Source of the DNA: Acidimicrobiia bacterium
GTDB taxonomy: Bacteria > Actinomycetota > Acidimicrobiia > Spongiisociales > UBA5794
Assembly: GCA_030065575.1 (NCBI GenBank)
Contig: JASJDZ010000006.1
Coordinates: 21,722 to 85,721, forward strand
Direction: 5' to 3'
DNA length: 64,000 nt
The notes under the pieces are model-generated. The model was not told the DNA's origin. It did no database searches and worked only from the letters and a program-made list of their open reading frames with translations. The translations under genes were made by a program, and so were the position numbers. Positions 1 to 64,000 of this stretch are shown here, in pieces; the first letter of the stretch is position 1; each line of letters opens with the position of its first letter.

Positions 1-353
1 ATGAGCCGGGCCTGGGCTCTCAGTGCCTCGACTTCCTCGGCGGCGGCGTTGGTTCCAGCAGTCCGCTCGGCACGCTCGAGGATCTCGTTCGCCCGACGCT
101 CCGCATCGGCCAGCATTGCCTGCTTCTTCTCTACTGCAGCCAGGAACGCGTGCTCGACGCTCGAGGAACTCTGCCGACGGCTCGCCAACTCAGATTCCAG
201 AGCTTTCACCTTTGCGTGCAGGGCTGAGTTCCGGTCCTCGACTTCGCGCACCGCGGCGACGGCTTGGTCTAGAAACTCATCGACCTCTTCGCGATCGTAT
301 CCGCGCACAGCCAGTGTGAACTGCGCCCGCTCGATCTCTGTCCAAACCTTCAT
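1..353 (-). CDS. DivIVA-domain protein, N-terminal part (gene runs off the left edge)
   Basis: Reverse-strand ATG at 353-351 gives MKVWTEIERAQFTLAVRGYDREEVDEFLDQAV..., followed by an Ala/Glu/Arg-rich coiled coil. The F-x5-RGYD-x2-EVD-x-FLD pattern is the DivIVA N-terminal signature. It is missing from the ORF track because there is no stop in the window. The + strand ORFs 1..471 and 23..319 are its shadows. Confidence 0.7.
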   Translation of the reverse strand, partial: MKVWTEIERAQFTLAVRGYDREEVDEFLDQAVAAVREVEDRNSALHAKVKALESELASRRQSSSSVEHAFLAAVEKKQAMLADAERRANEILERAERTAGTNAAAEEVEALRAQARL

Positions 354-405
354 GGGCTACTCCGTTTGCACAGCCCTCCACCTACCACTTACAGTGTATC
401 GGTTA

Positions 406-876
406 CTACTTTCCGTGGTCAAGGTGTTTAGTGAGCCGATCGAGAAATACCGTCTGGGCCGGATTGAGTAGCCGGGTCGCTTCAGGGATGCCGCACCATC
501 GCAATTCGTCGATCTCGGGGAACTCGATGAACCGCCCACTCCCCCGCGGCCACTCCATACGAACCGGGTTTGAGGTCGCACGCAACGTGTCCAGATCACC
601 GAGCACTGCCCAGGCGTGGACCAGCTTCCCCGAGCGCTGCACGGTCGTACCTAGGTCTATTGCCTCGACGGCTTCGATTCCCTGGCCGGTTTCCTCGGTG
701 AATTCTCGCCTGGCTGCATCCAGCGCTGTCTCCTCTGGCCCGACCAGGCCCTTCGGAATACTCCACGCTCCGTCCTGGCGGTTCGCCCAGAACGGCCCTC
801 CCGGATGCCCAAGCAGCACTTCAACTCGAGTCGGCGACAATCGATAGAGAAGGATCCCGGCACTGACCTGCGGCAT
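406..876 (-). CDS. NUDIX hydrolase
   Basis: Nudix box GLVGPEETALDAARREFTEETG matches G-x5-E-x7-REUxEExGU. Size is 156 aa. Confidence 0.85.
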   Translation of the reverse strand: MPQVSAGILLYRLSPTRVEVLLGHPGGPFWANRQDGAWSIPKGLVGPEETALDAARREFTEETGQGIEAVEAIDLGTTVQRSGKLVHAWAVLGDLDTLRATSNPVRMEWPRGSGRFIEFPEIDELRWCGIPEATRLLNPAQTVFLDRLTKHLDHGK

Positions 877-879
877 GGA

Positions 880-2193
880 CTACAGCGGCTCAGGAGGTGG
901 GGGCGGGGGCGGCGGTGGCGGCGGGTCCGGATCAGTGATCAAGGGGTTGTACCGGTGAGTCCAGGTCTCGAAGGTGCTGGTGCCGTCGGGATAGTCAATC
1001 GTCCTGGTTACCGTCGCCGAGCCACCGCCCGATGTTGTCGCGGAGCCTGTCGTTGTCGTGGAGACTTCCCTGCCCCCGTTTTCTCCGATCATCTTGACCG
1101 TGATACTCGTGCTGGTGTAGCTCGTATCGATCGTCACCGGGTACTCGGTGTCATTGCGGAAGACGATGTCGGGCAAGGTCCAGCCCAGCGTCGCCTCGCG
1201 CCCGAGGGGGTACCGCGAGAAGTAGACGGAGTGGGGCCGGTGGTACACGTCCTCGAGACCGGAGAAGAAGATGGCGTTGTAAATGGTTGTGGCGAACTGA
1301 CTTGTTCCCCCGCCAACTTCGGCAACGAGTTCCCCGGCAACGATGGCGCCCGCCGGTACGTACCCCTTCGCTTCCGTCCGCTGGCCGACATGGCCGTTGA
1401 GCGACCATGTCTCCCCTGCCGGAACCACGACACCATCAACGGCATCGGCAATCAGGTGGATGTTGGTCACCCGGGATTCGCAGCACTTGTGATATGTGGT
1501 GAACTCACCAATTACCCGCGGTCGCGGCGGAGGGATGATCACATCTAGTCCAAGAGCCCTCACCAGGAACACTGCCAGGTTGCTGCGCTTGATCGCACTC
1601 TCCGGGCAGAAACGGGCTTCGCCGCATCCCTTGGTGATCCCCGCTGCCGCCAGGGCCTCGATATCCGCCTCGAACACGGAGTAGTCGTCATCAGTGAAGG
1701 TATCGACGTCGGGCGGCGACTCATATCCAAAGGCGCGAACCAGGAAAGCTGCCATCTCGCCTCTGGTCACCGCACGGGTTGGACAGAACTTCGTGTTGTC
1801 GGGCGGATCGCACCCTTTGGTGATACCGGCTGCCACCAACGCATTGATGTCGCCCTCGTGAGGCGACTCATCATCATCGAGGAACTGGTCGACGTCTGAT
1901 GAAGGGAGCCCGAGAGCGCGAACCAGGAACGACGCGGTCTGACCCCTTGTCACGGAGTAGCCGGGGCAGAAGCGGTCGTTGTCCGGCGGATTACATCCCT
2001 TGGTTACACCGGTAGCCGCAAGAGCTTCGATGTAGCCTTCCTGAGGAAGGCCGTCATCGTCGACAAACGTACCCCCGGGCGGGAGCTCGACCGGTTCATC
2101 ACCGGCGGCGCTGGGCGCGATCATCAGCAATGCGGGCACGAGCGCCCACACTGCGAGCAGCCTGCGAATCCGATTGTTGACCAGCGCGATCAT
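880..2193 (-). CDS. Secreted VanW-domain protein with three N-terminal Cys-containing SLH-like repeats and a C-terminal poly-proline tail
   Basis: Signal peptide MIALVNNRIRRLLAVWALVPALLMIAPSAAG. Three repeats of about 57 aa (F-x-DDD...EGxIxALxAxGxTKGCxPPxNxxFCP...VTRGxxAxFLVRAxG). VanW-like core (GYVPAGAIVAGELVAEVGGGTSQFATTIYNAIFFSG...YFSRYPLGREATL). Ends in 11 consecutive Pro. Confidence 0.75.
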   Translation of the reverse strand: MIALVNNRIRRLLAVWALVPALLMIAPSAAGDEPVELPPGGTFVDDDGLPQEGYIEALAATGVTKGCNPPDNDRFCPGYSVTRGQTASFLVRALGLPSSDVDQFLDDDESPHEGDINALVAAGITKGCDPPDNTKFCPTRAVTRGEMAAFLVRAFGYESPPDVDTFTDDDYSVFEADIEALAAAGITKGCGEARFCPESAIKRSNLAVFLVRALGLDVIIPPPRPRVIGEFTTYHKCCESRVTNIHLIADAVDGVVVPAGETWSLNGHVGQRTEAKGYVPAGAIVAGELVAEVGGGTSQFATTIYNAIFFSGLEDVYHRPHSVYFSRYPLGREATLGWTLPDIVFRNDTEYPVTIDTSYTSTSITVKMIGENGGREVSTTTTGSATTSGGGSATVTRTIDYPDGTSTFETWTHRYNPLITDPDPPPPPPPPPPPEPL

Positions 2194-2336
2194 GAAGGTT
2201 CACCGAGGGGACGGTGCAGAATATCGCACCCTACCCCCGATGGGGAATCGAAGTCGGGCCTATTTCACGGCATCACGTGGCGGTCTTGTCGGCAGAGTGA
2301 GGACGAACTGGCTCCGGCTCGGGCAGGCCTATCTCA

Positions 2337-2864
2337 TCACTCCTGAGGCAACGGCCTTCTTGCTAGGCCCCAAACCGTGGCGACCAATGCAACCGCCGCC
2401 CCCAATGCGGCGACAAAGACCCCCGTCCCAACCACAGCGGTTGCCGGTGTGCCTTCCGCCTCCCTTATGCGCTCGAGTACGTCCAGGTACTCGAGCAGGA
2501 GCACGACAGATCCAAATAGGGCCGCGGCCACCGCCAGGTAGCCGAGAAGTCGGCGTGCGTTCACAGGCCGCATCTGCAGCAATGCAATCACGATCAGTAC
2601 GACGCCGGTAGCCAAAGTCAGCTTGCCTTCGGTCGTCTCTCTCCCAGTTGCCGAGAAGGCTCGGAATCCCAAGTCAACAGATACCCAGGTCATCAGCGAG
2701 CCCACGATGAGAAGCACCCCGCCGCTAACCGCGCCGAGCTGCCGTATCGAGTTCCTCATGAAGTCCCATCCCAGTTGCTCGCCGGCAAGGTAGAGCCAGG
2801 AGCGGGTCCCGTACAGGGTGGCTAGTCCAAAACGGGCACACACCGGAATCGCATCGAACGCCAA
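2337..2864 (-). CDS. Small integral membrane protein, unknown function
   Basis: ORF with about four hydrophobic helices and good third-position GC. The start is uncertain; internal ATG at 2759 (MRNSIRQLGAVSGGVLLIV...) is an alternative. Confidence 0.5.
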   Translation of the reverse strand: MAFDAIPVCARFGLATLYGTRSWLYLAGEQLGWDFMRNSIRQLGAVSGGVLLIVGSLMTWVSVDLGFRAFSATGRETTEGKLTLATGVVLIVIALLQMRPVNARRLLGYLAVAAALFGSVVLLLEYLDVLERIREAEGTPATAVVGTGVFVAALGAAVALVATVWGLARRPLPQE

Positions 2865-2920
2865 CGATCAGCATGCCGACCTCCGCTAACACGCGGCTTC
2901 CTCTCGCCGACGGGTAGGTC

Positions 2921-3727
2921 GTGATCGATCGCCTTGTGTTACGACGACCCGATTGGGCCACCGTGCTTGGCAGCACGCTGGTTCTCATTGGTCTCGCCCT
3001 ATTCATGATCGTGTTCTATACGCTCTTCCCGATCCTGCGCGACCCCGTTACCGCTTACGAGCGCTGGTTCCCTACCGAAGATGCGGACCCGATTGTCTTG
3101 AGTGTGGGTGACAGAGACGTGGTACGTGCGGAGCCTCTTGCCGGATTCCGCTGGGAAGCCATCGTCCTCGAGTCTGTCGACCCGCCGGTATACCGGATCC
3201 GCCTCGAGTCCACCTCGGTACCCGGACAGGCAGACCTTGTTGCGTGGCGGTGGGACTTCGGAGACGGAACCTCGAGCGGGGGCGAAACCGTCGTCCACGA
3301 CTACCTTCGCTACGGCAGCTATATCGTCACGCTGACGGTCGAGGATGCCGCCGGCGCCACCGATACTCTTGCCGGCGAGGTTGCAGTGCCGGCGGTAGAC
3401 GAAACGTCGGGCACCTCAGGTCAGATCGACGAGCTCCTCAGTCTGAGCATCGAGTCGAGTCTCTCGGACGCCGTCGGCGACGTCGGTGACGAGATCTCAG
3501 CGACCATCGACGGCGCGCTCGGTTCGATCGGCCGCACGGCACGTGGCGGGGTTGTTGTTTTCCTCTTCGCCCTGGCCGCGTTTGCCACCACCATCGTGGC
3601 CTGGCGGATCGCACGGGTTGGAGTCATGGTGCTCACCGGGAACCCATCCCGCCCTCGCCAGGACCGACAGGAGCCCCCGCCGGCCGACGAGGAACCTCGC
3701 GCGAGGCGCCAACTCGAGCTCGTCTGA
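2921..3727 (+). CDS. Membrane-anchored PKD-domain protein
   Basis: GTG start and an N-terminal TM helix (LVLIGLALFMIVFYTLF). PKD signature WRWDFGDGTSSGGETVVHDYLRYGSYIVTLTVEDAAGATDT. A C-terminal TM helix is followed by a charged tail. Confidence 0.65.
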   Translation: MIDRLVLRRPDWATVLGSTLVLIGLALFMIVFYTLFPILRDPVTAYERWFPTEDADPIVLSVGDRDVVRAEPLAGFRWEAIVLESVDPPVYRIRLESTSVPGQADLVAWRWDFGDGTSSGGETVVHDYLRYGSYIVTLTVEDAAGATDTLAGEVAVPAVDETSGTSGQIDELLSLSIESSLSDAVGDVGDEISATIDGALGSIGRTARGGVVVFLFALAAFATTIVAWRIARVGVMVLTGNPSRPRQDRQEPPPADEEPRARRQLELV

Positions 3728-3824
3728 GCCGGACGCCTCATTCAGAGATCTCGCCCGATGGGCCTGAGTTCAGATCGGATCGTGGTGACGAGCCGTTCTG
3801 ACTCGTCACCACGGTCATGATCCC

Positions 3825-4469
3825 TCACCCAGGATTGTTGGTCAGACTATTGACCTCGATCGCAGTGATCTTGGTGTTGTTCAGTCTCGGGCTCGTGGAT
3901 GCATTGCAGCCAAGCTCCACCGTGTTTCCGCTGCTGGCAAAGGTGTGAACCACTGTCATGGTCGCCGGCACATGGTGGTAGGGCTCCAGCGTTGCCGAAA
4001 GCTGGTCATAATCCGCTCCGGCGGCCAGTCGGCAAGTCACCGCGCCTTGGGAGGCCCCTCCCTGGAAGTGGGTCTTTGCAATGAAGATGTAGCTACCGGC
4101 CGGGATGCTCTCGAGCGTCAGCAGCGGGGCGTAGCCGCTTCCCCCGGTGACGGTAAGGGCGTTGTCGTGCCACACCGAAAGCCCGTTGGTTGATTGGTCG
4201 TTGGCGAAACGGTGCAGGAAGGCAGCCATCTGGCCACGAGTGACGTTCGCCTTCGGGCAGAAGTGGTCGTTGGCCGGCGGGTTGCAGCCTGCGGTAATGC
4301 CATGGTCGGCAAGCCACTCGATATCGGCCTCGAAGATCGAGGTGTCGTCATCGGTGAATGTGCCTCCGGCGGCAATTACGGCCACCGGGGTGAGCAACAC
4401 CAGCAAGGTCATTAGTGCAACGATGAGCCAGAAAGGCCTTCTCGTGCGTGTTCGGAAGAGTGTGCCCAT
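3825..4469 (-). CDS. Secreted or anchored protein with one Cys-containing SLH-like repeat and a C-terminal beta-rich domain
   Basis: N-terminal TM/signal segment FWLIVALMTLLVLLTPVAVIAAG. One repeat, FTDDDTSIFEADIEWLADHGITAGCNPPANDHFCPKANVTRGQMAAFLHRF, of the same family as in 880..2193. Confidence 0.6.
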   Translation of the reverse strand: MGTLFRTRTRRPFWLIVALMTLLVLLTPVAVIAAGGTFTDDDTSIFEADIEWLADHGITAGCNPPANDHFCPKANVTRGQMAAFLHRFANDQSTNGLSVWHDNALTVTGGSGYAPLLTLESIPAGSYIFIAKTHFQGGASQGAVTCRLAAGADYDQLSATLEPYHHVPATMTVVHTFASSGNTVELGCNASTSPRLNNTKITAIEVNSLTNNPG

Positions 4470-4708
4470 CCTGTTCCTCCAATTCCTGACGACGCTCCGC
4501 GCCGCACGATGCTGCGATCGGAGAACGACGCTTTGGTGACAACACTACGCTCGACAGAACCAACCTGTAGTGACGAGATGCACTATTCCGCCCGCACCAC
4601 AAATGACTCGTCAGTGCATAGGAATTGCATCGTTCATTGGCCCAGCAGCGCCGTCCATCCACATCCCTCATGGGCAACGAATGGGATCTGTAGTCAAAGG
4701 AGGAACAG

Positions 4709-5056
4709 GTGGCAGAACTGAAGGTAGACGGACAGTCGTTCGAGGTGGCAGATGGAACGCGCCTGGTCCTTGCTCTCGAGGACGCCGGTATCGACGTGAT
4801 GCACCGGTGCGGGGGTTTCGCCGGATGCACCACGTGCCGGGTTGAGTTCACTGAAGGGGAGCCTTCGGCGATGACAGTTGCCGAACGTGACGTGCTGGAG
4901 AAGCGCGACCTCCTGGGCTCATCTCGCCTGTCGTGCCAGATAGCCTGCGAAGGCACAATGGCTGTGACGCCCCTCGTACGCGTTGCCTCGTCGGGCGCAG
5001 ACGGACCGGGGACCCGACCGGAGGACCACATCACCCCTGAGCCCGAGTGGATCTGA
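4709..5056 (+). CDS. 2Fe-2S ferredoxin
   Basis: GTG start with AAAGGAGGA upstream. Cluster ligand pattern C-x5-C-x2-C...C (HRCGGFAGCTTCRV...RLSCQI). Confidence 0.8.
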   Translation: MAELKVDGQSFEVADGTRLVLALEDAGIDVMHRCGGFAGCTTCRVEFTEGEPSAMTVAERDVLEKRDLLGSSRLSCQIACEGTMAVTPLVRVASSGADGPGTRPEDHITPEPEWI

Positions 5057-5138
5057 CCGACGACTACCGCCTCTCCCCCGGGCACGATGCCTCAACATGG
5101 GCGAGGCCGGCAAGTTCACCAAAAGGTGGCTTTGGCTG

Positions 5139-6020
5139 CTAGTCGGGTCCTTCAATGACAATTGAAGACGGCGCAGTGTTGAGATCAGGGCGATAAACAT
5201 GACCGTCGAGGACGACTTGGGTGATGGTCAGCTTGATCCTCGAGCTATCGAACGACCCGACTCTCTCGTCAATCTTGCCATCATTGTTGGCCTGCAGGGA
5301 TACGCTGCCCGGGTCGGTACCGCCCCAGGTTATGACGGCGACGGCAAACGCCGCCTCCGCATCGCCTTCGGTCCGGATCTCGATCTCGATGTGCGCTTTC
5401 CAGGCTTCTTCATCGCCACGCGCGTGACCCTCAAACTTGCTGATGAACAGACCCGGCAGCGGGATGGTTGTTGTTGTCGTCGTCGTTGTCGTCGTGGTCG
5501 GTGGCACCGTCGTGGTGGTCGTCGTGGTGGGCGGCGGAACAGTCGTTGTTGTCGTCGTGGTACTCGACGTTGTCGTCGTGGTCGGTGGCACCGTCGTGGT
5601 GGTCGTCGTGGTGGGCGGCGAAACTGAGATCGGCGGGCTCGTCGGACGTAGCGTTGTCGAGGTCGTGGACGGAGGGGCGGCCACGACGCCGTCGGGCGTG
5701 GCCGCGTTCGATCCACCAGTCGGCGATGTCGAAGGAGTGGAGCCAAGGTGCGCGTTGGTCGTCGTACCGGCTGGGTGAGCGCCGGCCGGTTTCCCGGCAG
5801 CGGCCCGTGAGCTCGAAGACGCAGGCATCAATCTCGCCGGGGCAATAGACGGCAAGTTCGTGCTGAGCACGTCGTCCCCTTGTGACGATGCGGCCGAATC
5901 GGGCATCGCCCATGTGAGGCCGACCACCAGGCCGACGACGGGAATCAGAATGACAATGGCGCGAAACGCCAGCGCATTTAGTCGATCCGGATGATTCCAT
6001 TCCTTGCGGGGGTGCATCAT
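5139..6020 (-). CDS. Membrane-anchored Thr/Pro-rich protein with a C-terminal globular domain of about 100 aa, unknown function
   Basis: N-terminal TM helix (AFRAIVILIPVVGLVVGLTW). Long linker with TTTTTTVPPTTTTT-type repeats. Non-repetitive C-terminus. The poly-Val + strand ORFs are its antisense shadows. Confidence 0.6.
   Translation of the reverse strand: MMHPRKEWNHPDRLNALAFRAIVILIPVVGLVVGLTWAMPDSAASSQGDDVLSTNLPSIAPARLMPASSSSRAAAGKPAGAHPAGTTTNAHLGSTPSTSPTGGSNAATPDGVVAAPPSTTSTTLRPTSPPISVSPPTTTTTTTVPPTTTTTSSTTTTTTTVPPPTTTTTTTVPPTTTTTTTTTTTIPLPGLFISKFEGHARGDEEAWKAHIEIEIRTEGDAEAAFAVAVITWGGTDPGSVSLQANNDGKIDERVGSFDSSRIKLTITQVVLDGHVYRPDLNTAPSSIVIEGPD
5485..5620. repeat. In-frame 84-nt duplication inside the Thr/Pro-rich gene
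   Basis: About 50 nt, GTTGTCGTCGTGGTCGGTGGCACCGTCGTGGTGGTCGTCGTGGTGGGCGGCG, occurs starting at 5485 and again at 5569. The offset is 84 nt, or 28 codons. Confidence 0.7.
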
Positions 6021-6204
6021 TTGCCCGCTCGCCCACTAGATGAAGCGTCTACTCCACTGTACCGGATGCCAGAACTCTTGGCCCGCCCGCCTGGTCCGGA
6101 AGAGACCTGCCGTGGCAATCCACGGTCCAACCTGAGGGAGCAGGGAGAGCGGCAGTTTGGGCGAGGACCAAACTGCAACGGAGCGTTGGTTTGGGGCGTC
6201 CAGC

Positions 6205-6240
6205 CCCAAACCTAAAGGAACCCGCCTGCGGCGGGTTCCC
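6205..6240 (-). terminator. Probable intrinsic terminator downstream of tRNA-Leu(GAG)
   Basis: Minus strand reads GGGAACCCGCC-GCAG-GCGGGTTCC followed by TTTAGGTTTGGGG. A second hairpin (TTTGGGGC/GCCCCAAA) follows immediately. Confidence 0.55.
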
Positions 6241-6242
6241 AG

Positions 6243-6327
6243 TGTCGGAGAGAGGACTCGAACCTCCACGGGACAATGTCCCACTAGGCCCTCAACCTAG
6301 CGCGTCTACCAATTCCGCCACTCCGAC
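6243..6327 (-). tRNA. tRNA-Leu (anticodon GAG), class II with long variable arm
   Basis: Reverse complement GTCGGAGTGGCGGAATTGGTAGACGCGCTAGGTTGAGGGCCTAGTGGGACATTGTCCCGTGGAGGTTCGAGTCCTCTCTCCGACA. Acceptor GTCGGAG/CTCCGAC, anticodon stem CTAGG/CCTAG with loop TTGAGGG, variable-arm hairpin GGGACA/TGTCCC, and T-loop TTCGAGT. CCA is not encoded. Confidence 0.9.
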
Positions 6328-6415
6328 GTGGCGAAACCGCTGAAGCGGTTTCGGCGACAAACCCTGCGGGTTCGTCGGCTGGAGGATTATAGCCAAGCCC
6401 GCGCCGAGCGATTCG

Positions 6416-7489
6416 TCAGACGACCTGAACTACCTCGGGGAAGTGACAAGCTACCCAGTGGCCCGGCTCGAGCTCGCTGAGCGGTGGCTCTTCCACATCG
6501 CACTTACCGGCCTCAGCCTTCGGACAGCGAGTATTGAAGCGGCATCCCGGAGGCGGGCTCGACGGTGACGGGATGTCGCCCTCGAGGATGATCCGCTTGC
6601 GCGTGGACTCGATACTCGGGTCCGGGATCGGCACCGCCGACAGCAGCGCGTGCGTGTACGGATGCATCGGCCGATCGTAAAGGGCGTCCCGGTCGGTCAT
6701 CTCGACAATCTTGCCCAAGTACATCACCGCAACCCGGTCGGAGATGTGGCGCACTACCGACAGGTCGTGAGCGATGAACAGGTATGTCAGACCGAACTCA
6801 TCCTGCAGATCCTGCATGAGGTTGAGCACCTGCGCCTGGATAGACACATCCAGCGCTGAGACCGGCTCGTCCAACACCATGAACTGCGGATTCAGCGCCA
6901 GCGCCCTCGCCACCCCGATACGCTGCCGCTGGCCGCCGGAGAACTCGTGCGGATAGCGGTTGGTGTGCTCGGGGCTCAGGCCGACGATCTGCAGCAGGTG
7001 CTTGACGCGCTCGAGACGATCAGCTTGCGTGCCTATGTCGTGGACCGTCATGGGCTCGGCGACGATACTCGCCACCGTCATCCTCGGGTTCAGAGACGCG
7101 TACGGGTCCTGGAAGACGATCTGCAACTCACGCCGCAAGTTACGCAGTATCTCGCGGTCGGCGCCAGCGACGTCGACGGGAGCGTCGACAGTGCCATCCT
7201 CCGATTGCCCCTGGAACCAGACCTCTCCCGATGTGGGCTCGAGCAGACGAAGGATCGAGCGTGCCGTCGTCGACTTGCCGCAGCCGGACTCACCGACAAG
7301 GCCAACCGTTTCGCCACGCTTGACCTGGAACGACACACCCGAAACGGCGTGCACGGCACCAACCTGCTTCTTGAAGAAGACGCCCCGATTGATCGGGAAC
7401 TCCTTGACCAGATGGTTGACCCGGAGGATCACATCCTCGGGCAGGGCGCCCGCCTCGTCGGTCTCAGCTCTTGGCACGGTGTCGGTCAT
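6416..7489 (-). CDS. Oligopeptide/dipeptide ABC transporter ATP-binding protein (OppF/DppF type)
   Basis: Walker [10 protein letters not shown], signature FSGGQRQR, Walker [13 protein letters not shown]-terminal oligopeptide-transporter extension ([19 protein letters not shown]). Confidence 0.9.
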
Positions 7490-8496
7490 GAGGACACTCC
7501 CACTGTGAGAGACTTGAGGTCCAATTCGCTGGCGCGATGGCAGGCGACTTTCTGACCTTCCTGGCTCTGGTGCAGGATCGGCAGTGCCTCCCGGCAGATG
7601 TCGGTGGCGAAGTCACAGCGCGGCCCGAATCGGCATCCCCGTGGTGGCGCGATAAGCGACGGGGGCGCCCCCCGTACCGAGTTCAACCGGTCCTGCTGCG
7701 ATTCGTCGAGACGGGTCATCGAGCCCAACAGGCCCCACGTGTACGGGTGCTGCGGGTTGTAGAAGATCTCATCCCCCGTGCCGCGCTCGACGATCGTCCC
7801 TGCGTACATGACCTGGATCGTGTCACAGAATCCGGCAACAACGCCTAGATCGTGAGTGATCAGCAGAACTGCGGTGTTCCGCTCTTCTGCCAGGTCCAGC
7901 ATCAGGCTCATGATCTGGGCTTGCGTCGTCACGTCGAGTGCCGTCGTCGGCTCGTCGGCGATGAGCAGTTTCGGCTCGCAGCTGAGCCCCATGGCGATCA
8001 TCACACGCTGCCGCATACCACCGGAGAACTGGTGGGGGTAGTCCTCCATCCGGTTCTTGGCGTACGGGATCTGCACGTCGTCCAGTGCAGTGATCGCGAT
8101 GTTGCGCGCCTCGGACTTGGACACGTCCTGATGAAGCAGAATCGTCTCGATCAGCTGATCGCCGATCGTGTAGACCGGGTTGAGCGCCGTCATTGGATCC
8201 TGGAAGATCATTGCGATCTCCCCACCACGCACATCCTGCATCTCAGCTTCGGACAGCTTGAGCAGGTCGCGACCGTCAAACTGGATGGTCCCGGTCACGA
8301 TCTCGCCGGCCGGCGGCTCGATGAGCCGCATGATCGACATCGCCGTCACCGACTTGCCGCATCCCGACTCTCCAACGACGCCGCGGCGTTCACCGGCCTT
8401 GACCTTGAAGGACACGCCGTCGACCGCCTTGACAACGCCTTCTTCTGTCGAAAAATACGTTCTCAGGTCTTCAACATCAAGTAAGTGCTCAGCCAC
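7486..8496 (-). CDS. Oligopeptide/dipeptide ABC transporter ATP-binding protein (OppD/DppD type)
   Basis: Walker [10 protein letters not shown], signature FSGGMRQR, Walker [27 protein letters not shown]. It has a 4-nt overlap with the downstream ATPase gene. Confidence 0.9.
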
Positions 8497-8499
8497 GCG

Positions 8500-9675
8500 T
8501 TACTTCCGTTCAATCGTCTGTGTCGGGTCCAGCGCATCGCGCAAACCATCACCCATGAAGTTGATGGCAAGGACCGTCGAAATGAGCGCTCCAGCGGAGA
8601 ACACCAGCTCCCACCAGAAGCCACGTACGGCGATGGCAGCTCCGGAGGAGGCCATTCCCCCCCACGTCGGAATCGGTGGCCGCACACCGAAACCGAGGAA
8701 CGACAGCGCCGCTTCGATGATGATGGCGGTGCCGACGACCAGGGTTGTCTGGACGATGATGGGGCTGATCGCGTTGGGCAGGATGTGGCGGAAGATGATC
8801 CGCCGATCGTTCGCTCCCGCCGCACGGGCGGCCTCAACAAACTCCTTCTCACGAAGGGACAGGAATTCGGCGCGCACAATCCGGGCTAGCGAGCCCCACA
8901 CGAGCACTCCAAGCAGAACCGCAATGCCCCACGCTCCCTGTTTGAGGAAGTCCGGTAAGAAGCGGAGCTCCGGGAGCACCCGGCCGACAACGATGGCAAC
9001 GGGCAGCAGCGGCAGGCCAAGCATCAGGTCGGTGAAGCGCATCAAGGACTGATCCACCACCCCCGGGTAGTAGCCCGCCAGCGAACCGACCACCGTACCC
9101 AGCAGGGCAACCAGCGACCCCACAACGATGCCGACGGCGAGGCTGGCTCGACCGCCGTGAATGACCCGGCTCAGGACATCACGTCCCAGGTCATCTGTCC
9201 CCAGAGGTAGCGATCCTCGGGGTGCGATGTTCACGAGAATCCGGCCGCTGTCGTCGGGCAGCTGATCGGCGTAGTGGTTGATATGCGGGATATCCACCAG
9301 CCCCCAGCTCGAGACCAGGAACAGCACCGAGACGAGACCAACCGCTCCCAATGCCACACCAGCTCCGCGCAGGCCGGACCTGAAGGAACGGTAGGTCAAG
9401 TAGAGGGAACCCGCAGCGATGATGAGCATGATCACTGTTGTGACAAAGCTCATGCTCACTGGCTGCCGTCCGCAGAACACATCGTTCTTCTCGCACGTGA
9501 ACAGCGGGGCCATCAGCGCCACGTAGGCGATGAACGCCATGTAGAAGAACGCGATCGTCGCCAACCGGTGTCGCCGCAACCGGGTGACGAACAGATCCCA
9601 CTGGGTGATGGGCTCTGCCGAAATGCCTTCGGCAGCGTCTAGGACGAGAGCGTCGCTCTCCGGTCGCTCAGTCAT
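8500..9675 (-). CDS. Peptide ABC transporter permease (OppC/DppC type)
   Basis: Multi-TM protein with EAA loop EFVEAARAAGANDRRIIFRHILPNA. It sits in an operon with the ATPases. Confidence 0.88.
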   Translation of the reverse strand: MTERPESDALVLDAAEGISAEPITQWDLFVTRLRRHRLATIAFFYMAFIAYVALMAPLFTCEKNDVFCGRQPVSMSFVTTVIMLIIAAGSLYLTYRSFRSGLRGAGVALGAVGLVSVLFLVSSWGLVDIPHINHYADQLPDDSGRILVNIAPRGSLPLGTDDLGRDVLSRVIHGGRASLAVGIVVGSLVALLGTVVGSLAGYYPGVVDQSLMRFTDLMLGLPLLPVAIVVGRVLPELRFLPDFLKQGAWGIAVLLGVLVWGSLARIVRAEFLSLREKEFVEAARAAGANDRRIIFRHILPNAISPIIVQTTLVVGTAIIIEAALSFLGFGVRPPIPTWGGMASSGAAIAVRGFWWELVFSAGALISTVLAINFMGDGLRDALDPTQTIERK

Positions 9676-10894
9676 ATCTCACCCTCGGATCGAGGACGCC
9701 GTACAAGATGTCGGCAATGATGTTCATCACCACCACGCCGGCGCCGATCGCCAGCACGACCGCCATAATCGTCGGATAGTCGACCGCATTGATCGCGCCG
9801 ATGTACAACCGACCTACACCCGGCCAACCGAAGATCGACTCGGTGATGATGGCTCCTCCGATCATCGTCGCAATGTCGAGGGACACCAGAGTGACGATCG
9901 GGATCATCGCATTCCGCAGCGCGTGCTTGACGATGATGTTGCGACGGGGAAGCCCTTTGGCCTTGGCGGTGCGCAGATAGTCACTGTGCATGACCTCGAG
10001 CATGGAGGCACGCTGGAAGCGGGAGTAGCCGGCCATTGAGATGGCGGCAATCGAGACCGCCGGCAGGGTCAAGTGCTGTATCACGTCGCCCAGCTGCGCC
10101 AACGAAGGTAACCCGAAGATGCCTCGCCCTAACTCTGCGTATCCAGAGCTCGTCATCCCGGCGACATAGAAGACCTTCACTCCGGTCCAGCGCTCCAGCT
10201 GGTAGGCGAGTATCAGCTGCAACAACACACCAATGATGAAGATGGGGGTCGAGAAGGTGATAAACGAAACCATCGTTCCAAGCTGATCGAAGAACGAGTA
10301 CTGGCGGATCGCCTGATAGACACCGAGCGGGATGCCAATGATCAGGGCGATGGCCAGCGCGGTCAAGCCCAGCCGGAAGGTGTTGCCGGCAGCGCCGAAT
10401 ATGTTGTCCCAAACGGCGCCGTCGCCGCGGAACGACTCGCCCCAGTTGAGGGCGAAGACGACGCGGCTCTTGATGATCCAGAACGCAATTGCGCCGACAA
10501 CCAGGATCGAGAAGGCCCGGTAGGTGCGCCACCAGTTCGCTTCGATCTTGACGAAGAACGTGGCGATGGCGTAGCCGACGGCAACGACAAATGCGGCAAT
10601 CGCGACCCAGCTGCGGACACCCAGCTTTCCGAAGTAGACGGTGAGACCTTCCTCAGCAGGTATATCTATCGGCGTTACGAAGTTCTTGAGCCAAATGAAG
10701 TACTGCTCGTACCAGGGCTTGTCCAAGCCCCACTGCTCGGTCAACTGCGCAATCACCGGCTGCATCCTCGGGTTCAGCTTCAGGCGATCCAGCGGCGTCC
10801 CTCCAGAGAACTGGATCAGCATGAACACGACGAGGCTCAATGCAAACAGCGTGACTATGCCGTAAACCAAGCGTCGGATGATGTAAGCAAACAT
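9668..10894 (-). CDS. Peptide ABC transporter permease (OppB/DppB type)
   Basis: N-terminus MFAYIIRRLVYGIVTLF is typical of OppB/DppB. EAA loop YLRTAKAKGLPRRNIIVKHALRNAMIP. It has an 8-nt overlap with the next permease gene. Confidence 0.88.
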   Translation of the reverse strand: MFAYIIRRLVYGIVTLFALSLVVFMLIQFSGGTPLDRLKLNPRMQPVIAQLTEQWGLDKPWYEQYFIWLKNFVTPIDIPAEEGLTVYFGKLGVRSWVAIAAFVVAVGYAIATFFVKIEANWWRTYRAFSILVVGAIAFWIIKSRVVFALNWGESFRGDGAVWDNIFGAAGNTFRLGLTALAIALIIGIPLGVYQAIRQYSFFDQLGTMVSFITFSTPIFIIGVLLQLILAYQLERWTGVKVFYVAGMTSSGYAELGRGIFGLPSLAQLGDVIQHLTLPAVSIAAISMAGYSRFQRASMLEVMHSDYLRTAKAKGLPRRNIIVKHALRNAMIPIVTLVSLDIATMIGGAIITESIFGWPGVGRLYIGAINAVDYPTIMAVVLAIGAGVVVMNIIADILYGVLDPRVRYD

Positions 10895-11056
10895 CCTTCT
10901 GTTGCCTCCCGCTCGGGTTCAGGGACTATACCAGCCGGGAGGTCTACATTGCGGGGACGATACCCACGCGGGGTGACTGCCGCCCCGACCTCGGACGGTC
11001 CCGATCACTCATTGCGCACCGCTGCCTCCCGGTGCGTCGACATCGGAGAAGGCGTA

Positions 11057-11096
11057 GCTCCGAAAGAAGAGGGGCCCGCATTGCGGGCCCCTCTTC
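11057..11096 (-). terminator. Intrinsic terminator/attenuator between the binding-protein gene and the permease genes
   Basis: Perfect 14-bp GC-rich stem GAAGAGGGGCCCGC-ATT-GCGGGCCCCTCTTC, followed on the minus strand by TTTCGG. It lies 41 nt after the stop of 11137..12951. Confidence 0.65.
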
Positions 11097-11136
11097 GGAC
11101 TAGTTGATCGAGTCGGACCTTAGGGGTCGACGTGAC

Positions 11137-12951
11137 CTAAAGGTCGACGCGATACCACTCTTCCAGGTTCCAGGTGTGTGAAGCCTGGGTCGGGTTGTGC
11201 TTGAAGCCACCGACCTCATCGCCCCAGACAGCTGCCGTCACAAGACGGGCATACAGCGGGAAGATCACGACCTGATCGGCCAGGATCTGCTCGCCTTCCT
11301 GCATCAGCGGGATGAGGACGTCCGGGTCGACGGAGGTGTTCAACTCGTCACGGATCTCGGCAAAGCGAGCCGTGGCGTCGTCGATGGCCACCGAATCCGG
11401 GGTGCCCCAGCGGTAGTAGTTGCCGCCGTCCGGTGGCGGTGACTCCGGATCGAACAGGTCATAGAGGCTGATGGCGCCGGAGAAGCCCGGGGAACCAACC
11501 CATGCCCATTCACCGAGGTCCCAGATACCGTTGTCAAGCGTCTCACCGAAGAACAGCTGCGAATCCTCGAGCTGGTTCTCATAGGTGACACCGACTTCCT
11601 CGAACATGTTCACGAACAGCTCAGAGAGCTTGACGCGAGCGTCATTGTTCGAAGTGGTCGAGAAGACGGTGAATAGCTCGTCAACACCAAGCTCGCCCTT
11701 GGCCAGCTCGAAGTACTCCATAGCCTTGGTCGGGTTGTAGTCGTACTGCGACCACGCACCCGTCGAGATGGTCGGGGTGACCGGCTCGAGGAAGGAGTTC
11801 AACGGCTCAACCTGGCCAGCGAGGATCTCATCAACGATGAGGTCCTTGTTGATGGTGTGAGCGACGCCCTTGCGGTAATTCAGGTTCTCGTTTGCGGAGT
11901 TCTCGTTCCGATCGAATCGCTTGGGACCGAACTGGAAGTTCAGGTGCTCCCAAACCGGACCGCTGAGAACCTCGACGATTGCACCCTCAGGCTCGAGAGC
12001 CTGCAGAGCCTCAATGGTCTCGGTTGCCGGCGGAGGCTGAATGACATCGACTTCACGGCCCCGGAAGGCGGTGATGATCGACTCGGTCTCCGGGATGAAG
12101 CGGAACACGACGCTGTCCAGGAACGGAAGCTGCTGACCGGTCTCTGCATCGACCTTCCAGTAGTTCTCGTTGCGGACTACGCGGATGAACTCACCCTTTT
12201 GCCAGGTGTCGAGGACGAACGGACCGGCCGAGGACCACATGGTCTCGTTCCAGTCAGTCGTGAAGTCGGAACCCTCAACGTCGTGCTTCGGGATGATCTG
12301 ACCAAAGATCAGCTCATACAGAGCAGTCGGCTGAGCGAGGGTGTATGAGAACGTCTTGGCGCCCACATCAGTGGAAACGATGTCCTCGTACGTGGTCTTG
12401 TCGACGGGCAGGTCCGGATCGAGGATGGTGTCCAGCGTGAACTGGAAGTCATCACCGCTGATCGGGGTGCCGTCGGACCAAATGGCCTCGTCACGGATCT
12501 GGTAGTTCACCGTCATGGTGCCGTCGTCATTGACGGTAACGCCACCATTGCCGACCGTCGGCAGCTCGGTCACGAGCTCAGGGATGAGCTCGAGCGTGAA
12601 GCCGTCGATCTCCTGAACGCCGGCCCAGTAGGACTGACCGACGATCGAGACGATGAAGTTGTCGCCACCCGGAACAAACGAGTTCAGGGTTGGGGGCTCC
12701 TGGTCGTCAGCAACGACAACCTCGCCACCGTACTGCTTGCCAACCTCGGGCTCAGTGGTGGTCGTGGTTTCTTCTACCGGTGCTTCAGTAGTAGGAGCAG
12801 CTGTTGTTGTTTCTTCTGGTGCTTCTGTGGTCGGAGCTGCCGTAGTCTCGTCGCCACCCTCGTCAGAATCGCCACATGCCGTGACAATCATTGCGAAGGC
12901 GAGGAGGACAGCCAACCACAACACCTTGCGGCTACGCCACAATCGATTCAA
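11137..12951 (-). CDS. ABC transporter substrate-binding lipoprotein, family 5 (peptide/nickel type)
   Basis: Lipoprotein signal MNRLWRSRKVLWLAVLLAFAMIVTAC. Thr/Glu/Pro-rich linker followed by a long SBP_bac_5-like body. It is the first gene of the opp-like operon. Confidence 0.88.
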   Translation of the reverse strand: MNRLWRSRKVLWLAVLLAFAMIVTACGDSDEGGDETTAAPTTEAPEETTTAAPTTEAPVEETTTTTEPEVGKQYGGEVVVADDQEPPTLNSFVPGGDNFIVSIVGQSYWAGVQEIDGFTLELIPELVTELPTVGNGGVTVNDDGTMTVNYQIRDEAIWSDGTPISGDDFQFTLDTILDPDLPVDKTTYEDIVSTDVGAKTFSYTLAQPTALYELIFGQIIPKHDVEGSDFTTDWNETMWSSAGPFVLDTWQKGEFIRVVRNENYWKVDAETGQQLPFLDSVVFRFIPETESIITAFRGREVDVIQPPPATETIEALQALEPEGAIVEVLSGPVWEHLNFQFGPKRFDRNENSANENLNYRKGVAHTINKDLIVDEILAGQVEPLNSFLEPVTPTISTGAWSQYDYNPTKAMEYFELAKGELGVDELFTVFSTTSNNDARVKLSELFVNMFEEVGVTYENQLEDSQLFFGETLDNGIWDLGEWAWVGSPGFSGAISLYDLFDPESPPPDGGNYYRWGTPDSVAIDDATARFAEIRDELNTSVDPDVLIPLMQEGEQILADQVVIFPLYARLVTAAVWGDEVGGFKHNPTQASHTWNLEEWYRVDL

Positions 12952-13000
12952 GGTGTTGCCTCCTTGGTATTCCGTGTAGGGAAACTGGTGAGATCAGCGT

Positions 13001-13228
13001 CTAGCGCCAGAGCCACGTGAGCGTGACAGTGGTTACCGCAAATACGGCAGATACAGCAACCGTGATCCGGTCGAGATTCTTCTCGACCACGTTGGACCCC
13101 GAAAAGCCTCCACTCATGCCACCGCCGAACATGTCAGACACGCCCCCGCCCCGGCCTGCATGGAGCAGGATGAGGAAAATGAGGGCAAGCGACACGAGCG
13201 CGTGAAGCGCAGCGACGACTGATGCCAA
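13001..13228 (-). CDS. secG: Preprotein translocase subunit SecG
   Basis: LALIFLILLHAGRGGGVSDMFGGG...NLDRITVAVSAVFAVTTVTL is the SecG pattern: two TM helices around a Gly-rich loop. The likely start is TTG at 13228, with AAGGGAG 5 nt upstream. The track ORF extends to 13270. Confidence 0.8.
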   Translation of the reverse strand: MASVVAALHALVSLALIFLILLHAGRGGGVSDMFGGGMSGGFSGSNVVEKNLDRITVAVSAVFAVTTVTLTWLWR

Positions 13229-13351
13229 GAGTCTCCCTTTCTCACACGGGACCCGCACACACGGGCCCATCAGCCGCGCAGTATGGAGCCTTCCCGCGAG
13301 ATAAGCAAGTCTCCTCCAGGTAGATTCTTCAAGGAGGCCCCTGGTCGCTCG

Positions 13352-14092
13352 CTAGCCGGCCTGCTTGGCCACCGCTTCAGCCGCAGCTTTGGCGGCTTCC
13401 GGGTCACCCAGATAGCGACTGCTGATGGGGGCCAGATTCTCATCCAGCTCGTACAGGAGCGGGACCCCGGTCGGGATGTTCAGCCCGGTGATGTCCTCGT
13501 CGCTTATGCCATCGAGATGCTTGACCAGGGCACGCAAGCTGTTGCCATGTGCGGCCACGATGACCTGCTTGCCTGCGCGCAGATCGGGGACGATGGCGTC
13601 ATGCCAGTACGGGAGCATGCGATCGACGACGTCGGCAAGGCACTCTGTGGCGGGGAGCAGATCGGGCGGCATCCATGAGTAGCGCGGGTCGTTGCCGGGA
13701 TGACGCTCGTCCATCGGGTCCAGTGCCGGCGGCGGAGTCGCATACGAGCGCCGCCAGACGTGCACCAGCTCTTTGCCGTGCTGTTCCGACGTTTCCTTCT
13801 TGTTCAGACCCTGCAGCGCGCCGTAGTGGCGCTCATTGAGTCGCCAGTGCTTCACCACCGGGATCCACACCTGATCCATCTCGAGCAGTGCCAAATGGAG
13901 GGTGTTGATCGCCCGCTTCAGCAGCGAGGTGTGAGCGATGTCAAAGGTGAAGCCCTCTTCCTTCAGGATGCGTCCAGCCTCCTTGGCCTCAGCAACGCCT
14001 TTGTCGGACAGAGGCACGTCTGTCCAGCCGGTGAAGACGTTTTCCAGATTCCAGGTCGACTGGCCGTGACGAAGGAGAACAAGTCTGGTCAT
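13352..14092 (-). CDS. gpmA: 2,3-bisphosphoglycerate-dependent phosphoglycerate mutase
   Basis: [26 protein letters not shown] (RHG catalytic motif) and [13 protein letters not shown] at 14092 is preceded by AGGAG. The track ORF start at 14131 is probably too long. Confidence 0.9.
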
Positions 14093-14135
14093 TACAACTC
14101 CTGGTGACGCTGTACAGAAAATAGCGGACAATCGC

Positions 14136-15887
14136 CTACAGATCGATTCTGCGCCAGTTCTCGATGTTCCAGGTATGGCTCGCCTGTGTCGAGTTCATCT
14201 CGTAGCCGAGCAGCTTGTCGGCCCAGACGGCTCCAACTACGGTCCGCGCCCCGATCGGGATGACCACCACATTGTCGGCGAGGATCTGCTCCGCCGCCCG
14301 GGCCAGCGTCTCCATCTGCTCGCGGTCGGCGGTGCTTCTGGCCACCTCCAGCACCTCCGAGAACTGTGACACAGCGTCGTCCTTCACAACCGAATCTGCA
14401 GTTCCCCATCTGTAGTAGTTGGCACCATCCGGCGGCGGAGCGGCCGGATCGAATAGGTCGAGTGTCGCGACCGCCCCCGAAGCGCCCGCGCTGGCGACCC
14501 ACGCCCACCAACCGACATCCCACGTCCCGTTGTCGAGGGTCTCCCCGAAGAACAGTTGCGAGTCCTCGAGTTGCAGCTCGACATCGATGCCCACAGCACC
14601 GAGAACGTCCACCAGTCGATCGGCAATCTTGGGCCGAGCATCGGCATTGCTCGTCGTTGAGAAGGTCATTACGGGCGGCTTCGCCGGGCATAGCCGGCCG
14701 GCTTGCTCACAAGCGATTGCAAGCAGGTCGCGCGCTTTCGCAAGGTCCTGGCCGTACTGCGCCCAGGGACCATCACCGATCCCCGGGTCGATGATTGAGC
14801 TTATGGGCTGCCAACCCACAAGCCGGGCGAGCTCGTCGGCACTGATGGCATAGGCAACTGCCTGCCGGAAGGCCAGGTACCGATTCAGCGACTCGGCGTT
14901 ACGGTTTGCCGGGCCGAACTGGAAGTTGAGGTGTTCCCAGACCGGCCCCGCTCTCACCTGGACTTCTGCTCCCGCCGACTCCAGCCCGCGTAGCCGAGCA
15001 ATGATCTCCGGTGCCGGCGGCGGTTGGATAACGTCCACTTCCCGCTGGGTGAAGGCGTAGACAAGGCTCTCCGTCTCCGGGATGAACCGGAAGGTAACTT
15101 CGTCCAGGTAGGGCAGCTGACCCCCATCGTCGGCACGCTTCCAGTAGTTCGCGTTGCGAACCAGACGGACGTATTCGCCGCGCTGCCACTCGGAGAAGAC
15201 AAAGGGGCCAGCCGCCGGCCACATCTCATCGTTCCAATCGGCCATGAAGTCGGTTCCCGCTACGGCGTGCCTGGGAACCACAACAGGGAACATCGTCTCG
15301 TATAGCGCCGTTGGATCAGCCAGCGTGAACTCAAAGGTCTTGTCGCCGGCCTCCATAGCTACGAAGTCGAACGGTTCAACCCATTCGAAGTCCCTCTGGT
15401 TCATTGCCTCCACCGTGAACTCGAAGTCGTACCCGGTAATCGGCTCCCCATCGCTCCACACCGCTTCGTCACGGATCTGATAGCGGACAGTCATGGTTCC
15501 GTCATCGTTGATGGTCACACCACCGTTGCCGATCGACGGCAGCTCGGTGAGCAACTCGGGTATCAGATCGAGGGTCGTGGCATCGATGTCGTAGGCCCCC
15601 GCCAGATGCGCCTGTCCGATGATTGTCGTGATGAAGTTGTCTCCGCCGGGAACGAACGGATTCAGGCTCATCGGCTCCTGGTCATCGCCGATCACCACTG
15701 AACCACCGTAGGTCGGGATAGGCACGGCTGTCGTGCTGGTTTCGCCACTCGTCGGCTCAGCCAGCGTTGTTGTCGGCGCCTCCGTCGTCGTCGGCTCTCG
15801 AGTCGTGGGGGCAGACGGCTGCGGGCTCTCGGCACATGCGACGGCACCGAGCACCACAGCAAGGACGAAGACAGCGATGCGTCGCAA
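14136..15887 (-). CDS. Second family-5 ABC substrate-binding lipoprotein, paralog of 11137..12951
   Basis: Long colinear similarity to the first SBP ([32 protein letters not shown]... versus [32 protein letters not shown]...). A TTG at 15887 gives the lipoprotein signal (M)[17 protein letters not shown]. The track ORF reaches 15974 and would overlap the upstream gene. Confidence 0.85.
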
Positions 15888-15934
15888 GGGCCTCCAATCG
15901 ACCCTTTCAGCATACCGCTGCGGGGAAGTAGGCC

Positions 15935-16309
15935 CTACGCCGCCGCTCCGATGAGAATCCGGCCCCGGTGCCACACCGGGGTCTCCATACCCGAGCTCGC
16001 TCCGGCACTTGCCGTCAGGCTTGGCCCAACCGGGCTCATCCCGAAGTGACGGGCCCCAGAGGCTTCGATTGACGAGCGCACTAGATCCAGGGCGCGTTCC
16101 TCGGCGAGCTGATGTCGTGCGGCTTCGATGGTGAAGTCGAGCGTCAGGGACGATTTCGCCCTATTGGTGACAGCTCGCACCTCTTCGATCGCCTCCGCCG
16201 CTTCCACCTTCGATCGCACTGTCTCCACATGCGAGTAGAAGTCGACGCCGTCATCCGTCCATGGAACGAGCCGGGTGAGCCGGAACTCGAACGAGATTCG
16301 ATACAACAT
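15935..16309 (-). CDS. Hypothetical small protein
   Basis: ORF with coding-like composition and no motif I recognise. ATG at 16309 lies 8 nt after GGGAGG. The track start, GTG at 16318, lies inside that SD. Confidence 0.45.
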   Translation of the reverse strand: MLYRISFEFRLTRLVPWTDDGVDFYSHVETVRSKVEAAEAIEEVRAVTNRAKSSLTLDFTIEAARHQLAEERALDLVRSSIEASGARHFGMSPVGPSLTASAGASSGMETPVWHRGRILIGAAA

Positions 16310-16561
16310 CGCCACCACCTCCCAAGTGGGAGGTCCCTGATCGCTATTCCTACTGCGCCGCCACTTGACGTGGCTGCTTCACTACTAATAGTGGTGGAAC
16401 ATCCGTTGCGCGGCAATGACCAAAGAGGCGTGCTCGAAGGGACTAGGCCGTGCCCGTAGCGGGGCTGAATCGTCTATTCGCAGAGCATGGAGTTCGATCT
16501 CTCCGCAGGAGAGACGGGATCAGAACTCCGAGCTGATGGCATCAGCCGGGGACAGACGGGC

Positions 16562-17326
16562 TTAGATGTAGTAGCGCACCAGCGAGGCCATGCTGTCCGG
16601 GTCGAGGGAGGCGCCACCAACCAGCGCCCCGTCGATATCGCGCTTGGCCATGAGGCCGGCGATGTTGCCGGGCTTGACCGATCCGCCGTAGAGCACCCGC
16701 ACGGAGTCGGCTGCCTCGCCGAACATCTCGGCGACGGTATTGCGGACAAAGGTGCACATGTCTCCGGCGTCATCTGCGCTTGCCGTCTTCCCGGTGCCGA
16801 TTGCCCAGATGGGCTCGTAGGCGATGACCAGACCAGCAACCTGCTCTGCGGTCAGACCCTGGAGACCGAGTCGGACCTGCGTGCCGACCTTCTGCTCGGT
16901 CAACCCTTGCTCGCGCTCGTCTTCCGTCTCGCCACAGCACATGATTGGGATCATGCCCTCATCCAGGATGGCCTTGACCTTCTTGTTGACCATCTCATCG
17001 GTCTCCCCGAAGATCTGACGGCGCTCCGAGTGCCCGGCGATCACATACGACACAGCGAGCTTGGACAGCATTTGCGGCGAAACCTCGCCGGTGTACGCAC
17101 CCTTCTCCTCGAAGAAACAGTGCTGAGCCCCCAGGCCGATCTCGAGGTTGTCGGACTCTATGACAACCTGGGCTGTGCGCAGCGCCGTGAGCGGCGGGCA
17201 GATGACGACATCGACGCGTTCGTAGTCGGATGGTTCGAGCCGGTAGCTGAGCTTCTGAACAAACTGGAGGGTCTCTTGATGCGTCATGTGCATCTTCCAG
17301 TTACCTGCAATGAGATCCTTACGCAT
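16562..17326 (-). CDS. tpiA: Triosephosphate isomerase
   Basis: MRKDLIAGNWKMH..., AGHSERR, AYEPIWAIGTGKTA, YGGSVKPGN. Confidence 0.95.
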   Translation of the reverse strand: MRKDLIAGNWKMHMTHQETLQFVQKLSYRLEPSDYERVDVVICPPLTALRTAQVVIESDNLEIGLGAQHCFFEEKGAYTGEVSPQMLSKLAVSYVIAGHSERRQIFGETDEMVNKKVKAILDEGMIPIMCCGETEDEREQGLTEQKVGTQVRLGLQGLTAEQVAGLVIAYEPIWAIGTGKTASADDAGDMCTFVRNTVAEMFGEAADSVRVLYGGSVKPGNIAGLMAKRDIDGALVGGASLDPDSMASLVRYYI

Positions 17327-18503
17327 CTTTCCACCTCTCCAGGGCAGCTATGCCCGGTAGTTCTTTGCCCTCGAGCAGTTCGAGGCCGGCGCCTCCCCCG
17401 CTCGAAACGTGGCTTATCTGATCCTCTCGGCCGAGCAAACGGATGGCGGCCACGCTGTCGCCGCCACCGATGACCGTGAAGCCCTCCGTGTTGGCCAGCG
17501 ACTCCGCAACGCCCGCAGTTCCGGCGCGGAAAGCCTCCCACTCGAAGACTCCCATCGGCCCGTTCCAGAAGACACTGGCGGCGTCGTCTACTGCTTCCCG
17601 GAAGGAGGCAATCGACTCGGGGCCAATGTCGAGTCCCATCACTCCCGCCGGGATGGCGGCAATCGGCGCAACGACGTGCTCGGCGTCCTCCGCGAAAGCG
17701 GCAGCAGCAACAACATCCGTGGGAAGCAGCAGCTTGTGGCCGTGCTCGCCGGTAAGCAACTCGCCCACTACCTCAACCATCGTCTCCTCAACCAGCGAGT
17801 TGCCAACTTCGTAGCCCTGAGCCTTCAGCAGCGTGAAACACATGCCGCCGCCAACAATCATCCTGTCTACCTTGGGCAGCAGATGCTCCATGACCGCCAG
17901 CTTGTCGGACACCTTGGCGCCCCCGAGAATGACCAGATACGGCCGCTCCGGATCTCCAAGGAGAGCAGACAGAGCATCCACTTCCTTGGCGAGTAGGTAG
18001 CCGGCGGCCGAGGGCAAACGTTCGGCGACGCCGACCGTGGTCGCATGGGCACGATGAGCCGTACCGAACGCATCGAGGACGAACAGATCCGCCAGACGAG
18101 CGAGGCCGTCGGCGAGATCAGGATCGTTCTTCTTCTCCCCCGCCTCAAATCGAGTGTTCTCCAGCATGGTCACAGTGTCGGCGGCGGTGGCTGCTACAGC
18201 AGCCTCAGCTTCGGGGCCCGCAACAACATCGACCTTATTGACGGCGAAGCCGCCCAGAGATGCCATCCGACGGGCGACCGGATCCATGCGGAGCCCGGCG
18301 TCGACCCCCTTGGGCCTGCCGAGGTGGCTGCACACGACAACCTTGGCACCACGAGCGAGAAGCGCCCTGATGGTGGGGAGGCTGGCGCCGATCCGGAAAT
18401 CGTCCGCTACCTCACCGTTGTCGAGCGGTACGTTCAGATCGGAACGCACCAGAACCGTATTCCCTGCAACTTCGAGCGAATCGAGCGTTGGGAGGTTATT
18501 CAT
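17319..18503 (-). CDS. pgk: Phosphoglycerate kinase
   Basis: VLVRSDLNVPL, SHLGRPKG, FWNGPMGVFE and GGGDS motifs. It has an 8-nt overlap with tpiA. Confidence 0.95.
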   Translation of the reverse strand: MNNLPTLDSLEVAGNTVLVRSDLNVPLDNGEVADDFRIGASLPTIRALLARGAKVVVCSHLGRPKGVDAGLRMDPVARRMASLGGFAVNKVDVVAGPEAEAAVAATAADTVTMLENTRFEAGEKKNDPDLADGLARLADLFVLDAFGTAHRAHATTVGVAERLPSAAGYLLAKEVDALSALLGDPERPYLVILGGAKVSDKLAVMEHLLPKVDRMIVGGGMCFTLLKAQGYEVGNSLVEETMVEVVGELLTGEHGHKLLLPTDVVAAAAFAEDAEHVVAPIAAIPAGVMGLDIGPESIASFREAVDDAASVFWNGPMGVFEWEAFRAGTAGVAESLANTEGFTVIGGGDSVAAIRLLGREDQISHVSSGGGAGLELLEGKELPGIAALERWKDA

Positions 18504-18550
18504 CTTCCCTCGTTTCGGCCGAGCCGTTTGACCAGATCGACAAGTGGATG

Positions 18551-19519
18551 TCAGGCGAGACGAGCCAGTGCGCCACCAAGCCGCACGGAGTCATGTCGAG
18601 GGACAGTAGAGCGGAGGTCCACGAATTGCCCCAGAACAACGTCAACGCCGTAAGTTGCCAGCACCTCCTCGTCGACCAGAACCGGTTCTAGAGGCGGCGG
18701 AAACGTCGCCGACGTTTCGTTGGCGACGATAGCAGCGGGGGGCCTCATTCCACTCATTCGGATCAGTGCATCCAGGTGGTCGGCACAGTCCATGCCCAGG
18801 GTTTCCCCGTCCTGGGTGCTGACGTTGGCAACGTAGATGAGTCGTCCGGTGGCGAGATTCACCGCTTCGACGATTCCCGGCACCAGAAGTGTTGCCAATA
18901 GCGATGTGTAGAGACTGCCCGGACCGATCACAATCTGGTCTGCTGCCAATATCGCCTGGATTGCCTCGGGACTGGCCTCGGCCGCTTCCGGGACCAGGCT
19001 CATCTCCTCAACGCTGCCGCGGCTGAGCGCAAGCGCAACTTGGCCATCGACCTGCGTGCCATCTACCACCGCTCTGATGTGAAGCCGCTGTGGGGATACC
19101 GGGATGACCGAGCCAACCGTGTCCAGCAGTTTTTCGGCAGCCTTGAGAGCGGCACGGAAGTCGCCGGTCAGGTCAGCCAGCGAGGCGATGATCAGGTTGC
19201 CTAATGAGTGGCCGCTGACATCGGCCCCGGCAAACCGGTAATCGAATAGATCTCTCCAGACGGAGTCCTCGGGAGCCAGAGCCAGCAGACACTTGCGGAT
19301 ATCACCGGGTGGCGGGATCTCCAGCTCCGGAGCAAGGCGTCCCGAAGAACCGCCGTCATCGGCAACCGTGACGATTGCGTCGATGCGTCCGGCGTAACGC
19401 TGAATCGCCCGCAGCGCAGCCGCCAGACCTTTGCCCCCACCGATCGCAACTACGTGCGGGCCCTTCCGGTCGACAGCAAGCGCTTCCTCGAGAGCTTCGG
19501 TGAGCGGTGTGTGCATCAT
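18551..19519 (-). CDS. YvcK/CofD-like gluconeogenesis-factor family protein (UPF0052)
   Basis: VVAIGGGKGLAAALRAIQRY...IVTVADDGGSSGRL...GHSLGNLIIA...GPGSLYTSL is the family signature. It holds the conserved position after rapZ. Confidence 0.85.
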   Translation of the reverse strand: MMHTPLTEALEEALAVDRKGPHVVAIGGGKGLAAALRAIQRYAGRIDAIVTVADDGGSSGRLAPELEIPPPGDIRKCLLALAPEDSVWRDLFDYRFAGADVSGHSLGNLIIASLADLTGDFRAALKAAEKLLDTVGSVIPVSPQRLHIRAVVDGTQVDGQVALALSRGSVEEMSLVPEAAEASPEAIQAILAADQIVIGPGSLYTSLLATLLVPGIVEAVNLATGRLIYVANVSTQDGETLGMDCADHLDALIRMSGMRPPAAIVANETSATFPPPLEPVLVDEEVLATYGVDVVLGQFVDLRSTVPRHDSVRLGGALARLA

Positions 19520-20383
19520 TTACTCGGCCGGTGTCTCTCTGTGACTCACGTTGGCGTCGAACCCTTGCGCCGCAAGCAGCCGACCCAACTCGTTGGCGAG
19601 AGCCACTGATCGATGCCGCCCTCCGGTGCAACCGATCCCGATGGTCAGGTAGGCCTTCCCTTCCGCTTCATACCGCGGCAATAGGAACCCGAGGAGGTCC
19701 ATTGCCTTGGCAACAAAGACCTTCGCGTCCGGTGCCGAGAGCACGTGATCGCTTACAGGCTCATCGTGCCCGGTCAACGGCCGGAGGTCAGGATTCCAGT
19801 GGGGGTTGGGCAGAAAACGCACGTCGAGAAGTAGATCGACGACCCGTGGCGTGCCCTTCTTGAATCCAAACGAGATCACGTCGACACGGAGCGCCCGTTT
19901 CTCTTCCAGCCCTTCGAAGGCTTCGATCACACGATCGCGCAGCTCATGCACATTGAGGTCGGTCGTGTCGATGATCACGTCGGCCAGCCCGCGGATCTCT
20001 TCGAAGGCCTGCCGCTCGGTAGCGATGCGCTCGGCCAGAGTGCCCTCCGCTATCGGGTGGCTCCGCCTCGTCTCCTCGAATCGGCGACCAAGGGTTGCGT
20101 TGTCCGCATCCATGAAGAGAACCGTTGTCCGCACACTTCGTTGCAACAGAGCGTTGAGGGCCTCCTCCAGTGCCTTGTAGGTGACTCCGCCACGGGTGTC
20201 GACAACCACGGCAATCCGTTCCCGTTGACCTTCCGGTACGCCAATCTGATCGATGAGAAGCTTGATCATCTCGGCGGGAAGGTTGTCAACTACGAAGTAG
20301 CCAAGATCCTCGAGAACGTTGGCCGCCTGGGAGCGGCCGGCTCCCGACATGCCGGTGATGATCACTGCCCTTGATTCACTCAA
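19520..20383 (-). CDS. rapZ: RNase adapter protein RapZ (P-loop NTPase)
   Basis: ITGMSGAGRS Walker A and a C-terminal IGCTGGRHRSV motif. It holds the conserved position after uvrC. Confidence 0.9.
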   Translation of the reverse strand: MSESRAVIITGMSGAGRSQAANVLEDLGYFVVDNLPAEMIKLLIDQIGVPEGQRERIAVVVDTRGGVTYKALEEALNALLQRSVRTTVLFMDADNATLGRRFEETRRSHPIAEGTLAERIATERQAFEEIRGLADVIIDTTDLNVHELRDRVIEAFEGLEEKRALRVDVISFGFKKGTPRVVDLLLDVRFLPNPHWNPDLRPLTGHDEPVSDHVLSAPDAKVFVAKAMDLLGFLLPRYEAEGKAYLTIGIGCTGGRHRSVALANELGRLLAAQGFDANVSHRETPAE

Positions 20384-22218
20384 CTCCGGCTCCCTCCGCT
20401 GGTGAGCGCTGCAACTACTTCTCGTGCCACGGTCTCCGGCACTACTGCAGCCACTTCCTCGAAAGTAGCGCTGCGCAGTCGTTTCAGCGAGCCAAATCGC
20501 CTCAGCAATTGCTGCTTGCGGGCCGGACCGACTCCCGGTACAGAGTCGAGAACCGAGTCCACCATTCGCTTGCTCCTGAGCTTGCGGTGATAGGTCACCG
20601 CAAACCGATGAGCTTCGTCTCGCACGCTTTGCAGAAGATACAGGGCATCCTCGCCACGTGGAATCATCAATGGGGTCTCCCGGTCGGGAAAGTAGACCTC
20701 CTCGAGACGCTTGGCCAGGCCAACGACCGGGATGTCGAGAGCAAAGTCATCCAGCACTCTGACGGCACGTCCCAGCTGACCGGCCCCGCCATCGATGACG
20801 ACAAGCGAAGGCGGATACGCAAACCTACCGCGCTCATCCGCCGGCCGTTCCAACTCCGCTCGGTAGGCCCCAAACCGGCGACGCAGCACCTCCTCCATAG
20901 CTGCAAAGTCATCCTGGCCTGACAGAGTCTTGATCTTGAACCGGCGGTACTCGGACTTCTTGGGAAGCCCGTCCTCGAAGACCACCATGGAGCCCACCGT
21001 GTCGCTCCCCTGGATAGTCGAGATGTCGTAGCACTCGATCCGCAGCGGCGCCTCGCTCATCCCCAGGTGTTCCTGCAGGCTGCGCAGTGCTTTCGCCCGT
21101 GCGTTGTGGTCTGCAGCCCTCTTCATCCGATGGCGAGCGAACTCCTCACGCGCATTCGCCTGCGCGGTCTCCATCAGCCGGCGCTTGGCTCCTCGCTGCG
21201 GGACGCGGAGCTCGACACGCGACCCGCGACGGCGACCCAGCCACTCCCGCCACAGGTCCACGTCCTCGGGAAGTGCCGGGACGACGATGAGGTTCGGCGG
21301 AGTGTCGCCCCCGTAGGTCTGACGGACAACGATCTCGATCAACGCCGCCTTGGTGACGTCCTCGACCTTGTCGATGACGTTGGTCTTTCTGCCGGTCAGC
21401 CTGCCTCTGGTGACGTTGAACACCACCACCACAGCCTCGAGGTCGTCTTCCTCAACTGCAATGAGGTCGAACGTCTCTGACCGGGTCGATACCAGCTCCT
21501 GTCTTTGCAGAGCCTTCTGCACCGAGGCCAGCTGGTCACGAAGCCTGGCGGCGTGCTCGAATTCCAGGCGTGACGCCGCTTCCTCCATTTCGGTTCTCAA
21601 CCGAGAAGTGAGATCGGCTCGATCCCCATCCAGGAAGGCAGCCATACCTTCGACATCTTCTAGGTACTTCTCTTCGGTCACCTCGCCGACGCACGGACCC
21701 GAGCACCGCTCGATGTGGAAGAGTAGACAAGGGCGGCCGAGCGCCTCGTGGCTCTTGTACTTGCTGTCGGTGCATGATCGAATCGGGAAGGTCCGCAGCA
21801 ACAGGTCTCGGGTTTGCCGAATGGCGTACGCATGAGCGTAGGGGCCGAAGTACTGAACCCCCTTGCGTCGCTTTCCTCTCATCACCATGACCCGGGGCCA
21901 ATCCTGGTAGCGAGTGATCGCTAGGTACGGAAAGCTCTTGTCATCCCGAAGCTTGATGTTGAAGCGAGGCTGATGCTTCTGAACGAGTGTGTACTCGAGC
22001 ATGAGTGCATCGACCTCAGAGTCGGTGACTATCCATTCGATGGACTCTGCCTCGGCCATCATGCGCCTGGTGCGCGTCAGCAGCTCGGAGGCGAAGTAAT
22101 TGGCGAGGCGCTTCCGCAGCGACTTCGCCTTACCAATGTAGAGAGCCCGCCCGTCGGCAGCATGAAACAAATAGACACCGGGGCTGTCCGGGATCGTTGA
22201 CGCTGGAGGCCGTTGCAC
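20380..22218 (-). CDS. uvrC: Excinuclease ABC subunit C
   Basis: GIY-YIG N-terminus (PGVYLFHAADGRALYIGKAKSLRKRL), UVR domain (FEHAARLRDQL), endonuclease and HhH C-terminus. Confidence 0.95.
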   Translation of the reverse strand: MQRPPASTIPDSPGVYLFHAADGRALYIGKAKSLRKRLANYFASELLTRTRRMMAEAESIEWIVTDSEVDALMLEYTLVQKHQPRFNIKLRDDKSFPYLAITRYQDWPRVMVMRGKRRKGVQYFGPYAHAYAIRQTRDLLLRTFPIRSCTDSKYKSHEALGRPCLLFHIERCSGPCVGEVTEEKYLEDVEGMAAFLDGDRADLTSRLRTEMEEAASRLEFEHAARLRDQLASVQKALQRQELVSTRSETFDLIAVEEDDLEAVVVVFNVTRGRLTGRKTNVIDKVEDVTKAALIEIVVRQTYGGDTPPNLIVVPALPEDVDLWREWLGRRRGSRVELRVPQRGAKRRLMETAQANAREEFARHRMKRAADHNARAKALRSLQEHLGMSEAPLRIECYDISTIQGSDTVGSMVVFEDGLPKKSEYRRFKIKTLSGQDDFAAMEEVLRRRFGAYRAELERPADERGRFAYPPSLVVIDGGAGQLGRAVRVLDDFALDIPVVGLAKRLEEVYFPDRETPLMIPRGEDALYLLQSVRDEAHRFAVTYHRKLRSKRMVDSVLDSVPGVGPARKQQLLRRFGSLKRLRSATFEEVAAVVPETVAREVVAALTSGGSRS

Positions 22219-22316
22219 CCTCTGATGCTAAGCCCGAACAGGCCTATTCATGCCGCAATCAAGCGCCGGACCAGACTGGTCAGTCAGACCTGGCGATCCG
22301 GCGAAGCTCGATGCGA

Positions 22317-22610
22317 TTAAGAAGCAACTGCTAGGGAAAGGCGGCGGCTGGCGTCCAGGATGCTGTCCAGATTCGTGGCAGCCATCTCAACTGATGCGTG
22401 CTCGCGTACCCGGTGCATGTCCTCGACAGTCATCCACTCAGGTGGAGTGTCGTAAACGTCGAGCTCGGGCACCTCGGCAACGACCTCGTCCGCTGTGTCG
22501 GCCTTGACAAATGCCCAGGCAGCTCCACTCCCGTATTCGTATGCGACGTAGAAACCGTCCATGCGTCCTCCGTTGGTCAACACGACGTCATCGGCTTCAA
22601 CGCCGACCAC
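22317..22610 (-). CDS. Hypothetical small acidic protein
   Basis: 97-aa ORF with coding-like composition and no recognisable motif. It overlaps the stop of the upstream methyltransferase gene by 14 nt. Confidence 0.45.
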   Translation of the reverse strand: MVGVEADDVVLTNGGRMDGFYVAYEYGSGAAWAFVKADTADEVVAEVPELDVYDTPPEWMTVEDMHRVREHASVEMAATNLDSILDASRRLSLAVAS

Positions 22611-23307
22611 CTTGAGTGTTCATCCAACGCGCACCCAGTAGTCGGGGGGTCTTCTCCTGCCCGACATACCCAGAATGGGCTGCTAGGGCCTCCTCTGAGA
22701 ACCCGGTCTCAATCAACTCCTGCAGAAACCACCCCGCGTTGGCGGCCGCATTGAGAATCTGACTGAGCGGACGATGGTGGAAGGTCACCGATCGATCGGG
22801 CGTGGCCATCTCACAGATCGACGCGGTGAAGTACTCGCCCCAACGCCACAGCACTTCGCCGTCGCTCGGATCCACGATCGGACCCGCCCTGTCAGCCGTG
22901 AAAGCGGGATGGTTCATAACCAGGATCAGCGATCCACCAGGCCGGACCACCCGAGCCACTGATCGAAAGACCTCGAGATTCGACAGGTGTTCCAGCACGA
23001 GAACCATGTATGCCCCGTCGACTGCGTCTGTCTGCAGCCAGTCGAGCCCCGGTAGCTCACAACAGACGACAGGACCTCGGGAACGAGCCCTTCTCAAGAG
23101 GTCGACTGAGACGTCGCATCCGATCGAATCGGGAATCTGCGTCATCACTTGTCCCTCGCCACAGCCGAGGTCCAGCATGCGGCCGGGGCCCCGATGTAGG
23201 CGCTGGAACAGTGGCAGCACATCCGTCTGATAGATCGGGTCGTCACCAATCTCGTCGAGCCACCAATCGGCGTGACCTACCCACTCGTTACGGTCGACCT
23301 CGCTCAT
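22597..23307 (-). CDS. Class I SAM-dependent methyltransferase
   Basis: Motif I MLDLGCGEGQ and post-I/II region AVDGAYMVLVLEHL...VRPGGSLILV. Confidence 0.75.
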   Translation of the reverse strand: MSEVDRNEWVGHADWWLDEIGDDPIYQTDVLPLFQRLHRGPGRMLDLGCGEGQVMTQIPDSIGCDVSVDLLRRARSRGPVVCCELPGLDWLQTDAVDGAYMVLVLEHLSNLEVFRSVARVVRPGGSLILVMNHPAFTADRAGPIVDPSDGEVLWRWGEYFTASICEMATPDRSVTFHHRPLSQILNAAANAGWFLQELIETGFSEEALAAHSGYVGQEKTPRLLGARWMNTQGGRR

Positions 23308-23318
23308 ATCTCGACACG

Positions 23319-26144
23319 CTAGACGGGCAACAGGTCCCTGAGGAACTTGCCGGTGTACGACTCCGGTACCTCGACGATGTCTTCGGGAGTGCCGGCGGCA
23401 ACGATCCGGCCGCCGTCGTCGCCACCCTCCGGGCCGAGATCAATGATCCAATCGGCCGTCTTGATCACGTCCAGGTTGTGCTCGATCACGACCACGGTGT
23501 TGCCGGCGTCGACCAGGCGGTGCAGCACACCGAGCAGCTTCCGAACGTCCTCGAAATGCAGCCCGGTGGTGGGCTCGTCGAGCACATAGAAGGTGCGTCC
23601 GGTCGAACGCTTCCCGAGCTCTGAAGCCAGCTTCACCCGCTGCGCCTCGCCGCCGGAAAGAGTTGGGGCTGGCTGACCGAGCGTTATGTAGCCGAGACCC
23701 ACGTCGAAGAGGGTCTCCAGCACCCTGGCGATGCGAGGCTGGTTCTCGAAGAAGTGCAACGCGGCCTCCACCGACATGTCGAGGACATCGGCGATGGAAT
23801 GACCCTTGAAGGCAATCTGCAAGGTCTCGCGGTTATAGCGGCGTCCCTTGCAGACCTCACAAGGGATGTAGACGTCGGGGAGGAAGTGCATCTCGATGCG
23901 TATGGTTCCGTCGCCCTTGCAAGTTTCACACCTGCCGCCGGAGACATTGAAGGAGAACCGCCCCGGCTTGTAGCCACGCATTCGGGCATCGGTCGTCGAC
24001 GCAAACAGCTCGCGGATCCGATCGAAGACCTTGGTGTAGGTGGCAGCATTTGATCGCGGGGTCCTCCCGATCGGCGATTGGTCGATGTTGATGACCTTGT
24101 CGATCTGGTCGGTCCCGCTGATCGAGCGATGCCGCCCGGGAAGCTTGTGCGACCCGTGCAGCTCGTGATGGAGCCCTTTGGAGAGAATCTCCTGCACGAG
24201 TGACGATTTGCCGCTGCCGGAGACGCCGGTGACGACGGTCAGTTTCCCGAGTGGAAACTCGACAGACACATCCTTGAGGTTGTTCTCGAACGCCCCGGTG
24301 ATGGTGATGGCACCACCGTTTCCAATCCGACGCACCTGCGGAACGGCAATCGTCTTTCTTCCCGCCAGGTAGTCGCCGGTCAGGGACTGAGCAGAGCCCA
24401 TTATGTTCTCGAGGTCGCCTGCGGCGACGATCTTCCCGCCGTGAGCGCCGGCGCCGGGGCCGATGTCCACAATATGGTCGGCTACCCGGATCGTCTCCTC
24501 GTCGTGCTCCACAACGATGAGTGTGTTGCCGAGATCACGCAGACGAAGCAGCGTTTCGATCAGCCGCTGATTGTCCCGCTGGTGCAGCCCGATCGACGGC
24601 TCGTCGAGGATGTAGAGCACGCCTACCAGGCCCGATCCGATCTGGGTCGCCAGGCGGATCCGCTGGGCTTCTCCCCCGGCCAGGGTTGCGGCCGACCTCA
24701 TCAGCGTGAGGTAATCGAGGCCAACGTCTACCAAGAAAGAGAGGCGCGCCTGGATCTCCTTGAGCACCAGTCGGGCAATCTGCATGTCCCGATCGCTCAC
24801 CTCCATTTCGCCGAGCCAATCAGCCGCTCGCCGCAGCGACATGGTCGACACCTCGAATATCGATAGGCCGCCGACGGTGACGGCCAGGGAGACCGGGTTG
24901 AGGCGACCCCCGCCGCAAGAGCTGCACGGCACCTCACGCATGAACTGGATGTATTGCTCGCGCACGCCCTCAGATTCGGTGTCCCGATAACGCCGCTCCA
25001 GCCACGGGACCACACCTTCATAGGTCGTCTCATAGTGGCGGCGGGATCCAAACCGATTTCGGTATGTCACGGTGTAGGGGCGCTCCCCCGTGCCGTTGAT
25101 CAGGAGCTCTTGCTGAGGTGAGGGCAGGTCCCGGAACGGCGCATCCATATCGATGCCGTACTCGGCGGATACCGCAGCTAGGAGCTTCTGCATGTAGCCC
25201 ATACGGTGCTTGCCGGCCCATGGCGCGATCGCGCCCTCGGCGAGGCTCTTGTCGGGTTGAGGAATGGCTAACTCCGCATCGACCTGAAAGCGGGTCCCGA
25301 TACCGCTACACACGGTGCAAGCACCATACGGGCTGTTGAACGAGAAGTTCCGTGGCTGCAATTCCTCGAATGAGAGCCCGCACTCCGGACAGGCGAAATG
25401 CTGACTGAACGTCAGCGTGGGACCATCGATGATGTCGATGAAGGCCACGCCTTCAGCGAGCGTCAGTGCCGTCTCGAGCGACTCGGTGAGCCGCTGCTCG
25501 ATGCCGTCCTTCCGCACCAATCGATCAACTACTACTTCGATCGTGTGCTGGAAGTAGCGATCGAGCTTGATCTCCTCGGTCAGGTCGTAGATCTCGCCAT
25601 CAATCCGCGCCCGGCTGTAGCCGTCCTTCCGCAAATCATCCAGGAGCGCCTCGTACTCGCCCTTCCGGCCCTGGACGATCGGAGCGAGAACCTGGAATCG
25701 GGTCCCGACCTCCAGGTCGAGAACCTGATCGACTATCTGCTGCGGTGTCTGCTTGGCGACCACGGATCCATCATTTGGGCAGTGCGGCACGCCGATTCTG
25801 GCGTACAGAAGCCGCAGATAATCATGAATCTCAGTGACGGTCCCAACGGTGGAGCGTGGGTTTCTGCTGGCGGTCTTCTGGTCGATGCTGATCGCCGGGG
25901 ACAGCCCTTCGATGAAATCGACGTCCGGCTTGTCCATCTGCCCGAGGAACTGGCGAGCGTACGCCGACAGGCTCTCGACATAACGGCGCTGACCCTCCGC
26001 ATAGATGGTGTCGAATGCCAGCGACGACTTCCCTGAACCGGACAGCCCGGTGAACACAATCAGTTCATCGCGCGGCAACTCAATGTCGATGTTCGCAAGA
26101 TTGTGCTCGCGCGCACCCTTGACGATGATCTTGTCGCTGCCCAC
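23319..26144 (-). CDS. uvrA: Excinuclease ABC subunit A
   Basis: 941 aa. GAREHNL, two ABC modules (GLSGSGKSS and [17 protein letters not shown] twice), and zinc modules CPECG / CETCKGDG...CEVCKG. Confidence 0.97.
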
Positions 26145-26209
26145 GAGTAGTGCCGTCCTCCGCCTCGTCTACGGACATCCGGCGATTGTAGTTGGGGGCC
26201 CTGACAGAA

Positions 26210-27397
26210 TTACACGGGCGTAGCTTCGAGTACTCGCCCGTTCAGGGCCTGCCATACCAGCCACCCCATCGCCAGCCAGGCCACCGGGCCGAGCGGCGAC
26301 CAACCTAGCTGCGGGGCAGCAAGCTGGATCCATGAGCCGACCAGAACCCCGAGCACGACGAGACGGTAGCGCTCAGCGTTGGCAGCCATTACGGCCACCA
26401 TGGCGAGAGCGAGCAGCCCCACGTCGTAGTAGAGAGTCTGCGGCGCTGCGATGACGACTGCACCCGCCGCGAGCGCATACCGCCCGAGGGTCGCCCCGTG
26501 CGGGTTGCGCCACCAGAACACAGCGACACCCAATCCCAACACACCCGCAAGCAGGTACCCGGCAAACGGGCCTGCCGCGACTGACGAGGCATTCTCGAGG
26601 AAGCCAGGCAGCGACACGAAGTTGCCGCCGTTGATGGTTGCGTTTGCGTCTCGGAACGAGGTCGCCTGATCCCACCACGGGCCCACCCAGTCCCAGCCGA
26701 GCGGCAATGCCGACAGGAGATACAGTGCGGCTGCTCCCGCCGACCAACCGCCGAGGACTCGCCACCGTCGGCAAAGTACGAGCAGAGGGACGATGACGAC
26801 CCCGAACTGTGGCTTGTAGAGCATCGCCGCCAGCGCCACACCTGCCAGAACCGGTCGCCCTTCATGCTCCAGGCGAGCGGCAGCTGCGAGGAGCAGCAGA
26901 CTGAGACTGGTGTTCTGACCTCCGGGGACGGCGCGAAGTAGCGGGTAGAACGCAAGCATTGCGACCAATACGGCTGTGGGAGGCCACCCGAACCGACGCA
27001 ACCACGGCCAAAGCAACCAGATCGCTCCGCCCAGTGCCCCCGCCATCAATAGGGTGTGAGCGAAGGAGGACCAGGCGTACGGGAGAAGTGCGAGCGGTGC
27101 GTAGGCGCCCGCGACGAACGGCGGATAGGAGAAGTAGAGGTATCCGCCCTCGTCATCGATCAGACCAGCCTGCTCGCGCTGCTGACGTTCGTGCGAGTAC
27201 AGATCCTGCCAATCGCCTGAGACAACAATCGACCCCGCCGAGTAGAAGGCTGGATAGTCCCCTCCGATCCTGGTTTCCGGATCGGCCTCATCGAAGACGA
27301 CCGTCGCAAACAGCAAGGCCGTTGCCATCGTGCCCAGGATCACGAATGGATAGATGCGCAGTCGCCAGGCAAGACGGTCTGAGGCTTCGTCGGTCAC
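26210..27397 (-). CDS. Polytopic membrane glycosyltransferase, GT87/DUF2029-like
   Basis: About 10 TM helices. The early loop [11 protein letters not shown] and the LYKPQFG motif resemble mycobacterial-type polyprenol-phosphate-sugar-dependent mannosyltransferases. Family assignment rests on motif memory only. Confidence 0.55.
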
Positions 27398-27490
27398 GGG
27401 CGAACCCTAACCGCTCATGCGTTTAGCCCCTCGCCACCTGCGGTGCGGACCACGTTCGGTTTGCGTGGCGAATTTCCACTGAGCTCGCAA

Positions 27491-29503
27491 CTACCTAGCT
27501 GCCTCGGTAACCTCGCGCAGCTCGCGCTTCAACTCCCCGATTTCGTCCCGTAGCCGTGCCGCGTACTCAAATCTGAGGTCCGTAGCGGCCTCGTGCATTT
27601 CCTCTTCGAGGCTCTGAATGAGCCTGCGCAGGTCGGAGGTCCCGAGATCGAGCGGCTTCCGCTCGCGACCTTCGCGTACGCGCCGGTCGGCCGATGGGGA
27701 ATCGGAGCCCTGCACCAGTTGGAGAATGTCGCTGACCTTCTTGCGAATGGTCTGCGGATCGATCCCGTGCTCCTCGTTGAAGTCGAGCTGGAGGCGGCGC
27801 CGTCGGTTGGTCTCGCTGATTGCCCATTGCATCGAGTCCGTCACAGAATCCGCGTACATGATCACTTGCCCGTCGACGTTGCGCGCGGCGCGACCAATTG
27901 TCTGGACCAGGGAGGTTTGCGACCGCAAGAATCCCTCCTTGTCGGCGTCGAGAATCGCGACCAGTGCCACCTCGGGAAGGTCCAGCCCCTCCCGAAGCAG
28001 GTTGACCCCTACGAGCACGTCGTACTCCCCCAGGCGCAACTCGCTGAGGATCTGCACGCGTTCCAGGGTGTCGATATCCGAATGCAGATATCGGGCCTTG
28101 ACCCCCAACTCGAGCAGATAGTCGGTGAGGTCCTCCGACATCTTCTTGGTCAGCGTCGTCACCAGGACCCGTTGATCTCGCTCGGCTCGCAGTTGGATCT
28201 CTTCGATCAAGTCGTCGATCTGGCCCTTTGTTGGCCTCACGATGACCTCCGGATCAACGAGGCCGGTTGGGCGAATGACCTGTTCCACGACCTGAGTGGC
28301 AACGTCGAGCTCCCAACGGCCCGGAGTGGCCGAGAGCAGAACGCACTGATTGGTGCGCTCGAACCACTCCTCGAAGGTTATTGGCCTGTTGTCCATCGCA
28401 GATGGGAGGCGGAAGCCGTGCTCGACGAGCACCTCTTTGCGGCTCCGATCGCCGGCGTACTGCCCGTGGATCTGCGGGATCGTGACATGGCTCTCGTCGA
28501 TGATTGTGATGTAGTTCTCGGGGAAGTAGTCGAGGAGGGTGTACGGAGGGCTCCCTGCCTCCCTTCCGTCGAGATGCCGCGAATAGTTCTCGATGCCGGC
28601 GCAGGTACCAATCTCGCGCATCATCTCCATGTCATAGGAAGTACGCATCCGCAGCCTTTGTGCTTCCAGCAGCTTGCCTTGGCGCTCCAACTGCTGCAGC
28701 CGCTCATGGAGCTCGACTTCGATGTCCGCTACCGCTCGCAGCATCCGCTCCTGCCCGGCCACATAGTGCGTGGCCGGATAGACCATGACCTCGCGCAGCT
28801 CCTCCAGAATCTCGCCGGTCACGGGATTCATGCGAAGAATCCGGTCAATCTCATCACCGAAGTATTCGACCCGATAGATCGTCTCCTCGTAGGCGGGGAA
28901 GATCTCCAGCGTGTCGCCCTTGAGCCGGAACTTGCCCCGGACCAGGTTCACCTCATTCCGCTCGTACTGGATATCGACGAGGCGCCGGACGGCATCACCA
29001 AGCGGGTACTCGACCCCACGGATCAGCCGGAGAAGCCGCCCCTCGTACTGCTCGGGAGAACCCAGCCCGTAGATTGCCGAGACCGAGGCGACAATGATCA
29101 CGTCTTCTCGAGTGAGCAGCGCCGCCGTTGCCGCATGACGAAGTCGATCGATCTCGTCGTTCATCGTCGACTCTTTTTCGATGTAGGTATCGGTCTGCGC
29201 GATGTACGCCTCGGGCTGGTAGTAGTCGTAGTAGCTGACGAAGTACTCGACCTTGTTCTCCGGGAAGAACTCGCGGAACTCGTTGGCCAGCTGTGCTGCC
29301 AGTGCCTTGTTGGGGGCAAGAACGATCGTTGGGCGCTGCACCTGCTCAATCAGCCACGCTACGGTCGCCGACTTACCCGACCCGGTGATTCCCATGAGAG
29401 CTTGGAAGCGATCGCCGCGGTCGAGCCCCGCCGCCAGCTGGGCGATGGCCTCCGGTTGGTCACCGGCCGGTTGGAAATCGCTGTGGACCTTGAACGGGCG
29501 CAT
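27491..29503 (-). CDS. uvrB: Excinuclease ABC subunit B
   Basis: [20 protein letters not shown]..., [12 protein letters not shown], a helicase C-terminal domain and the C-terminal UVR motif ([11 protein letters not shown]). ATG at 29503 removes the Arg-rich extension of the track ORF and its overlap with coaE. Confidence 0.95.
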
Positions 29504-29544
29504 ATGCAGGCAGCGTACTCGGAGCCGGTGACAGAAAGCGTCGA

Positions 29545-30147
29545 TCAGGCCGTGGCGCCGAGCTGCTCCCAGGCCTCCCTGACGCGCTCTTCCAATTGCC
29601 CTAGGTCGCCTGTGTTCTCGATGGTTATGTCGGCTCCGTCTAGCCAACCTGCGTAGCGTTCCTGCGCCGTCATTCGGTCGGCAACGTCGGACTCATCCAT
29701 CCCCCGAGCAACTGACCGCCGCAACCGGAGTTCCTCAGGAGCAGTCACCGCGATTCGCGTCCATCCCTCATCGACGTACCCGCCGGCGACCGGCAGTTCG
29801 AGCACAACATCGAGATCATCGACCTCGGCAACCCTGCGGGCAATCTCGGCGGCAATCAGCGGATGAGAGATGCGTTCGAGCGCCCGCAACTCCTCACTGT
29901 CACTGAACACGATTGCCGCGAGACCTCCCCGGTCGATACGGCCATCCACCACCACCTGCGGCCAACGTTGTGCGACGTGCTCAAATGCCGTCCCGCCGGG
30001 AGCCAGGATCTCGTGCCCGATACGATCGGCTTCGATCACAACCGCGCCAAGTCGCGCCAGGATGCTGAGCACGGTCGTCTTGCCGCTACCTATGCCGCCA
30101 CTCACGATCACGCGGCGGGGCCGGCGAGTATTGCCATCCTGACTCAT
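29545..30147 (-). CDS. coaE: Dephospho-CoA kinase
   Basis: P-loop [10 protein letters not shown], about 200 aa. It holds the conserved actinobacterial position next to uvrB. Confidence 0.85.
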
Positions 30148-30164
30148 GAGGCGGACTGTACCCT

Positions 30165-31673
30165 GTGATGATGCTGACGGTCCGCGATCCGTGGGAACAG
30201 CGCCTCGACTGGGTGCTCAGCGCCGTTCTGTGGGCGAGCCTCACCGTCTCGGTGATTGTGAGTGCAATGCTGTACGGCGCTACCGCAAATGTGGGGGTTT
30301 CCGCCCTCTTCGCCGCAGCCTGGGTGGTCACCATGCAGGTGTTTGCGGCGCGGGGTCGGAATATCGAGCAATGGGGCGAGCTTCTCGCCGTCGTCGGCGT
30401 TGTGGTCTCGCTGGTCGCGATGGCGCTCACCGGCGGTGCCGACTCGGTCTACGTCCTCTTCCTTGCCGGGCCCCCGCTCTTTGCGGCGTCCTTCCTCAGC
30501 CCGCGCATTGCATACGAGATCGGGATCCTCTCCATTGCCGGCCTCTACGTGGTTGCCCGTGCGCTCGAGCAGCCGCTGCTCGATCAGGCGACGTTCCGGT
30601 CGGCCTTCCTCTATGCCCTGATCGTCATTGCGTTCACTCAGGTGAGGCGGATCCTCGTTGAAGCACAGGAGCGCAGCGACGAGCTCCGTGCAGCCTCAGC
30701 GCGTGTTGAGCGCATTCAGAGTGCGCACACTCTGCTCACGTCGCTGTCCGAACTCGCCAACACCCAGGAGCTGAATCCGGTAACGATCGGAACCGTCGCA
30801 CTGCGCGATCTCGCAGCGTCGGTCCCGTTTGCCTCCGGTCGGGTCAGTCTGGTTCGAGACGACGGCGACACGCTGGTCGTTGCGACCAGAGGAACTCCTG
30901 AGGATGGAGTGCCACAGACGTACGAAATCGAGATGCGCGGAATGACACTCGGCACGGTGGAGCTCTGGCCGGAGCCGGGAGCCGATCTGCGGACCTTCCT
31001 TCCCGCCATCCAACCCATTCTCCGACAGCTGGGGCTGGCATTCGACAATGTCGATATCGTGAAGCGAATTGCGCATCGCACCGTCTACGAGGAGAGAGTG
31101 CGCCTGGCCAGAGAACTCCACGACAACATAGGCCCCGGTCTTGCCTCCTTGGGATTGCGCCTGGACATGCTCATCTATCAGGCCACCGATGATCCGGACC
31201 TGGTCCGGCACCTGGAGGGAACCAGAGAGGCCGTCACAGCGCTCGTGGAGGAAGTGCGGACAACGGTGAGTGATCTGAGACATGACAACGTTGCGTCGAT
31301 CGTCGAGCAGGCGCACGAGATTGCCGCAGCGACCGCCGGGGCAGGTCCGGAGATCACGATCGCAGTGCGTGAGCACCGCCCGCCCCGCCCGGCTGTTGCC
31401 GTCGAGATCCGGGCAATTCTCACCGAGGCCGTTCGCAATGCTGTTGAGCACTCCGGCGCCACCCACCTCGGAATCGAGGGTGAAGTGGATCGCGACCGCG
31501 GCCAGATCACCATCTCGGACAATGGGAGTGGTTTTGATCCGGCCGACCTCCCCGACGGGCACTACGGCGTGATGGGCATGCGGGAACGGGCAACCGAGAT
31601 CGGCGCCACCCTGACCATCGACTCCTCGGAGATGGCCGGCAGCCGCATTACCATCGCCTGGGAGGCTGATTGA
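30165..31673 (+). CDS. Membrane sensor histidine kinase, NarL-partner (HisKA_3) type
   Basis: About 5 N-terminal TM helices and a central GAF-like region. H-box RLARELHDNIGPGL, N-box EAVRNAVEHSGA, G-boxes DNGSGFD and GVMGMRERA. Confidence 0.85.
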   Translation: MMMLTVRDPWEQRLDWVLSAVLWASLTVSVIVSAMLYGATANVGVSALFAAAWVVTMQVFAARGRNIEQWGELLAVVGVVVSLVAMALTGGADSVYVLFLAGPPLFAASFLSPRIAYEIGILSIAGLYVVARALEQPLLDQATFRSAFLYALIVIAFTQVRRILVEAQERSDELRAASARVERIQSAHTLLTSLSELANTQELNPVTIGTVALRDLAASVPFASGRVSLVRDDGDTLVVATRGTPEDGVPQTYEIEMRGMTLGTVELWPEPGADLRTFLPAIQPILRQLGLAFDNVDIVKRIAHRTVYEERVRLARELHDNIGPGLASLGLRLDMLIYQATDDPDLVRHLEGTREAVTALVEEVRTTVSDLRHDNVASIVEQAHEIAAATAGAGPEITIAVREHRPPRPAVAVEIRAILTEAVRNAVEHSGATHLGIEGEVDRDRGQITISDNGSGFDPADLPDGHYGVMGMRERATEIGATLTIDSSEMAGSRITIAWEAD

Positions 31674-31674
31674 G

Positions 31675-32304
31675 ATGACAATCAAGATCGTCATCGCCGA
31701 CGACCATACGATGATGCGCGAAGGGCTTTCGCAAGCCCTTGACAGCATCCCGGATATCGAAGTCATCGCCAGCGCCGCCGATGGCAGGGAACTGCTCGAG
31801 ACTCTGGAGACAGTCACTCCCGACGTAGTCCTCGTCGATATCGAGATGCCCAAGCTCAGCGGTATCGGTGCTCTGCGCCGTCTCGAGGGCAAACCGCTCG
31901 CAATAGTCGTGACCATGCATGCAGATGACGATCAGCGTCGTAAGGCCGCCGCTGCCGGAGCCAGAGGCTTTCTCTCTAAATCAGCTCCGCTCCCCGATCT
32001 CGCCGCAGCCATCAGGGCGGTTGCGGCCGGCGAGGTGATCATCGAAGCCGAGTCGATACCGGAGATTCTCGATATGCACCGGCAGCCGATACTCGACGAA
32101 GGTGCGGCAGCCCTCACTGCGCGAGAACGGGAACTGCTCAAACTGCTTGCGTCCGGTGTGAGCAGCACCGAGGACTTGGCCGACCAGCTCTACATCTCGC
32201 AGAAGACGGTCAAGAATCACCTGGCCTCGATCTACGAGAAGCTCGCCATCACCGATCGCGCCCAAGCCGTCGTCGAGGCCATTCGCCTGGGCATTCACAA
32301 GTAG
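31675..32304 (+). CDS. NarL/LuxR-family response regulator
   Basis: Receiver domain (IVIADDH...VVLVDIEMPKLSG) plus LuxR HTH (LTARERELLKLLASGVSSTEDLADQLYISQKTVKNHLASIYEKL). It starts 2 nt after the kinase stop. Confidence 0.9.
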   Translation: MTIKIVIADDHTMMREGLSQALDSIPDIEVIASAADGRELLETLETVTPDVVLVDIEMPKLSGIGALRRLEGKPLAIVVTMHADDDQRRKAAAAGARGFLSKSAPLPDLAAAIRAVAAGEVIIEAESIPEILDMHRQPILDEGAAALTARERELLKLLASGVSSTEDLADQLYISQKTVKNHLASIYEKLAITDRAQAVVEAIRLGIHK

Positions 32305-32389
32305 CGAAGACGGGTCGGGAGACCCATTGCCCTTGCTCGCATACCTCCATACTGTCGTGATCACTCACCTTTTCAAGGAGGAACGAAAC

Positions 32390-32560
32390 ATGCTCCGTAT
32401 GTGGACTGCACTCGAGACCCGTCTCAGCAACGAAGACGGCGCCTCGCTGGTTGAGTACGCACTGCTGGTAGCCCTCATCGCCATCGTCGCTCTCATTGCG
32501 ATCACGGCCGTCGGTAACTCAGTGTCGAGCAACTTCAACAGCATCGCGCAGACTCTCTAG
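32390..32560 (+). CDS. flp: Flp-family type IVb prepilin
   Basis: 56 aa: MLRMWTALETRLSNEDG/ASLVEYALLVALIAIVALIAITAVG... This matches the Flp processing motif (G / xxxxEY followed by a hydrophobic helix). AAGGAGG sits 8 nt upstream of the ATG. The track ORF from 32327 is too long. Confidence 0.8.
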   Translation: MLRMWTALETRLSNEDGASLVEYALLVALIAIVALIAITAVGNSVSSNFNSIAQTL

Positions 32561-32603
32561 ACAGTGCGCAGGCTGTTCAGCCTGCATAAGACAAATGCGG
32601 AAT

Positions 32604-32634
32604 CGGGGTCCCAACCGGGGCCCCGCTTCTCTTT
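32604..32634 (+). terminator. Intrinsic terminator after flp
   Basis: CGGGGTCCC-AACC-GGGGCCCCG (9 bp with one G-U) followed by CTTCTCTTTG. A second hairpin lies at 32568-32585 (GCAGGCTG/CAGCCTGC). Confidence 0.6.
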
Positions 32635-32691
32635 GCGCCCGAGAAACTACCGGAGCTTGCGAACAGGCGCCGAGCCGCCGGCCTCGGGCGA

Positions 32692-34032
32692 TTACTCCTT
32701 CAGGACCGTGAAGAACTCATCCTCATAGGCGATCTCCCAACCCAGCAGCTGGAGGTAGCCGATGACCGGCCATTCCACGGGGACCAGGGCCTGGCGAATA
32801 CCCAGCTCCGCAAACGTCTCCTCGACTCTCACCCCCGACTTGATGTCGTGGAACCGATCCAAGCCTTCCCATCCGTACAGCTCAGCTCGATCGTCAATGA
32901 AGACCTCTCTCTCCGGCCAAGCCGCATAGATGAGGTATCCGCCTGCTGCCGTGTCGTTGAATTGCCGTCCCGAATCGAGCGACGACATTGCACCCGCCGA
33001 TGGAAATAGCTCCTCCGAAAGCGGGGCAACTTGGATCAGCCCGAGCACCGCAACAGCCCCGAGCACCAGGCCAAACGCCCAGTTGAGAACGAGAGCCTCC
33101 TGACGGGGACCCGATTTGGCACGGGCACGCTGTGGCAGTGCCCTGACTGCAAACGGCAGAAGCACCATGACCGCGGGCCAGACGTTGCGCCCCGCCATCA
33201 CGCCGAATGACACAAACGGGATGATGATCCACAGATCCGACGTCTGCAGGGCCCCCCGCGTCCCGGCAATGATCACCGCAAGAATCACCAGCAGCAGCGG
33301 CACGACGAACGGATTGGAGAAGTCCGGCGGGTGCCACTCAGAAATCAGGTCCAGGGCCGCACTGTTTTGCAGGAACTGCACGAGGATCAGCCACACCCCT
33401 ATGCCATGAGCCGTGAGCAGCGTTGCCAGCCCGGCAGCCACCACCGCGGCGACCTGGCGACGAGACTTCCGCCGCATGGCATCGAGAAAGAGATAGCCGA
33501 GGCCGACCACAAACATGCCGTGCACCGACGCCCACAACCAGAAGAGCAACGGGAGAGCCCACAGGGGTCGCCGCTTGGAATGCGCAATGGCTACCACGCA
33601 CGCCAGCAAGACGAAGCCCAATAGCGCAGGCCGGGCAACGGCAAATGGAGATGACTGCCACAGCATCAGGACGAGCGCTCCGAGGGTTACCCAGTGGCTC
33701 CGATTGGAGACGCGATAGATGACAAGGCCGATCAGTCCTATCGCCAGAGAGACCGCCAGGAACTTCATCATCGGGACCCAGCCAATTCCTCCGGTCGTTC
33801 TCTCCAGCCATCCGTAGCCGAGCTCGGCTAGCCAGGATTGGGTCCGCCATGCCGCTCCAGCTTCGGTGAAAGAGAACGGATCAGCGGTCAGCACCTGGCC
33901 CCGATCGATCTGTAGCGTCCCGGCTCGAACGTGCCAGAGGAAGGAGTTGTCACCGATCGGCTGAGTCGCACGCCAGGCAACCGCAACGAACGGCACCAGG
34001 AATCGCAGATGGGCTACGCGCAGCTGCGCCAC
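32692..34032 (-). CDS. Polytopic membrane protein (about 9 TM plus a C-terminal soluble domain of about 110 aa), unknown function, coupled to tadC
   Basis: Its start lies 4 nt after the tadC stop. Hydrophobic helices run through residue 335, then a soluble domain (GGYLIYAAWPEREVFIDDRAELYGWEGLDRF...). The architecture resembles GT-C type lipid-linked-sugar transferases, but I see no diagnostic motif. Confidence 0.6.
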   Translation of the reverse strand: MAQLRVAHLRFLVPFVAVAWRATQPIGDNSFLWHVRAGTLQIDRGQVLTADPFSFTEAGAAWRTQSWLAELGYGWLERTTGGIGWVPMMKFLAVSLAIGLIGLVIYRVSNRSHWVTLGALVLMLWQSSPFAVARPALLGFVLLACVVAIAHSKRRPLWALPLLFWLWASVHGMFVVGLGYLFLDAMRRKSRRQVAAVVAAGLATLLTAHGIGVWLILVQFLQNSAALDLISEWHPPDFSNPFVVPLLLVILAVIIAGTRGALQTSDLWIIIPFVSFGVMAGRNVWPAVMVLLPFAVRALPQRARAKSGPRQEALVLNWAFGLVLGAVAVLGLIQVAPLSEELFPSAGAMSSLDSGRQFNDTAAGGYLIYAAWPEREVFIDDRAELYGWEGLDRFHDIKSGVRVEETFAELGIRQALVPVEWPVIGYLQLLGWEIAYEDEFFTVLKE

Positions 34033-34035
34033 GGT

Positions 34036-34938
34036 CTACAGGATCGATTCGGAGATCTGAATCGCAGCCGGTCCGAGCAACACCACAAAGATCCCGGGGA
34101 AGATGCAGAGCACCAGCGGGAACGTCATCTTGACCGGAGCCGCAAAGGCGCGCTCCTGAGCGCGGAGCCGCCGCCGAACCCTCATCTCATCGGCCTGGAC
34201 GCGCAGCATTCGAGATATCGAGACACCGAATGCATCGGCCTGTGTCAAAGCCATGATGAATGTGTTCAAATCATCAACATCGGTGCGCTCTGCAAGGGAC
34301 TTCAGCGCAGCATTCCTGCTCACGCCGACCCTGGTTTCCTGGAGCATGCGAGAGAACTCATCGCTGAGCTCACCGGGTACGTTTTGGACAACACGGCCCA
34401 GCGCCCCCTCGAATCCCAGGCCGGCCTCAACGCTGATGACCAGGAGGTCGATGACGTCCGGCAGATCCCGCTCCATCTTGGCTTTCCGCTCATCAACCCG
34501 CCGGGTGAGAATCGCTTCTGGCCCGAGAGCACCGATCAGCAGGGCGCCGAACATCGCGGCGAGCCTGGTGGTCCCTTCGAGCTGCCCGGAAACAAAGATC
34601 GTCAGCAGAATGCCGAGCACCAACGACAACACTCGGATAACCGCCCATGAGCTGCCATCCAGACGCGGCGCCCACCCGGCGATCAGCAGTTTCTTCTCGA
34701 CACGCGCACCCCAACCTTGTGGCGTGTAGCGCATGAAGAAACGACCGACCCCTTGGAACATGGGGGCGACGGCGCGCTCGCCGAAGCCCTTTTCCAGAAC
34801 CTCAGCTCTTGTCTCTCGCAGACCGGCGAGACGTCGCGACGCGCTGGCCCGCGCCTTCAGGACACCGCTGCCGATGAAGATGGTTGCAGCGCCAAGTGTT
34901 ACGCCGACCGCAATTGCAGCGAATAGTGCTTGATCCAT
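34036..34938 (-). CDS. tadC: Tad pilus inner-membrane platform protein TadC (T2SS F-domain)
   Basis: 300 aa with an N-terminal TM helix, a cytoplasmic T2SSF-like helical domain (ERDLPDVIDLLVISVEAGLGFEGAL) and C-terminal TM helices. It directly follows tadB. Confidence 0.8.
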   Translation of the reverse strand: MDQALFAAIAVGVTLGAATIFIGSGVLKARASASRRLAGLRETRAEVLEKGFGERAVAPMFQGVGRFFMRYTPQGWGARVEKKLLIAGWAPRLDGSSWAVIRVLSLVLGILLTIFVSGQLEGTTRLAAMFGALLIGALGPEAILTRRVDERKAKMERDLPDVIDLLVISVEAGLGFEGALGRVVQNVPGELSDEFSRMLQETRVGVSRNAALKSLAERTDVDDLNTFIMALTQADAFGVSISRMLRVQADEMRVRRRLRAQERAFAAPVKMTFPLVLCIFPGIFVVLLGPAAIQISESIL

Positions 34939-35993
34939 TAGACATCCACCTTGACGATTCGAGAAAGCCAGAAGATCCCCACCCCGAGCATCACCCCCGC
35001 ACCACCAAGGGCAAGCAGCCCGGCAGTCGATTCGAGCATGGGTTCCAGGTAGTCACGTCGAGTCAGGAAAAGGAACGCAAACAAGAAGATCGGCAGGGAC
35101 CCCAGCACAATTGCGGAGACCCGGCCTTCGGCGGTGAGGGCCTTCATCTCACGGCGGAGCCGATTGCGCTGCAGCATGGTGTCGGCTGCGGTCTGCAGCA
35201 CCTCGGCCAGATTGCCACCCACCTCTCGCTGAATGCTGATCGCCAGCACAGCCCAGTCGAAGTCGAGCGACTCCATCCGATCGGCGACCTGCTTGAGTGC
35301 GGCGACCGGGGAACGACCCAGTCGGGTCTCGTTCATGGCTCGTCCAAACTCGCGAGCGGTGGGCTCCGGAGCCTCAGCGGCCACGGCCTCAACAGCCTGC
35401 AGCAGCGAATACCCGGACCGCAATGATGTGGAAAGCAGGTTCAGAGTGTCCGGGAGTTGATTCTCGAACTTCGCCTTGTGGCGGGCGGCCACGCCCTGAA
35501 CCATGACAACCGAGACTCCCAACACCACAGCAGCCGCAACGGCGCCGAAGATCGGGCTCTGCGAGTAGACCATGACCATGAGCCCACCGATGGCGGCAAG
35601 ACCGATGATCCCGGCAATGGCTTCACCTGGCCGCAGCGGCAGGTTGGCCTGATCCAATGCGGTTTCGATTTGATTGATGAACCCGCGATCACGTGCGATG
35701 TCCTCCGCTCCGGTTACGAAGCGACGCAGTAGTGGGATGCTTGCGAGTCGGCCCCGATCCTCGGTATCTCCAGACAATGCTCCCAACCGGCCTCGCAGAT
35801 CACGCTCCACGCCGGCGTTGGACCCAAAGAGGATGAAGATGAACAGGAACAGGGCGATGCCGGCTCCAATCGCCCCAAGCAACACCAGTAGCGACTGCCG
35901 ACCGGTCGACTCGGAACTCTGGGCGAGTGCCGGGGCTGCGGTGATCGCCAGCAGTGCGACCGCCAAACCAGCTACTGCGAGCAGACGCTTCAT
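34938..35993 (-). CDS. tadB: Tad pilus inner-membrane platform protein TadB (T2SS F-domain) with a signal-peptide-like N-terminus
   Basis: T2SSF-like core (FENQLPDTLNLLSTSLRSGYSLLQAVEAV). It follows tadA/cpaF. The N-terminus MKRLLAVAGLAVALLAITAAPALAQSS looks like a Sec signal. Confidence 0.8.
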   Translation of the reverse strand: MKRLLAVAGLAVALLAITAAPALAQSSESTGRQSLLVLLGAIGAGIALFLFIFILFGSNAGVERDLRGRLGALSGDTEDRGRLASIPLLRRFVTGAEDIARDRGFINQIETALDQANLPLRPGEAIAGIIGLAAIGGLMVMVYSQSPIFGAVAAAVVLGVSVVMVQGVAARHKAKFENQLPDTLNLLSTSLRSGYSLLQAVEAVAAEAPEPTAREFGRAMNETRLGRSPVAALKQVADRMESLDFDWAVLAISIQREVGGNLAEVLQTAADTMLQRNRLRREMKALTAEGRVSAIVLGSLPIFLFAFLFLTRRDYLEPMLESTAGLLALGGAGVMLGVGIFWLSRIVKVDV

Positions 35994-35996
35994 GAT

Positions 35997-37346
35997 CTAC
36001 CGTCCCGCAAACGGCTCGGGAGCGAAGAGATCCGCCGGCAGGTTGATCCCGAAGTCGGTCAGCCTGTCGCTGAAGGAGGGGCGAATACCGGTCGCCTTGA
36101 GGCGGCCCTTGTACATGCCGTTCTCATCGATACCCATGCCGTAGTCGAAGAGGAAGAGGTCCTGGGTGGTGATCACGTCACCTTCCATGCCGACCACCTC
36201 GGTCACCTGAGTAACCCGGCGGGACCCGTCACGCAGACGGTTGAGGTGAACCACGAGGTCGACAGCCGATGACACCTGTTCCCGGATGGCTCGCACCGGA
36301 AGCTCCATGCCGGCCATCAACACCATGGTCTCAATACGAGACAGGGTGTCACGAGGAGTGTTGGAGTGAACGGTGGTGAGCGAACCGTCGTGACCGGTGT
36401 TCATGGCCTGAAGCATGTCGAGTGCTTCGCCGCCACGGACCTCACCAACGACGATGCGGTCGGGGCGCATACGCAACGTGTTGCGCACGAGATCTCGAAT
36501 GGTGACCTGGCCCTTGCCCTCGATGTTGGCCGGTCGACCCTCGAGCGAGAGGACGTGCATCTGGTTGAGCCGGAGCTCTGCCGCGTCCTCCACGGTGATG
36601 ATCCGATCGGTATCGGGAATGAAGCTGGAGAGAACGTTGAGCAGGGTCGTCTTTCCGGAGCCGGTACCACCGCTGACGATGATGTTGAGGCGACCGTAGA
36701 CACACCGCCGCAGGAAGCCTGCGACTTGCTCGCTGAATGCGCCCATACCCACCAACTGGTCGGAGGTGAACGGGTCGGCCGAGAACTTACGAATGGTCAG
36801 GAAGGGCCCACCGATTGCGAGCGGGTGAATGACGGCATTGACACGAGATCCATCCGGGAGACGGGCATCAACCATCGGGGTTGACTCGTCGATGCGGCGA
36901 CCAACCTGGCCGACGATCTTCTCGATGATGCGCTCGAGGTGGGTTGCGTCGACGAAACGAGTCTCCGAGAGACTGAGCCGACCGGCGCGCTCCACCCAGA
37001 CCTGGTGTGGTCCGTTGACCATGACCTCGGTGATGTCCGTATCGGAGAGGTAAGGATCGATGGGTCCGTATCCAAGGACATCGTCTGCGATCTCCTGGAG
37101 CAGGGCAACACGATCTGCCCGCGCCAGAGGCACAGACTCTTCCTGGTCGAGTGCCCACTCGAGCATCTCCATCACTCGCAGCTTGAGCTCAGCATCGCTC
37201 ATCTGCCGGTCGTACAGCATCGGGCCCAAGCCTTCTACCACTTTGTAGTGGAGCTTGCGACGCAACTCCTGAACAACCTCTTCGCGGTGACCGTCGACGG
37301 TCACCTCTGCAGCCTTTGCTGCCTTTACCCGATCGGCGAGACTCAT
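35997..37346 (-). CDS. tadA: Tad pilus secretion ATPase TadA/CpaF
   Basis: Walker [14 protein letters not shown], Walker B region [11 protein letters not shown] and His box [12 protein letters not shown]. Confidence 0.92.
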
Positions 37347-37371
37347 GCGTCCCCTCCTGGTTCTGTCCTAC

Positions 37372-38556
37372 TCATCGGAACCATCGGCGCTTTGCGCCTT
37401 CGTCTTCACTCTCTTCTAGATCGCCCTCATCGAGAGCGAGCTGAGCAACCCCGCGCAGGTCCCTGGCTACGCGACTGCGGGGGTACAGGGTGACGACTGG
37501 TTCGCCTTCATTGACCGCACGGGGGACGAGTTTGTCCGACGACACGGCAGCTTGAACCTCGAGACCCAGTGAGCGTTCCAGCTCACCGATGTCGAGGCGG
37601 GCCTTCGAGTTGACCCTGTTGAGAACAAGCTTCATTTTCTCGAATGGGAACTTGATGAGCCGCAGGGTGTCCAATGCAAGCTTGGCGTTCTTCACGGCGG
37701 GCAGGTCCATGTCCACCACCAGAAGAACGACGTCCGAGCGCTCCAGGATCGACAGCACCGGCTCATCGAGGAACGGTGCGGTGTCGATCACGATGTAGTC
37801 GAACATGCGCTTGAGCATGCCAATCGACTTCACGACGACCTGCGTCGACACTTCGTCTGCCAGCGATGGCTCGAGAGGAGCAGACAGCACCCGCATCCCC
37901 GATGCATGCCTGGCGAGCAGGCTCTCCAGCAAGTCCTCATCGAGCTTGTCGATATCCCTGGCCACATCGACAATCGTGTGCCGGGGATCGATCTGCAGCG
38001 AGATGCAGACATCTCCGAACTGCAGGTCGGCGTCAAGGATGACCACCCGGGACGGATCGCCCCATCCCGCCAGTGTGAGCGCGGTATTGACCGTGGTCAT
38101 GGTCTTCCCGGCGCCACCCTTTGGCGACATGATCGTCACCACTTTGCCGATTCGCCGTTTCGCCGGGCCTTCTTCTTCGCGACGATGGATTTGCTCGATG
38201 AGACCGAAGGCATCCTCGATCTTCGACGACGTGAGCGGAACCTCGATGACGTCCTTGATACCTGCCCGCAGGGCCGCACGGAGCACATTGGTATCAACGG
38301 CGTCGGCAACGAGGACAACCGGAAGGTCAGCCCGAACGTCGAACAGGAGTGTCACCTCGACCACGCCGGCCTCGTGAGCGTACGAGGGACCGGCAATGGC
38401 CAGGTCGATCGACTCCTCGACCAATCGCCGCTGCGCATCGCTGATGTTGCGAGCTGTGTGGACCTTGTGGCCCTCGAGCAGCGTTCTGGTCGCTTCGACG
38501 AACTGGTCGTCGTTATCGACTATTAAGACTGAATAGGTTGCACTATCCGTTGCCAA
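37372..38556 (-). CDS. tadZ: TadZ/CpaE-like pilus localisation ATPase: atypical receiver domain plus MinD/ParA ATPase
   Basis: Deviant Walker A SPKGGAGKTMTTVN. The N-terminal receiver-like fold (VLIVDNDD...) lacks the phospho-acceptor Asp (IDLAIAGPS). TTG at 38556 is preceded by AGGAG. The track start, TTG at 38577, overlaps cpaB by 35 nt. Confidence 0.8.
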   Translation of the reverse strand: MATDSATYSVLIVDNDDQFVEATRTLLEGHKVHTARNISDAQRRLVEESIDLAIAGPSYAHEAGVVEVTLLFDVRADLPVVLVADAVDTNVLRAALRAGIKDVIEVPLTSSKIEDAFGLIEQIHRREEEGPAKRRIGKVVTIMSPKGGAGKTMTTVNTALTLAGWGDPSRVVILDADLQFGDVCISLQIDPRHTIVDVARDIDKLDEDLLESLLARHASGMRVLSAPLEPSLADEVSTQVVVKSIGMLKRMFDYIVIDTAPFLDEPVLSILERSDVVLLVVDMDLPAVKNAKLALDTLRLIKFPFEKMKLVLNRVNSKARLDIGELERSLGLEVQAAVSSDKLVPRAVNEGEPVVTLYPRSRVARDLRGVAQLALDEGDLEESEDEGAKRRWFR

Positions 38557-39571
38557 GGAGGACTCCTGCCTCTTCAAATCTCAGGCGAATCCGATCGATC
38601 AAGGTGAACAGGTCGTCAACGATCACACCGTCGGAGGTGATCGGGTCGTAGACCTTGTTCTGCCCATTCTCGTTCTCACCGCTAGGAATGAGGCTCAGCG
38701 AGACACTGGTGTACTGGGCTGCGAACTCGATCTCTTCCGCCTGCTCGGGCGTGACTTCGAGAATCACGATCTGAGCGCCCGCGGGCTCCAATCCGGTGCC
38801 GAGCGGGCTCGGGCGGGTATCAGGGCCGACGGCCAAGACCTCGATGTCTTGCAGCACAGTCTGGGTGAAATCAATCGATCCCGGCAGCGACTGTGCCAGA
38901 CGGGCAATCGCGTCCTCTTCTTCCTCGGCCTGTCCGTCTTCGGTGACCGGCGTTCCCGCGGTGTCCTCGGGGACGGCCTCGGCTCCAAGCAGAAGCTGGC
39001 GAAGTTCCGGGTCCTCGAACAGCGCGGTGGACTCAGTCAGGTCGAAGGACACCGACGCGATGATGTTGACGCGGTCGCCGGGGCGCACAAAGCCACCAAC
39101 TGTGTTCTCCTCGTTCGGGCGGAACGAGATGGCGACCTTCCCCTCGGGGATCGACTCGGAGAGCTTCACATCGGAAAGCAGGTTTGGTGCGATGAACATG
39201 TCGGCAGTGATCAGCTGACCGGCGCTGATCGGACCTGCGGCAACGTTGATCGGATCCAGGACCGACTCCAGTCGCGGATTGCGACCGCAGACATCCAATG
39301 GTGCGTCGGAGGTATCTGTCGGACCATCGCAGACGATCCTCGATCCTTCAAAGACGACCGACTCACGCAGTGCCGTTGACTCGACAATGAGCGGCTCGAC
39401 TTCGGCGACGCTGGTCCCCGTTTCGATCAACTCGGTCGCCCGATACACAATCACTTCCTGGACCTCGGAGCGTGCCTCCGATTCAACGGATGACAGGTAC
39501 TGCCACACCGAGAACGCAGAAACCGCCGCGAGAGCAAGTGCAATTATCAGTACAAGGGATCGTCTACCCAT
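38543..39571 (-). CDS. cpaB: Flp pilus assembly protein CpaB/RcpC-like (SAF domain)
   Basis: N-terminal TM anchor RSLVLIIALALAAVSAFSVWQYL, SAF-like beta region and first position in the tad operon. The assignment rests mainly on architecture and context. Confidence 0.7.
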   Translation of the reverse strand: MGRRSLVLIIALALAAVSAFSVWQYLSSVESEARSEVQEVIVYRATELIETGTSVAEVEPLIVESTALRESVVFEGSRIVCDGPTDTSDAPLDVCGRNPRLESVLDPINVAAGPISAGQLITADMFIAPNLLSDVKLSESIPEGKVAISFRPNEENTVGGFVRPGDRVNIIASVSFDLTESTALFEDPELRQLLLGAEAVPEDTAGTPVTEDGQAEEEEDAIARLAQSLPGSIDFTQTVLQDIEVLAVGPDTRPSPLGTGLEPAGAQIVILEVTPEQAEEIEFAAQYTSVSLSLIPSGENENGQNKVYDPITSDGVIVDDLFTLIDRIRLRFEEAGVLLGNG

Positions 39572-39687
39572 TTCACATGGCCCTTCCGGTCTGTTCTGAA
39601 AGCATCACACGACAGAGATCAGACAGAGACCCCACACGCCGCACCACAAGCCAAGCACCAACACGCTTGGTGTCAAGTACCTTCGGG

Positions 39688-41235
39688 CTACTTACGGCCG
39701 ATTCCCCGCTCTTTGAGTTCTTCGAGGATGGCCTCCAAAGACGCGTCGGCAGCGAAGGTCGGAACCTCTGTGGCTTCGTCTTCACGCTGGAACTCCCTGC
39801 GTCTTGGTCGGCTCGGTTGACGTCGCTGACTAAATGTCGAGCGCTCCTCCCACTCGGGGAGGGCCTGCTTGATTGACAGGCTTACCCGACGTCTGTCGGC
39901 ATCGATCTCCGTTACCTTTACCCGTACTTGCTGACCGATGGAAAGTTCTAGCTCAGGGCTCTCGACGTGGTGCAGTGCGATCTCCGACACATGGACGAGT
40001 CCTTCGACTCCTTCGCCCACGGCAATGAATGCACCGAACGGCACCGTCTTGGTGACTTCGCCATCGAGGATCGCGCCCAGGTCGGTGTCGCGGATGAACT
40101 CCTCCCAGGGATCTTCTCGGGTTTGACGAATGGAAAGCGAGATGCGCTCACGATCCCGATCCACTTCGAGGACCCGCACCTGAACCTTGTCGCCGACGGT
40201 GACAATCTCGCTCGGGTGGCTCACATGCTGCCAGGACAGCTCAGAGACGTGTACCAAACCGTCCATCCCGCCGAGGTCAACGAATGCCCCAAAGTTGACT
40301 ACCGAAGACACCACACCGTCGCGAACATCGCCGGGTTCCAAGTCGGAGAGGAAGGCCTGGCGCTGCTCGGCTTGTGCTTCCTCCAGGTGGGCGCGACGCG
40401 ACAGAACGACGTTGTTGCGGTTCTTGTCGAGCTCGATGACCTTGGCTTCGATTGTCTCGCCGATGAACGGAGCGAGATCGCGGACCCGACGGAGGTCAAC
40501 GAGCGATGCCGGCAGGAAGCCACGCAGGCCGATGTCAACGATCAATCCGCCCTTGACAACCTCGATGACCGGGCCGCTCACGGTGCCGCCTGCGTTCATG
40601 ACATTCTCAATCCTGCCCCACGCCCGCTCGTACTGAGCGCGCTTCTTGGACAGCACCAGGCGCCCCTGGTCGTCCTCCATCTGCAGAACCAGCGCCTCTA
40701 TGGGCTCGCCTTCTTTGACGACCTCGTCGGGGTTGACGTTGTTTCGGATGGAAAGCTCGTGAGACGGAATGACACCCTCTGCCTTGTAGCCGATATCGAC
40801 CAGAACCTCGTCGGGATCGACTCGCACAACGGTGCCGCCCACGATGTCGCCTTCCTTGAACTCGAACACGGTTCGCTCGATGACGGCAGCGAAGTCCTCT
40901 GCGCTCAGGTCATCGGCAACGTCGCCGATGTCGCGGGGCGCAGTGATCGCAGGACGGTCGCCGACGCTCGGTCGGGACTCCTTGTCCTCCTCGGTCTCCT
41001 CGACGGCGGTTGGCTCGGGAACCGCAGCCGTCTCGACCTCTGGAACTTCCTCAGGAGTTGCCACCGGTTCCGTCGCCTCAGCAGCTTCCGCCGCGTCGGG
41101 TGTCGATGCCTCCGCCACAGGTGCAGCGGGTGCCGTTTCGGAAGTCACCGGTGCGACTTCCTCTTTGGGGGTAGTAGGGATTCCCGTGCCCTCAGCTTCC
41201 GGCTGAGTCGGCTCGGTCGCCGTGTCGTCGGCCAT
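39688..41235 (-). CDS. rpsA: 30S ribosomal protein S1 with an acidic N-terminal extension of about 100 aa
   Basis: Four S1 domains (GDIVGGTVVRVDPDEVLVDIGYKAEGVIP; GTVSGPVIEVVKGGLIVDIGLRGFLPAS; GDVRDGVVSSVVNFGAFVDLGGMDGLVHVSE; GAILDGEVTKTVPFGAFIAVGEGVEGLVHVSE). It holds the conserved position next to polA. Confidence 0.93.
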   Translation of the reverse strand: MADDTATEPTQPEAEGTGIPTTPKEEVAPVTSETAPAAPVAEASTPDAAEAAEATEPVATPEEVPEVETAAVPEPTAVEETEEDKESRPSVGDRPAITAPRDIGDVADDLSAEDFAAVIERTVFEFKEGDIVGGTVVRVDPDEVLVDIGYKAEGVIPSHELSIRNNVNPDEVVKEGEPIEALVLQMEDDQGRLVLSKKRAQYERAWGRIENVMNAGGTVSGPVIEVVKGGLIVDIGLRGFLPASLVDLRRVRDLAPFIGETIEAKVIELDKNRNNVVLSRRAHLEEAQAEQRQAFLSDLEPGDVRDGVVSSVVNFGAFVDLGGMDGLVHVSELSWQHVSHPSEIVTVGDKVQVRVLEVDRDRERISLSIRQTREDPWEEFIRDTDLGAILDGEVTKTVPFGAFIAVGEGVEGLVHVSEIALHHVESPELELSIGQQVRVKVTEIDADRRRVSLSIKQALPEWEERSTFSQRRQPSRPRRREFQREDEATEVPTFAADASLEAILEELKERGIGRK

Positions 41236-41444
41236 GCGTGTACTTCAACTCCTTGAGAATGTGGATTTGCCTCCGGCGCGCGCGGGCGTAGAAGCGGTGG
41301 AGATGGTAGCACGCAAACCGGTACAGGAAGCAAGACAATCGTGTCCAGCGCCGCGTCGTGCTGCTTCAGGAGGCTAGTGCTCGCAATCGGCGGCTGCTAG
41401 AAGCAGCCTGGAGTTCGATGCGATCGAACTCCACTCTCGCACCC

Positions 41445-44084
41445 TTAATGCTCACAATCAGCGAGGGTTGCGCCGACGGCCGATTCGACCCGAAGCGGGA
41501 CCCGCAGTTCGACGATGCCTTCCATGACCCTGGTCGTGAGCTCAGTGACAACATCCAGCTCTCCGTCGGGCACTTCCAGCACCAGCTCATCGTGGATTTG
41601 CAGAAGCATCTCCGCCCCGAGATCTGCATCACGCAGCTCCTTCTCGAGCACCACCATCGCCTTCTTGATGATGTCGGCGGCCGAGCCCTGAATCGGGGCG
41701 TTGAGCGCCATGCGCTCGCCGGCCTGCCTCGTGCGGAAATTGCCGCTCGATAGCTCAGGCAGATAGCGGCGCCGTCCCAGGATGGTCGTGGTGTACCCCG
41801 ACTCCCTGGCGGCCACCACTATCCCCTGCATGAACTCGCGCACTTCTGGAAAGCGATCGAAATACACATCGATGTGTTCCTGGGCTTCCTGGCGGCCGAT
41901 CTCGAGCCGCTGGGCAAGCCCGTACGCCTCCATGCCGTAAAGCAGTCCAAAGTTGATCATCTTGGCTCGTCGCCGTTGCTCCATCGTCACCTCGTCGATG
42001 GCAACGCCGTTGACATTGGCTGCGGTGGCGGCGTGGATGTCGAGATTCTCCCTGAATGCGTCGACCAGTCCCGGATCACCGGAGAGATGCGCCAATATCC
42101 GCAGCTCGATCTGGCTGTAGTCGGCTACGAGGAATTGATGACCGGGCGCCGCAACGAAGGCCTTACGGATAGCTCGACCCTCCGCCGAGCGCACCGGGAT
42201 GTTCTGGAGATTCGGCTGCTCCTGGGAAAGACGCCCGGTGGCTGCCGCCATCTGATTGAAGCGGCCTCGCACTCGACCGTCCACCTCGATCAAGGGCAAC
42301 AGCGCATCGACGTATGTCGAACGGAGCTTCTCGAGTTCCCGGTACGTGAGCAGGTCGTCAACTATCGGATGCTCCGCACGCAGCTTCCCGAGAACAGAGG
42401 CGTCAGTACTCGGGACCCCCTTCGGCGTCTTCTTGAGGACCGGCAGTTCGAGGCGTTCGTAGAGAACCTCACGGAGCTGGAGAGTCGAGTTGACGTTGAA
42501 CGGACCGCCAGCTGCGTCGTGGATCGACTGCTCGAGAGCCCCCAGCCGTTGGCGCAGATCTGCCCCGAATTCCTCGAGGAACCCCCGGTCTACGCCAACT
42601 CCCGTTGCCTCCATGCGAGCGAGAATGGCGACCAGCGGCAGCTCCACCGTGTGGAACAGGTCCACCTCGCCCCGCGCCTCGAGTTGCTCCTGGAGCGGCG
42701 CAACCAGCTGATGAACCGCCGCGGCGCGCCTGCCGGCGTTCGCTAGATCGGGGCCACTCGACCCCTCGAAGTCGAATGCACCTTGCGCTGAAGCATCGGG
42801 CTCCTCACTTCCGGTTACCGCAATGCCCAGCTCCCGGTACGCCAGGTCCTCCAGGTCGGGAACACGCTGTCCGGGGTTGATCACATATCCGGCCAGCGCA
42901 GTGTCGAACTTCAGCCTGGGAGCGTCAGCCCCCGCCTCATGGAGCGCCCGGATGAGCGATTTTGCGTCATGAGCAGCGAACCCCGGCCCGTCACCGATCG
43001 CGGCAACCAGTTCTCCCAGGAGCATCTCCGGAACGTAGGTGGCGCTTTCAGCCCGGCTGGTGGCAACGACACCCTGGATGCCATCGGCGTCCCATATCGG
43101 CTCGAGTGCGACCGTACCGTCGGCGACTACAGCACGAACCTGGGCGACCGTGCCGGCCGTGGAGATGTCCATCTCCACGCTCCTCAGCTCGTCGGCGTGG
43201 TAGCCCCCGAGCTCCATCAGGCGTTCCCAGACGTCGCGGAAAGCGAGACCTTCGAACACTGTGCGAACCTCGTCGCGTTCCCATTCCTGCAGACGGAACA
43301 GCTCCGGGCTCGGGGGCTCGTCGATCTCGGCGATCTCGACATCCGGCATCATCTGCATGAGGTCGAGGTTCAGATGGACCTGATCTTGGTGCGCCTCTAG
43401 ATTCTCGCGAAGCTTGGGCGTCTGCTCATCGAGGTGTTCGTAGATACCGGCAACGCTGCCATACTCCGCGATGAGCCGGGAGGCCGTCTTCTCCCCTACG
43501 CCGGGTACCCCGGGGAGGTTGTCGGAGTTGTCACCGCGTAGCGCTGCGTAGTCCCGATACTGGCGCGGCGTTATGCCGTACCTGTCTTGTATCCACTGCG
43601 GCGATGCGTTCACGACATCGGAAATGCCGCGTCGGGTGTAGAGCACCGTGACGTCGCTATCGACAAGTTGGAAGCTGTCGCGGTCCCCGGTCACGATCAG
43701 TACTTGCCACGACTCGTCGCGCGCCTGCCCGGTGACCGTTGCAATCACGTCGTCGGCTTCGTAGCCGGGCGAGGTCAGCTGTCGGATCTTGAGTACGTCG
43801 AGAACCTCCCTTATGAGTGGGAGTTGGCTCGCAAAGAGGTCTGGGGGAGATTCCCGCTGTGCTTTGTAGTCGGGATACTTCTCCCGGCGCAGATTCGGCC
43901 CACGCACATCCCAAGCCACTGCGATGGCATCGGGCTTTTCCTCGCGCAGCAGTCGCACCAGCATGTTCGTGAAACCGAGCACCGCATTGGTGACCTGCCC
44001 CGCCGGTGTGGCGAGATCGGACGGCAGCGCATAGAACGCCCGGTAGGCGAGGCTGTGCCCATCGAGAAGAGCGAGAGTCGGCAT
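41445..44084 (-). CDS. polA: DNA polymerase I
   Basis: 5'-3' exonuclease N-terminus (MPTLALLDGHSLAYRAFYAL). Polymerase motifs A (LVADYSQIELRILAH), B (RRRAKMINFGLLYG) and C (LQIHDELVLE). ATG at 44084 avoids overlap with the upstream gene. Confidence 0.95.
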   Translation of the reverse strand: MPTLALLDGHSLAYRAFYALPSDLATPAGQVTNAVLGFTNMLVRLLREEKPDAIAVAWDVRGPNLRREKYPDYKAQRESPPDLFASQLPLIREVLDVLKIRQLTSPGYEADDVIATVTGQARDESWQVLIVTGDRDSFQLVDSDVTVLYTRRGISDVVNASPQWIQDRYGITPRQYRDYAALRGDNSDNLPGVPGVGEKTASRLIAEYGSVAGIYEHLDEQTPKLRENLEAHQDQVHLNLDLMQMMPDVEIAEIDEPPSPELFRLQEWERDEVRTVFEGLAFRDVWERLMELGGYHADELRSVEMDISTAGTVAQVRAVVADGTVALEPIWDADGIQGVVATSRAESATYVPEMLLGELVAAIGDGPGFAAHDAKSLIRALHEAGADAPRLKFDTALAGYVINPGQRVPDLEDLAYRELGIAVTGSEEPDASAQGAFDFEGSSGPDLANAGRRAAAVHQLVAPLQEQLEARGEVDLFHTVELPLVAILARMEATGVGVDRGFLEEFGADLRQRLGALEQSIHDAAGGPFNVNSTLQLREVLYERLELPVLKKTPKGVPSTDASVLGKLRAEHPIVDDLLTYRELEKLRSTYVDALLPLIEVDGRVRGRFNQMAAATGRLSQEQPNLQNIPVRSAEGRAIRKAFVAAPGHQFLVADYSQIELRILAHLSGDPGLVDAFRENLDIHAATAANVNGVAIDEVTMEQRRRAKMINFGLLYGMEAYGLAQRLEIGRQEAQEHIDVYFDRFPEVREFMQGIVVAARESGYTTTILGRRRYLPELSSGNFRTRQAGERMALNAPIQGSAADIIKKAMVVLEKELRDADLGAEMLLQIHDELVLEVPDGELDVVTELTTRVMEGIVELRVPLRVESAVGATLADCEH

Positions 44085-44137
44085 CCCCTGATCGTAACGT
44101 GTCAGTGAATGCAGCACCGCCTGCGGCGATGGTTGGG

Positions 44138-45709
44138 CTATTCGACCAGAGCTACCGGATTGCCCTCGATCCTTGCGGACCACGTAGTGGTGTCATTCGC
44201 ACCACCGGGGTACGTCACCTCGATCTGCCACCAGCAATCTGAAGAACATGTGTAGTCATCGGGGATGTGGACCCTGATCTCCAGCTGACTGTTGTGGAAG
44301 GTGCTCGGTGCGTAGTTGATGTCGCACGCCGCCAGTGTGGTGCCGGCCTGTCCGATCTTGTTCCAGGTACACGGTGGCAGTGTGCCGTCTGGCATGATGA
44401 TTTCTGTTCCGGCGTTGCCGGAGTCCGGGTCCCAGAGCTCGATGACCAGATCCTTGCCGGCGTGTACGTCCTGGACTTCGGCGAGATCCAAAGTGGCCTG
44501 GTTGCCGTCGAAGTTCACGTATACCGCCATGTCGCCCAGGCCGTACACCCGTGGCTGGGTGCCGGAGGTAGAGGCACGGATTGAGTACCGGTTCAGACCT
44601 CGTTCATCGTCGGAGCCAGGATCGTCGATGACTACTCGCAGCGGGTAGATTCCGGGCCCATTGCTGTAGGTCGTGCCACAGATTCGATCCCAGAGCGAGG
44701 AAATGCCACCGGGGACGCCCATCTCGACGTCGTCCCAGTCGAGGTCGCCGTCGCCATCTTGATCGTCGCCACCATTGACGTTTCCGTCACCGTTGAAGTC
44801 GGCAAAGCTGTCCTGCGGTGCGTATTGCCACGAGCACAAGACGGTGTTGTCGGTCGTATTGAGCGGCGTCGGATCCGGGGCGTAGAGAATGAACCAGGTG
44901 TTGGGGCCGGGGCTGCTCCCTTGCTCGTTGTCACCGACGAGAACGCTGTCTCCACCCCCGCGGTAGAAGGGTCCATCGAAGACCTCAACAGCGAGGTTGG
45001 TCGCGCCGGCGTCGACCTCGATCCCGTACACATATCCGCCGCTGACCGGTATCCCTCCATCGTAAGTGGTCTGCCGAGCCTCAGGATTGGGATTGGACGT
45101 GAGACAGGAGATCGTCGAACTCCCCTGTCGACACTGCGAGGAGTAGCGATCGCCCATCTGCTGACCCGTGTAGTAGCCATGGATGTTTGCCCAGAACTTC
45201 GGACTGCGCGAAGGATCGCTGGGATCCTCTCCGAAGTAGGGCAGATCGCTGCCCATTGGCAACGGGAGGACATACTCGGCCACGGCGCGACGAGTTACCG
45301 AGATGGAGTCGACCCCGAATACCCGCATGAAGAATGTCTCGACCGAGTGACTGATGGTCACTTCGAGCTGATATGGGTTGTCAACCGCGGTTGCGTCCTC
45401 TGTGTAGTCAACGGGAGTGACTGTGGTACCTCCGAGAGCGTCGTTGTAGCCGTTCTCGGCGGCCGACCGTCTCGCTTCCTGGTACGCGGTTGTTTGGTCG
45501 CCGGGCTCGTAGACCACACCGGCAAGGGCTGCGGCATCAGCCCCGTGCTGAATCCTGATCCCGTTGAGGTAGAGCCAGCCGAAGTCAACTGCAAAGGCGG
45601 CAAAGCCGATCAGGATCGTCATCGATACGGCCACCAGAACAATGGCGGCGCCCGACTCGGGATCAAGCCCAACCTTGGTTGAGAGACGATTGCGGAGCCG
45701 GCTGATCAC
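44138..45709 (-). CDS. TadG-like large minor-pilin/adhesin candidate (Tad_N N-terminus)
   Basis: N-terminus ESGAAIVLVAVSMTILIGFAAFAVDFGWLYLNGIRIQHGADAAALAG and ETFFMRVFG are typical of TadE/G-like pilus-assembly proteins. They are followed by a beta-rich region of about 400 aa with a D/G/N-rich insert. Confidence 0.7.
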   Translation of the reverse strand: MISRLRNRLSTKVGLDPESGAAIVLVAVSMTILIGFAAFAVDFGWLYLNGIRIQHGADAAALAGVVYEPGDQTTAYQEARRSAAENGYNDALGGTTVTPVDYTEDATAVDNPYQLEVTISHSVETFFMRVFGVDSISVTRRAVAEYVLPLPMGSDLPYFGEDPSDPSRSPKFWANIHGYYTGQQMGDRYSSQCRQGSSTISCLTSNPNPEARQTTYDGGIPVSGGYVYGIEVDAGATNLAVEVFDGPFYRGGGDSVLVGDNEQGSSPGPNTWFILYAPDPTPLNTTDNTVLCSWQYAPQDSFADFNGDGNVNGGDDQDGDGDLDWDDVEMGVPGGISSLWDRICGTTYSNGPGIYPLRVVIDDPGSDDERGLNRYSIRASTSGTQPRVYGLGDMAVYVNFDGNQATLDLAEVQDVHAGKDLVIELWDPDSGNAGTEIIMPDGTLPPCTWNKIGQAGTTLAACDINYAPSTFHNSQLEIRVHIPDDYTCSSDCWWQIEVTYPGGANDTTTWSARIEGNPVALVE

Positions 45710-46284
45710 GTGGATGACCCAAACACGTCGGGCTCGAGGCGTACCAGCGCACGTTCGGTGAAGTCACGCTCGAGGAACGGGAGGATGTTGGTCACCGGGG
45801 TGTGGCGGTAGGTGACCTCGACACCGAGCACGTCGAGACCCCCACCCCCGGGATTCAGTTCCGTGTCGCGGCTAGTTGGGTCCCAGCCGCCGGCGAAACC
45901 AACGAACCCGCCGTGACTCGGATCCGGGCACGGTATCCACTTGCAGGTCGGATCAGTGCCATCGAAGAGGTAGAAGTTGGACGGACCCGTGTTGATCCCG
46001 GTAATCGGATCGGCCTTGAAGATCTCAACGGAGATGATGACGCCGATGTCGACCTGGTCATACAGCCCTACCTCGAGGGCCTCCAAGATACGGATGTCTG
46101 CTTCGAGTTCGGTTCCCATGGTTGCCCCCGTGCGGCCTGCCGATGCCGCAGCCGAGGCAATAGTGAGCCGCTCCTTGAATGCGAGCCCGAACTCGAGCGA
46201 GCCAAAGATCAGCAAGACCAGCACAGGAAGCACAAACGCCATCTCAACCAGCGTTGCGCCTTCTTCTCGGTTCAGCCTCTTCAT
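45706..46284 (-). CDS. TadE-like pseudopilin
   Basis: MKRLNREEGATLVEMAFVLPVLVLLIFGSLEFGLAF is the TadE-like motif. ATG at 46284 has a G-rich SD upstream. It has a 4-nt overlap with the downstream TadG-like gene. Confidence 0.75.
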   Translation of the reverse strand: MKRLNREEGATLVEMAFVLPVLVLLIFGSLEFGLAFKERLTIASAAASAGRTGATMGTELEADIRILEALEVGLYDQVDIGVIISVEIFKADPITGINTGPSNFYLFDGTDPTCKWIPCPDPSHGGFVGFAGGWDPTSRDTELNPGGGGLDVLGVEVTYRHTPVTNILPFLERDFTERALVRLEPDVFGSST

Positions 46285-46502
46285 CGTTTTCCCGCCCCTC
46301 AACTTCCGAATGCACCAGCGGCTACGCAAAGTAGCTGTCCCACCACTCTTGGTGAGTATATGCGAACATCGTTGTGTTGGCTAGGGACAACCATGAGGTT
46401 TGATCGGCACGAGCGGCATCGGACTTTCGCCCATTTCTCGGATAGTCACGATGACTAGTCCCTCGAGCCGAGGGATCGATCAGGAAATCACGTCGGCTTT
46501 GA

Positions 46503-48005
46503 TCAGGGAACTAGGTGGATGGGTTGGCCATTGACCGTCGCCGTCCATGTCGTGCGCTCGGTGACATCTGCGGTCGCAGACATCGTGTACTGCACGTTTA
46601 CCCAACAGTCGCCCGAGCACGTATAGGTTGGCGGAACCGCAAACTTCAGCTCGATCCAGTCGCCGTTGTAGCGCTGGCCTGATGCTTCTATCTCACAAGG
46701 CGCAGACCCCGGCGAGTCGTCGCTGCCCCACGCGCCACCATTAACGCTGATCTCGCAGTCCATACCGGAAACCTCGCCACCGAAGCGCAACCAGGCTGTT
46801 CCGTTGTACACGTCGCCGACGTCGTAGAGCCCGATGATGAGATCGCTGTTGGCGTACTGCTCCTCGAGCTTGGCAATCTTGAACGTCGGAGTGGCACCGG
46901 GGTCCCGCATGTCGAGCGACAGGGCACCCAGGCCGTACAGCTGCACCGGGTTGTTGGGAGGATCGAAATTGCCGTTGTAGGTAGTACGCAAGGTGTACGT
47001 GCTGATAGCCCGCCGGTTGCCACCGGTTGAGACCGCCAGCACGTAGATGCCTGACTGGGCGTTGCTCACCGTGCAGACCGTGGTCCAGCGTTGCACGTCA
47101 CCGGTATTACTGGTTTGGTCGTCGAAGTCGCGGAAGCATGATCCGCCGCCAGCAACTGTGGAGTTATCGGTCCAGTTGTTGGGCGTGTCATCCGGCTCGT
47201 AGAGAATGAAATCGAGATCCCAGCTGCCCACACCGGAGGGATTGATCCGGTCGCCCGTGGCCCAGACGTTGCCACTGTCGTAGTCATCCCGGTTGTCATG
47301 CCAATGGTCACCGTCATAGACCTGGACGGTGAGCGAACCACCACCCTGACCGTGAGGGACCTCTACCGCGTAGTAGTACGCCGGGTCGCGGAACTCGCTG
47401 TTGGTGGCTCCGCTGCAGCCGGCACCAACACGATGCGGCGAATAGGGATCACCGTTCGACTTGAGCTCGCAGTCTCCGTTGATTGCAGCCCAGAAGTACT
47501 CCACGATGCCCCGCTCTGGATCATTGCCGAGGGAGGGCTCATCGCTTCCCAGTTTCAGTGGCGGCAACTGCTCGGCGGTTGCGGTCTCGGAGATGCTGAA
47601 GCTATTGCGGCCGAAGACCCTCATGAAGAACGTCTCGACCGTCGTGCCGACGGTGACGCTCAGCTGATTGCAGTTCGCACCGGTTGCGGTTGCGACGCTG
47701 GCATTACCGCCGTGGTTGTAACCGTGAGTGACCGCCAGTTCGAGCGCAACAGTGTTTGGCTCGGTGCCTAGCACCGGGTCGGAACAGCCGGGCAGCGGCA
47801 TATGGACGACACCGGCGAGGGCGGAAGCTTCCGCAGCCTTGCGCACGTCAAGCTGCTTGTAATAGAGCCATCCGAGGTCGATAGCGAAGGCCGCCATCCC
47901 CATGAGGACAACCATTGCCAGCGAGGTCAGCACGAGAACGACGCCGTTTTCCCCGTCTTCCTTGAAGAAGCGGCGCACGATGGGCAGTCTGCTGAACAAC
48001 TTCAT
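46503..48005 (-). CDS. TadG-like large minor-pilin/adhesin candidate, paralog of 44138..45709
   Basis: N-terminus ENGVVLVLTSLAMVVLMGMAAFAIDLGWLYYKQLDVRKAAEASALAG and ETFFMRVFG. It is colinear with the paralog down to the C-terminal YTCSGDCW...TTWTATVNGQPIHLV. Confidence 0.7.
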   Translation of the reverse strand: MKLFSRLPIVRRFFKEDGENGVVLVLTSLAMVVLMGMAAFAIDLGWLYYKQLDVRKAAEASALAGVVHMPLPGCSDPVLGTEPNTVALELAVTHGYNHGGNASVATATGANCNQLSVTVGTTVETFFMRVFGRNSFSISETATAEQLPPLKLGSDEPSLGNDPERGIVEYFWAAINGDCELKSNGDPYSPHRVGAGCSGATNSEFRDPAYYYAVEVPHGQGGGSLTVQVYDGDHWHDNRDDYDSGNVWATGDRINPSGVGSWDLDFILYEPDDTPNNWTDNSTVAGGGSCFRDFDDQTSNTGDVQRWTTVCTVSNAQSGIYVLAVSTGGNRRAISTYTLRTTYNGNFDPPNNPVQLYGLGALSLDMRDPGATPTFKIAKLEEQYANSDLIIGLYDVGDVYNGTAWLRFGGEVSGMDCEISVNGGAWGSDDSPGSAPCEIEASGQRYNGDWIELKFAVPPTYTCSGDCWVNVQYTMSATADVTERTTWTATVNGQPIHLVP

Positions 48006-48015
48006 TTCCGACCCC

Positions 48016-48642
48016 CTAGAACTGTTGCGGCTCCATGCGCATCGTTGTCCGGTCTACCCAGCAGTCCCCGGGAGGTGACGAGCAGTCCACGCTGGGGAGC
48101 GGAAGCAGACCGTCGGCGATCCATTCATGCGAGAACACGATGTCGATGCCCATGACGTCGAGGCTCCCAACCGCGACATTGCGCGCAGACGGAACCCAGC
48201 TGCCACCGTAGCCCCCGGAACCATCCATGCCGGGACATGGGCTCCAATCGCATAGGGGGCCCGGTCCATCTTGAAAGACGTAGGTATACCGGACACAGTC
48301 GCCGCCGGGGCACCCTCCTACGGGATCACCATTCGCATTGGCCCGGTAAATGTCGACGTACTTCACCACGCCGACACCACTGCTAGGCAGGTTGGCCAGG
48401 GTCTGCTCGAGTGCATTGAGCATGACCTGATCCGCCTCGGGCTCGTTGCCGACGGCGGTTCCGACGCGAGCGGCGGTCTGGCCGGCGTTGCCGATAGTGA
48501 GCCGATCGCGGAAGGCGAGCCCAAATTCAATGATCCCGAAAACGAGGGTCAGGAGCAGCACAGCGACAAGAGCGAACTCCACCATCGAAGAACCATGCTC
48601 CCCCCGTCGGAGCTGGCGCACTAGGTCAACAAAACTACGCAT
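48016..48642 (-). CDS. TadE-like pseudopilin
   Basis: MRSFVDLVRQLRRGEHGSSMVEFALVAVLLLTLVFGIIEFGLAF. ATG at 48642 has AGGAA 5 nt upstream. The track ORF reaches 48756. Confidence 0.7.
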   Translation of the reverse strand: MRSFVDLVRQLRRGEHGSSMVEFALVAVLLLTLVFGIIEFGLAFRDRLTIGNAGQTAARVGTAVGNEPEADQVMLNALEQTLANLPSSGVGVVKYVDIYRANANGDPVGGCPGGDCVRYTYVFQDGPGPLCDWSPCPGMDGSGGYGGSWVPSARNVAVGSLDVMGIDIVFSHEWIADGLLPLPSVDCSSPPGDCWVDRTTMRMEPQQF

Positions 48643-48771
48643 GGTATTCCTATGACTACGCTTCGTGACGGCCATTGTACAGTCCCACCGCCCGCTTGAC
48701 CAGGTAATTCTAAGGCGGTAGCCAACCTTCGGATACGCGAACGGGGATAGATCCACAACCCCCTCAACTGA

Positions 48772-49050
48772 CTAGTTCTTCAGCCGCGCCAGGAGCTTCG
48801 TTCGCTTTGCCTCCAGCTTCAGCCTCTTCCGCCTCAGGTCGTCGACATGCTTCGAGAATCGAGCCACGTCGCTCGCCGTCTCCCGAGCATCAGCCCGATC
48901 GATCGGGCTACCGCTCACCGCCGCATCGCGCTGCGTATCGTCGTTGAGGTGCTCGTGATAGATGAGTTCCTCCGCCGCCAGTGTCTCGGCTCGTTCCAAA
49001 GCGGCGATCTCATCGGAGAGCTTGAAGAGCTTGCGTTCAATTCGCTTCAT
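48772..49050 (-). CDS. Hypothetical small coiled-coil protein
   Basis: 92-aa ORF with charged heptad-like ends (KRIERKLFKLSDEIAALERAE..., DLRRKRLKLEAKRTKLLARLK). No motif recognised. Confidence 0.4.
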   Translation of the reverse strand: MKRIERKLFKLSDEIAALERAETLAAEELIYHEHLNDDTQRDAAVSGSPIDRADARETASDVARFSKHVDDLRRKRLKLEAKRTKLLARLKN

Positions 49051-49095
49051 GAAGCAGTGAGTCTACGATGCCTGGTCGAGACTGATAGGTCATCT

Positions 49096-49179
49096 GCCGG
49101 GATGGCGAAATTGGTAGACGCGACGGACTCAAAATCCGTTGGGTGAAAACCCGTGGGGGTTCGAGTCCCCCTCCCGGTA
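49096..49179 (+). tRNA. tRNA-Leu (anticodon CAA), class II
   Basis: GCCGGGATGGCGAAATTGGTAGACGCGACGGACTCAAAATCCGTTGGGTGAAAACCCGTGGGGGTTCGAGTCCCCCTCCCGGTA. Acceptor GCCGGGA/TCCCGGT (G1-U72), anticodon stem ACGGA/TCCGT with loop CTCAAAA, variable hairpin GGGT/ACCC, and T-arm GGGGG-TTCGAGT-CCCCC. CCA is not encoded. Confidence 0.9.
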
Positions 49180-49180
49180 C

Positions 49181-49660
49181 TCAGAATCTCGCCTACTCGG
49201 CGAGATTCTTCGCGACGGCAAGCTCCCCTCCCGGAGCGTGAGTTCTCCTTTCTGCCCGCGAGCTGGGGCTACAGCGACTCGGTAGGCCGATTCGCCCTGT
49301 CGGACAGGAACGGAGAAGGTTCGAGTCCCCCTCCCGGTACTCAGAATCTCGCCTACTCGGCGAGCTCCTTCGCGACGGCAAGCTCACCATCCGTACCGCT
49401 CAGCCAATTCTCTGCCCACGAGCTGGGGCTACAGCGACTCGGTAGGCCGATTCGATGTAGTCGACCGGAGGTGGAAAGGTTCGAGTCCCTCGCCCTACAC
49501 CCGGAACCTCGCCTACTCGGCGACGTTCCTTTCCACGTCAGGCTCCGCTCCCGGAGCGTGAGTCCACTTTTCTGCCCGCGAGCTGGGGCTACAGCGACCC
49601 GGTAGGCCGATTCGCCCTGTCGGACAGGAACGGAGAAGGTTCGAGTCCCCCTCCCGGTAC
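49181..49660 (+). repeat. Three head-to-tail 160-nt repeats (A 49181-49340, B 49341-49500, C 49501-49660), each ending in a copy of the tRNA-Leu 3' terminal segment
   Basis: Direct alignment of the three units. A and C end with GGTTCGAGTCCCCCTCCCGGTAC, identical to tRNA positions 49158-49180. B ends with GGTTCGAGTCCCTCGCCCTACAC. All share the core TCTGCCCRCGAGCTGGGGCTACAGCGACYCGGTAGGCCGATTCG. Confidence 0.9.
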
Positions 49661-49674
49661 CAGCATGCATGCCG

Positions 49675-50172
49675 CTATGTGCGGTCGTTGGCAGTGGCAC
49701 CCAGCCGGATGTAGACCCTGCGGATAGCTTCACTGGCCACCATCAATCCGACTGCCAGGAGCATCACATCGAGAAAGCCCCCAAGTTCGACACTGTCCCC
49801 AAAGACCAAGTCGACGGCCTCGAGGATGGCGAACTTCGAGAGGAACAGGATCAACCAGACACCGAAGACTCCGACCGCCTTGTAGGCGCCCCCGTCCTTG
49901 GACTTGGCCCATCCCCACACTCGATGCTTCGCAGCAGTGATCAGGGCAAAGAGGCCCTTGAGGAGCACCCCGGTGAGTATGGAGATCGTGAACGAATCAA
50001 TCACCTTGGCGTCTGAGTACTCGACGTAGAGGTTGAGAACGACGGTGTAGACCAGGATGTCCGTCAACCAGGACACGTAGATCCGCTGGCTCCGACTCAG
50101 TGCCGGATTCCGATCTATGTCGGCTGGAAGCGAATCTGGAAGCTCTTCTGCGGATACAGGGTTGTTCGCCAT
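49675..50172 (-). CDS. Small integral membrane protein, unknown function
   Basis: About 4 TM helices (ILVYTVVLNLYV, ISILTGVLLKGLFALI, VGVFGVWLILFLSKFAIL, FLDVMLLAVGLMVA). ATG at 50172 (MANNPVSAEEL) is more plausible than the Cys/Trp/Arg-rich extension to 50292. Confidence 0.5.
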   Translation of the reverse strand: MANNPVSAEELPDSLPADIDRNPALSRSQRIYVSWLTDILVYTVVLNLYVEYSDAKVIDSFTISILTGVLLKGLFALITAAKHRVWGWAKSKDGGAYKAVGVFGVWLILFLSKFAILEAVDLVFGDSVELGGFLDVMLLAVGLMVASEAIRRVYIRLGATANDRT

Positions 50173-50469
50173 GACCCAGCAGACCATAGTGCAAGCCGCC
50201 CACGACCAGGAGGGCCTATGCGACATGGCCGCTCTCTTGCATTGGCGGATCTGAGGCCCATATGTGGGGGCGGTGTGGTGCGGGAACCGCAAGCATTGTG
50301 GCGGTGGGCCATCGGCACTACGGCGTGTGGTGCGAGAGCCGCAATGTGTGCCGACAGCCCAGCCGCCGGTGAAGTCGCGCCGCGCTGGAAGGGTGCGGAC
50401 CCGACTTGCGCCAATTGTGCAGAGTGAGGGCCCAACGCGGTAGGGACAAAATGCCGGGCTTCGTGCGAG

Positions 50470-51276
50470 CTAGTCACGCCTTATTGCGTCGGCCAACTCC
50501 CCTACCGCCACCCGGAGCGCGTCCTCGGCTGCATCGACAGTGTCAGCCTCCATGACCCTTCGAACCAGGGCAGAGCCGACGATCACTCCGTCGGCCGCTG
50601 CGGCGGCGGATCGAGCCTGATCCGGAGTGGCAATACCGACACCCGCCACTACCGGCACCTCGCTGTGCTTGCGCACGCGGGCGACCAGAGATCCGATGTG
50701 GCTCGAGGCCATATCGCGTTCGCCGGTGACTCCAAGCTCGGCGACTCCGTACACGAATGGAGGCGACGCCTGGACAACGTTCTCCAATCTCGCCTCGGTA
50801 GTCGTTGGGGCAACGAAGAGCACCAGCCCCATTCCGTGGCGATCCAACGCAGATGCAAATGGCAGCGCCTCGTCAACCGGCAGGTCGGCGATAATCGCAC
50901 CCGACGCTCCAGCCTGGCTCAGCCGCTGCGCAAACACCTCCGGACCCATTCGCAGCACCGGGTTCACATACGTCATGACCACGCTCGGCCTACCCGTTTC
51001 GGCAACAACCTGCTCGAGAATGTCGAGGGCGACCTCGACACCCGACCCGGCTGCCAACGCCCGGTCCCCAGCCGCTTGAATGACAGGCCCGTCCATGAGC
51101 GGGTCGGCGTACGGGATCCCAACCTCAAATCCATCGGCACCGGCTTCGGCCATCGCCACGAATAGCCGCACCGATCCTTCGGGGTCGGGTAGCCCCGCTG
51201 TCATGTAGGGCAACAAGGCCGCTCGGTTCTCGGCCCGGCAGCGAGAGAAGAGCTCAGCTAGCGCCTGCCTACTCAT
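50470..51276 (-). CDS. trpA: Tryptophan synthase alpha chain
   Basis: [34 protein letters not shown] and GVGIATPDQ. The ATG at 51276 overlaps the trpB stop (ATGAGTAG). Confidence 0.9.
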
Positions 51277-52456
51277 CAGCATCCACCAGATCGATGATCT
51301 GCTGAACGTCCTTGTCGCCACGCCCGGAGAGATTGAGAGCAACGGTTTGTCCCCGCAGCGAATCGGCTTCCTTGGCGATCCAGGCCAGGGCGTGAGCGGT
51401 CTCCAGGGCCGGGATGATGCCTTCGACCGAAGCTAGGAGGTTGACTGCCTCTACAGCCTCTTCGTCGGTGATCGACGTGTACTCAACGAGCTGTCGATCT
51501 TTGAAGTACGCATGCTCGGGACCGACGCCGGGATAGTCGAGCCCCGCGGAAATCGAATGCGCCTCGAGGATCTGTCCCTGGACGTCCTGTAGCAAGTAGG
51601 TCATGGAACCGTGGATAACGCCGGGGCTGCCGGCAACGAGGGAAGCGCCATGCTCACCGGTCTCCAGGCCGTAACCCGCAGCCTCGACTCCCACAAGCCG
51701 AACGTCTGATCCAACATACGGATAGAAGATCCCCATTGCGTTGGAACCGCCACCTACACAGGCAACGATCACGTCGGGGTGCGGTCGCTGCGAACCATCC
51801 ATTTGCTCTTGCAGTTCCTCGCCAATGACCTTCTGCAACTCGCGGACCATCCAGGGGAAGGGGTGGGGACCGACGACGGAGCCGATGATGTAGTGCGTCG
51901 TATCGACCGTTGCTACCCAGTCGCGCATAGCGGCCGACACCGCGTCCTTGAGAGTTCCGGCTCCGGAAGTCACCGGGCGTACCTCTGTACCCAGCATGCG
52001 CATCCGCTGAACGTTGAGCGCCTGACGCTCGATGTCCTTCTCTCCCATGTACACGACGCACTCTTGACCGAGCAACGCACAGGCCGTCGCCGTCGCAACT
52101 CCGTGCTGGCCGGCTCCTGTCTCGGCAATCACGCGGTTCTTGCCCATGCGCTTCGTCAGCAGCGCCTGCCCCATGGTGTTGTTGATCTTGTGCGCACCGG
52201 TATGAGCAAGGTCCTCTCGCTTCAGATAGAGATCGATGCCGAGCTGATCCGATAGCCGTTCTGCGCGATACACCGGGGTGGGACGGCCTACGAAGTCGGC
52301 AAGTAGCTTGTTGAGTTCGTTGTGGAATCCCGGGTCGTCCCAGGCCTTGGCGAACTCAGTTTCGAGCTCCTCGAGTGCCGGCATGAGCGTCTCGGGAGCG
52401 AACTGGCCTCCGTACTCGGCAAAACGCCCCTGATTGTCTGGTCGGTCGAGCCTCAA
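51269..52456 (-). CDS. trpB: Tryptophan synthase beta chain
   Basis: [15 protein letters not shown], the PLP lysine motif [19 protein letters not shown] and [11 protein letters not shown] at 52456 overlaps the trpF stop (TTGA). The track ORF to 52549 adds an implausible Cys/Arg-rich extension. Confidence 0.95.
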
Positions 52457-53049
52457 ATCATCTTCGCTTTCGTGATGAAGTCCGCAACCATACCGTGGTC
52501 TTTGACTCCCGATGCCCTCTCCAAACCGCTGGATGCATCGACACCCCATGGCGAGGCGACGGCAATGGCGGCGCGCACATTGTCCGGGCCCAGCCCTCCG
52601 GCCAGGACAAACCGATCGGTGAGGTCGGCAACCATTGTCCAGTCGAATACCCGCCCCGTGCCCCCGAATTGCGTCGATGACGGCGTATCGATCAGCGGCA
52701 CTCCCGGCAGTGTCGTCAGATCCAACCCCGATGCCGCCCGCACCGGGAAGTAGACCTTGTGGCCGGCCTGCAATGCTGCCTGCGCTACAGCTTCACGGCG
52801 GGCGCCATAGGGCTGAACGGCAGTTAGCGACGACGTCTCCAGTATCTCCAACACAGTGTTGGGGTCCTCGTCTTGGGTCAGCAGCACGGCATCGACGGGA
52901 ACTCCGTCCGCCAGACTCGCCGCCTCTGGAATCGAAACGAACCGGGGGGATCCGAGGACGTTCACAAAGCCGACGGCATCCGCCCCTGCCTCAACGGCAA
53001 CAGCGACGTCTTGCTCAGTCCTCATTCCGCACACCTTGACCCAGGTCAT
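52453..53049 (-). CDS. trpF: Phosphoribosylanthranilate isomerase
   Basis: [29 protein letters not shown]...SPRFV...[10 protein letters not shown]...[10 protein letters not shown]...GVDASSGLE...GVKD matches PRAI throughout. It has an ATGA overlap with trpC. Confidence 0.85.
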
Positions 53050-53798
53050 GGGGCCGCCTTCCTCAGCTCTGCGATGAGCTGCGCCGGGTCTGAGGCGGTG
53101 ACCAGAGCTTCGCCGACGAGAATGGCGTCGTAACCCGCCGCCGCCATCCGGGCGGCTCCTGCTGCGTCCGAGACTCCGCTCTCTGCCACCCTCACCGTGC
53201 TGCTATCCAGTTGGGAAGCCACCCGCTCCGCAACGGCGAGGTCAGTCACAAAGGTGTGCAGATCACGGTTGTTCACCCCGACGATCGTTGCGCCCGCGTC
53301 AAGTGCGGCCCGCGCTTCGCTCTCATTGTGGGCCTCGACGAGCGCCTCGATACCGACTGCCGCACACTCGGCCAGAAGCGTCTTCATCATGCCCGGGTCC
53401 AACCCCGCAACGATCAGCAGCAAAGCGTCGGCGCCGGCAGCTCGGGACTCTCCTACCTGACGCGGATCAATAATGAAGTCCTTGCGCAGGACGGGCAAGG
53501 TGACTGCCGCACGGACTGTCTCGAGATCTTCCAGAGAGCCTCCGAAGTAGTCCGGCTCAGTGAGCACCGAAATCGCCGCCGCTCCCCCGGCCGCGTAGGC
53601 CTGCGCTTGCGCAGCGGGATCGAGACCGATGTTGAGGTCGCCCCGCGATGGTGACCGTCGCTTGATCTCGGCGATTACCTGAAGGCCGGAACCGGCCAGA
53701 GCATCGCCAAACCCGCGACGCTTCGGGCCTTCCCCAGTTCGTAGGATTCCGCCGGTTTCAATGCGGCGTACTGTTGCGGCAATGATTTCTGAGAGCAT
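53046..53798 (-). CDS. trpC: Indole-3-glycerol-phosphate synthase
   Basis: VIAEIKRRSPSRG, ISVLTEPDYFGGS, LRKDFI, VEAHNESE, VGVNNRDL. Confidence 0.9.
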   Translation of the reverse strand: MLSEIIAATVRRIETGGILRTGEGPKRRGFGDALAGSGLQVIAEIKRRSPSRGDLNIGLDPAAQAQAYAAGGAAAISVLTEPDYFGGSLEDLETVRAAVTLPVLRKDFIIDPRQVGESRAAGADALLLIVAGLDPGMMKTLLAECAAVGIEALVEAHNESEARAALDAGATIVGVNNRDLHTFVTDLAVAERVASQLDSSTVRVAESGVSDAAGAARMAAAGYDAILVGEALVTASDPAQLIAELRKAAP

Positions 53799-53834
53799 GC
53801 TGTCCGAATAGTACGGCTTGGCGGGGACGCACAG

Positions 53835-54152
53835 TCACTGCGACAGGCTGCGGACGTATGCGACCAGGCTACTCAGCTGCTCGGGGGTCAGCCGCGGGAA
53901 GCCGGGCATGTTCCCTGGGCCCACGGTTATGACGCCGGCGATTTGCTCGTCCGTGAGGTTCAGATCGGTGTTGGATCCCGGCCCGATGTTCAGGCCGATG
54001 CCCCCGTTGCCGTCGAGTGCGTGACACGCAGCGCAGGAACGGACATATAGGTCTTCTCCCAGTAGTTCCTCGCTCGGCGCGCAACCGCCGAGCAGAACGA
54101 GAATCAAGAGCGCAATCACAAATCGCATGAAGGGCCAGAATCTAGCCCACAA
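53835..54152 (-). CDS. Small lipoprotein-anchored c-type cytochrome
   Basis: Lipobox LLGGC, heme site CAACH, and a distal Met candidate in GPGNMPGF. Size is 105 aa. Confidence 0.8.
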   Translation of the reverse strand: MWARFWPFMRFVIALLILVLLGGCAPSEELLGEDLYVRSCAACHALDGNGGIGLNIGPGSNTDLNLTDEQIAGVITVGPGNMPGFPRLTPEQLSSLVAYVRSLSQ

Positions 54153-54163
54153 TGCGAATTGGC

Positions 54164-55564
54164 TCAGCCGGGCTCACCCGACATAGGCAGGTTCACAGTC
54201 ACACCGGTCCCTCTGCCGAGGATGCTGCTAACCGAAACCGAACCTCCCATCGCCTCGACGAGTTCCTTCACAATCGTCAGGCCAAGTCCCGATCCCTCGG
54301 GCCGCACGGGCCGGTATCGCTGGGCTACGTAGAGACGCTCGAAGACGCGGCCGAGGTCCTCCGGATCGATGCCGGGCCCCGTGTCCGACACTGAGAGAAC
54401 GATCTCCCGATCATCGCCGGTCAATTCGACTACAACCGTGCCACCCTCCGGTGTATAGCGGAGTGCGTTGTCGATGAGGTTCCCCAAGATCTGATCAACT
54501 CGGTCCGGGTCGATCTCGATCTCCCCGAGCGCAGCTACTTCTGAGAGAAGGTCGACATGGATCTCCGCAGCTCGCGCTCGTTGGACATCGACCAGTCCTC
54601 CGACATGTGCGGCGATGTCGACAAGCTCCGGTCGCAACGTGAACTCCCGCGCCTCGAGCCTGGAGAGCAGTGTCAGATCTTCGATCAGCCGACTCAGGCG
54701 GTCGGTCTGCCGGCGCATGACCTCACCCACTCGCTGCAGATCGCCGTCGTCGATCTCGCCGGCATCCAGTGCCTCTGCGTAACCCCGCAGAGTGGTGAGC
54801 GGAGTCCGCAAGTCATGACCCACGCTCATCAAGAAGTCACGTTCCCGGCGCCGGGAATCCGCAAGACGCGCAACCATCTCGTTGAAGGCGCCGCCGAGCC
54901 GATCCACATCGTCCTTGCCATAGTCCGGCGCGCGGACTTCGAAGTCGCCGGCGGCCAATTGTGAGGATGCCTCACCCAGCTCGTCCAACCTCCGGCCTAC
55001 TCGCCTGGCCACGGCCGCCGCCAGGAACACAGCGAGGATGGCTCCGATGCCGAGCGAGAAGAGCAAAGGACGAACCAATACGTTGGTCGCGAGCAGGGGC
55101 TCGGTTCTGCCGATGGCGATGAGAATCCGGCCGCCTCGCCTCAGTCCCAGGGGGACGGAGCGAACGTATGCCAGTACCGGCTCGCCATCGACGACGGTCT
55201 CGATCACTTCGTCAAGCGGAGGATCATCTCCGAGGGTGTCCAGCAGTGGAGTCTCGGGCAAGGTCGCCGCAATTGGCCGGTTGTTCTCCCCCCATTGCAG
55301 CCTCGCCTCGACGAAGTCGTGACCGCCGATCGCTCTGGCGATCTCGAGGGTGCGCACGATCTGGGCAGTGTCGGCTTGCTGCCCGGCAGGGAGGCTATCT
55401 CGGAGCGACGACGTAACCAGCGTTGCCGTGGCCTCTGCCTGACGAAGCAATTCCGATTCCGATTCGTCGATCAGGCTTCTCCCGATGGCTGCGCCGGCAA
55501 CCAGGCCGGCCAGCAGTGTTACCGCAGCAACTGCCAGTGCGCTCCAGAGAACTTGGCGTCGCAT
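54164..55564 (-). CDS. Sensor histidine kinase (TM-sensor-TM-HAMP-HisKA-HATPase)
   Basis: H-box FLMSVGHDLRTPLTTLRGY, N-box LGNLIDNALRYTP, G1 DTGPGID and G2 GSGLGLTIV. Confidence 0.85.
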   Translation of the reverse strand: MRRQVLWSALAVAAVTLLAGLVAGAAIGRSLIDESESELLRQAEATATLVTSSLRDSLPAGQQADTAQIVRTLEIARAIGGHDFVEARLQWGENNRPIAATLPETPLLDTLGDDPPLDEVIETVVDGEPVLAYVRSVPLGLRRGGRILIAIGRTEPLLATNVLVRPLLFSLGIGAILAVFLAAAVARRVGRRLDELGEASSQLAAGDFEVRAPDYGKDDVDRLGGAFNEMVARLADSRRRERDFLMSVGHDLRTPLTTLRGYAEALDAGEIDDGDLQRVGEVMRRQTDRLSRLIEDLTLLSRLEAREFTLRPELVDIAAHVGGLVDVQRARAAEIHVDLLSEVAALGEIEIDPDRVDQILGNLIDNALRYTPEGGTVVVELTGDDREIVLSVSDTGPGIDPEDLGRVFERLYVAQRYRPVRPEGSGLGLTIVKELVEAMGGSVSVSSILGRGTGVTVNLPMSGEPG

Positions 55565-55567
55565 TGC

Positions 55568-56242
55568 TCAATCGCCCATTCGATATCCCACGCCCCACAC
55601 GGTTTCGATGGGGATTCCCGGGAGCTTCTTCCGCAGTTGGCGCACATGGACATCGACCGTTCTGGTTTCTCCGAAGTAGTCGTAACCCCACACTGCCTCG
55701 AGAACCTGCTGCCGGGATAACACCAGTCCTTGGTGAGATGCGAGGTACCAGAGAAGATCGAACTCGCGCGCCGTCGGCCGCACCACATCGCCCGACGGGA
55801 GGTCAACCTGGCGACGCCCGCTGTCAACGCGAAACCCGCCAACGGAGACAACCTGCATCGCCACCGGTCTCTCCTCGCTTCGCCGCAACACAGCCTTGAC
55901 CCTGGCCACCAACTCTCGCGGCGAGAAGGGCTTTGTTACGTAGTCGTCGGCACCCATCTCGAGGCCGACCACTTTGTCGACTTCCGAATCGCGGGCCGTC
56001 AGCATGATGATCGGGATGTCGGAGTCGGCACGGAGCTTGCGGCAAACCTCGACACCGTCGATACCGGGAAGACCGATGTCCAGCAGCGTTGCCCGTACAT
56101 CCCCTTGCCTGGCACGCTCCAAGCCTCGTTCACCCGATACGGCGTGTACCAGGCGAAACCCCTCCCGCTCGAAGTAGAGCCGAAGCAGATCGGCGATTTC
56201 CACTTCGTCTTCGATGAGCAGGATTGTTCCGCTTGCAGTCAC
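55568..56242 (-). CDS. OmpR-family response regulator
   Basis: Receiver domain (ILLIEDEVEIADLL...LLDIGLPGIDG) and winged helix (TRTVDVHVRQLRKKL). GTG at 56242 lies behind GGAGGTGGAAAGG. The track ORF to 56323 would overlap ygfZ. Confidence 0.88.
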   Translation of the reverse strand: MTASGTILLIEDEVEIADLLRLYFEREGFRLVHAVSGERGLERARQGDVRATLLDIGLPGIDGVEVCRKLRADSDIPIIMLTARDSEVDKVVGLEMGADDYVTKPFSPRELVARVKAVLRRSEERPVAMQVVSVGGFRVDSGRRQVDLPSGDVVRPTAREFDLLWYLASHQGLVLSRQQVLEAVWGYDYFGETRTVDVHVRQLRKKLPGIPIETVWGVGYRMGD

Positions 56243-56300
56243 ACGCAGCCTTTCCACCTCCACCAGTATCGGTTCAAGTTGTTTGAGGACTGTAAGAGAT

Positions 56301-57191
56301 TCACGGAGACATCGGCAGCGCAACCACCCGAGCCCGGCGGTCGCCGACCATCACTTCGCTGCCGGCTTCGACCTCGATTCGCACCATCGCCAGAGCAACC
56401 ACCAGTTGCCTTGCCTGAGACCAGGCCGCCGAGGTGACGGCGCCAACGACGGTCTCTCTGCGGACGACTGAGCTGGTTGCATCGGGAACCTCTTCGCCCT
56501 CGATATGCAGACCGGCGAGTTGCCGATTGACGTGACCTCTCGAATCGATCCTCGCCACCAGCTCCTGACCGAGATAGCAACCCTTGGTGAAGTCGACGTA
56601 TTGGTTCACGTCGACTCCCTCTTGCGGGATGGTTCGATCGTCCAAATCGACTCCCATGACGGGCTCGCCCGCCTCGATACGGGCAAGGTCGATCACAGCC
56701 GTGTCCACGATCGGGACAGACGGCTCGGATCCCGCCACGATCCGCCTGGGCAGATCATGTCGCACCAGGGGCATGAAGAACGTCAGCTTCCCTGCCCGAT
56801 CGGTCCATGAGTCGGGCGGCGTAAGATCGTCCGCTACCTCGGGCCCCCAGATCTCGTACAAGGTTCGGGGATCCTCCGCAATGGTCGCATCGACCCGGAT
56901 CTTGAACCTCGACAGGTCTCCGACCACGGTCTCGATCCGCCCCGCATCACAAACGAGCCCCACCCGGTCGTCGCCGCGCAACAGGAACAGCGTTGCTCTC
57001 AGCTTCCCTTGCGGTGCCAGGAGCAGCGACCGGCCGGTTGCCCCCGGCGCCATCGCAGCAACGTTCTGGCTGAGTAGCCCGTCGAGGAAAGTCACCGCAT
57101 CGGGCCCGTCGACCCATATCAGGCCGAACCGGCCCGCCACTGCGACCGGTCCGCTCTCCTCAATTCGAGCCAATCCCATCGGTTCAAACAC
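56301..57191 (-). CDS. ygfZ: Folate-binding YgfZ/GcvT-like protein
   Basis: The FTKGCYLGQELVARIDSRG motif matches the K-G-C-Y/F-x-G-Q-E signature of YgfZ/CAF17. Size is about 296 aa. Confidence 0.72.
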   Translation of the reverse strand: MFEPMGLARIEESGPVAVAGRFGLIWVDGPDAVTFLDGLLSQNVAAMAPGATGRSLLLAPQGKLRATLFLLRGDDRVGLVCDAGRIETVVGDLSRFKIRVDATIAEDPRTLYEIWGPEVADDLTPPDSWTDRAGKLTFFMPLVRHDLPRRIVAGSEPSVPIVDTAVIDLARIEAGEPVMGVDLDDRTIPQEGVDVNQYVDFTKGCYLGQELVARIDSRGHVNRQLAGLHIEGEEVPDATSSVVRRETVVGAVTSAAWSQARQLVVALAMVRIEVEAGSEVMVGDRRARVVALPMSP

Positions 57192-58671
57192 TCTTGGCCG
57201 CTTCTACGGCTGCGAGAACGGCAGCTGCCTTGTTCATGCACTCGTGGTACTCGGCGGTCGGATCACTGTCGGCGACCACGCCGGCGCCGGCCTGCACCCA
57301 TGCCTTGCCGTCGGCTGCGACCATCGTGCGCAGAGCAATGGCGGTGTCGAGGTTGCCGGAGAAGTCGATGTAGCCGACGGCTCCTGCGTACGGGCCACGA
57401 GCTGTCGGCTCCAGATTGTCGATGATCTCCATGGCCCGAACCTTGGGAGCACCGGAGACGGTTCCGTGCGGGAAGGTGGCCCGAAGAACGTCGATCGGCC
57501 CTACCTCCGGCCGGAGCCGACCGGAAACACCCGAGACTATGTGCATTACGTGCGAATACCTCTCGATCACCATTAGGTCGTCGACATGCACGCTGCCGAA
57601 CTCACAAACGCGACCCAGATCATTGCGGGCAAGGTCGATGAGCATCACATGCTCGGCCCTTTCCTTGGGGTCGGCCAGCAACTCGTTCTCGAGTCGCTGG
57701 TCCTCCCCGGGAGTCGCGCCGCGCGGCCGCGTTCCCGCGATCGGGCGGCTGGTTGCGATCCCGTTGCGGGCCCGAACCATCAGCTCCGGCGAGGACCCGA
57801 CAATGGACACGCTCTGCATCCGGACGAAGAACATGAACGGCGAAGGGTTGACCAGCCGCAGGGCGCGGTAAACAAGAAACGGATCCGCTTCGAGGTCGAC
57901 CTCGAGACGAAGCGAAGGCACGATCTGGAAGGCGTCTCCCATCTTGATGTGCTCTTTGGCAGTGAGGACGGCTGCCTCGAACTCCTCCTGCGTCATGTTG
58001 GCTCGGGCCGGTGGCCGGCTGTGGAAGGCCGGTCTCGCCATCGCGGGGTAGTCCGACGACGACACCAACCGGGCAGCGGCCTCGTTGAGGTCATTGACCG
58101 CACTGTCGTACATCGCACCGGGATCCTGGTCTCCGATGAACACGTTGCGGATCAGATGCACTGTCTCCCGGAAGCGGTCTACTGCGGCCAGCAAGCCAAA
58201 GAACTGCCAGGCCATCTCGGGAAGACCACGATCATCGTGCGGTCGGTCCGGAAGGTGCTCGATGTGTCGGACGGCGTCGTAAGACAGGAAACCGACGGCG
58301 CCCGAATGGAGCGGCGGATGATCAGAGGAGTAGCCGAGTTCATCTGCGCCGGGGACCGAAAGTGATGCAATGGTCTCCTCCAGCACCCGAAGCGGGTCGC
58401 TCCCGGCCAGGGTTCGACCTTCCGGGAAGATCGAGCTGACAGAATCGCGTGCTTCCAGGGTGAATTCCGGCCGGGTTCCGACGAAGGACCAACGAGCCCA
58501 GCGTTCGCCGCCTTCGACAGACTCGAGCAGGAACCCCTGGCTATCGCCAACGAGCTTCTCGAATACCGAAACGGCGGTCTCCCGATCGGCAAGTACTTCG
58601 ATCGAAAGCGGCACGACGGCATAGCGTTGCGCAAGATCGATGAACTTGGCCCTCGAGAGATCCGGTGTCAT
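57184..58671 (-). CDS. trpE: Anthranilate synthase component I
   Basis: LLESVEGGERWARWSF, SPELMVR, IAGTRPRG, DPKERAEHVMLIDLARNDLGRV, GAPKVRAMEII, RGPYAGAVGY. Confidence 0.93.
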   Translation of the reverse strand: MTPDLSRAKFIDLAQRYAVVPLSIEVLADRETAVSVFEKLVGDSQGFLLESVEGGERWARWSFVGTRPEFTLEARDSVSSIFPEGRTLAGSDPLRVLEETIASLSVPGADELGYSSDHPPLHSGAVGFLSYDAVRHIEHLPDRPHDDRGLPEMAWQFFGLLAAVDRFRETVHLIRNVFIGDQDPGAMYDSAVNDLNEAAARLVSSSDYPAMARPAFHSRPPARANMTQEEFEAAVLTAKEHIKMGDAFQIVPSLRLEVDLEADPFLVYRALRLVNPSPFMFFVRMQSVSIVGSSPELMVRARNGIATSRPIAGTRPRGATPGEDQRLENELLADPKERAEHVMLIDLARNDLGRVCEFGSVHVDDLMVIERYSHVMHIVSGVSGRLRPEVGPIDVLRATFPHGTVSGAPKVRAMEIIDNLEPTARGPYAGAVGYIDFSGNLDTAIALRTMVAADGKAWVQAGAGVVADSDPTAEYHECMNKAAAVLAAVEAAKSV

Positions 58672-58680
58672 GAGCCGAGG

Positions 58681-59463
58681 TTAGACCGTGGTCAGGCTCT
58701 CGAGCCCTATCCATCGGAGCACTCGATCGAAGAATGACGACAGCTCATTGACCTGCCCGGTCACCATCAAGACACCGAACAGAGCAAGCAGGAGCCCGGA
58801 GAAGACACTGATCGGCGTGAGGAACCTCTTGATGCCGTTGACGACCGAATAGGTCTTGGCCAGGAGGAGCGACGAGACCAGGAAGGGGATGCCAAGACCG
58901 AGCGAGTAGAACCCGAGCACGAGCATCGCTCGACCGGTCTCACCGCCGGTCTCAGCGCTGAGTCCCAGAGTGATCGCCGCCCCGAGAAACGGGCCGATAC
59001 ACGGGGTCCAACCGAAGGCGAAAGCCATCCCCATTATCGGCGGTGCAAATACGCCGAACCGGCTCGGTCGTACATCCTTGCGCCGATCCTTCATGACCGG
59101 AAGCAAGAACGCAGGCTGCCACACCGCGGTGACTGCTATGAACAGGCCCATCACGATGATCACCCAACCGGCAATGGTCGTGAAGATGCTCTCCGAAAGC
59201 AGTCGGCCAAAGGATGAGGCCGCACCACCGAACAGGACCACGAACACGAGGGTGAAGCCGGAGATGAACAGAAGCGTCGCTCGGGTGACCTTCCACATCG
59301 ACGCGTTGCCCTCCGCGATGTCCCGGGTCGAGTAGCCCGACATGAGGCTGAGGTAGCCGGGAAGTAGGGGAAGGACGCATGGCGACAAGAACGAGGCTGC
59401 GCCGGCCAACACTGCCGCAACCAGCGACGTGTCGACCGCGGCGACAATAGCTAGCTCGCTCAC
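58681..59463 (-). CDS. ccdA: Cytochrome c biogenesis thiol-disulfide transporter CcdA (DsbD family)
   Basis: FLSPCVLPLLPGYL and FAFGWTPCIGP conserved Cys motifs, with about six TM helices. Confidence 0.85.
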   Translation of the reverse strand: MSELAIVAAVDTSLVAAVLAGAASFLSPCVLPLLPGYLSLMSGYSTRDIAEGNASMWKVTRATLLFISGFTLVFVVLFGGAASSFGRLLSESIFTTIAGWVIIVMGLFIAVTAVWQPAFLLPVMKDRRKDVRPSRFGVFAPPIMGMAFAFGWTPCIGPFLGAAITLGLSAETGGETGRAMLVLGFYSLGLGIPFLVSSLLLAKTYSVVNGIKRFLTPISVFSGLLLALFGVLMVTGQVNELSSFFDRVLRWIGLESLTTV

Positions 59464-59613
59464 AACTCTCTCCTGACTCGGCGTCGTGGCCTCACAACGC
59501 AGTCGAAGGTTGGTTTGTTCCGATCAGCGTATGAACAGACGATGAATACCTGGGGCGTCCCGGCAGGGTAACCTCGGTCCGCTGATGCGCAACGTAGATG
59601 GGCAGAGAAGACA

Positions 59614-60936
59614 ATGGCAGTGATCTCCGATTTCACCATTCGGGATCGCAGAGTGCTGACCCTGATGCTCTTTGTGGCCCTCATCGCCGGGTACGGCGGT
59701 AGCCAGCTCAGCCACACCCTCCCGTTTGCGCGCCATGCTCTCGACATCACTGAGGGAGGCATGAACTGGGTCTTTGCCGCCACCCGCCTCGCATCCTTCA
59801 TCGGCCTTCTGTTCATGGTGATCGCCGACCGCAGGGGACGGCGAATTCCTTTCCTCGTGGCCTTTGCCCTGCTGCCTGTCGGCAACTTGCTCACGGCGGT
59901 GGCGCCCGACCCGGCCACGTTCACTGCAGCGCAGAGCCTCACGCGGATTGCGGTGATTGCTGTTGCCGGGCTCGCCATCGTGATGCTGGCTGAGGAGCTC
60001 AGTCCTCGAATTCGTGCCCTCGGGATCGGTCTCTACGCACTGGCCGGCGCAGCGGGCTCGGGTCTCGGGCTGGCCCTGCTTCCGATCGCCGATGGATCCG
60101 ACGATGCCTTTCGTCTCCTGTTCGCCTTCACGGGTGTTGGCTTGCTCGGCCTGCCCATGCTGTTCCGTTTCCTGAAGGAGAGCCGGGCATTTGTCTCGTA
60201 CACCAAGAAGGTGACATTCCGCTCAGCGTTGCGGGCCGGGCTGGGGCGCCACTTCTGGCCATTGGCGGCAATCGCTTTCCTGATTGCGATGTTCTCGTCA
60301 CCCGCAACCTCGTTCGTCATGGAGCGTCTCGTTGATGACCTGGCCTGGGAGACGGCCCCGGCTCGCTTCTTGCTGATGGTCTTCAGCGGTCTGGGTACGG
60401 CCGGCGTCATCATCGGCGGAAGGATGGCCGATCAGATTGGGCGCAAGCGCACGACGATTGCGGCAATGGCGACCGGGCTCGTCGGTGGTGTTGCGTTCTA
60501 CACCCAGGACAGCGGATGGATTCTCGCCCCGGCCATCTTCCTGGCCACCATGGGCCTCGGCATGCTGACACCTGCGATGGCATCGCATCGCTCCGAGCTC
60601 TTCCCGACCCGGGTGCGGGCAACTGCGGCTGGATGGATCACGAACGTGGCCATCTGCGGCAGCATTACCGGTTTTGTCATCGGCGGTGTGGTCGTCGACA
60701 GGATCGGCCTCTCCACGACCATCACTGCGTTGGCCGGTGGTCTGCTTATTGCGATGTTGCTGGTCACGTTGTTGCCGGAGACTCGCGGGATGGACCTCGT
60801 GCGCTCCCGAGGGGCCCGAAGAAGTGCCACCAGGCCAGAGTCAGGAAACGAACCGCCATCATCGCCACCAGGGCCCACCACACACCCCGAAGACCCCAGC
60901 CCCGCATCTGCACCGCAGCCAACACCACCGCAGTAG
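59614..60936 (+). CDS. MFS transporter
   Basis: 12 predicted TM helices, the MFS loop motif ADRRGRR between TM2 and TM3, GRMADQIGRKRT in the second half, and a PETRGMDL end-of-fold motif. The Pro/Ser-rich tail overlaps the convergent MATE gene. Confidence 0.75.
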   Translation: MAVISDFTIRDRRVLTLMLFVALIAGYGGSQLSHTLPFARHALDITEGGMNWVFAATRLASFIGLLFMVIADRRGRRIPFLVAFALLPVGNLLTAVAPDPATFTAAQSLTRIAVIAVAGLAIVMLAEELSPRIRALGIGLYALAGAAGSGLGLALLPIADGSDDAFRLLFAFTGVGLLGLPMLFRFLKESRAFVSYTKKVTFRSALRAGLGRHFWPLAAIAFLIAMFSSPATSFVMERLVDDLAWETAPARFLLMVFSGLGTAGVIIGGRMADQIGRKRTTIAAMATGLVGGVAFYTQDSGWILAPAIFLATMGLGMLTPAMASHRSELFPTRVRATAAGWITNVAICGSITGFVIGGVVVDRIGLSTTITALAGGLLIAMLLVTLLPETRGMDLVRSRGARRSATRPESGNEPPSSPPGPTTHPEDPSPASAPQPTPPQ

Positions 60937-62122
60937 CAGCTGCGGCCAGAACCGTCGTTGCCGCGAGGAACCCAAACCGTGACGCCCCGATGGCGATGCC
61001 GTCCCAGGTGAACACGAGTGCGTTCAGCGGCTGCATCGCAACAATGAAGACGTAGACACCGGACACCTCTGCGACCACCACTGGGTCGTTGCTGAATATG
61101 CCTGGGAGGAAGCTCCATCCACTCGCCATGATGCCGGCGAGCAGACATCCACCGACAGCACCCCAGCCGAGAAGCCGACGGGCGTAGGCTCTCGCCAGCT
61201 TGCGATTCGAGGCGAAGTGAAGGCCGACCAGGGCCTGGCCGGCGATAGCAAGGGCATCAATCACCAGGGCCAGGAAGATCCACAGCTGCACCGCCACCTG
61301 ATGTGCGGCAACCACTTCTTCGCCCTGCCTCGTGGCGACGGCGGTCGCCAGCGTGAACGCTCCCAGCAGCGCCCCACTGCGAATCACCAACGCACGTCCC
61401 GCTCCCAGCAAGGGGCGCAGCGCAGCCATTCCCGGCCACCGCTTCTGCAGCGAGAACTGCTCTCGCCGCACCCAAAAGAGGGCGATGAAGATAAGCGCTC
61501 CCAGCCACTGGGCGATCGTTGTCGCCCAGGCGGCGCCGGCCAGCCCCCAGCCGAGGCCAAAGATGAGCAGCGGGTCGAGGACGAGGTTGAAGAGCGAGAT
61601 CGAGCCCGTCACGAACATGGGCGTCTTGGTGTCCTGATAGCCGCGAAAGACACCGTGGGAAACAGTCGCCAGGAGAACGGCCGGCATCCCGATCACCCTG
61701 AGCCGCAGGTAGAGCGTCGCATCGTCGAGCAGCCTCGACTCAGCCCCCATCAGCCGCAACACGGGTTCGGCGAGCAATCCGAGGACGAGTGCCGTGACCA
61801 GCCCGATGCCGGCCCCCAGGGTGAGCGCACCGACGGTCAGGCGCCCTGCCTGGTCGCTCTCGCCTCGTGCCACCGCGCCAGCGATCAGCGGTGTCGTGCC
61901 GTAGGCGAGGAAGTTGAAAAGGAAGAAGGCGATAGAGAACACAGCGACCGAGACCCCTAGAGCTGCCAGCGGCGTTTTGCCGAGCTGCCCAACGAACGCC
62001 GTATCAACGAGAGATACGATCGGGTCCGCCGCCAGCGTGCCCAGCGCAGGGATCGCCAGCCGGAGTATCTCCCGATCCAGCCGACGACCCGTCACTGCCC
62101 GATCGAGGTTACGGGCTGTCAC
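60764..62122 (-). CDS. MATE-family efflux transporter
   Basis: ILRLAIPALGTLAADPIVSLVDTAFVGQLG is a typical MATE N-terminus, and there are 12 TM helices. GTG at 62122 overlaps the nth stop (GTGA). The track ORF extends to 62182. Confidence 0.8.
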   Translation of the reverse strand: MTARNLDRAVTGRRLDREILRLAIPALGTLAADPIVSLVDTAFVGQLGKTPLAALGVSVAVFSIAFFLFNFLAYGTTPLIAGAVARGESDQAGRLTVGALTLGAGIGLVTALVLGLLAEPVLRLMGAESRLLDDATLYLRLRVIGMPAVLLATVSHGVFRGYQDTKTPMFVTGSISLFNLVLDPLLIFGLGWGLAGAAWATTIAQWLGALIFIALFWVRREQFSLQKRWPGMAALRPLLGAGRALVIRSGALLGAFTLATAVATRQGEEVVAAHQVAVQLWIFLALVIDALAIAGQALVGLHFASNRKLARAYARRLLGWGAVGGCLLAGIMASGWSFLPGIFSNDPVVVAEVSGVYVFIVAMQPLNALVFTWDGIAIGASRFGFLAATTVLAAAATAVVLAAVQMRGWGLRGVWWALVAMMAVRFLTLAWWHFFGPLGSARGPSRESPATT

Positions 62123-62805
62123 CGCCCGACCCTGGGTCGCCGGGTCTTCGGCGCATAGGGACAACGATCGCGCACCGGGCATTCCCAGCAGTGCGGCTTC
62201 CGGGCATCACAGACGTCGCGCCCAAACTGGATGAACCGCATTGAGATCCCGGACCAGGTGCTCTCGAGGTAGAGGTCCCTGAGATCGTGCTCGATCTTCA
62301 CCGGGTCGTCATTTGTCGTGAGGCCCAGCCGCTGCGAGACACGCTTCACGTGTGTGTCGACGGCGATCGCCGGGTCGTCCCACACCTCGGCGAGCACAAC
62401 GCTCGCTGTCTTCCGGCCCACACCCTTGAGTGTCACCAAAGCTTCGAGATCTCTCGGTACTTGTCCCTCGAACCGCTCGACTAGGTCGGCGGCGAGGCTG
62501 AGCACCGATTTGGTCTTCTGCCGATAGAACCCGGTCGAGAAGATGACTTCTTCGACATCCTCGGGCCTGGCGACGGCCAGGTCCTCCGGCGTCGGCCAGC
62601 GGTCGAAGAGCTCGGGGGTCACGCGATTCACGTTGTCGTCCGTTGTCTGGGCAGACAACACGGTGGAGACCAGCAGCTGCCAAGGATCGGCATAGTCCAG
62701 CGCAGTGCTCATCTCCGGGTACAGCTTGTGCAGTCTGCGCAGTATCACCCGGGCCGCACGGCGACGTTGCGGCAATGGCAGCTCGACGGGAGGGACGACC
62801 GGCAT
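62119..62805 (-). CDS. nth: Endonuclease III
   Basis: HhH-GPD (LVTLKGVGRKTASVVL), the catalytic-region motif VDTHV and the 4Fe-4S motif CDARKPHCWECPVRDRC. Confidence 0.92.
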   Translation of the reverse strand: MPVVPPVELPLPQRRRAARVILRRLHKLYPEMSTALDYADPWQLLVSTVLSAQTTDDNVNRVTPELFDRWPTPEDLAVARPEDVEEVIFSTGFYRQKTKSVLSLAADLVERFEGQVPRDLEALVTLKGVGRKTASVVLAEVWDDPAIAVDTHVKRVSQRLGLTTNDDPVKIEHDLRDLYLESTWSGISMRFIQFGRDVCDARKPHCWECPVRDRCPYAPKTRRPRVGR

Positions 62806-62850
62806 GGGTGGGAAGTCTAGGGGTGGGCAGAACCGGCTACGATCTCGTTC

Positions 62851-63420
62851 GTGGACCTACGCACCGCCGTCGCCGAACGTGCCCGTATCGAGGGCAACCT
62901 CGTTCTAGTCGACGAGTTCCTCAACCACCGTGTCGAGCCGGCGGTGATTGCCTCTGTCGGCCGGTCGCTGGCCACAGCCTTCGCAGAACTAAAGCCGGAT
63001 CTGATCCTGACTGCGGAGGCGTCGGGCATACCCCCGGCTATGGCTTGCTCTCACGAGCTGGGAATCCCCATGGTCTATGCCAAGAAGTACCTGGGTACGG
63101 GGGATCGCTACTCATTCGCCCGGGAAGTCACTTCACCCACCAAGGGAGTCGAGTATCGGGTTGAGGTAGCGAGGCGGGTACTCCCACCGGGCCTCCGCCT
63201 CATCATAGTCGACGACTTCCTGGCGCGGGGCCGGACCGCCGAGGCTCTCGGCGAGATCGCCACGGAGGCCGGCTGTGACCTCATCGGGTTTGGTTTCGCT
63301 ATCGAAAAGTGCTGGCAGGGTGGACGGGAACGCCTGGAACGGCACGGCTGGAAGGTGCATTCGGTAGTAGAGCTCGAGGCCATCGAAGGAACCTCGGTCG
63401 TAATCCGAAATCACCGTTAA
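62851..63420 (+). CDS. xpt: Xanthine phosphoribosyltransferase
   Basis: The N-terminal VDEFLNHRVEP pattern is typical of Xpt. PRPP-binding motif LIIVDDFLARGRTA. GTG start. Confidence 0.85.
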   Translation: MDLRTAVAERARIEGNLVLVDEFLNHRVEPAVIASVGRSLATAFAELKPDLILTAEASGIPPAMACSHELGIPMVYAKKYLGTGDRYSFAREVTSPTKGVEYRVEVARRVLPPGLRLIIVDDFLARGRTAEALGEIATEAGCDLIGFGFAIEKCWQGGRERLERHGWKVHSVVELEAIEGTSVVIRNHR

Positions 63421-63495
63421 AGCCGAGAGTGCGCACAACCGTCGGATGTCGTTGGAATCCTGGCCGAACGACCTGCGCAGGCAACCGTACGGTCG

Positions 63496-64000
63496 TCAGA
63501 CCAGCTCAGCGTCCGCAATGATCTCCACCATGCTCGGCCCATCGTGACCGAGCGCTCGCTCCAGGGCACTATCGAGCTCGTCGGCGCGAGTCACTCGTAT
63601 GCCCATGGCGCCGCATAGATTGGCGTACTCGGAGAAATCGGGATTGTGCAGCGAGGTCTGCCACACGTCCCAGTTGCCCGAACGCTGCTCCTTTGAGATC
63701 TTGCCCAGTTCTGAGTTGTTCAGCAGAACGTGCGTGATCCCCATGCCGTACTTGACGGCAGTGTTGAGCTCACCCATGTACTGGCCAAAACCTCCATCAC
63801 CTGATACCGCCACCACCGGGCGTCCCTGGAAGCGCGGGTCTTCCTCCTGGGTTGCGGCCCATGCGCCCATGGCCGCCGGGTAGGCAAAACCAATGGAACC
63901 CAGGTAGCCGGACATGAGTACCGCCTGTTCCCGGCATTCGAAGTAGCGGCCGAACGAGTAGGTGTTGTTCCCGACGTCCACGGCAACGATGGCATCGGAG
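63496..64000 (-). CDS. Thiamine-diphosphate-dependent enzyme (pyruvate oxidase / acetolactate synthase family), C-terminal part; gene continues beyond the right edge
   Basis: TPP-binding motif GDGGFGQYMGELNTAVKYGMGITHVLLNNSELG. The reading frame stays open to position 64000. Confidence 0.72.
   Translation of the reverse strand, partial: SDAIVAVDVGNNTYSFGRYFECREQAVLMSGYLGSIGFAYPAAMGAWAATQEEDPRFQGRPVVAVSGDGGFGQYMGELNTAVKYGMGITHVLLNNSELGKISKEQRSGNWDVWQTSLHNPDFSEYANLCGAMGIRVTRADELDSALERALGHDGPSMVEIIADAELV

Follow-up and report, generated by a model that had tools for sequence, protein, structure and literature searches.

Displaced fragments of tRNA 3' ends mark the integration of mobile elements (PMC4383910, PMC9897764), and gene-less remnants bounded by att sites, known as CIMEs, as well as tandem accretion have already been described (PMC5704250). 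In the ssrA islands of Dehalococcoides, insertion takes place in the T-loop; the 3' end recurs as a 20-bp direct repeat, with a conserved 15-bp motif just upstream (PMC3146451). [quoted passage not shown] The original prediction held that this array cannot be placed in any described class, which was too strong, since tRNA-end repeats, CIMEs and tandem accretion are all on record (PMC5704250, PMC3146451). The best explanation, as judged from sequence comparison, is that the array is probably repeat DNA without an RNA or protein product of its own, and we put the probability that it is a gene-less att-type remnant now behaving as a minisatellite at about one half.

The tRNA-Leu(CAA) gene and its three-unit array

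The features of the locus are listed below, in several cases with the source of the assignment in brackets; L-numbers, here and in the following, denote sequences from other assemblies.

49096..49180, + strand: tRNA-Leu(CAA), intact, without encoded CCA (ARAGORN; Rfam RF00005, 59.4 bits)
49158..49180, + strand: X0, the 23-nt tRNA end that forms the repeated segment (exact-match search)
49181..49340, + strand: unit A, 160 nt (alignment; informative-site comparison)
49183..49209, + strand: HP-A, terminator-type hairpin of the tRNA, 11 bp with the loop TACTC (folding; empty site of L023)
49343-49369 and 49503-49529, + strand: repeats of HP-A that open unit B and unit C, respectively
49251..49294, + strand: core of unit A (alignment, pattern search)
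49411-49454 and 49571-49614, + strand: copies of the core in units B and C, respectively
49318..49340, + strand: X_A, exact copy of the tRNA end, with the non-tRNA motif GGAACGGAGAA directly before it
49341..49500, + strand: unit B, 160 nt (alignment)
49478..49500, + strand: X_B, diverged copy of the tRNA end, GGTTCGAGTCCCTCGCCCTACAC
49501..49660, + strand: unit C, 160 nt (alignment)
49638..49660, + strand: X_C, exact copy of the tRNA end that closes the array (exact-match search)
48772..49050, - strand: 92-aa ORF with unassigned function, the left neighbour, outside the repeat
49675..50292, - strand: lineage-specific ORF; in GenBank a 165-aa protein, MDJ0663618.1

The limits of the tRNA gene are 49096-49179 according to Rfam and 49096-49180 according to ARAGORN. 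Tandem Repeats Finder reported a period of 160 with 3.1 copies at 49158-49660, and units A, B and C could be aligned without gaps at 160 nt each, which confirms the head-to-tail arrangement described in the original prediction. The segment X0 comprises the last 2 nt of the 5' T-stem, the T-loop, the 3' T-stem, the 3' acceptor strand, the discriminator and 1 further nt. The 23-mer GGTTCGAGTCCCCCTCCCGGTAC was found exactly at 49158, 49318 and 49638 and had 0 occurrences in shuffled sequence, and the copy in unit B is changed at 5 of its 23 positions, all in the 3' half, in agreement with the earlier description of exact copies in A and C and a diverged one in B. The array in the window has four tRNA ends but three unit bodies. 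In every unit the homology to the tRNA begins abruptly at GGTTCGAG, in the T-loop, and the identity falls from 23/23 to background at a single position. This boundary is identical across all lineages and follows a conserved motif; the non-tRNA motif CGGAAC-N-GRAGAA lies just 5' of the copies in four lineages (the window, L022, L034 and L038), and the 23-nt copy is exact in L022 and L038 as well. A direct repeat that starts in a loop of a tRNA and extends to its 3' end, with the intact gene on one side, is characteristic of an att-bounded element. An extended inverted repeat around the T-loop, considered as a recombinase core site, was not supported.

The numbers of differences given earlier for the units were all reproduced: A and C differ at 15 of their first 70 positions and at 1 of their last 90, and A and B at 2 within positions 1-45. 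Units B and C differ at 45 sites; in positions 1-41, A is identical to B at 10 of 12 such sites, and in positions 46-160 it is identical to C at 31 of 33. By this comparison unit A is a clean chimera of B-type sequence (positions 1 to about 45) and C-type sequence (about 46 to 160), and this indicates unequal crossing-over; the mosaic divergence that had been noted is thus real and is explained by one crossover. About 115 nt of unit A are almost identical to unit C. A 35-nt core pattern was found three times, with 0 occurrences expected, and the core is near-invariant only within this array. The hairpin allele of unit C (CCGGAACCTCGCC...GGCGACGTTCC) is common to the related genomes L037 and L035, and the comparison of unit C with L037 gave a z-score of 14.

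Filled, empty and reshuffled alleles in relatives

Syntenic relatives were found by using the 92-aa ORF, which is conserved as the left neighbour, as an anchor, and tRNA-Leu(CAA) is identical or almost identical in every one of them. Relatives with the same gene order contain zero, one or several units of 137-188 nt plus the 23-nt copy; the copy number thus varies between relatives, a point that had been raised earlier, and within the sequence available the units were seen only at this tRNA-Leu locus. One species has two alleles on contigs that are otherwise near-identical. In the filled allele (L022, L024 and L033) a 211-nt insert lies exactly between two copies of the tRNA end, and in the empty allele (L023) the tRNA is followed by the same flank, with precise boundaries. 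In L022 no relationship could be detected between the body of the insert and the DNA that follows the second copy (z 1.2), and the layout is therefore copy, insert, copy, unrelated flank. This is the pattern of an att-bounded insertion; a fresh tandem duplication would leave two related bodies.

Two types of unit, in varied order and states of decay, are found in L022, L027, L034, L035, L037, L038 and the window. The more distant relatives L028-L032 and L036 have no units, and in the close relatives L023 and L035 the units are absent or decayed. What comes after the unit in L027 is no more than 13 nt of T-loop-like sequence, GAGAGAGTTCATG, which could be a decayed copy or a microhomology that seeded a duplication. 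L038 contains a 57-nt direct repeat which reaches 33 nt past the tRNA; the unit body of L038 is identical to that of the window at 16 of 36 positions, which is near-random, and the distal copies are perfect. When the unit body was compared, as possible native DNA, with the outgroup L036, the sole significant similarity was the double hairpin after the tRNA. In its head-to-tail units, its copy number varying among relatives and its chimeric unit, the array has the features of a minisatellite.

The array is surrounded by tad pilus and trp genes (5 kb on each side), and its G+C content of 0.60-0.62 is the same as that of the flanks. The array and a conserved element beside trpA enclose a variable slot, which is here occupied by the ORF at 49675..50292. 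This slot contains a different gene, or none, in each lineage, and is a small gene-gain hotspot. The original prediction stated that no integrase or island lies next to the array; this holds for the integrase but must be qualified for the adjoining slot. No integrase was found within 5 kb on either side of the array, no box-II motif of tyrosine recombinases in any frame of the whole 64-kb window, and the Pfam and PHROG summaries gave only housekeeping families, and no integrase, among the top 25 listed. An integrase is needed for an island, not for a CIME. Foreign cargo, a compositional signature and a related autonomous element with the same attP were likewise not found.

The donor element or attP that had been suggested was not detected in IMG/VR, where four patterns gave either no match or complete tRNA-Leu genes, nor in phages and plasmids, where BLAST with the array gave no match, and one metagenome scan (conserved block plus T-loop) added nothing beyond a single further contig of the L022 species. 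A core 20-mer, a pattern blind to L022-type units, gave 19 matches in a scan of a genome collection, all of them chance matches in coding genes of unrelated bacteria. A search for the right-hand junction in other assemblies by means of the neighbouring ORF returned no contig on record. Within the sequence available, the units are confined to this locus and to one narrow clade. In an IMG/VR provirus, a mobile element with a gene for a D5-type primase is bordered by a tRNA-Leu(CAA) that shares the 22-nt end.

Coding potential and RNA structure of the units

The units had been considered non-coding, and the comparison with relatives agrees. The period of 160 is not divisible by 3, indels of 1-2 nt separate the lineages, the differences between units are distributed over the three codon positions as 9/6/6, and no gene is called at the position of the array in any relative. 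Coding on either strand was rejected: one plus-strand frame stops at the TAG of GGTAGG in the units of the window and of L022, but indels interrupt it in L027 and L034, and it has no codon-position bias.

Across 7 versions, pairing in the opening hairpin of the units amounts to 86%, and two pairs are changed on both sides. The two compensatory pairs reported earlier between A and C are real; a pair (C.C) is, however, broken in unit C and two are broken in unit B, which had gone unmentioned. HP-A is also present directly after the tRNA at the empty site of L023. This hairpin is the terminator of the tRNA, duplicated together with the tRNA end, and the claim of selection on structure can be kept for it only, not for the core hairpin or the acceptor-like pairing described below. 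The shared core is indeed present three times, but pairing in its hairpin amounts to 72%, 4 of the 8 pairs being broken in half of the sequences, and the hairpin is lost in L022, L027, L034 and L038, where its 5' strand is replaced. The z-scores for folding were -1.8 (A), +0.1 (B; +0.08) and -2.6 (C), and unit B folds no better than shuffled sequence. We saw no sign of RNA function, and the units appear to contain no conserved structure beyond the terminator hairpin.

The original prediction had offered, as one of three options, tRNA-3'-mimic RNA modules. In this reading the units would be co-transcribed with the tRNA and cut to sRNAs of about 160 nt with a T-arm- or acceptor-like end, which would act as enzyme decoys or as sponges of the 3'ETS type. 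Such trailer-derived sRNAs exist, 3'ETS-leuZ of E. coli being one; the minimum-free-energy fold of unit A contains a 7-bp acceptor-like pairing (GCUGGGG/UCCCGGU), and the counts for the whole structure are slightly above those of shuffles. We nevertheless regard this reading as unlikely. Each unit begins with a hairpin of the terminator type, promoter-like sites were not found, and the search against Rfam 15 that had been proposed gave no match to a unit at E<=10 at the locus and only two tRNAs in the whole window at the gathering threshold. The T-stem is not rebuilt in the units, with 2 bp flanking the T-loop and a T-hairpin without covariation, and the structure moved by 2 nt as a register-shift control scored 0.132 compared with 0.141 for the one proposed. 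L022, L027, L034 and L038 have lost or displaced both the core hairpin and the acceptor-like pairing, and the state of the locus in L023 and L035, as well as the z-score of unit B, also count against this option. We also considered a fold resembling a tRNA in which GCTGGGG would form the 5' acceptor strand, and rejected it because this strand is not conserved: L022 and L027 have GCTCGCG there.

Origin of the array

The history that we favour would start with a recombination inside the T-loop of the tRNA, which would leave a gene-less stretch of about 140-190 bp with the same tRNA end at either border, present as the intact tRNA on one side and as the displaced 23-nt fragment on the other. Such bounding would be the product of site-specific integration by a tRNA-targeting integrase (attL and attR), and a unit would be a CIME-like, gene-less att-bounded remnant, or little beyond the attachment region of the element. 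Ordinary recombination between the repeated tRNA ends and between the unit bodies then followed: as the comparison of relatives shows, units are gained, lost, reshuffled and made chimeric, and the distal tRNA-end copies decay or are, presumably, re-homogenised. The locus thus behaves like a minisatellite, with copy numbers that vary from strain to strain. Among the three original options, stacked att-site scars come closest to this history, although no integrase, donor or attP was found in the sequence searched. The diverged copy in unit B is unlike the product of a recent site-specific event, and the founding event could instead be an illegitimate duplication. Perfect distal copies require gene conversion or recurrent exchange, which the favoured history has to assume.

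A plain minisatellite, formed with no integrase at all, is a lesser possibility that we entertain tentatively. An illegitimate or microhomology-driven tandem duplication, with its left breakpoint in the T-loop by chance, would have taken in the tRNA end together with the terminator and the native DNA downstream of it, and unequal crossing-over and gene conversion would have done the rest. The clean B/C chimera of unit A, the variation of copy number and unit order among strains and species, and the lack of integrase, cargo and compositional signal all fit this account, as do the 13-nt stretch of L027 as a possible seeding microhomology and the repeat in L038 that runs 33 nt beyond the tRNA. 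Tandem duplication, however, predicts equal numbers of ends and bodies, which the window with its four ends and three bodies does not have; the flank after the second copy in L022 is not detectably related to the insert, one T-loop boundary after a conserved motif is kept in all lineages, and distal copies are perfect despite near-random unit bodies. The last of these observations would be accounted for if the units were the smallest integrative elements yet seen, gene-less, of about 140-190 bp and hardly larger than an attachment site, which an integrase specific for the T-loop of tRNA-Leu(CAA) would excise, reinsert and stack in trans, or, in a variant, with transcripts acting as tRNA-end mimics; two types in differing order and filled and empty alleles would be explained as well, yet we hold this to be doubtful. 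As active miniature cassettes, gene-less units of attP size would be excised and reinserted at the T-loop site by a tRNA-Leu-specific integrase encoded elsewhere in the genome, and new ones would stack at the tRNA. Filled and empty alleles in one species, two cassette types in different order between genomes, perfect distal copies in diverged units (L038 included) and unit sizes of 160-211 bp, within the range of attP (about 240 bp in lambda), are compatible with this. The cassettes are improbable in view of a single locus and a single narrow clade in all data searched, an integrase that was not seen, and lineages that hold only decayed units (L023 and L035); moreover, the crossover in unit A, the one event that can be reconstructed, is homologous and lies inside the unit body, not at a tRNA-end copy, and circles of 160 bp would presumably be hard to synapse.

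The remaining option of the original prediction, a decayed tandem array of tRNA-Leu genes, draws on the fact that 160 could be the sum of a tRNA (85) and a spacer (75) and that MAFFT sets GCTGGGG..GCGA..GGTAG against the acceptor and D-arm of the tRNA. It is very unlikely, as the 62 nt before each copy have only 12-20 identities with the 5' two-thirds of the tRNA (about 17 expected) and no excess likeness to the tRNA 5' part compared with shuffles in any of 8 unit versions (p 0.23-0.95), and the identity ends at one position. Nor are the units tRNA genes, as had been stated: no tRNA model matched them at E<=10, and ARAGORN called 2 tRNAs in the whole window and none in the units. An assembly artefact, either a collapsed or expanded repeat or a chimeric join, was considered because the assemblies L020, L025 and L026 break exactly at the tRNA or its end and because units A and C are nearly identical over about 115 nt. 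We find it hardly credible. L021, a strain variant assembled independently from another sample, has the tRNA, unit A and the beginning of the following unit at 97.5% identity, the same architecture is present in seven further assemblies from other pipelines or assemblers, and the three units are distinct in sequence. Since independent assemblies have the same layout, we concluded that the architecture is real; the copy number of three is that of the assembly, and the near-identity of A and C makes the count and order dependent on read length. CRISPR arrays, type III toxin-antitoxin repeats, miniature derivatives of IS200/IS605, guide RNAs of TnpB/IscB, bridge RNAs, homing spacers of CRISPR-associated transposons, group II introns and YrlA RNAs were also considered and set aside, as their period, size or required proteins, as generally described, do not fit.

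If the array is an att-type remnant turned minisatellite, it would be a compact natural case in which duplication of a tRNA end gives rise to a self-perpetuating minisatellite, and it would show how far an att-bounded remnant can shrink. The array would be of greater consequence if the units were mobilised in trans, since integrase-driven elements would then gain a miniature class comparable to MITEs. The array is, as its distribution suggests, lineage-restricted, and nothing points to a new RNA function or a broadly distributed system. For annotation, it is a warning that tRNA fragments, assembly breaks at tRNA genes and apparent "conserved cores" reflect recent recombination here, not selection.

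Comparison with known systems

3'ETS-leuZ of E. coli and the array both consist of non-coding sequence that directly adjoins a tRNA-Leu gene on its 3' side. The former is one short spacer, set free by RNase E, without repeats or a tRNA-end copy, whereas the array is repeated and contains such copies. With VNTRs such as the mycobacterial MIRUs it has in common intergenic head-to-tail repeats, tens to hundreds of bp in length, in an actinobacterium, strain-variable in number and with chimeric units. MIRUs are dispersed over many loci without being tied to a tRNA gene, whereas the array occupies one locus and each of its units closes with a tRNA fragment.

The likeness to att-bounded elements is closer. 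CIMEs and accreted elements (Pavlovic et al. 2004; PMC5704250) are also att-bounded remnants that have lost the genes for integration and transfer and stand in tandem at the 3' end of the target gene, but they are decayed ICEs or IMEs of kilobase size for which mobilisation in cis is demonstrated, and the units described here are about 10-100 times smaller. In comparison with tRNA/tmRNA islands (Williams 2002; Islander, PMC4383910), the stretch between copies is only 137-188 bp, without integrase or gene, compositional difference or donor found; the arrangement is nevertheless that of attL and attR at the T-loop sublocation, with the intact tRNA and the displaced 3' fragment at opposite ends, a repeat of 23-24 nt that extends from the T-loop to slightly beyond the discriminator, an abrupt boundary, and filled and empty alleles. 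The units of the Dehalococcoides ssrA islands (PMC3146451) are kilobases long and carry rdhA and the serine recombinase DsiB, and those of the present array are 160 nt, mutually homologous and without a known recombinase. Both form tandem units downstream of one tRNA-like gene, with repeats of about 20 bp of its 3' end, a motif upstream of each repeat, the T-loop as the point of insertion and a strain-variable number of units, and in Dehalococcoides, as here, there are units without an integration module.

Layout and internal history of the array

The array attached to tRNA-Leu(CAA) is real and statistically robust, and its original description was accurate, all counts being reproduced. Tandem Repeats Finder reported a period of 160 with 3.1 copies, and no gaps are needed to align the three units.

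49096-49180, tRNA-Leu(CAA)
49181-49340, unit A, exactly 160 nt, directly 3' of the tRNA and head-to-tail with unit B
49341-49500, unit B, exactly 160 nt, head-to-tail with units A and C
49501-49660, unit C, exactly 160 nt, last of the three head-to-tail units

The tRNA's final 23 nt, GGTTCGAGTCCCCCTCCCGGTAC, are repeated exactly at the ends of units A and C (0 matches in shuffled sequence); this tRNA-end copy carries 5 changes in unit B. A near-invariant core, searched as a 35-nt pattern, occurs 3 times versus 0 expected, every unit begins with an 11-bp hairpin, and no further unit copies were found elsewhere in the 64-kb window.

The units gave no tRNA covariance-model match even at E<=10. 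Nor are they tRNA pseudogenes, as the 62 nt located 5' of each tRNA-end copy are no closer to the 5' part of the tRNA than shuffled sequence (8 of 8 unit versions); identity to the tRNA falls from 23/23 to background at a single position within the T-arm. A coding role was rejected, since differences between homologous units are spread 9/6/6 over the codon positions, lineages are separated by 1-2-nt indels, and no gene caller predicts a gene there in any relative. No Rfam family was matched.

The mosaic divergence noted in the original prediction is a real pattern. Units B and C are old, with 45 sites separating them (28% diverged); their closest hairpin alleles are each found in a different related genome. 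Unit A matches B at 10 of 12 sites in positions 1-41 and C at 31 of 33 in positions 46-160, and one unequal crossover of a B-type and a C-type unit explains it. It likewise explains the invariant look of the core and the last 90 nt, which were recently shared and not selected.

Related genomes at the same locus

Syntenic contigs of related genomes were reached via homologues of a 92-aa neighbour. The syntenic gene order is trpA, a variable slot, tRNA-Leu(CAA), the 92-aa gene and tadE. In some lineages a double hairpin, M7, replaces the single hairpin 3' of the tRNA.

Units at the syntenic locus (percentages give the identity between the 92-aa neighbour and its window counterpart)
L021, window's species, other sample: unit A at 97.5% identity; tRNA-end copy with 1 change; start of next unit differs
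L035, 94%: decayed units only; no second tRNA end
L034, 93%: one window-type unit; tRNA-end copy split by M7
L037, 92%: 46-nt partial unit, then a unit with the hairpin allele of window unit C
L022, L024, L033, 89%, three samples: a single insert of 211 nt, bounded precisely on each side by a perfect tRNA-end copy
L023, species of L022: tRNA, then directly the flank of L022, a clean empty allele
L038, 85%: 172-nt unit; distal copy perfect; repeat runs 33 nt past the tRNA, a 57-nt direct repeat
L027, 84%: a close relative of the L022 unit (z 51), then only a 13-nt T-loop-like stretch
L036, L028-L032, 80%: no unit

Across these contigs the number of units is zero, one or several. The units of the window, L034, L022, L027 and L038 are homologous, with the common blocks TTCGCNACGGCAAGCT, GTAGGCCGATTCGCC and CGGAAC-N-GRAGAA, the last lying immediately 5' of the tRNA-end copy. 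What a unit starts with depends on the lineage: the single hairpin, M7 or a 33-nt trailer. A single species has both filled (L022, L024 and L033) and empty (L023) alleles. As judged from the compared alleles, it is shown that units are gained, lost and reshuffled at the locus via recombination between repeats.

In L034 (1-150, reverse strand) a double hairpin of 40 nt, with CTCT on each side, splits the distal tRNA-end copy, which is 20/23 identical to the tRNA end once the hairpin is removed. The same double hairpin lies directly 3' of the tRNA in L022, L027 and L036, where compensatory changes keep both stems. It could be a terminator that has been displaced, or a small module that was inserted.

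Three independent assemblies (L020, L025 and L026) end inside or exactly at tRNA-Leu(CAA), a typical assembler break at a repeat, which suggests that short-read MAGs under-represent such arrays. The search of genomes and metagenomes that had been proposed did not find the element outside this clade: a genome-collection scan with a core 20-mer, a pattern that would miss L022-type units, gave only chance matches inside coding genes, and a metagenome scan with a conserved block plus T-loop recovered only the L022 species.

RNA structure and genomic surroundings

The core hairpin of the original prediction is confined to the window lineage; L022, L027, L034 and L038 have other sequence in place of its 5' strand and have lost the pairing, half of the sequences having 4 of 8 pairs broken. 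An acceptor-like pairing, GCUGGGG/UCCCGGU, occurs in the minimum-free-energy fold of unit A, and L022 and L027 have GCUCGCG at that place. In a register-shift control of the whole structure, moving the proposed pairing by 2 nt gave a score about as high (0.132 versus 0.141 unshifted). The T-stem is not rebuilt in the units, where only 2 bp flank the T-loop and a longer helix shows no covariation. Folding z-scores were -1.8 for unit A, +0.1 for unit B and -2.6 for the L022 unit, the last because of its two terminal hairpins.

The opening hairpin is the only structure kept: it is 86% paired, and one of its positions shows three different Watson-Crick pairs. Of the compensatory changes claimed for it, two pairs do change on both sides between units A and C, but one pair is broken in C and two in B. 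The hairpin also stands 3' of the tRNA at the empty site of L023, and is therefore the tRNA's terminator. No promoter-like site was found in the array. Given these failed structure tests, the lack of a promoter-like site and the absence or decay of units in close relatives, a dedicated RNA function is unlikely.

Left of the array lie tad pilus genes and the conserved 92-aa ORF, and right of it a lineage-specific ORF, in GenBank the 165-aa protein MDJ0663618.1, followed by trpA, trpB, trpF and trpC. G+C content is flat throughout the array region. Elsewhere the window carries housekeeping genes, with DNA polymerase I, uvrABC, pgk, rpsA and ABC transporters among the Pfam/PHROG families listed, and the tyrosine-recombinase box-II motif is absent from every frame of the window. 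The slot between the array and a conserved element 3' of trpA holds a different single gene per lineage, and is a small gene-gain hotspot adjoining the tRNA.

Window, 49661-50296: membrane-like ORF
L022-L024 (L022, 2550-3485): 311-aa ORF
L028-L031 (L028, 3304-3792): flavodoxin_5 gene
L027, L035, L036: no gene

The element just 3' of trpA (50297-50460) is non-coding and conserved near base-for-base in all syntenic relatives, including those without units. RNAalifold predicted two hairpins in it, of which one is long and shows GC<->AU compensatory changes. No Rfam family reached threshold; a minus-strand match to Scr3202, a Streptomyces sRNA, was the only one and weak (21 bits, E 0.55). The element could be a terminator of the trp operon, or an sRNA derived from a 3'UTR. 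The window's second tRNA, tRNA-Leu(GAG) (6242-6327, minus strand), has an ordinary GC-rich hairpin 3' of the gene and no tRNA-end copies or units.

Origin of the array

The array is most likely a lineage-restricted, unstable, non-coding repeat seeded on the tRNA 3' end. Its founding layout (tRNA end, short DNA, tRNA end) would have arisen by recombination in the T-loop. Its anatomy matches attL/attR, the junctions left by site-specific integration, of T-loop-targeting integrative elements: the repeat spans the T-loop to just beyond the discriminator with an abrupt homology boundary, a conserved non-tRNA motif stands immediately 5' of every displaced copy, and in L022 the DNA that follows the second copy shows no detectable relation to the insert. 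tRNA fragments are known as marks of integration events (PMC4383910, PMC9897764). The gene-variable slot beside the array fits, indirectly, an integration hotspot. We estimate the probability of an att-derived remnant with minisatellite dynamics at about 0.5.

Two points count against an integrase origin: neither an integrase nor cargo, a donor element or a compositional signal turned up, and the T-loop-like stretch of L027 could by chance have seeded an ordinary duplication. Plain duplication without an integrase is unlikely. A donor carrying the 23-nt sequence as attP did not come up in IMG/VR, in phages or plasmids or in one metagenome scan, and IMG/VR, phage and plasmid searches for the element returned nothing. 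That the units are gene-less integrative cassettes mobilised in trans is improbable, as are active mini-cassettes and RNA modules. Distal tRNA-end copies are perfect although unit bodies are near-random between lineages (16/36 over the 36 nt before the copy, window versus L038), in contrast to the changed copy of unit B and the loss of the copy in other lineages; explaining this takes gene conversion by the tRNA or else recurrent exchange inside the copy.

On an IMG/VR provirus contig (L039, 1383-3587), a tRNA-Leu(CAA) whose final 22 nt are the same stands just upstream of a D5_N/Pox_D5 primase-helicase gene. This suggests that the same tRNA end serves as an integration site in another bacterium, and the D5-type primase element bordering that tRNA in the provirus is likewise indirectly in keeping with a hotspot.

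Among documented systems, those that come closest to the att-derived remnant are the tandem ssrA islands of Dehalococcoides, some of which have no integration module and have been discussed as cis-mobilizable elements (PMC3146451); such elements (CIMEs), gene-less att-bounded remnants, and accretion are reviewed in PMC5704250. The array is most likely of a mundane nature: known att-bounded remnants and tandem accretion in miniature.
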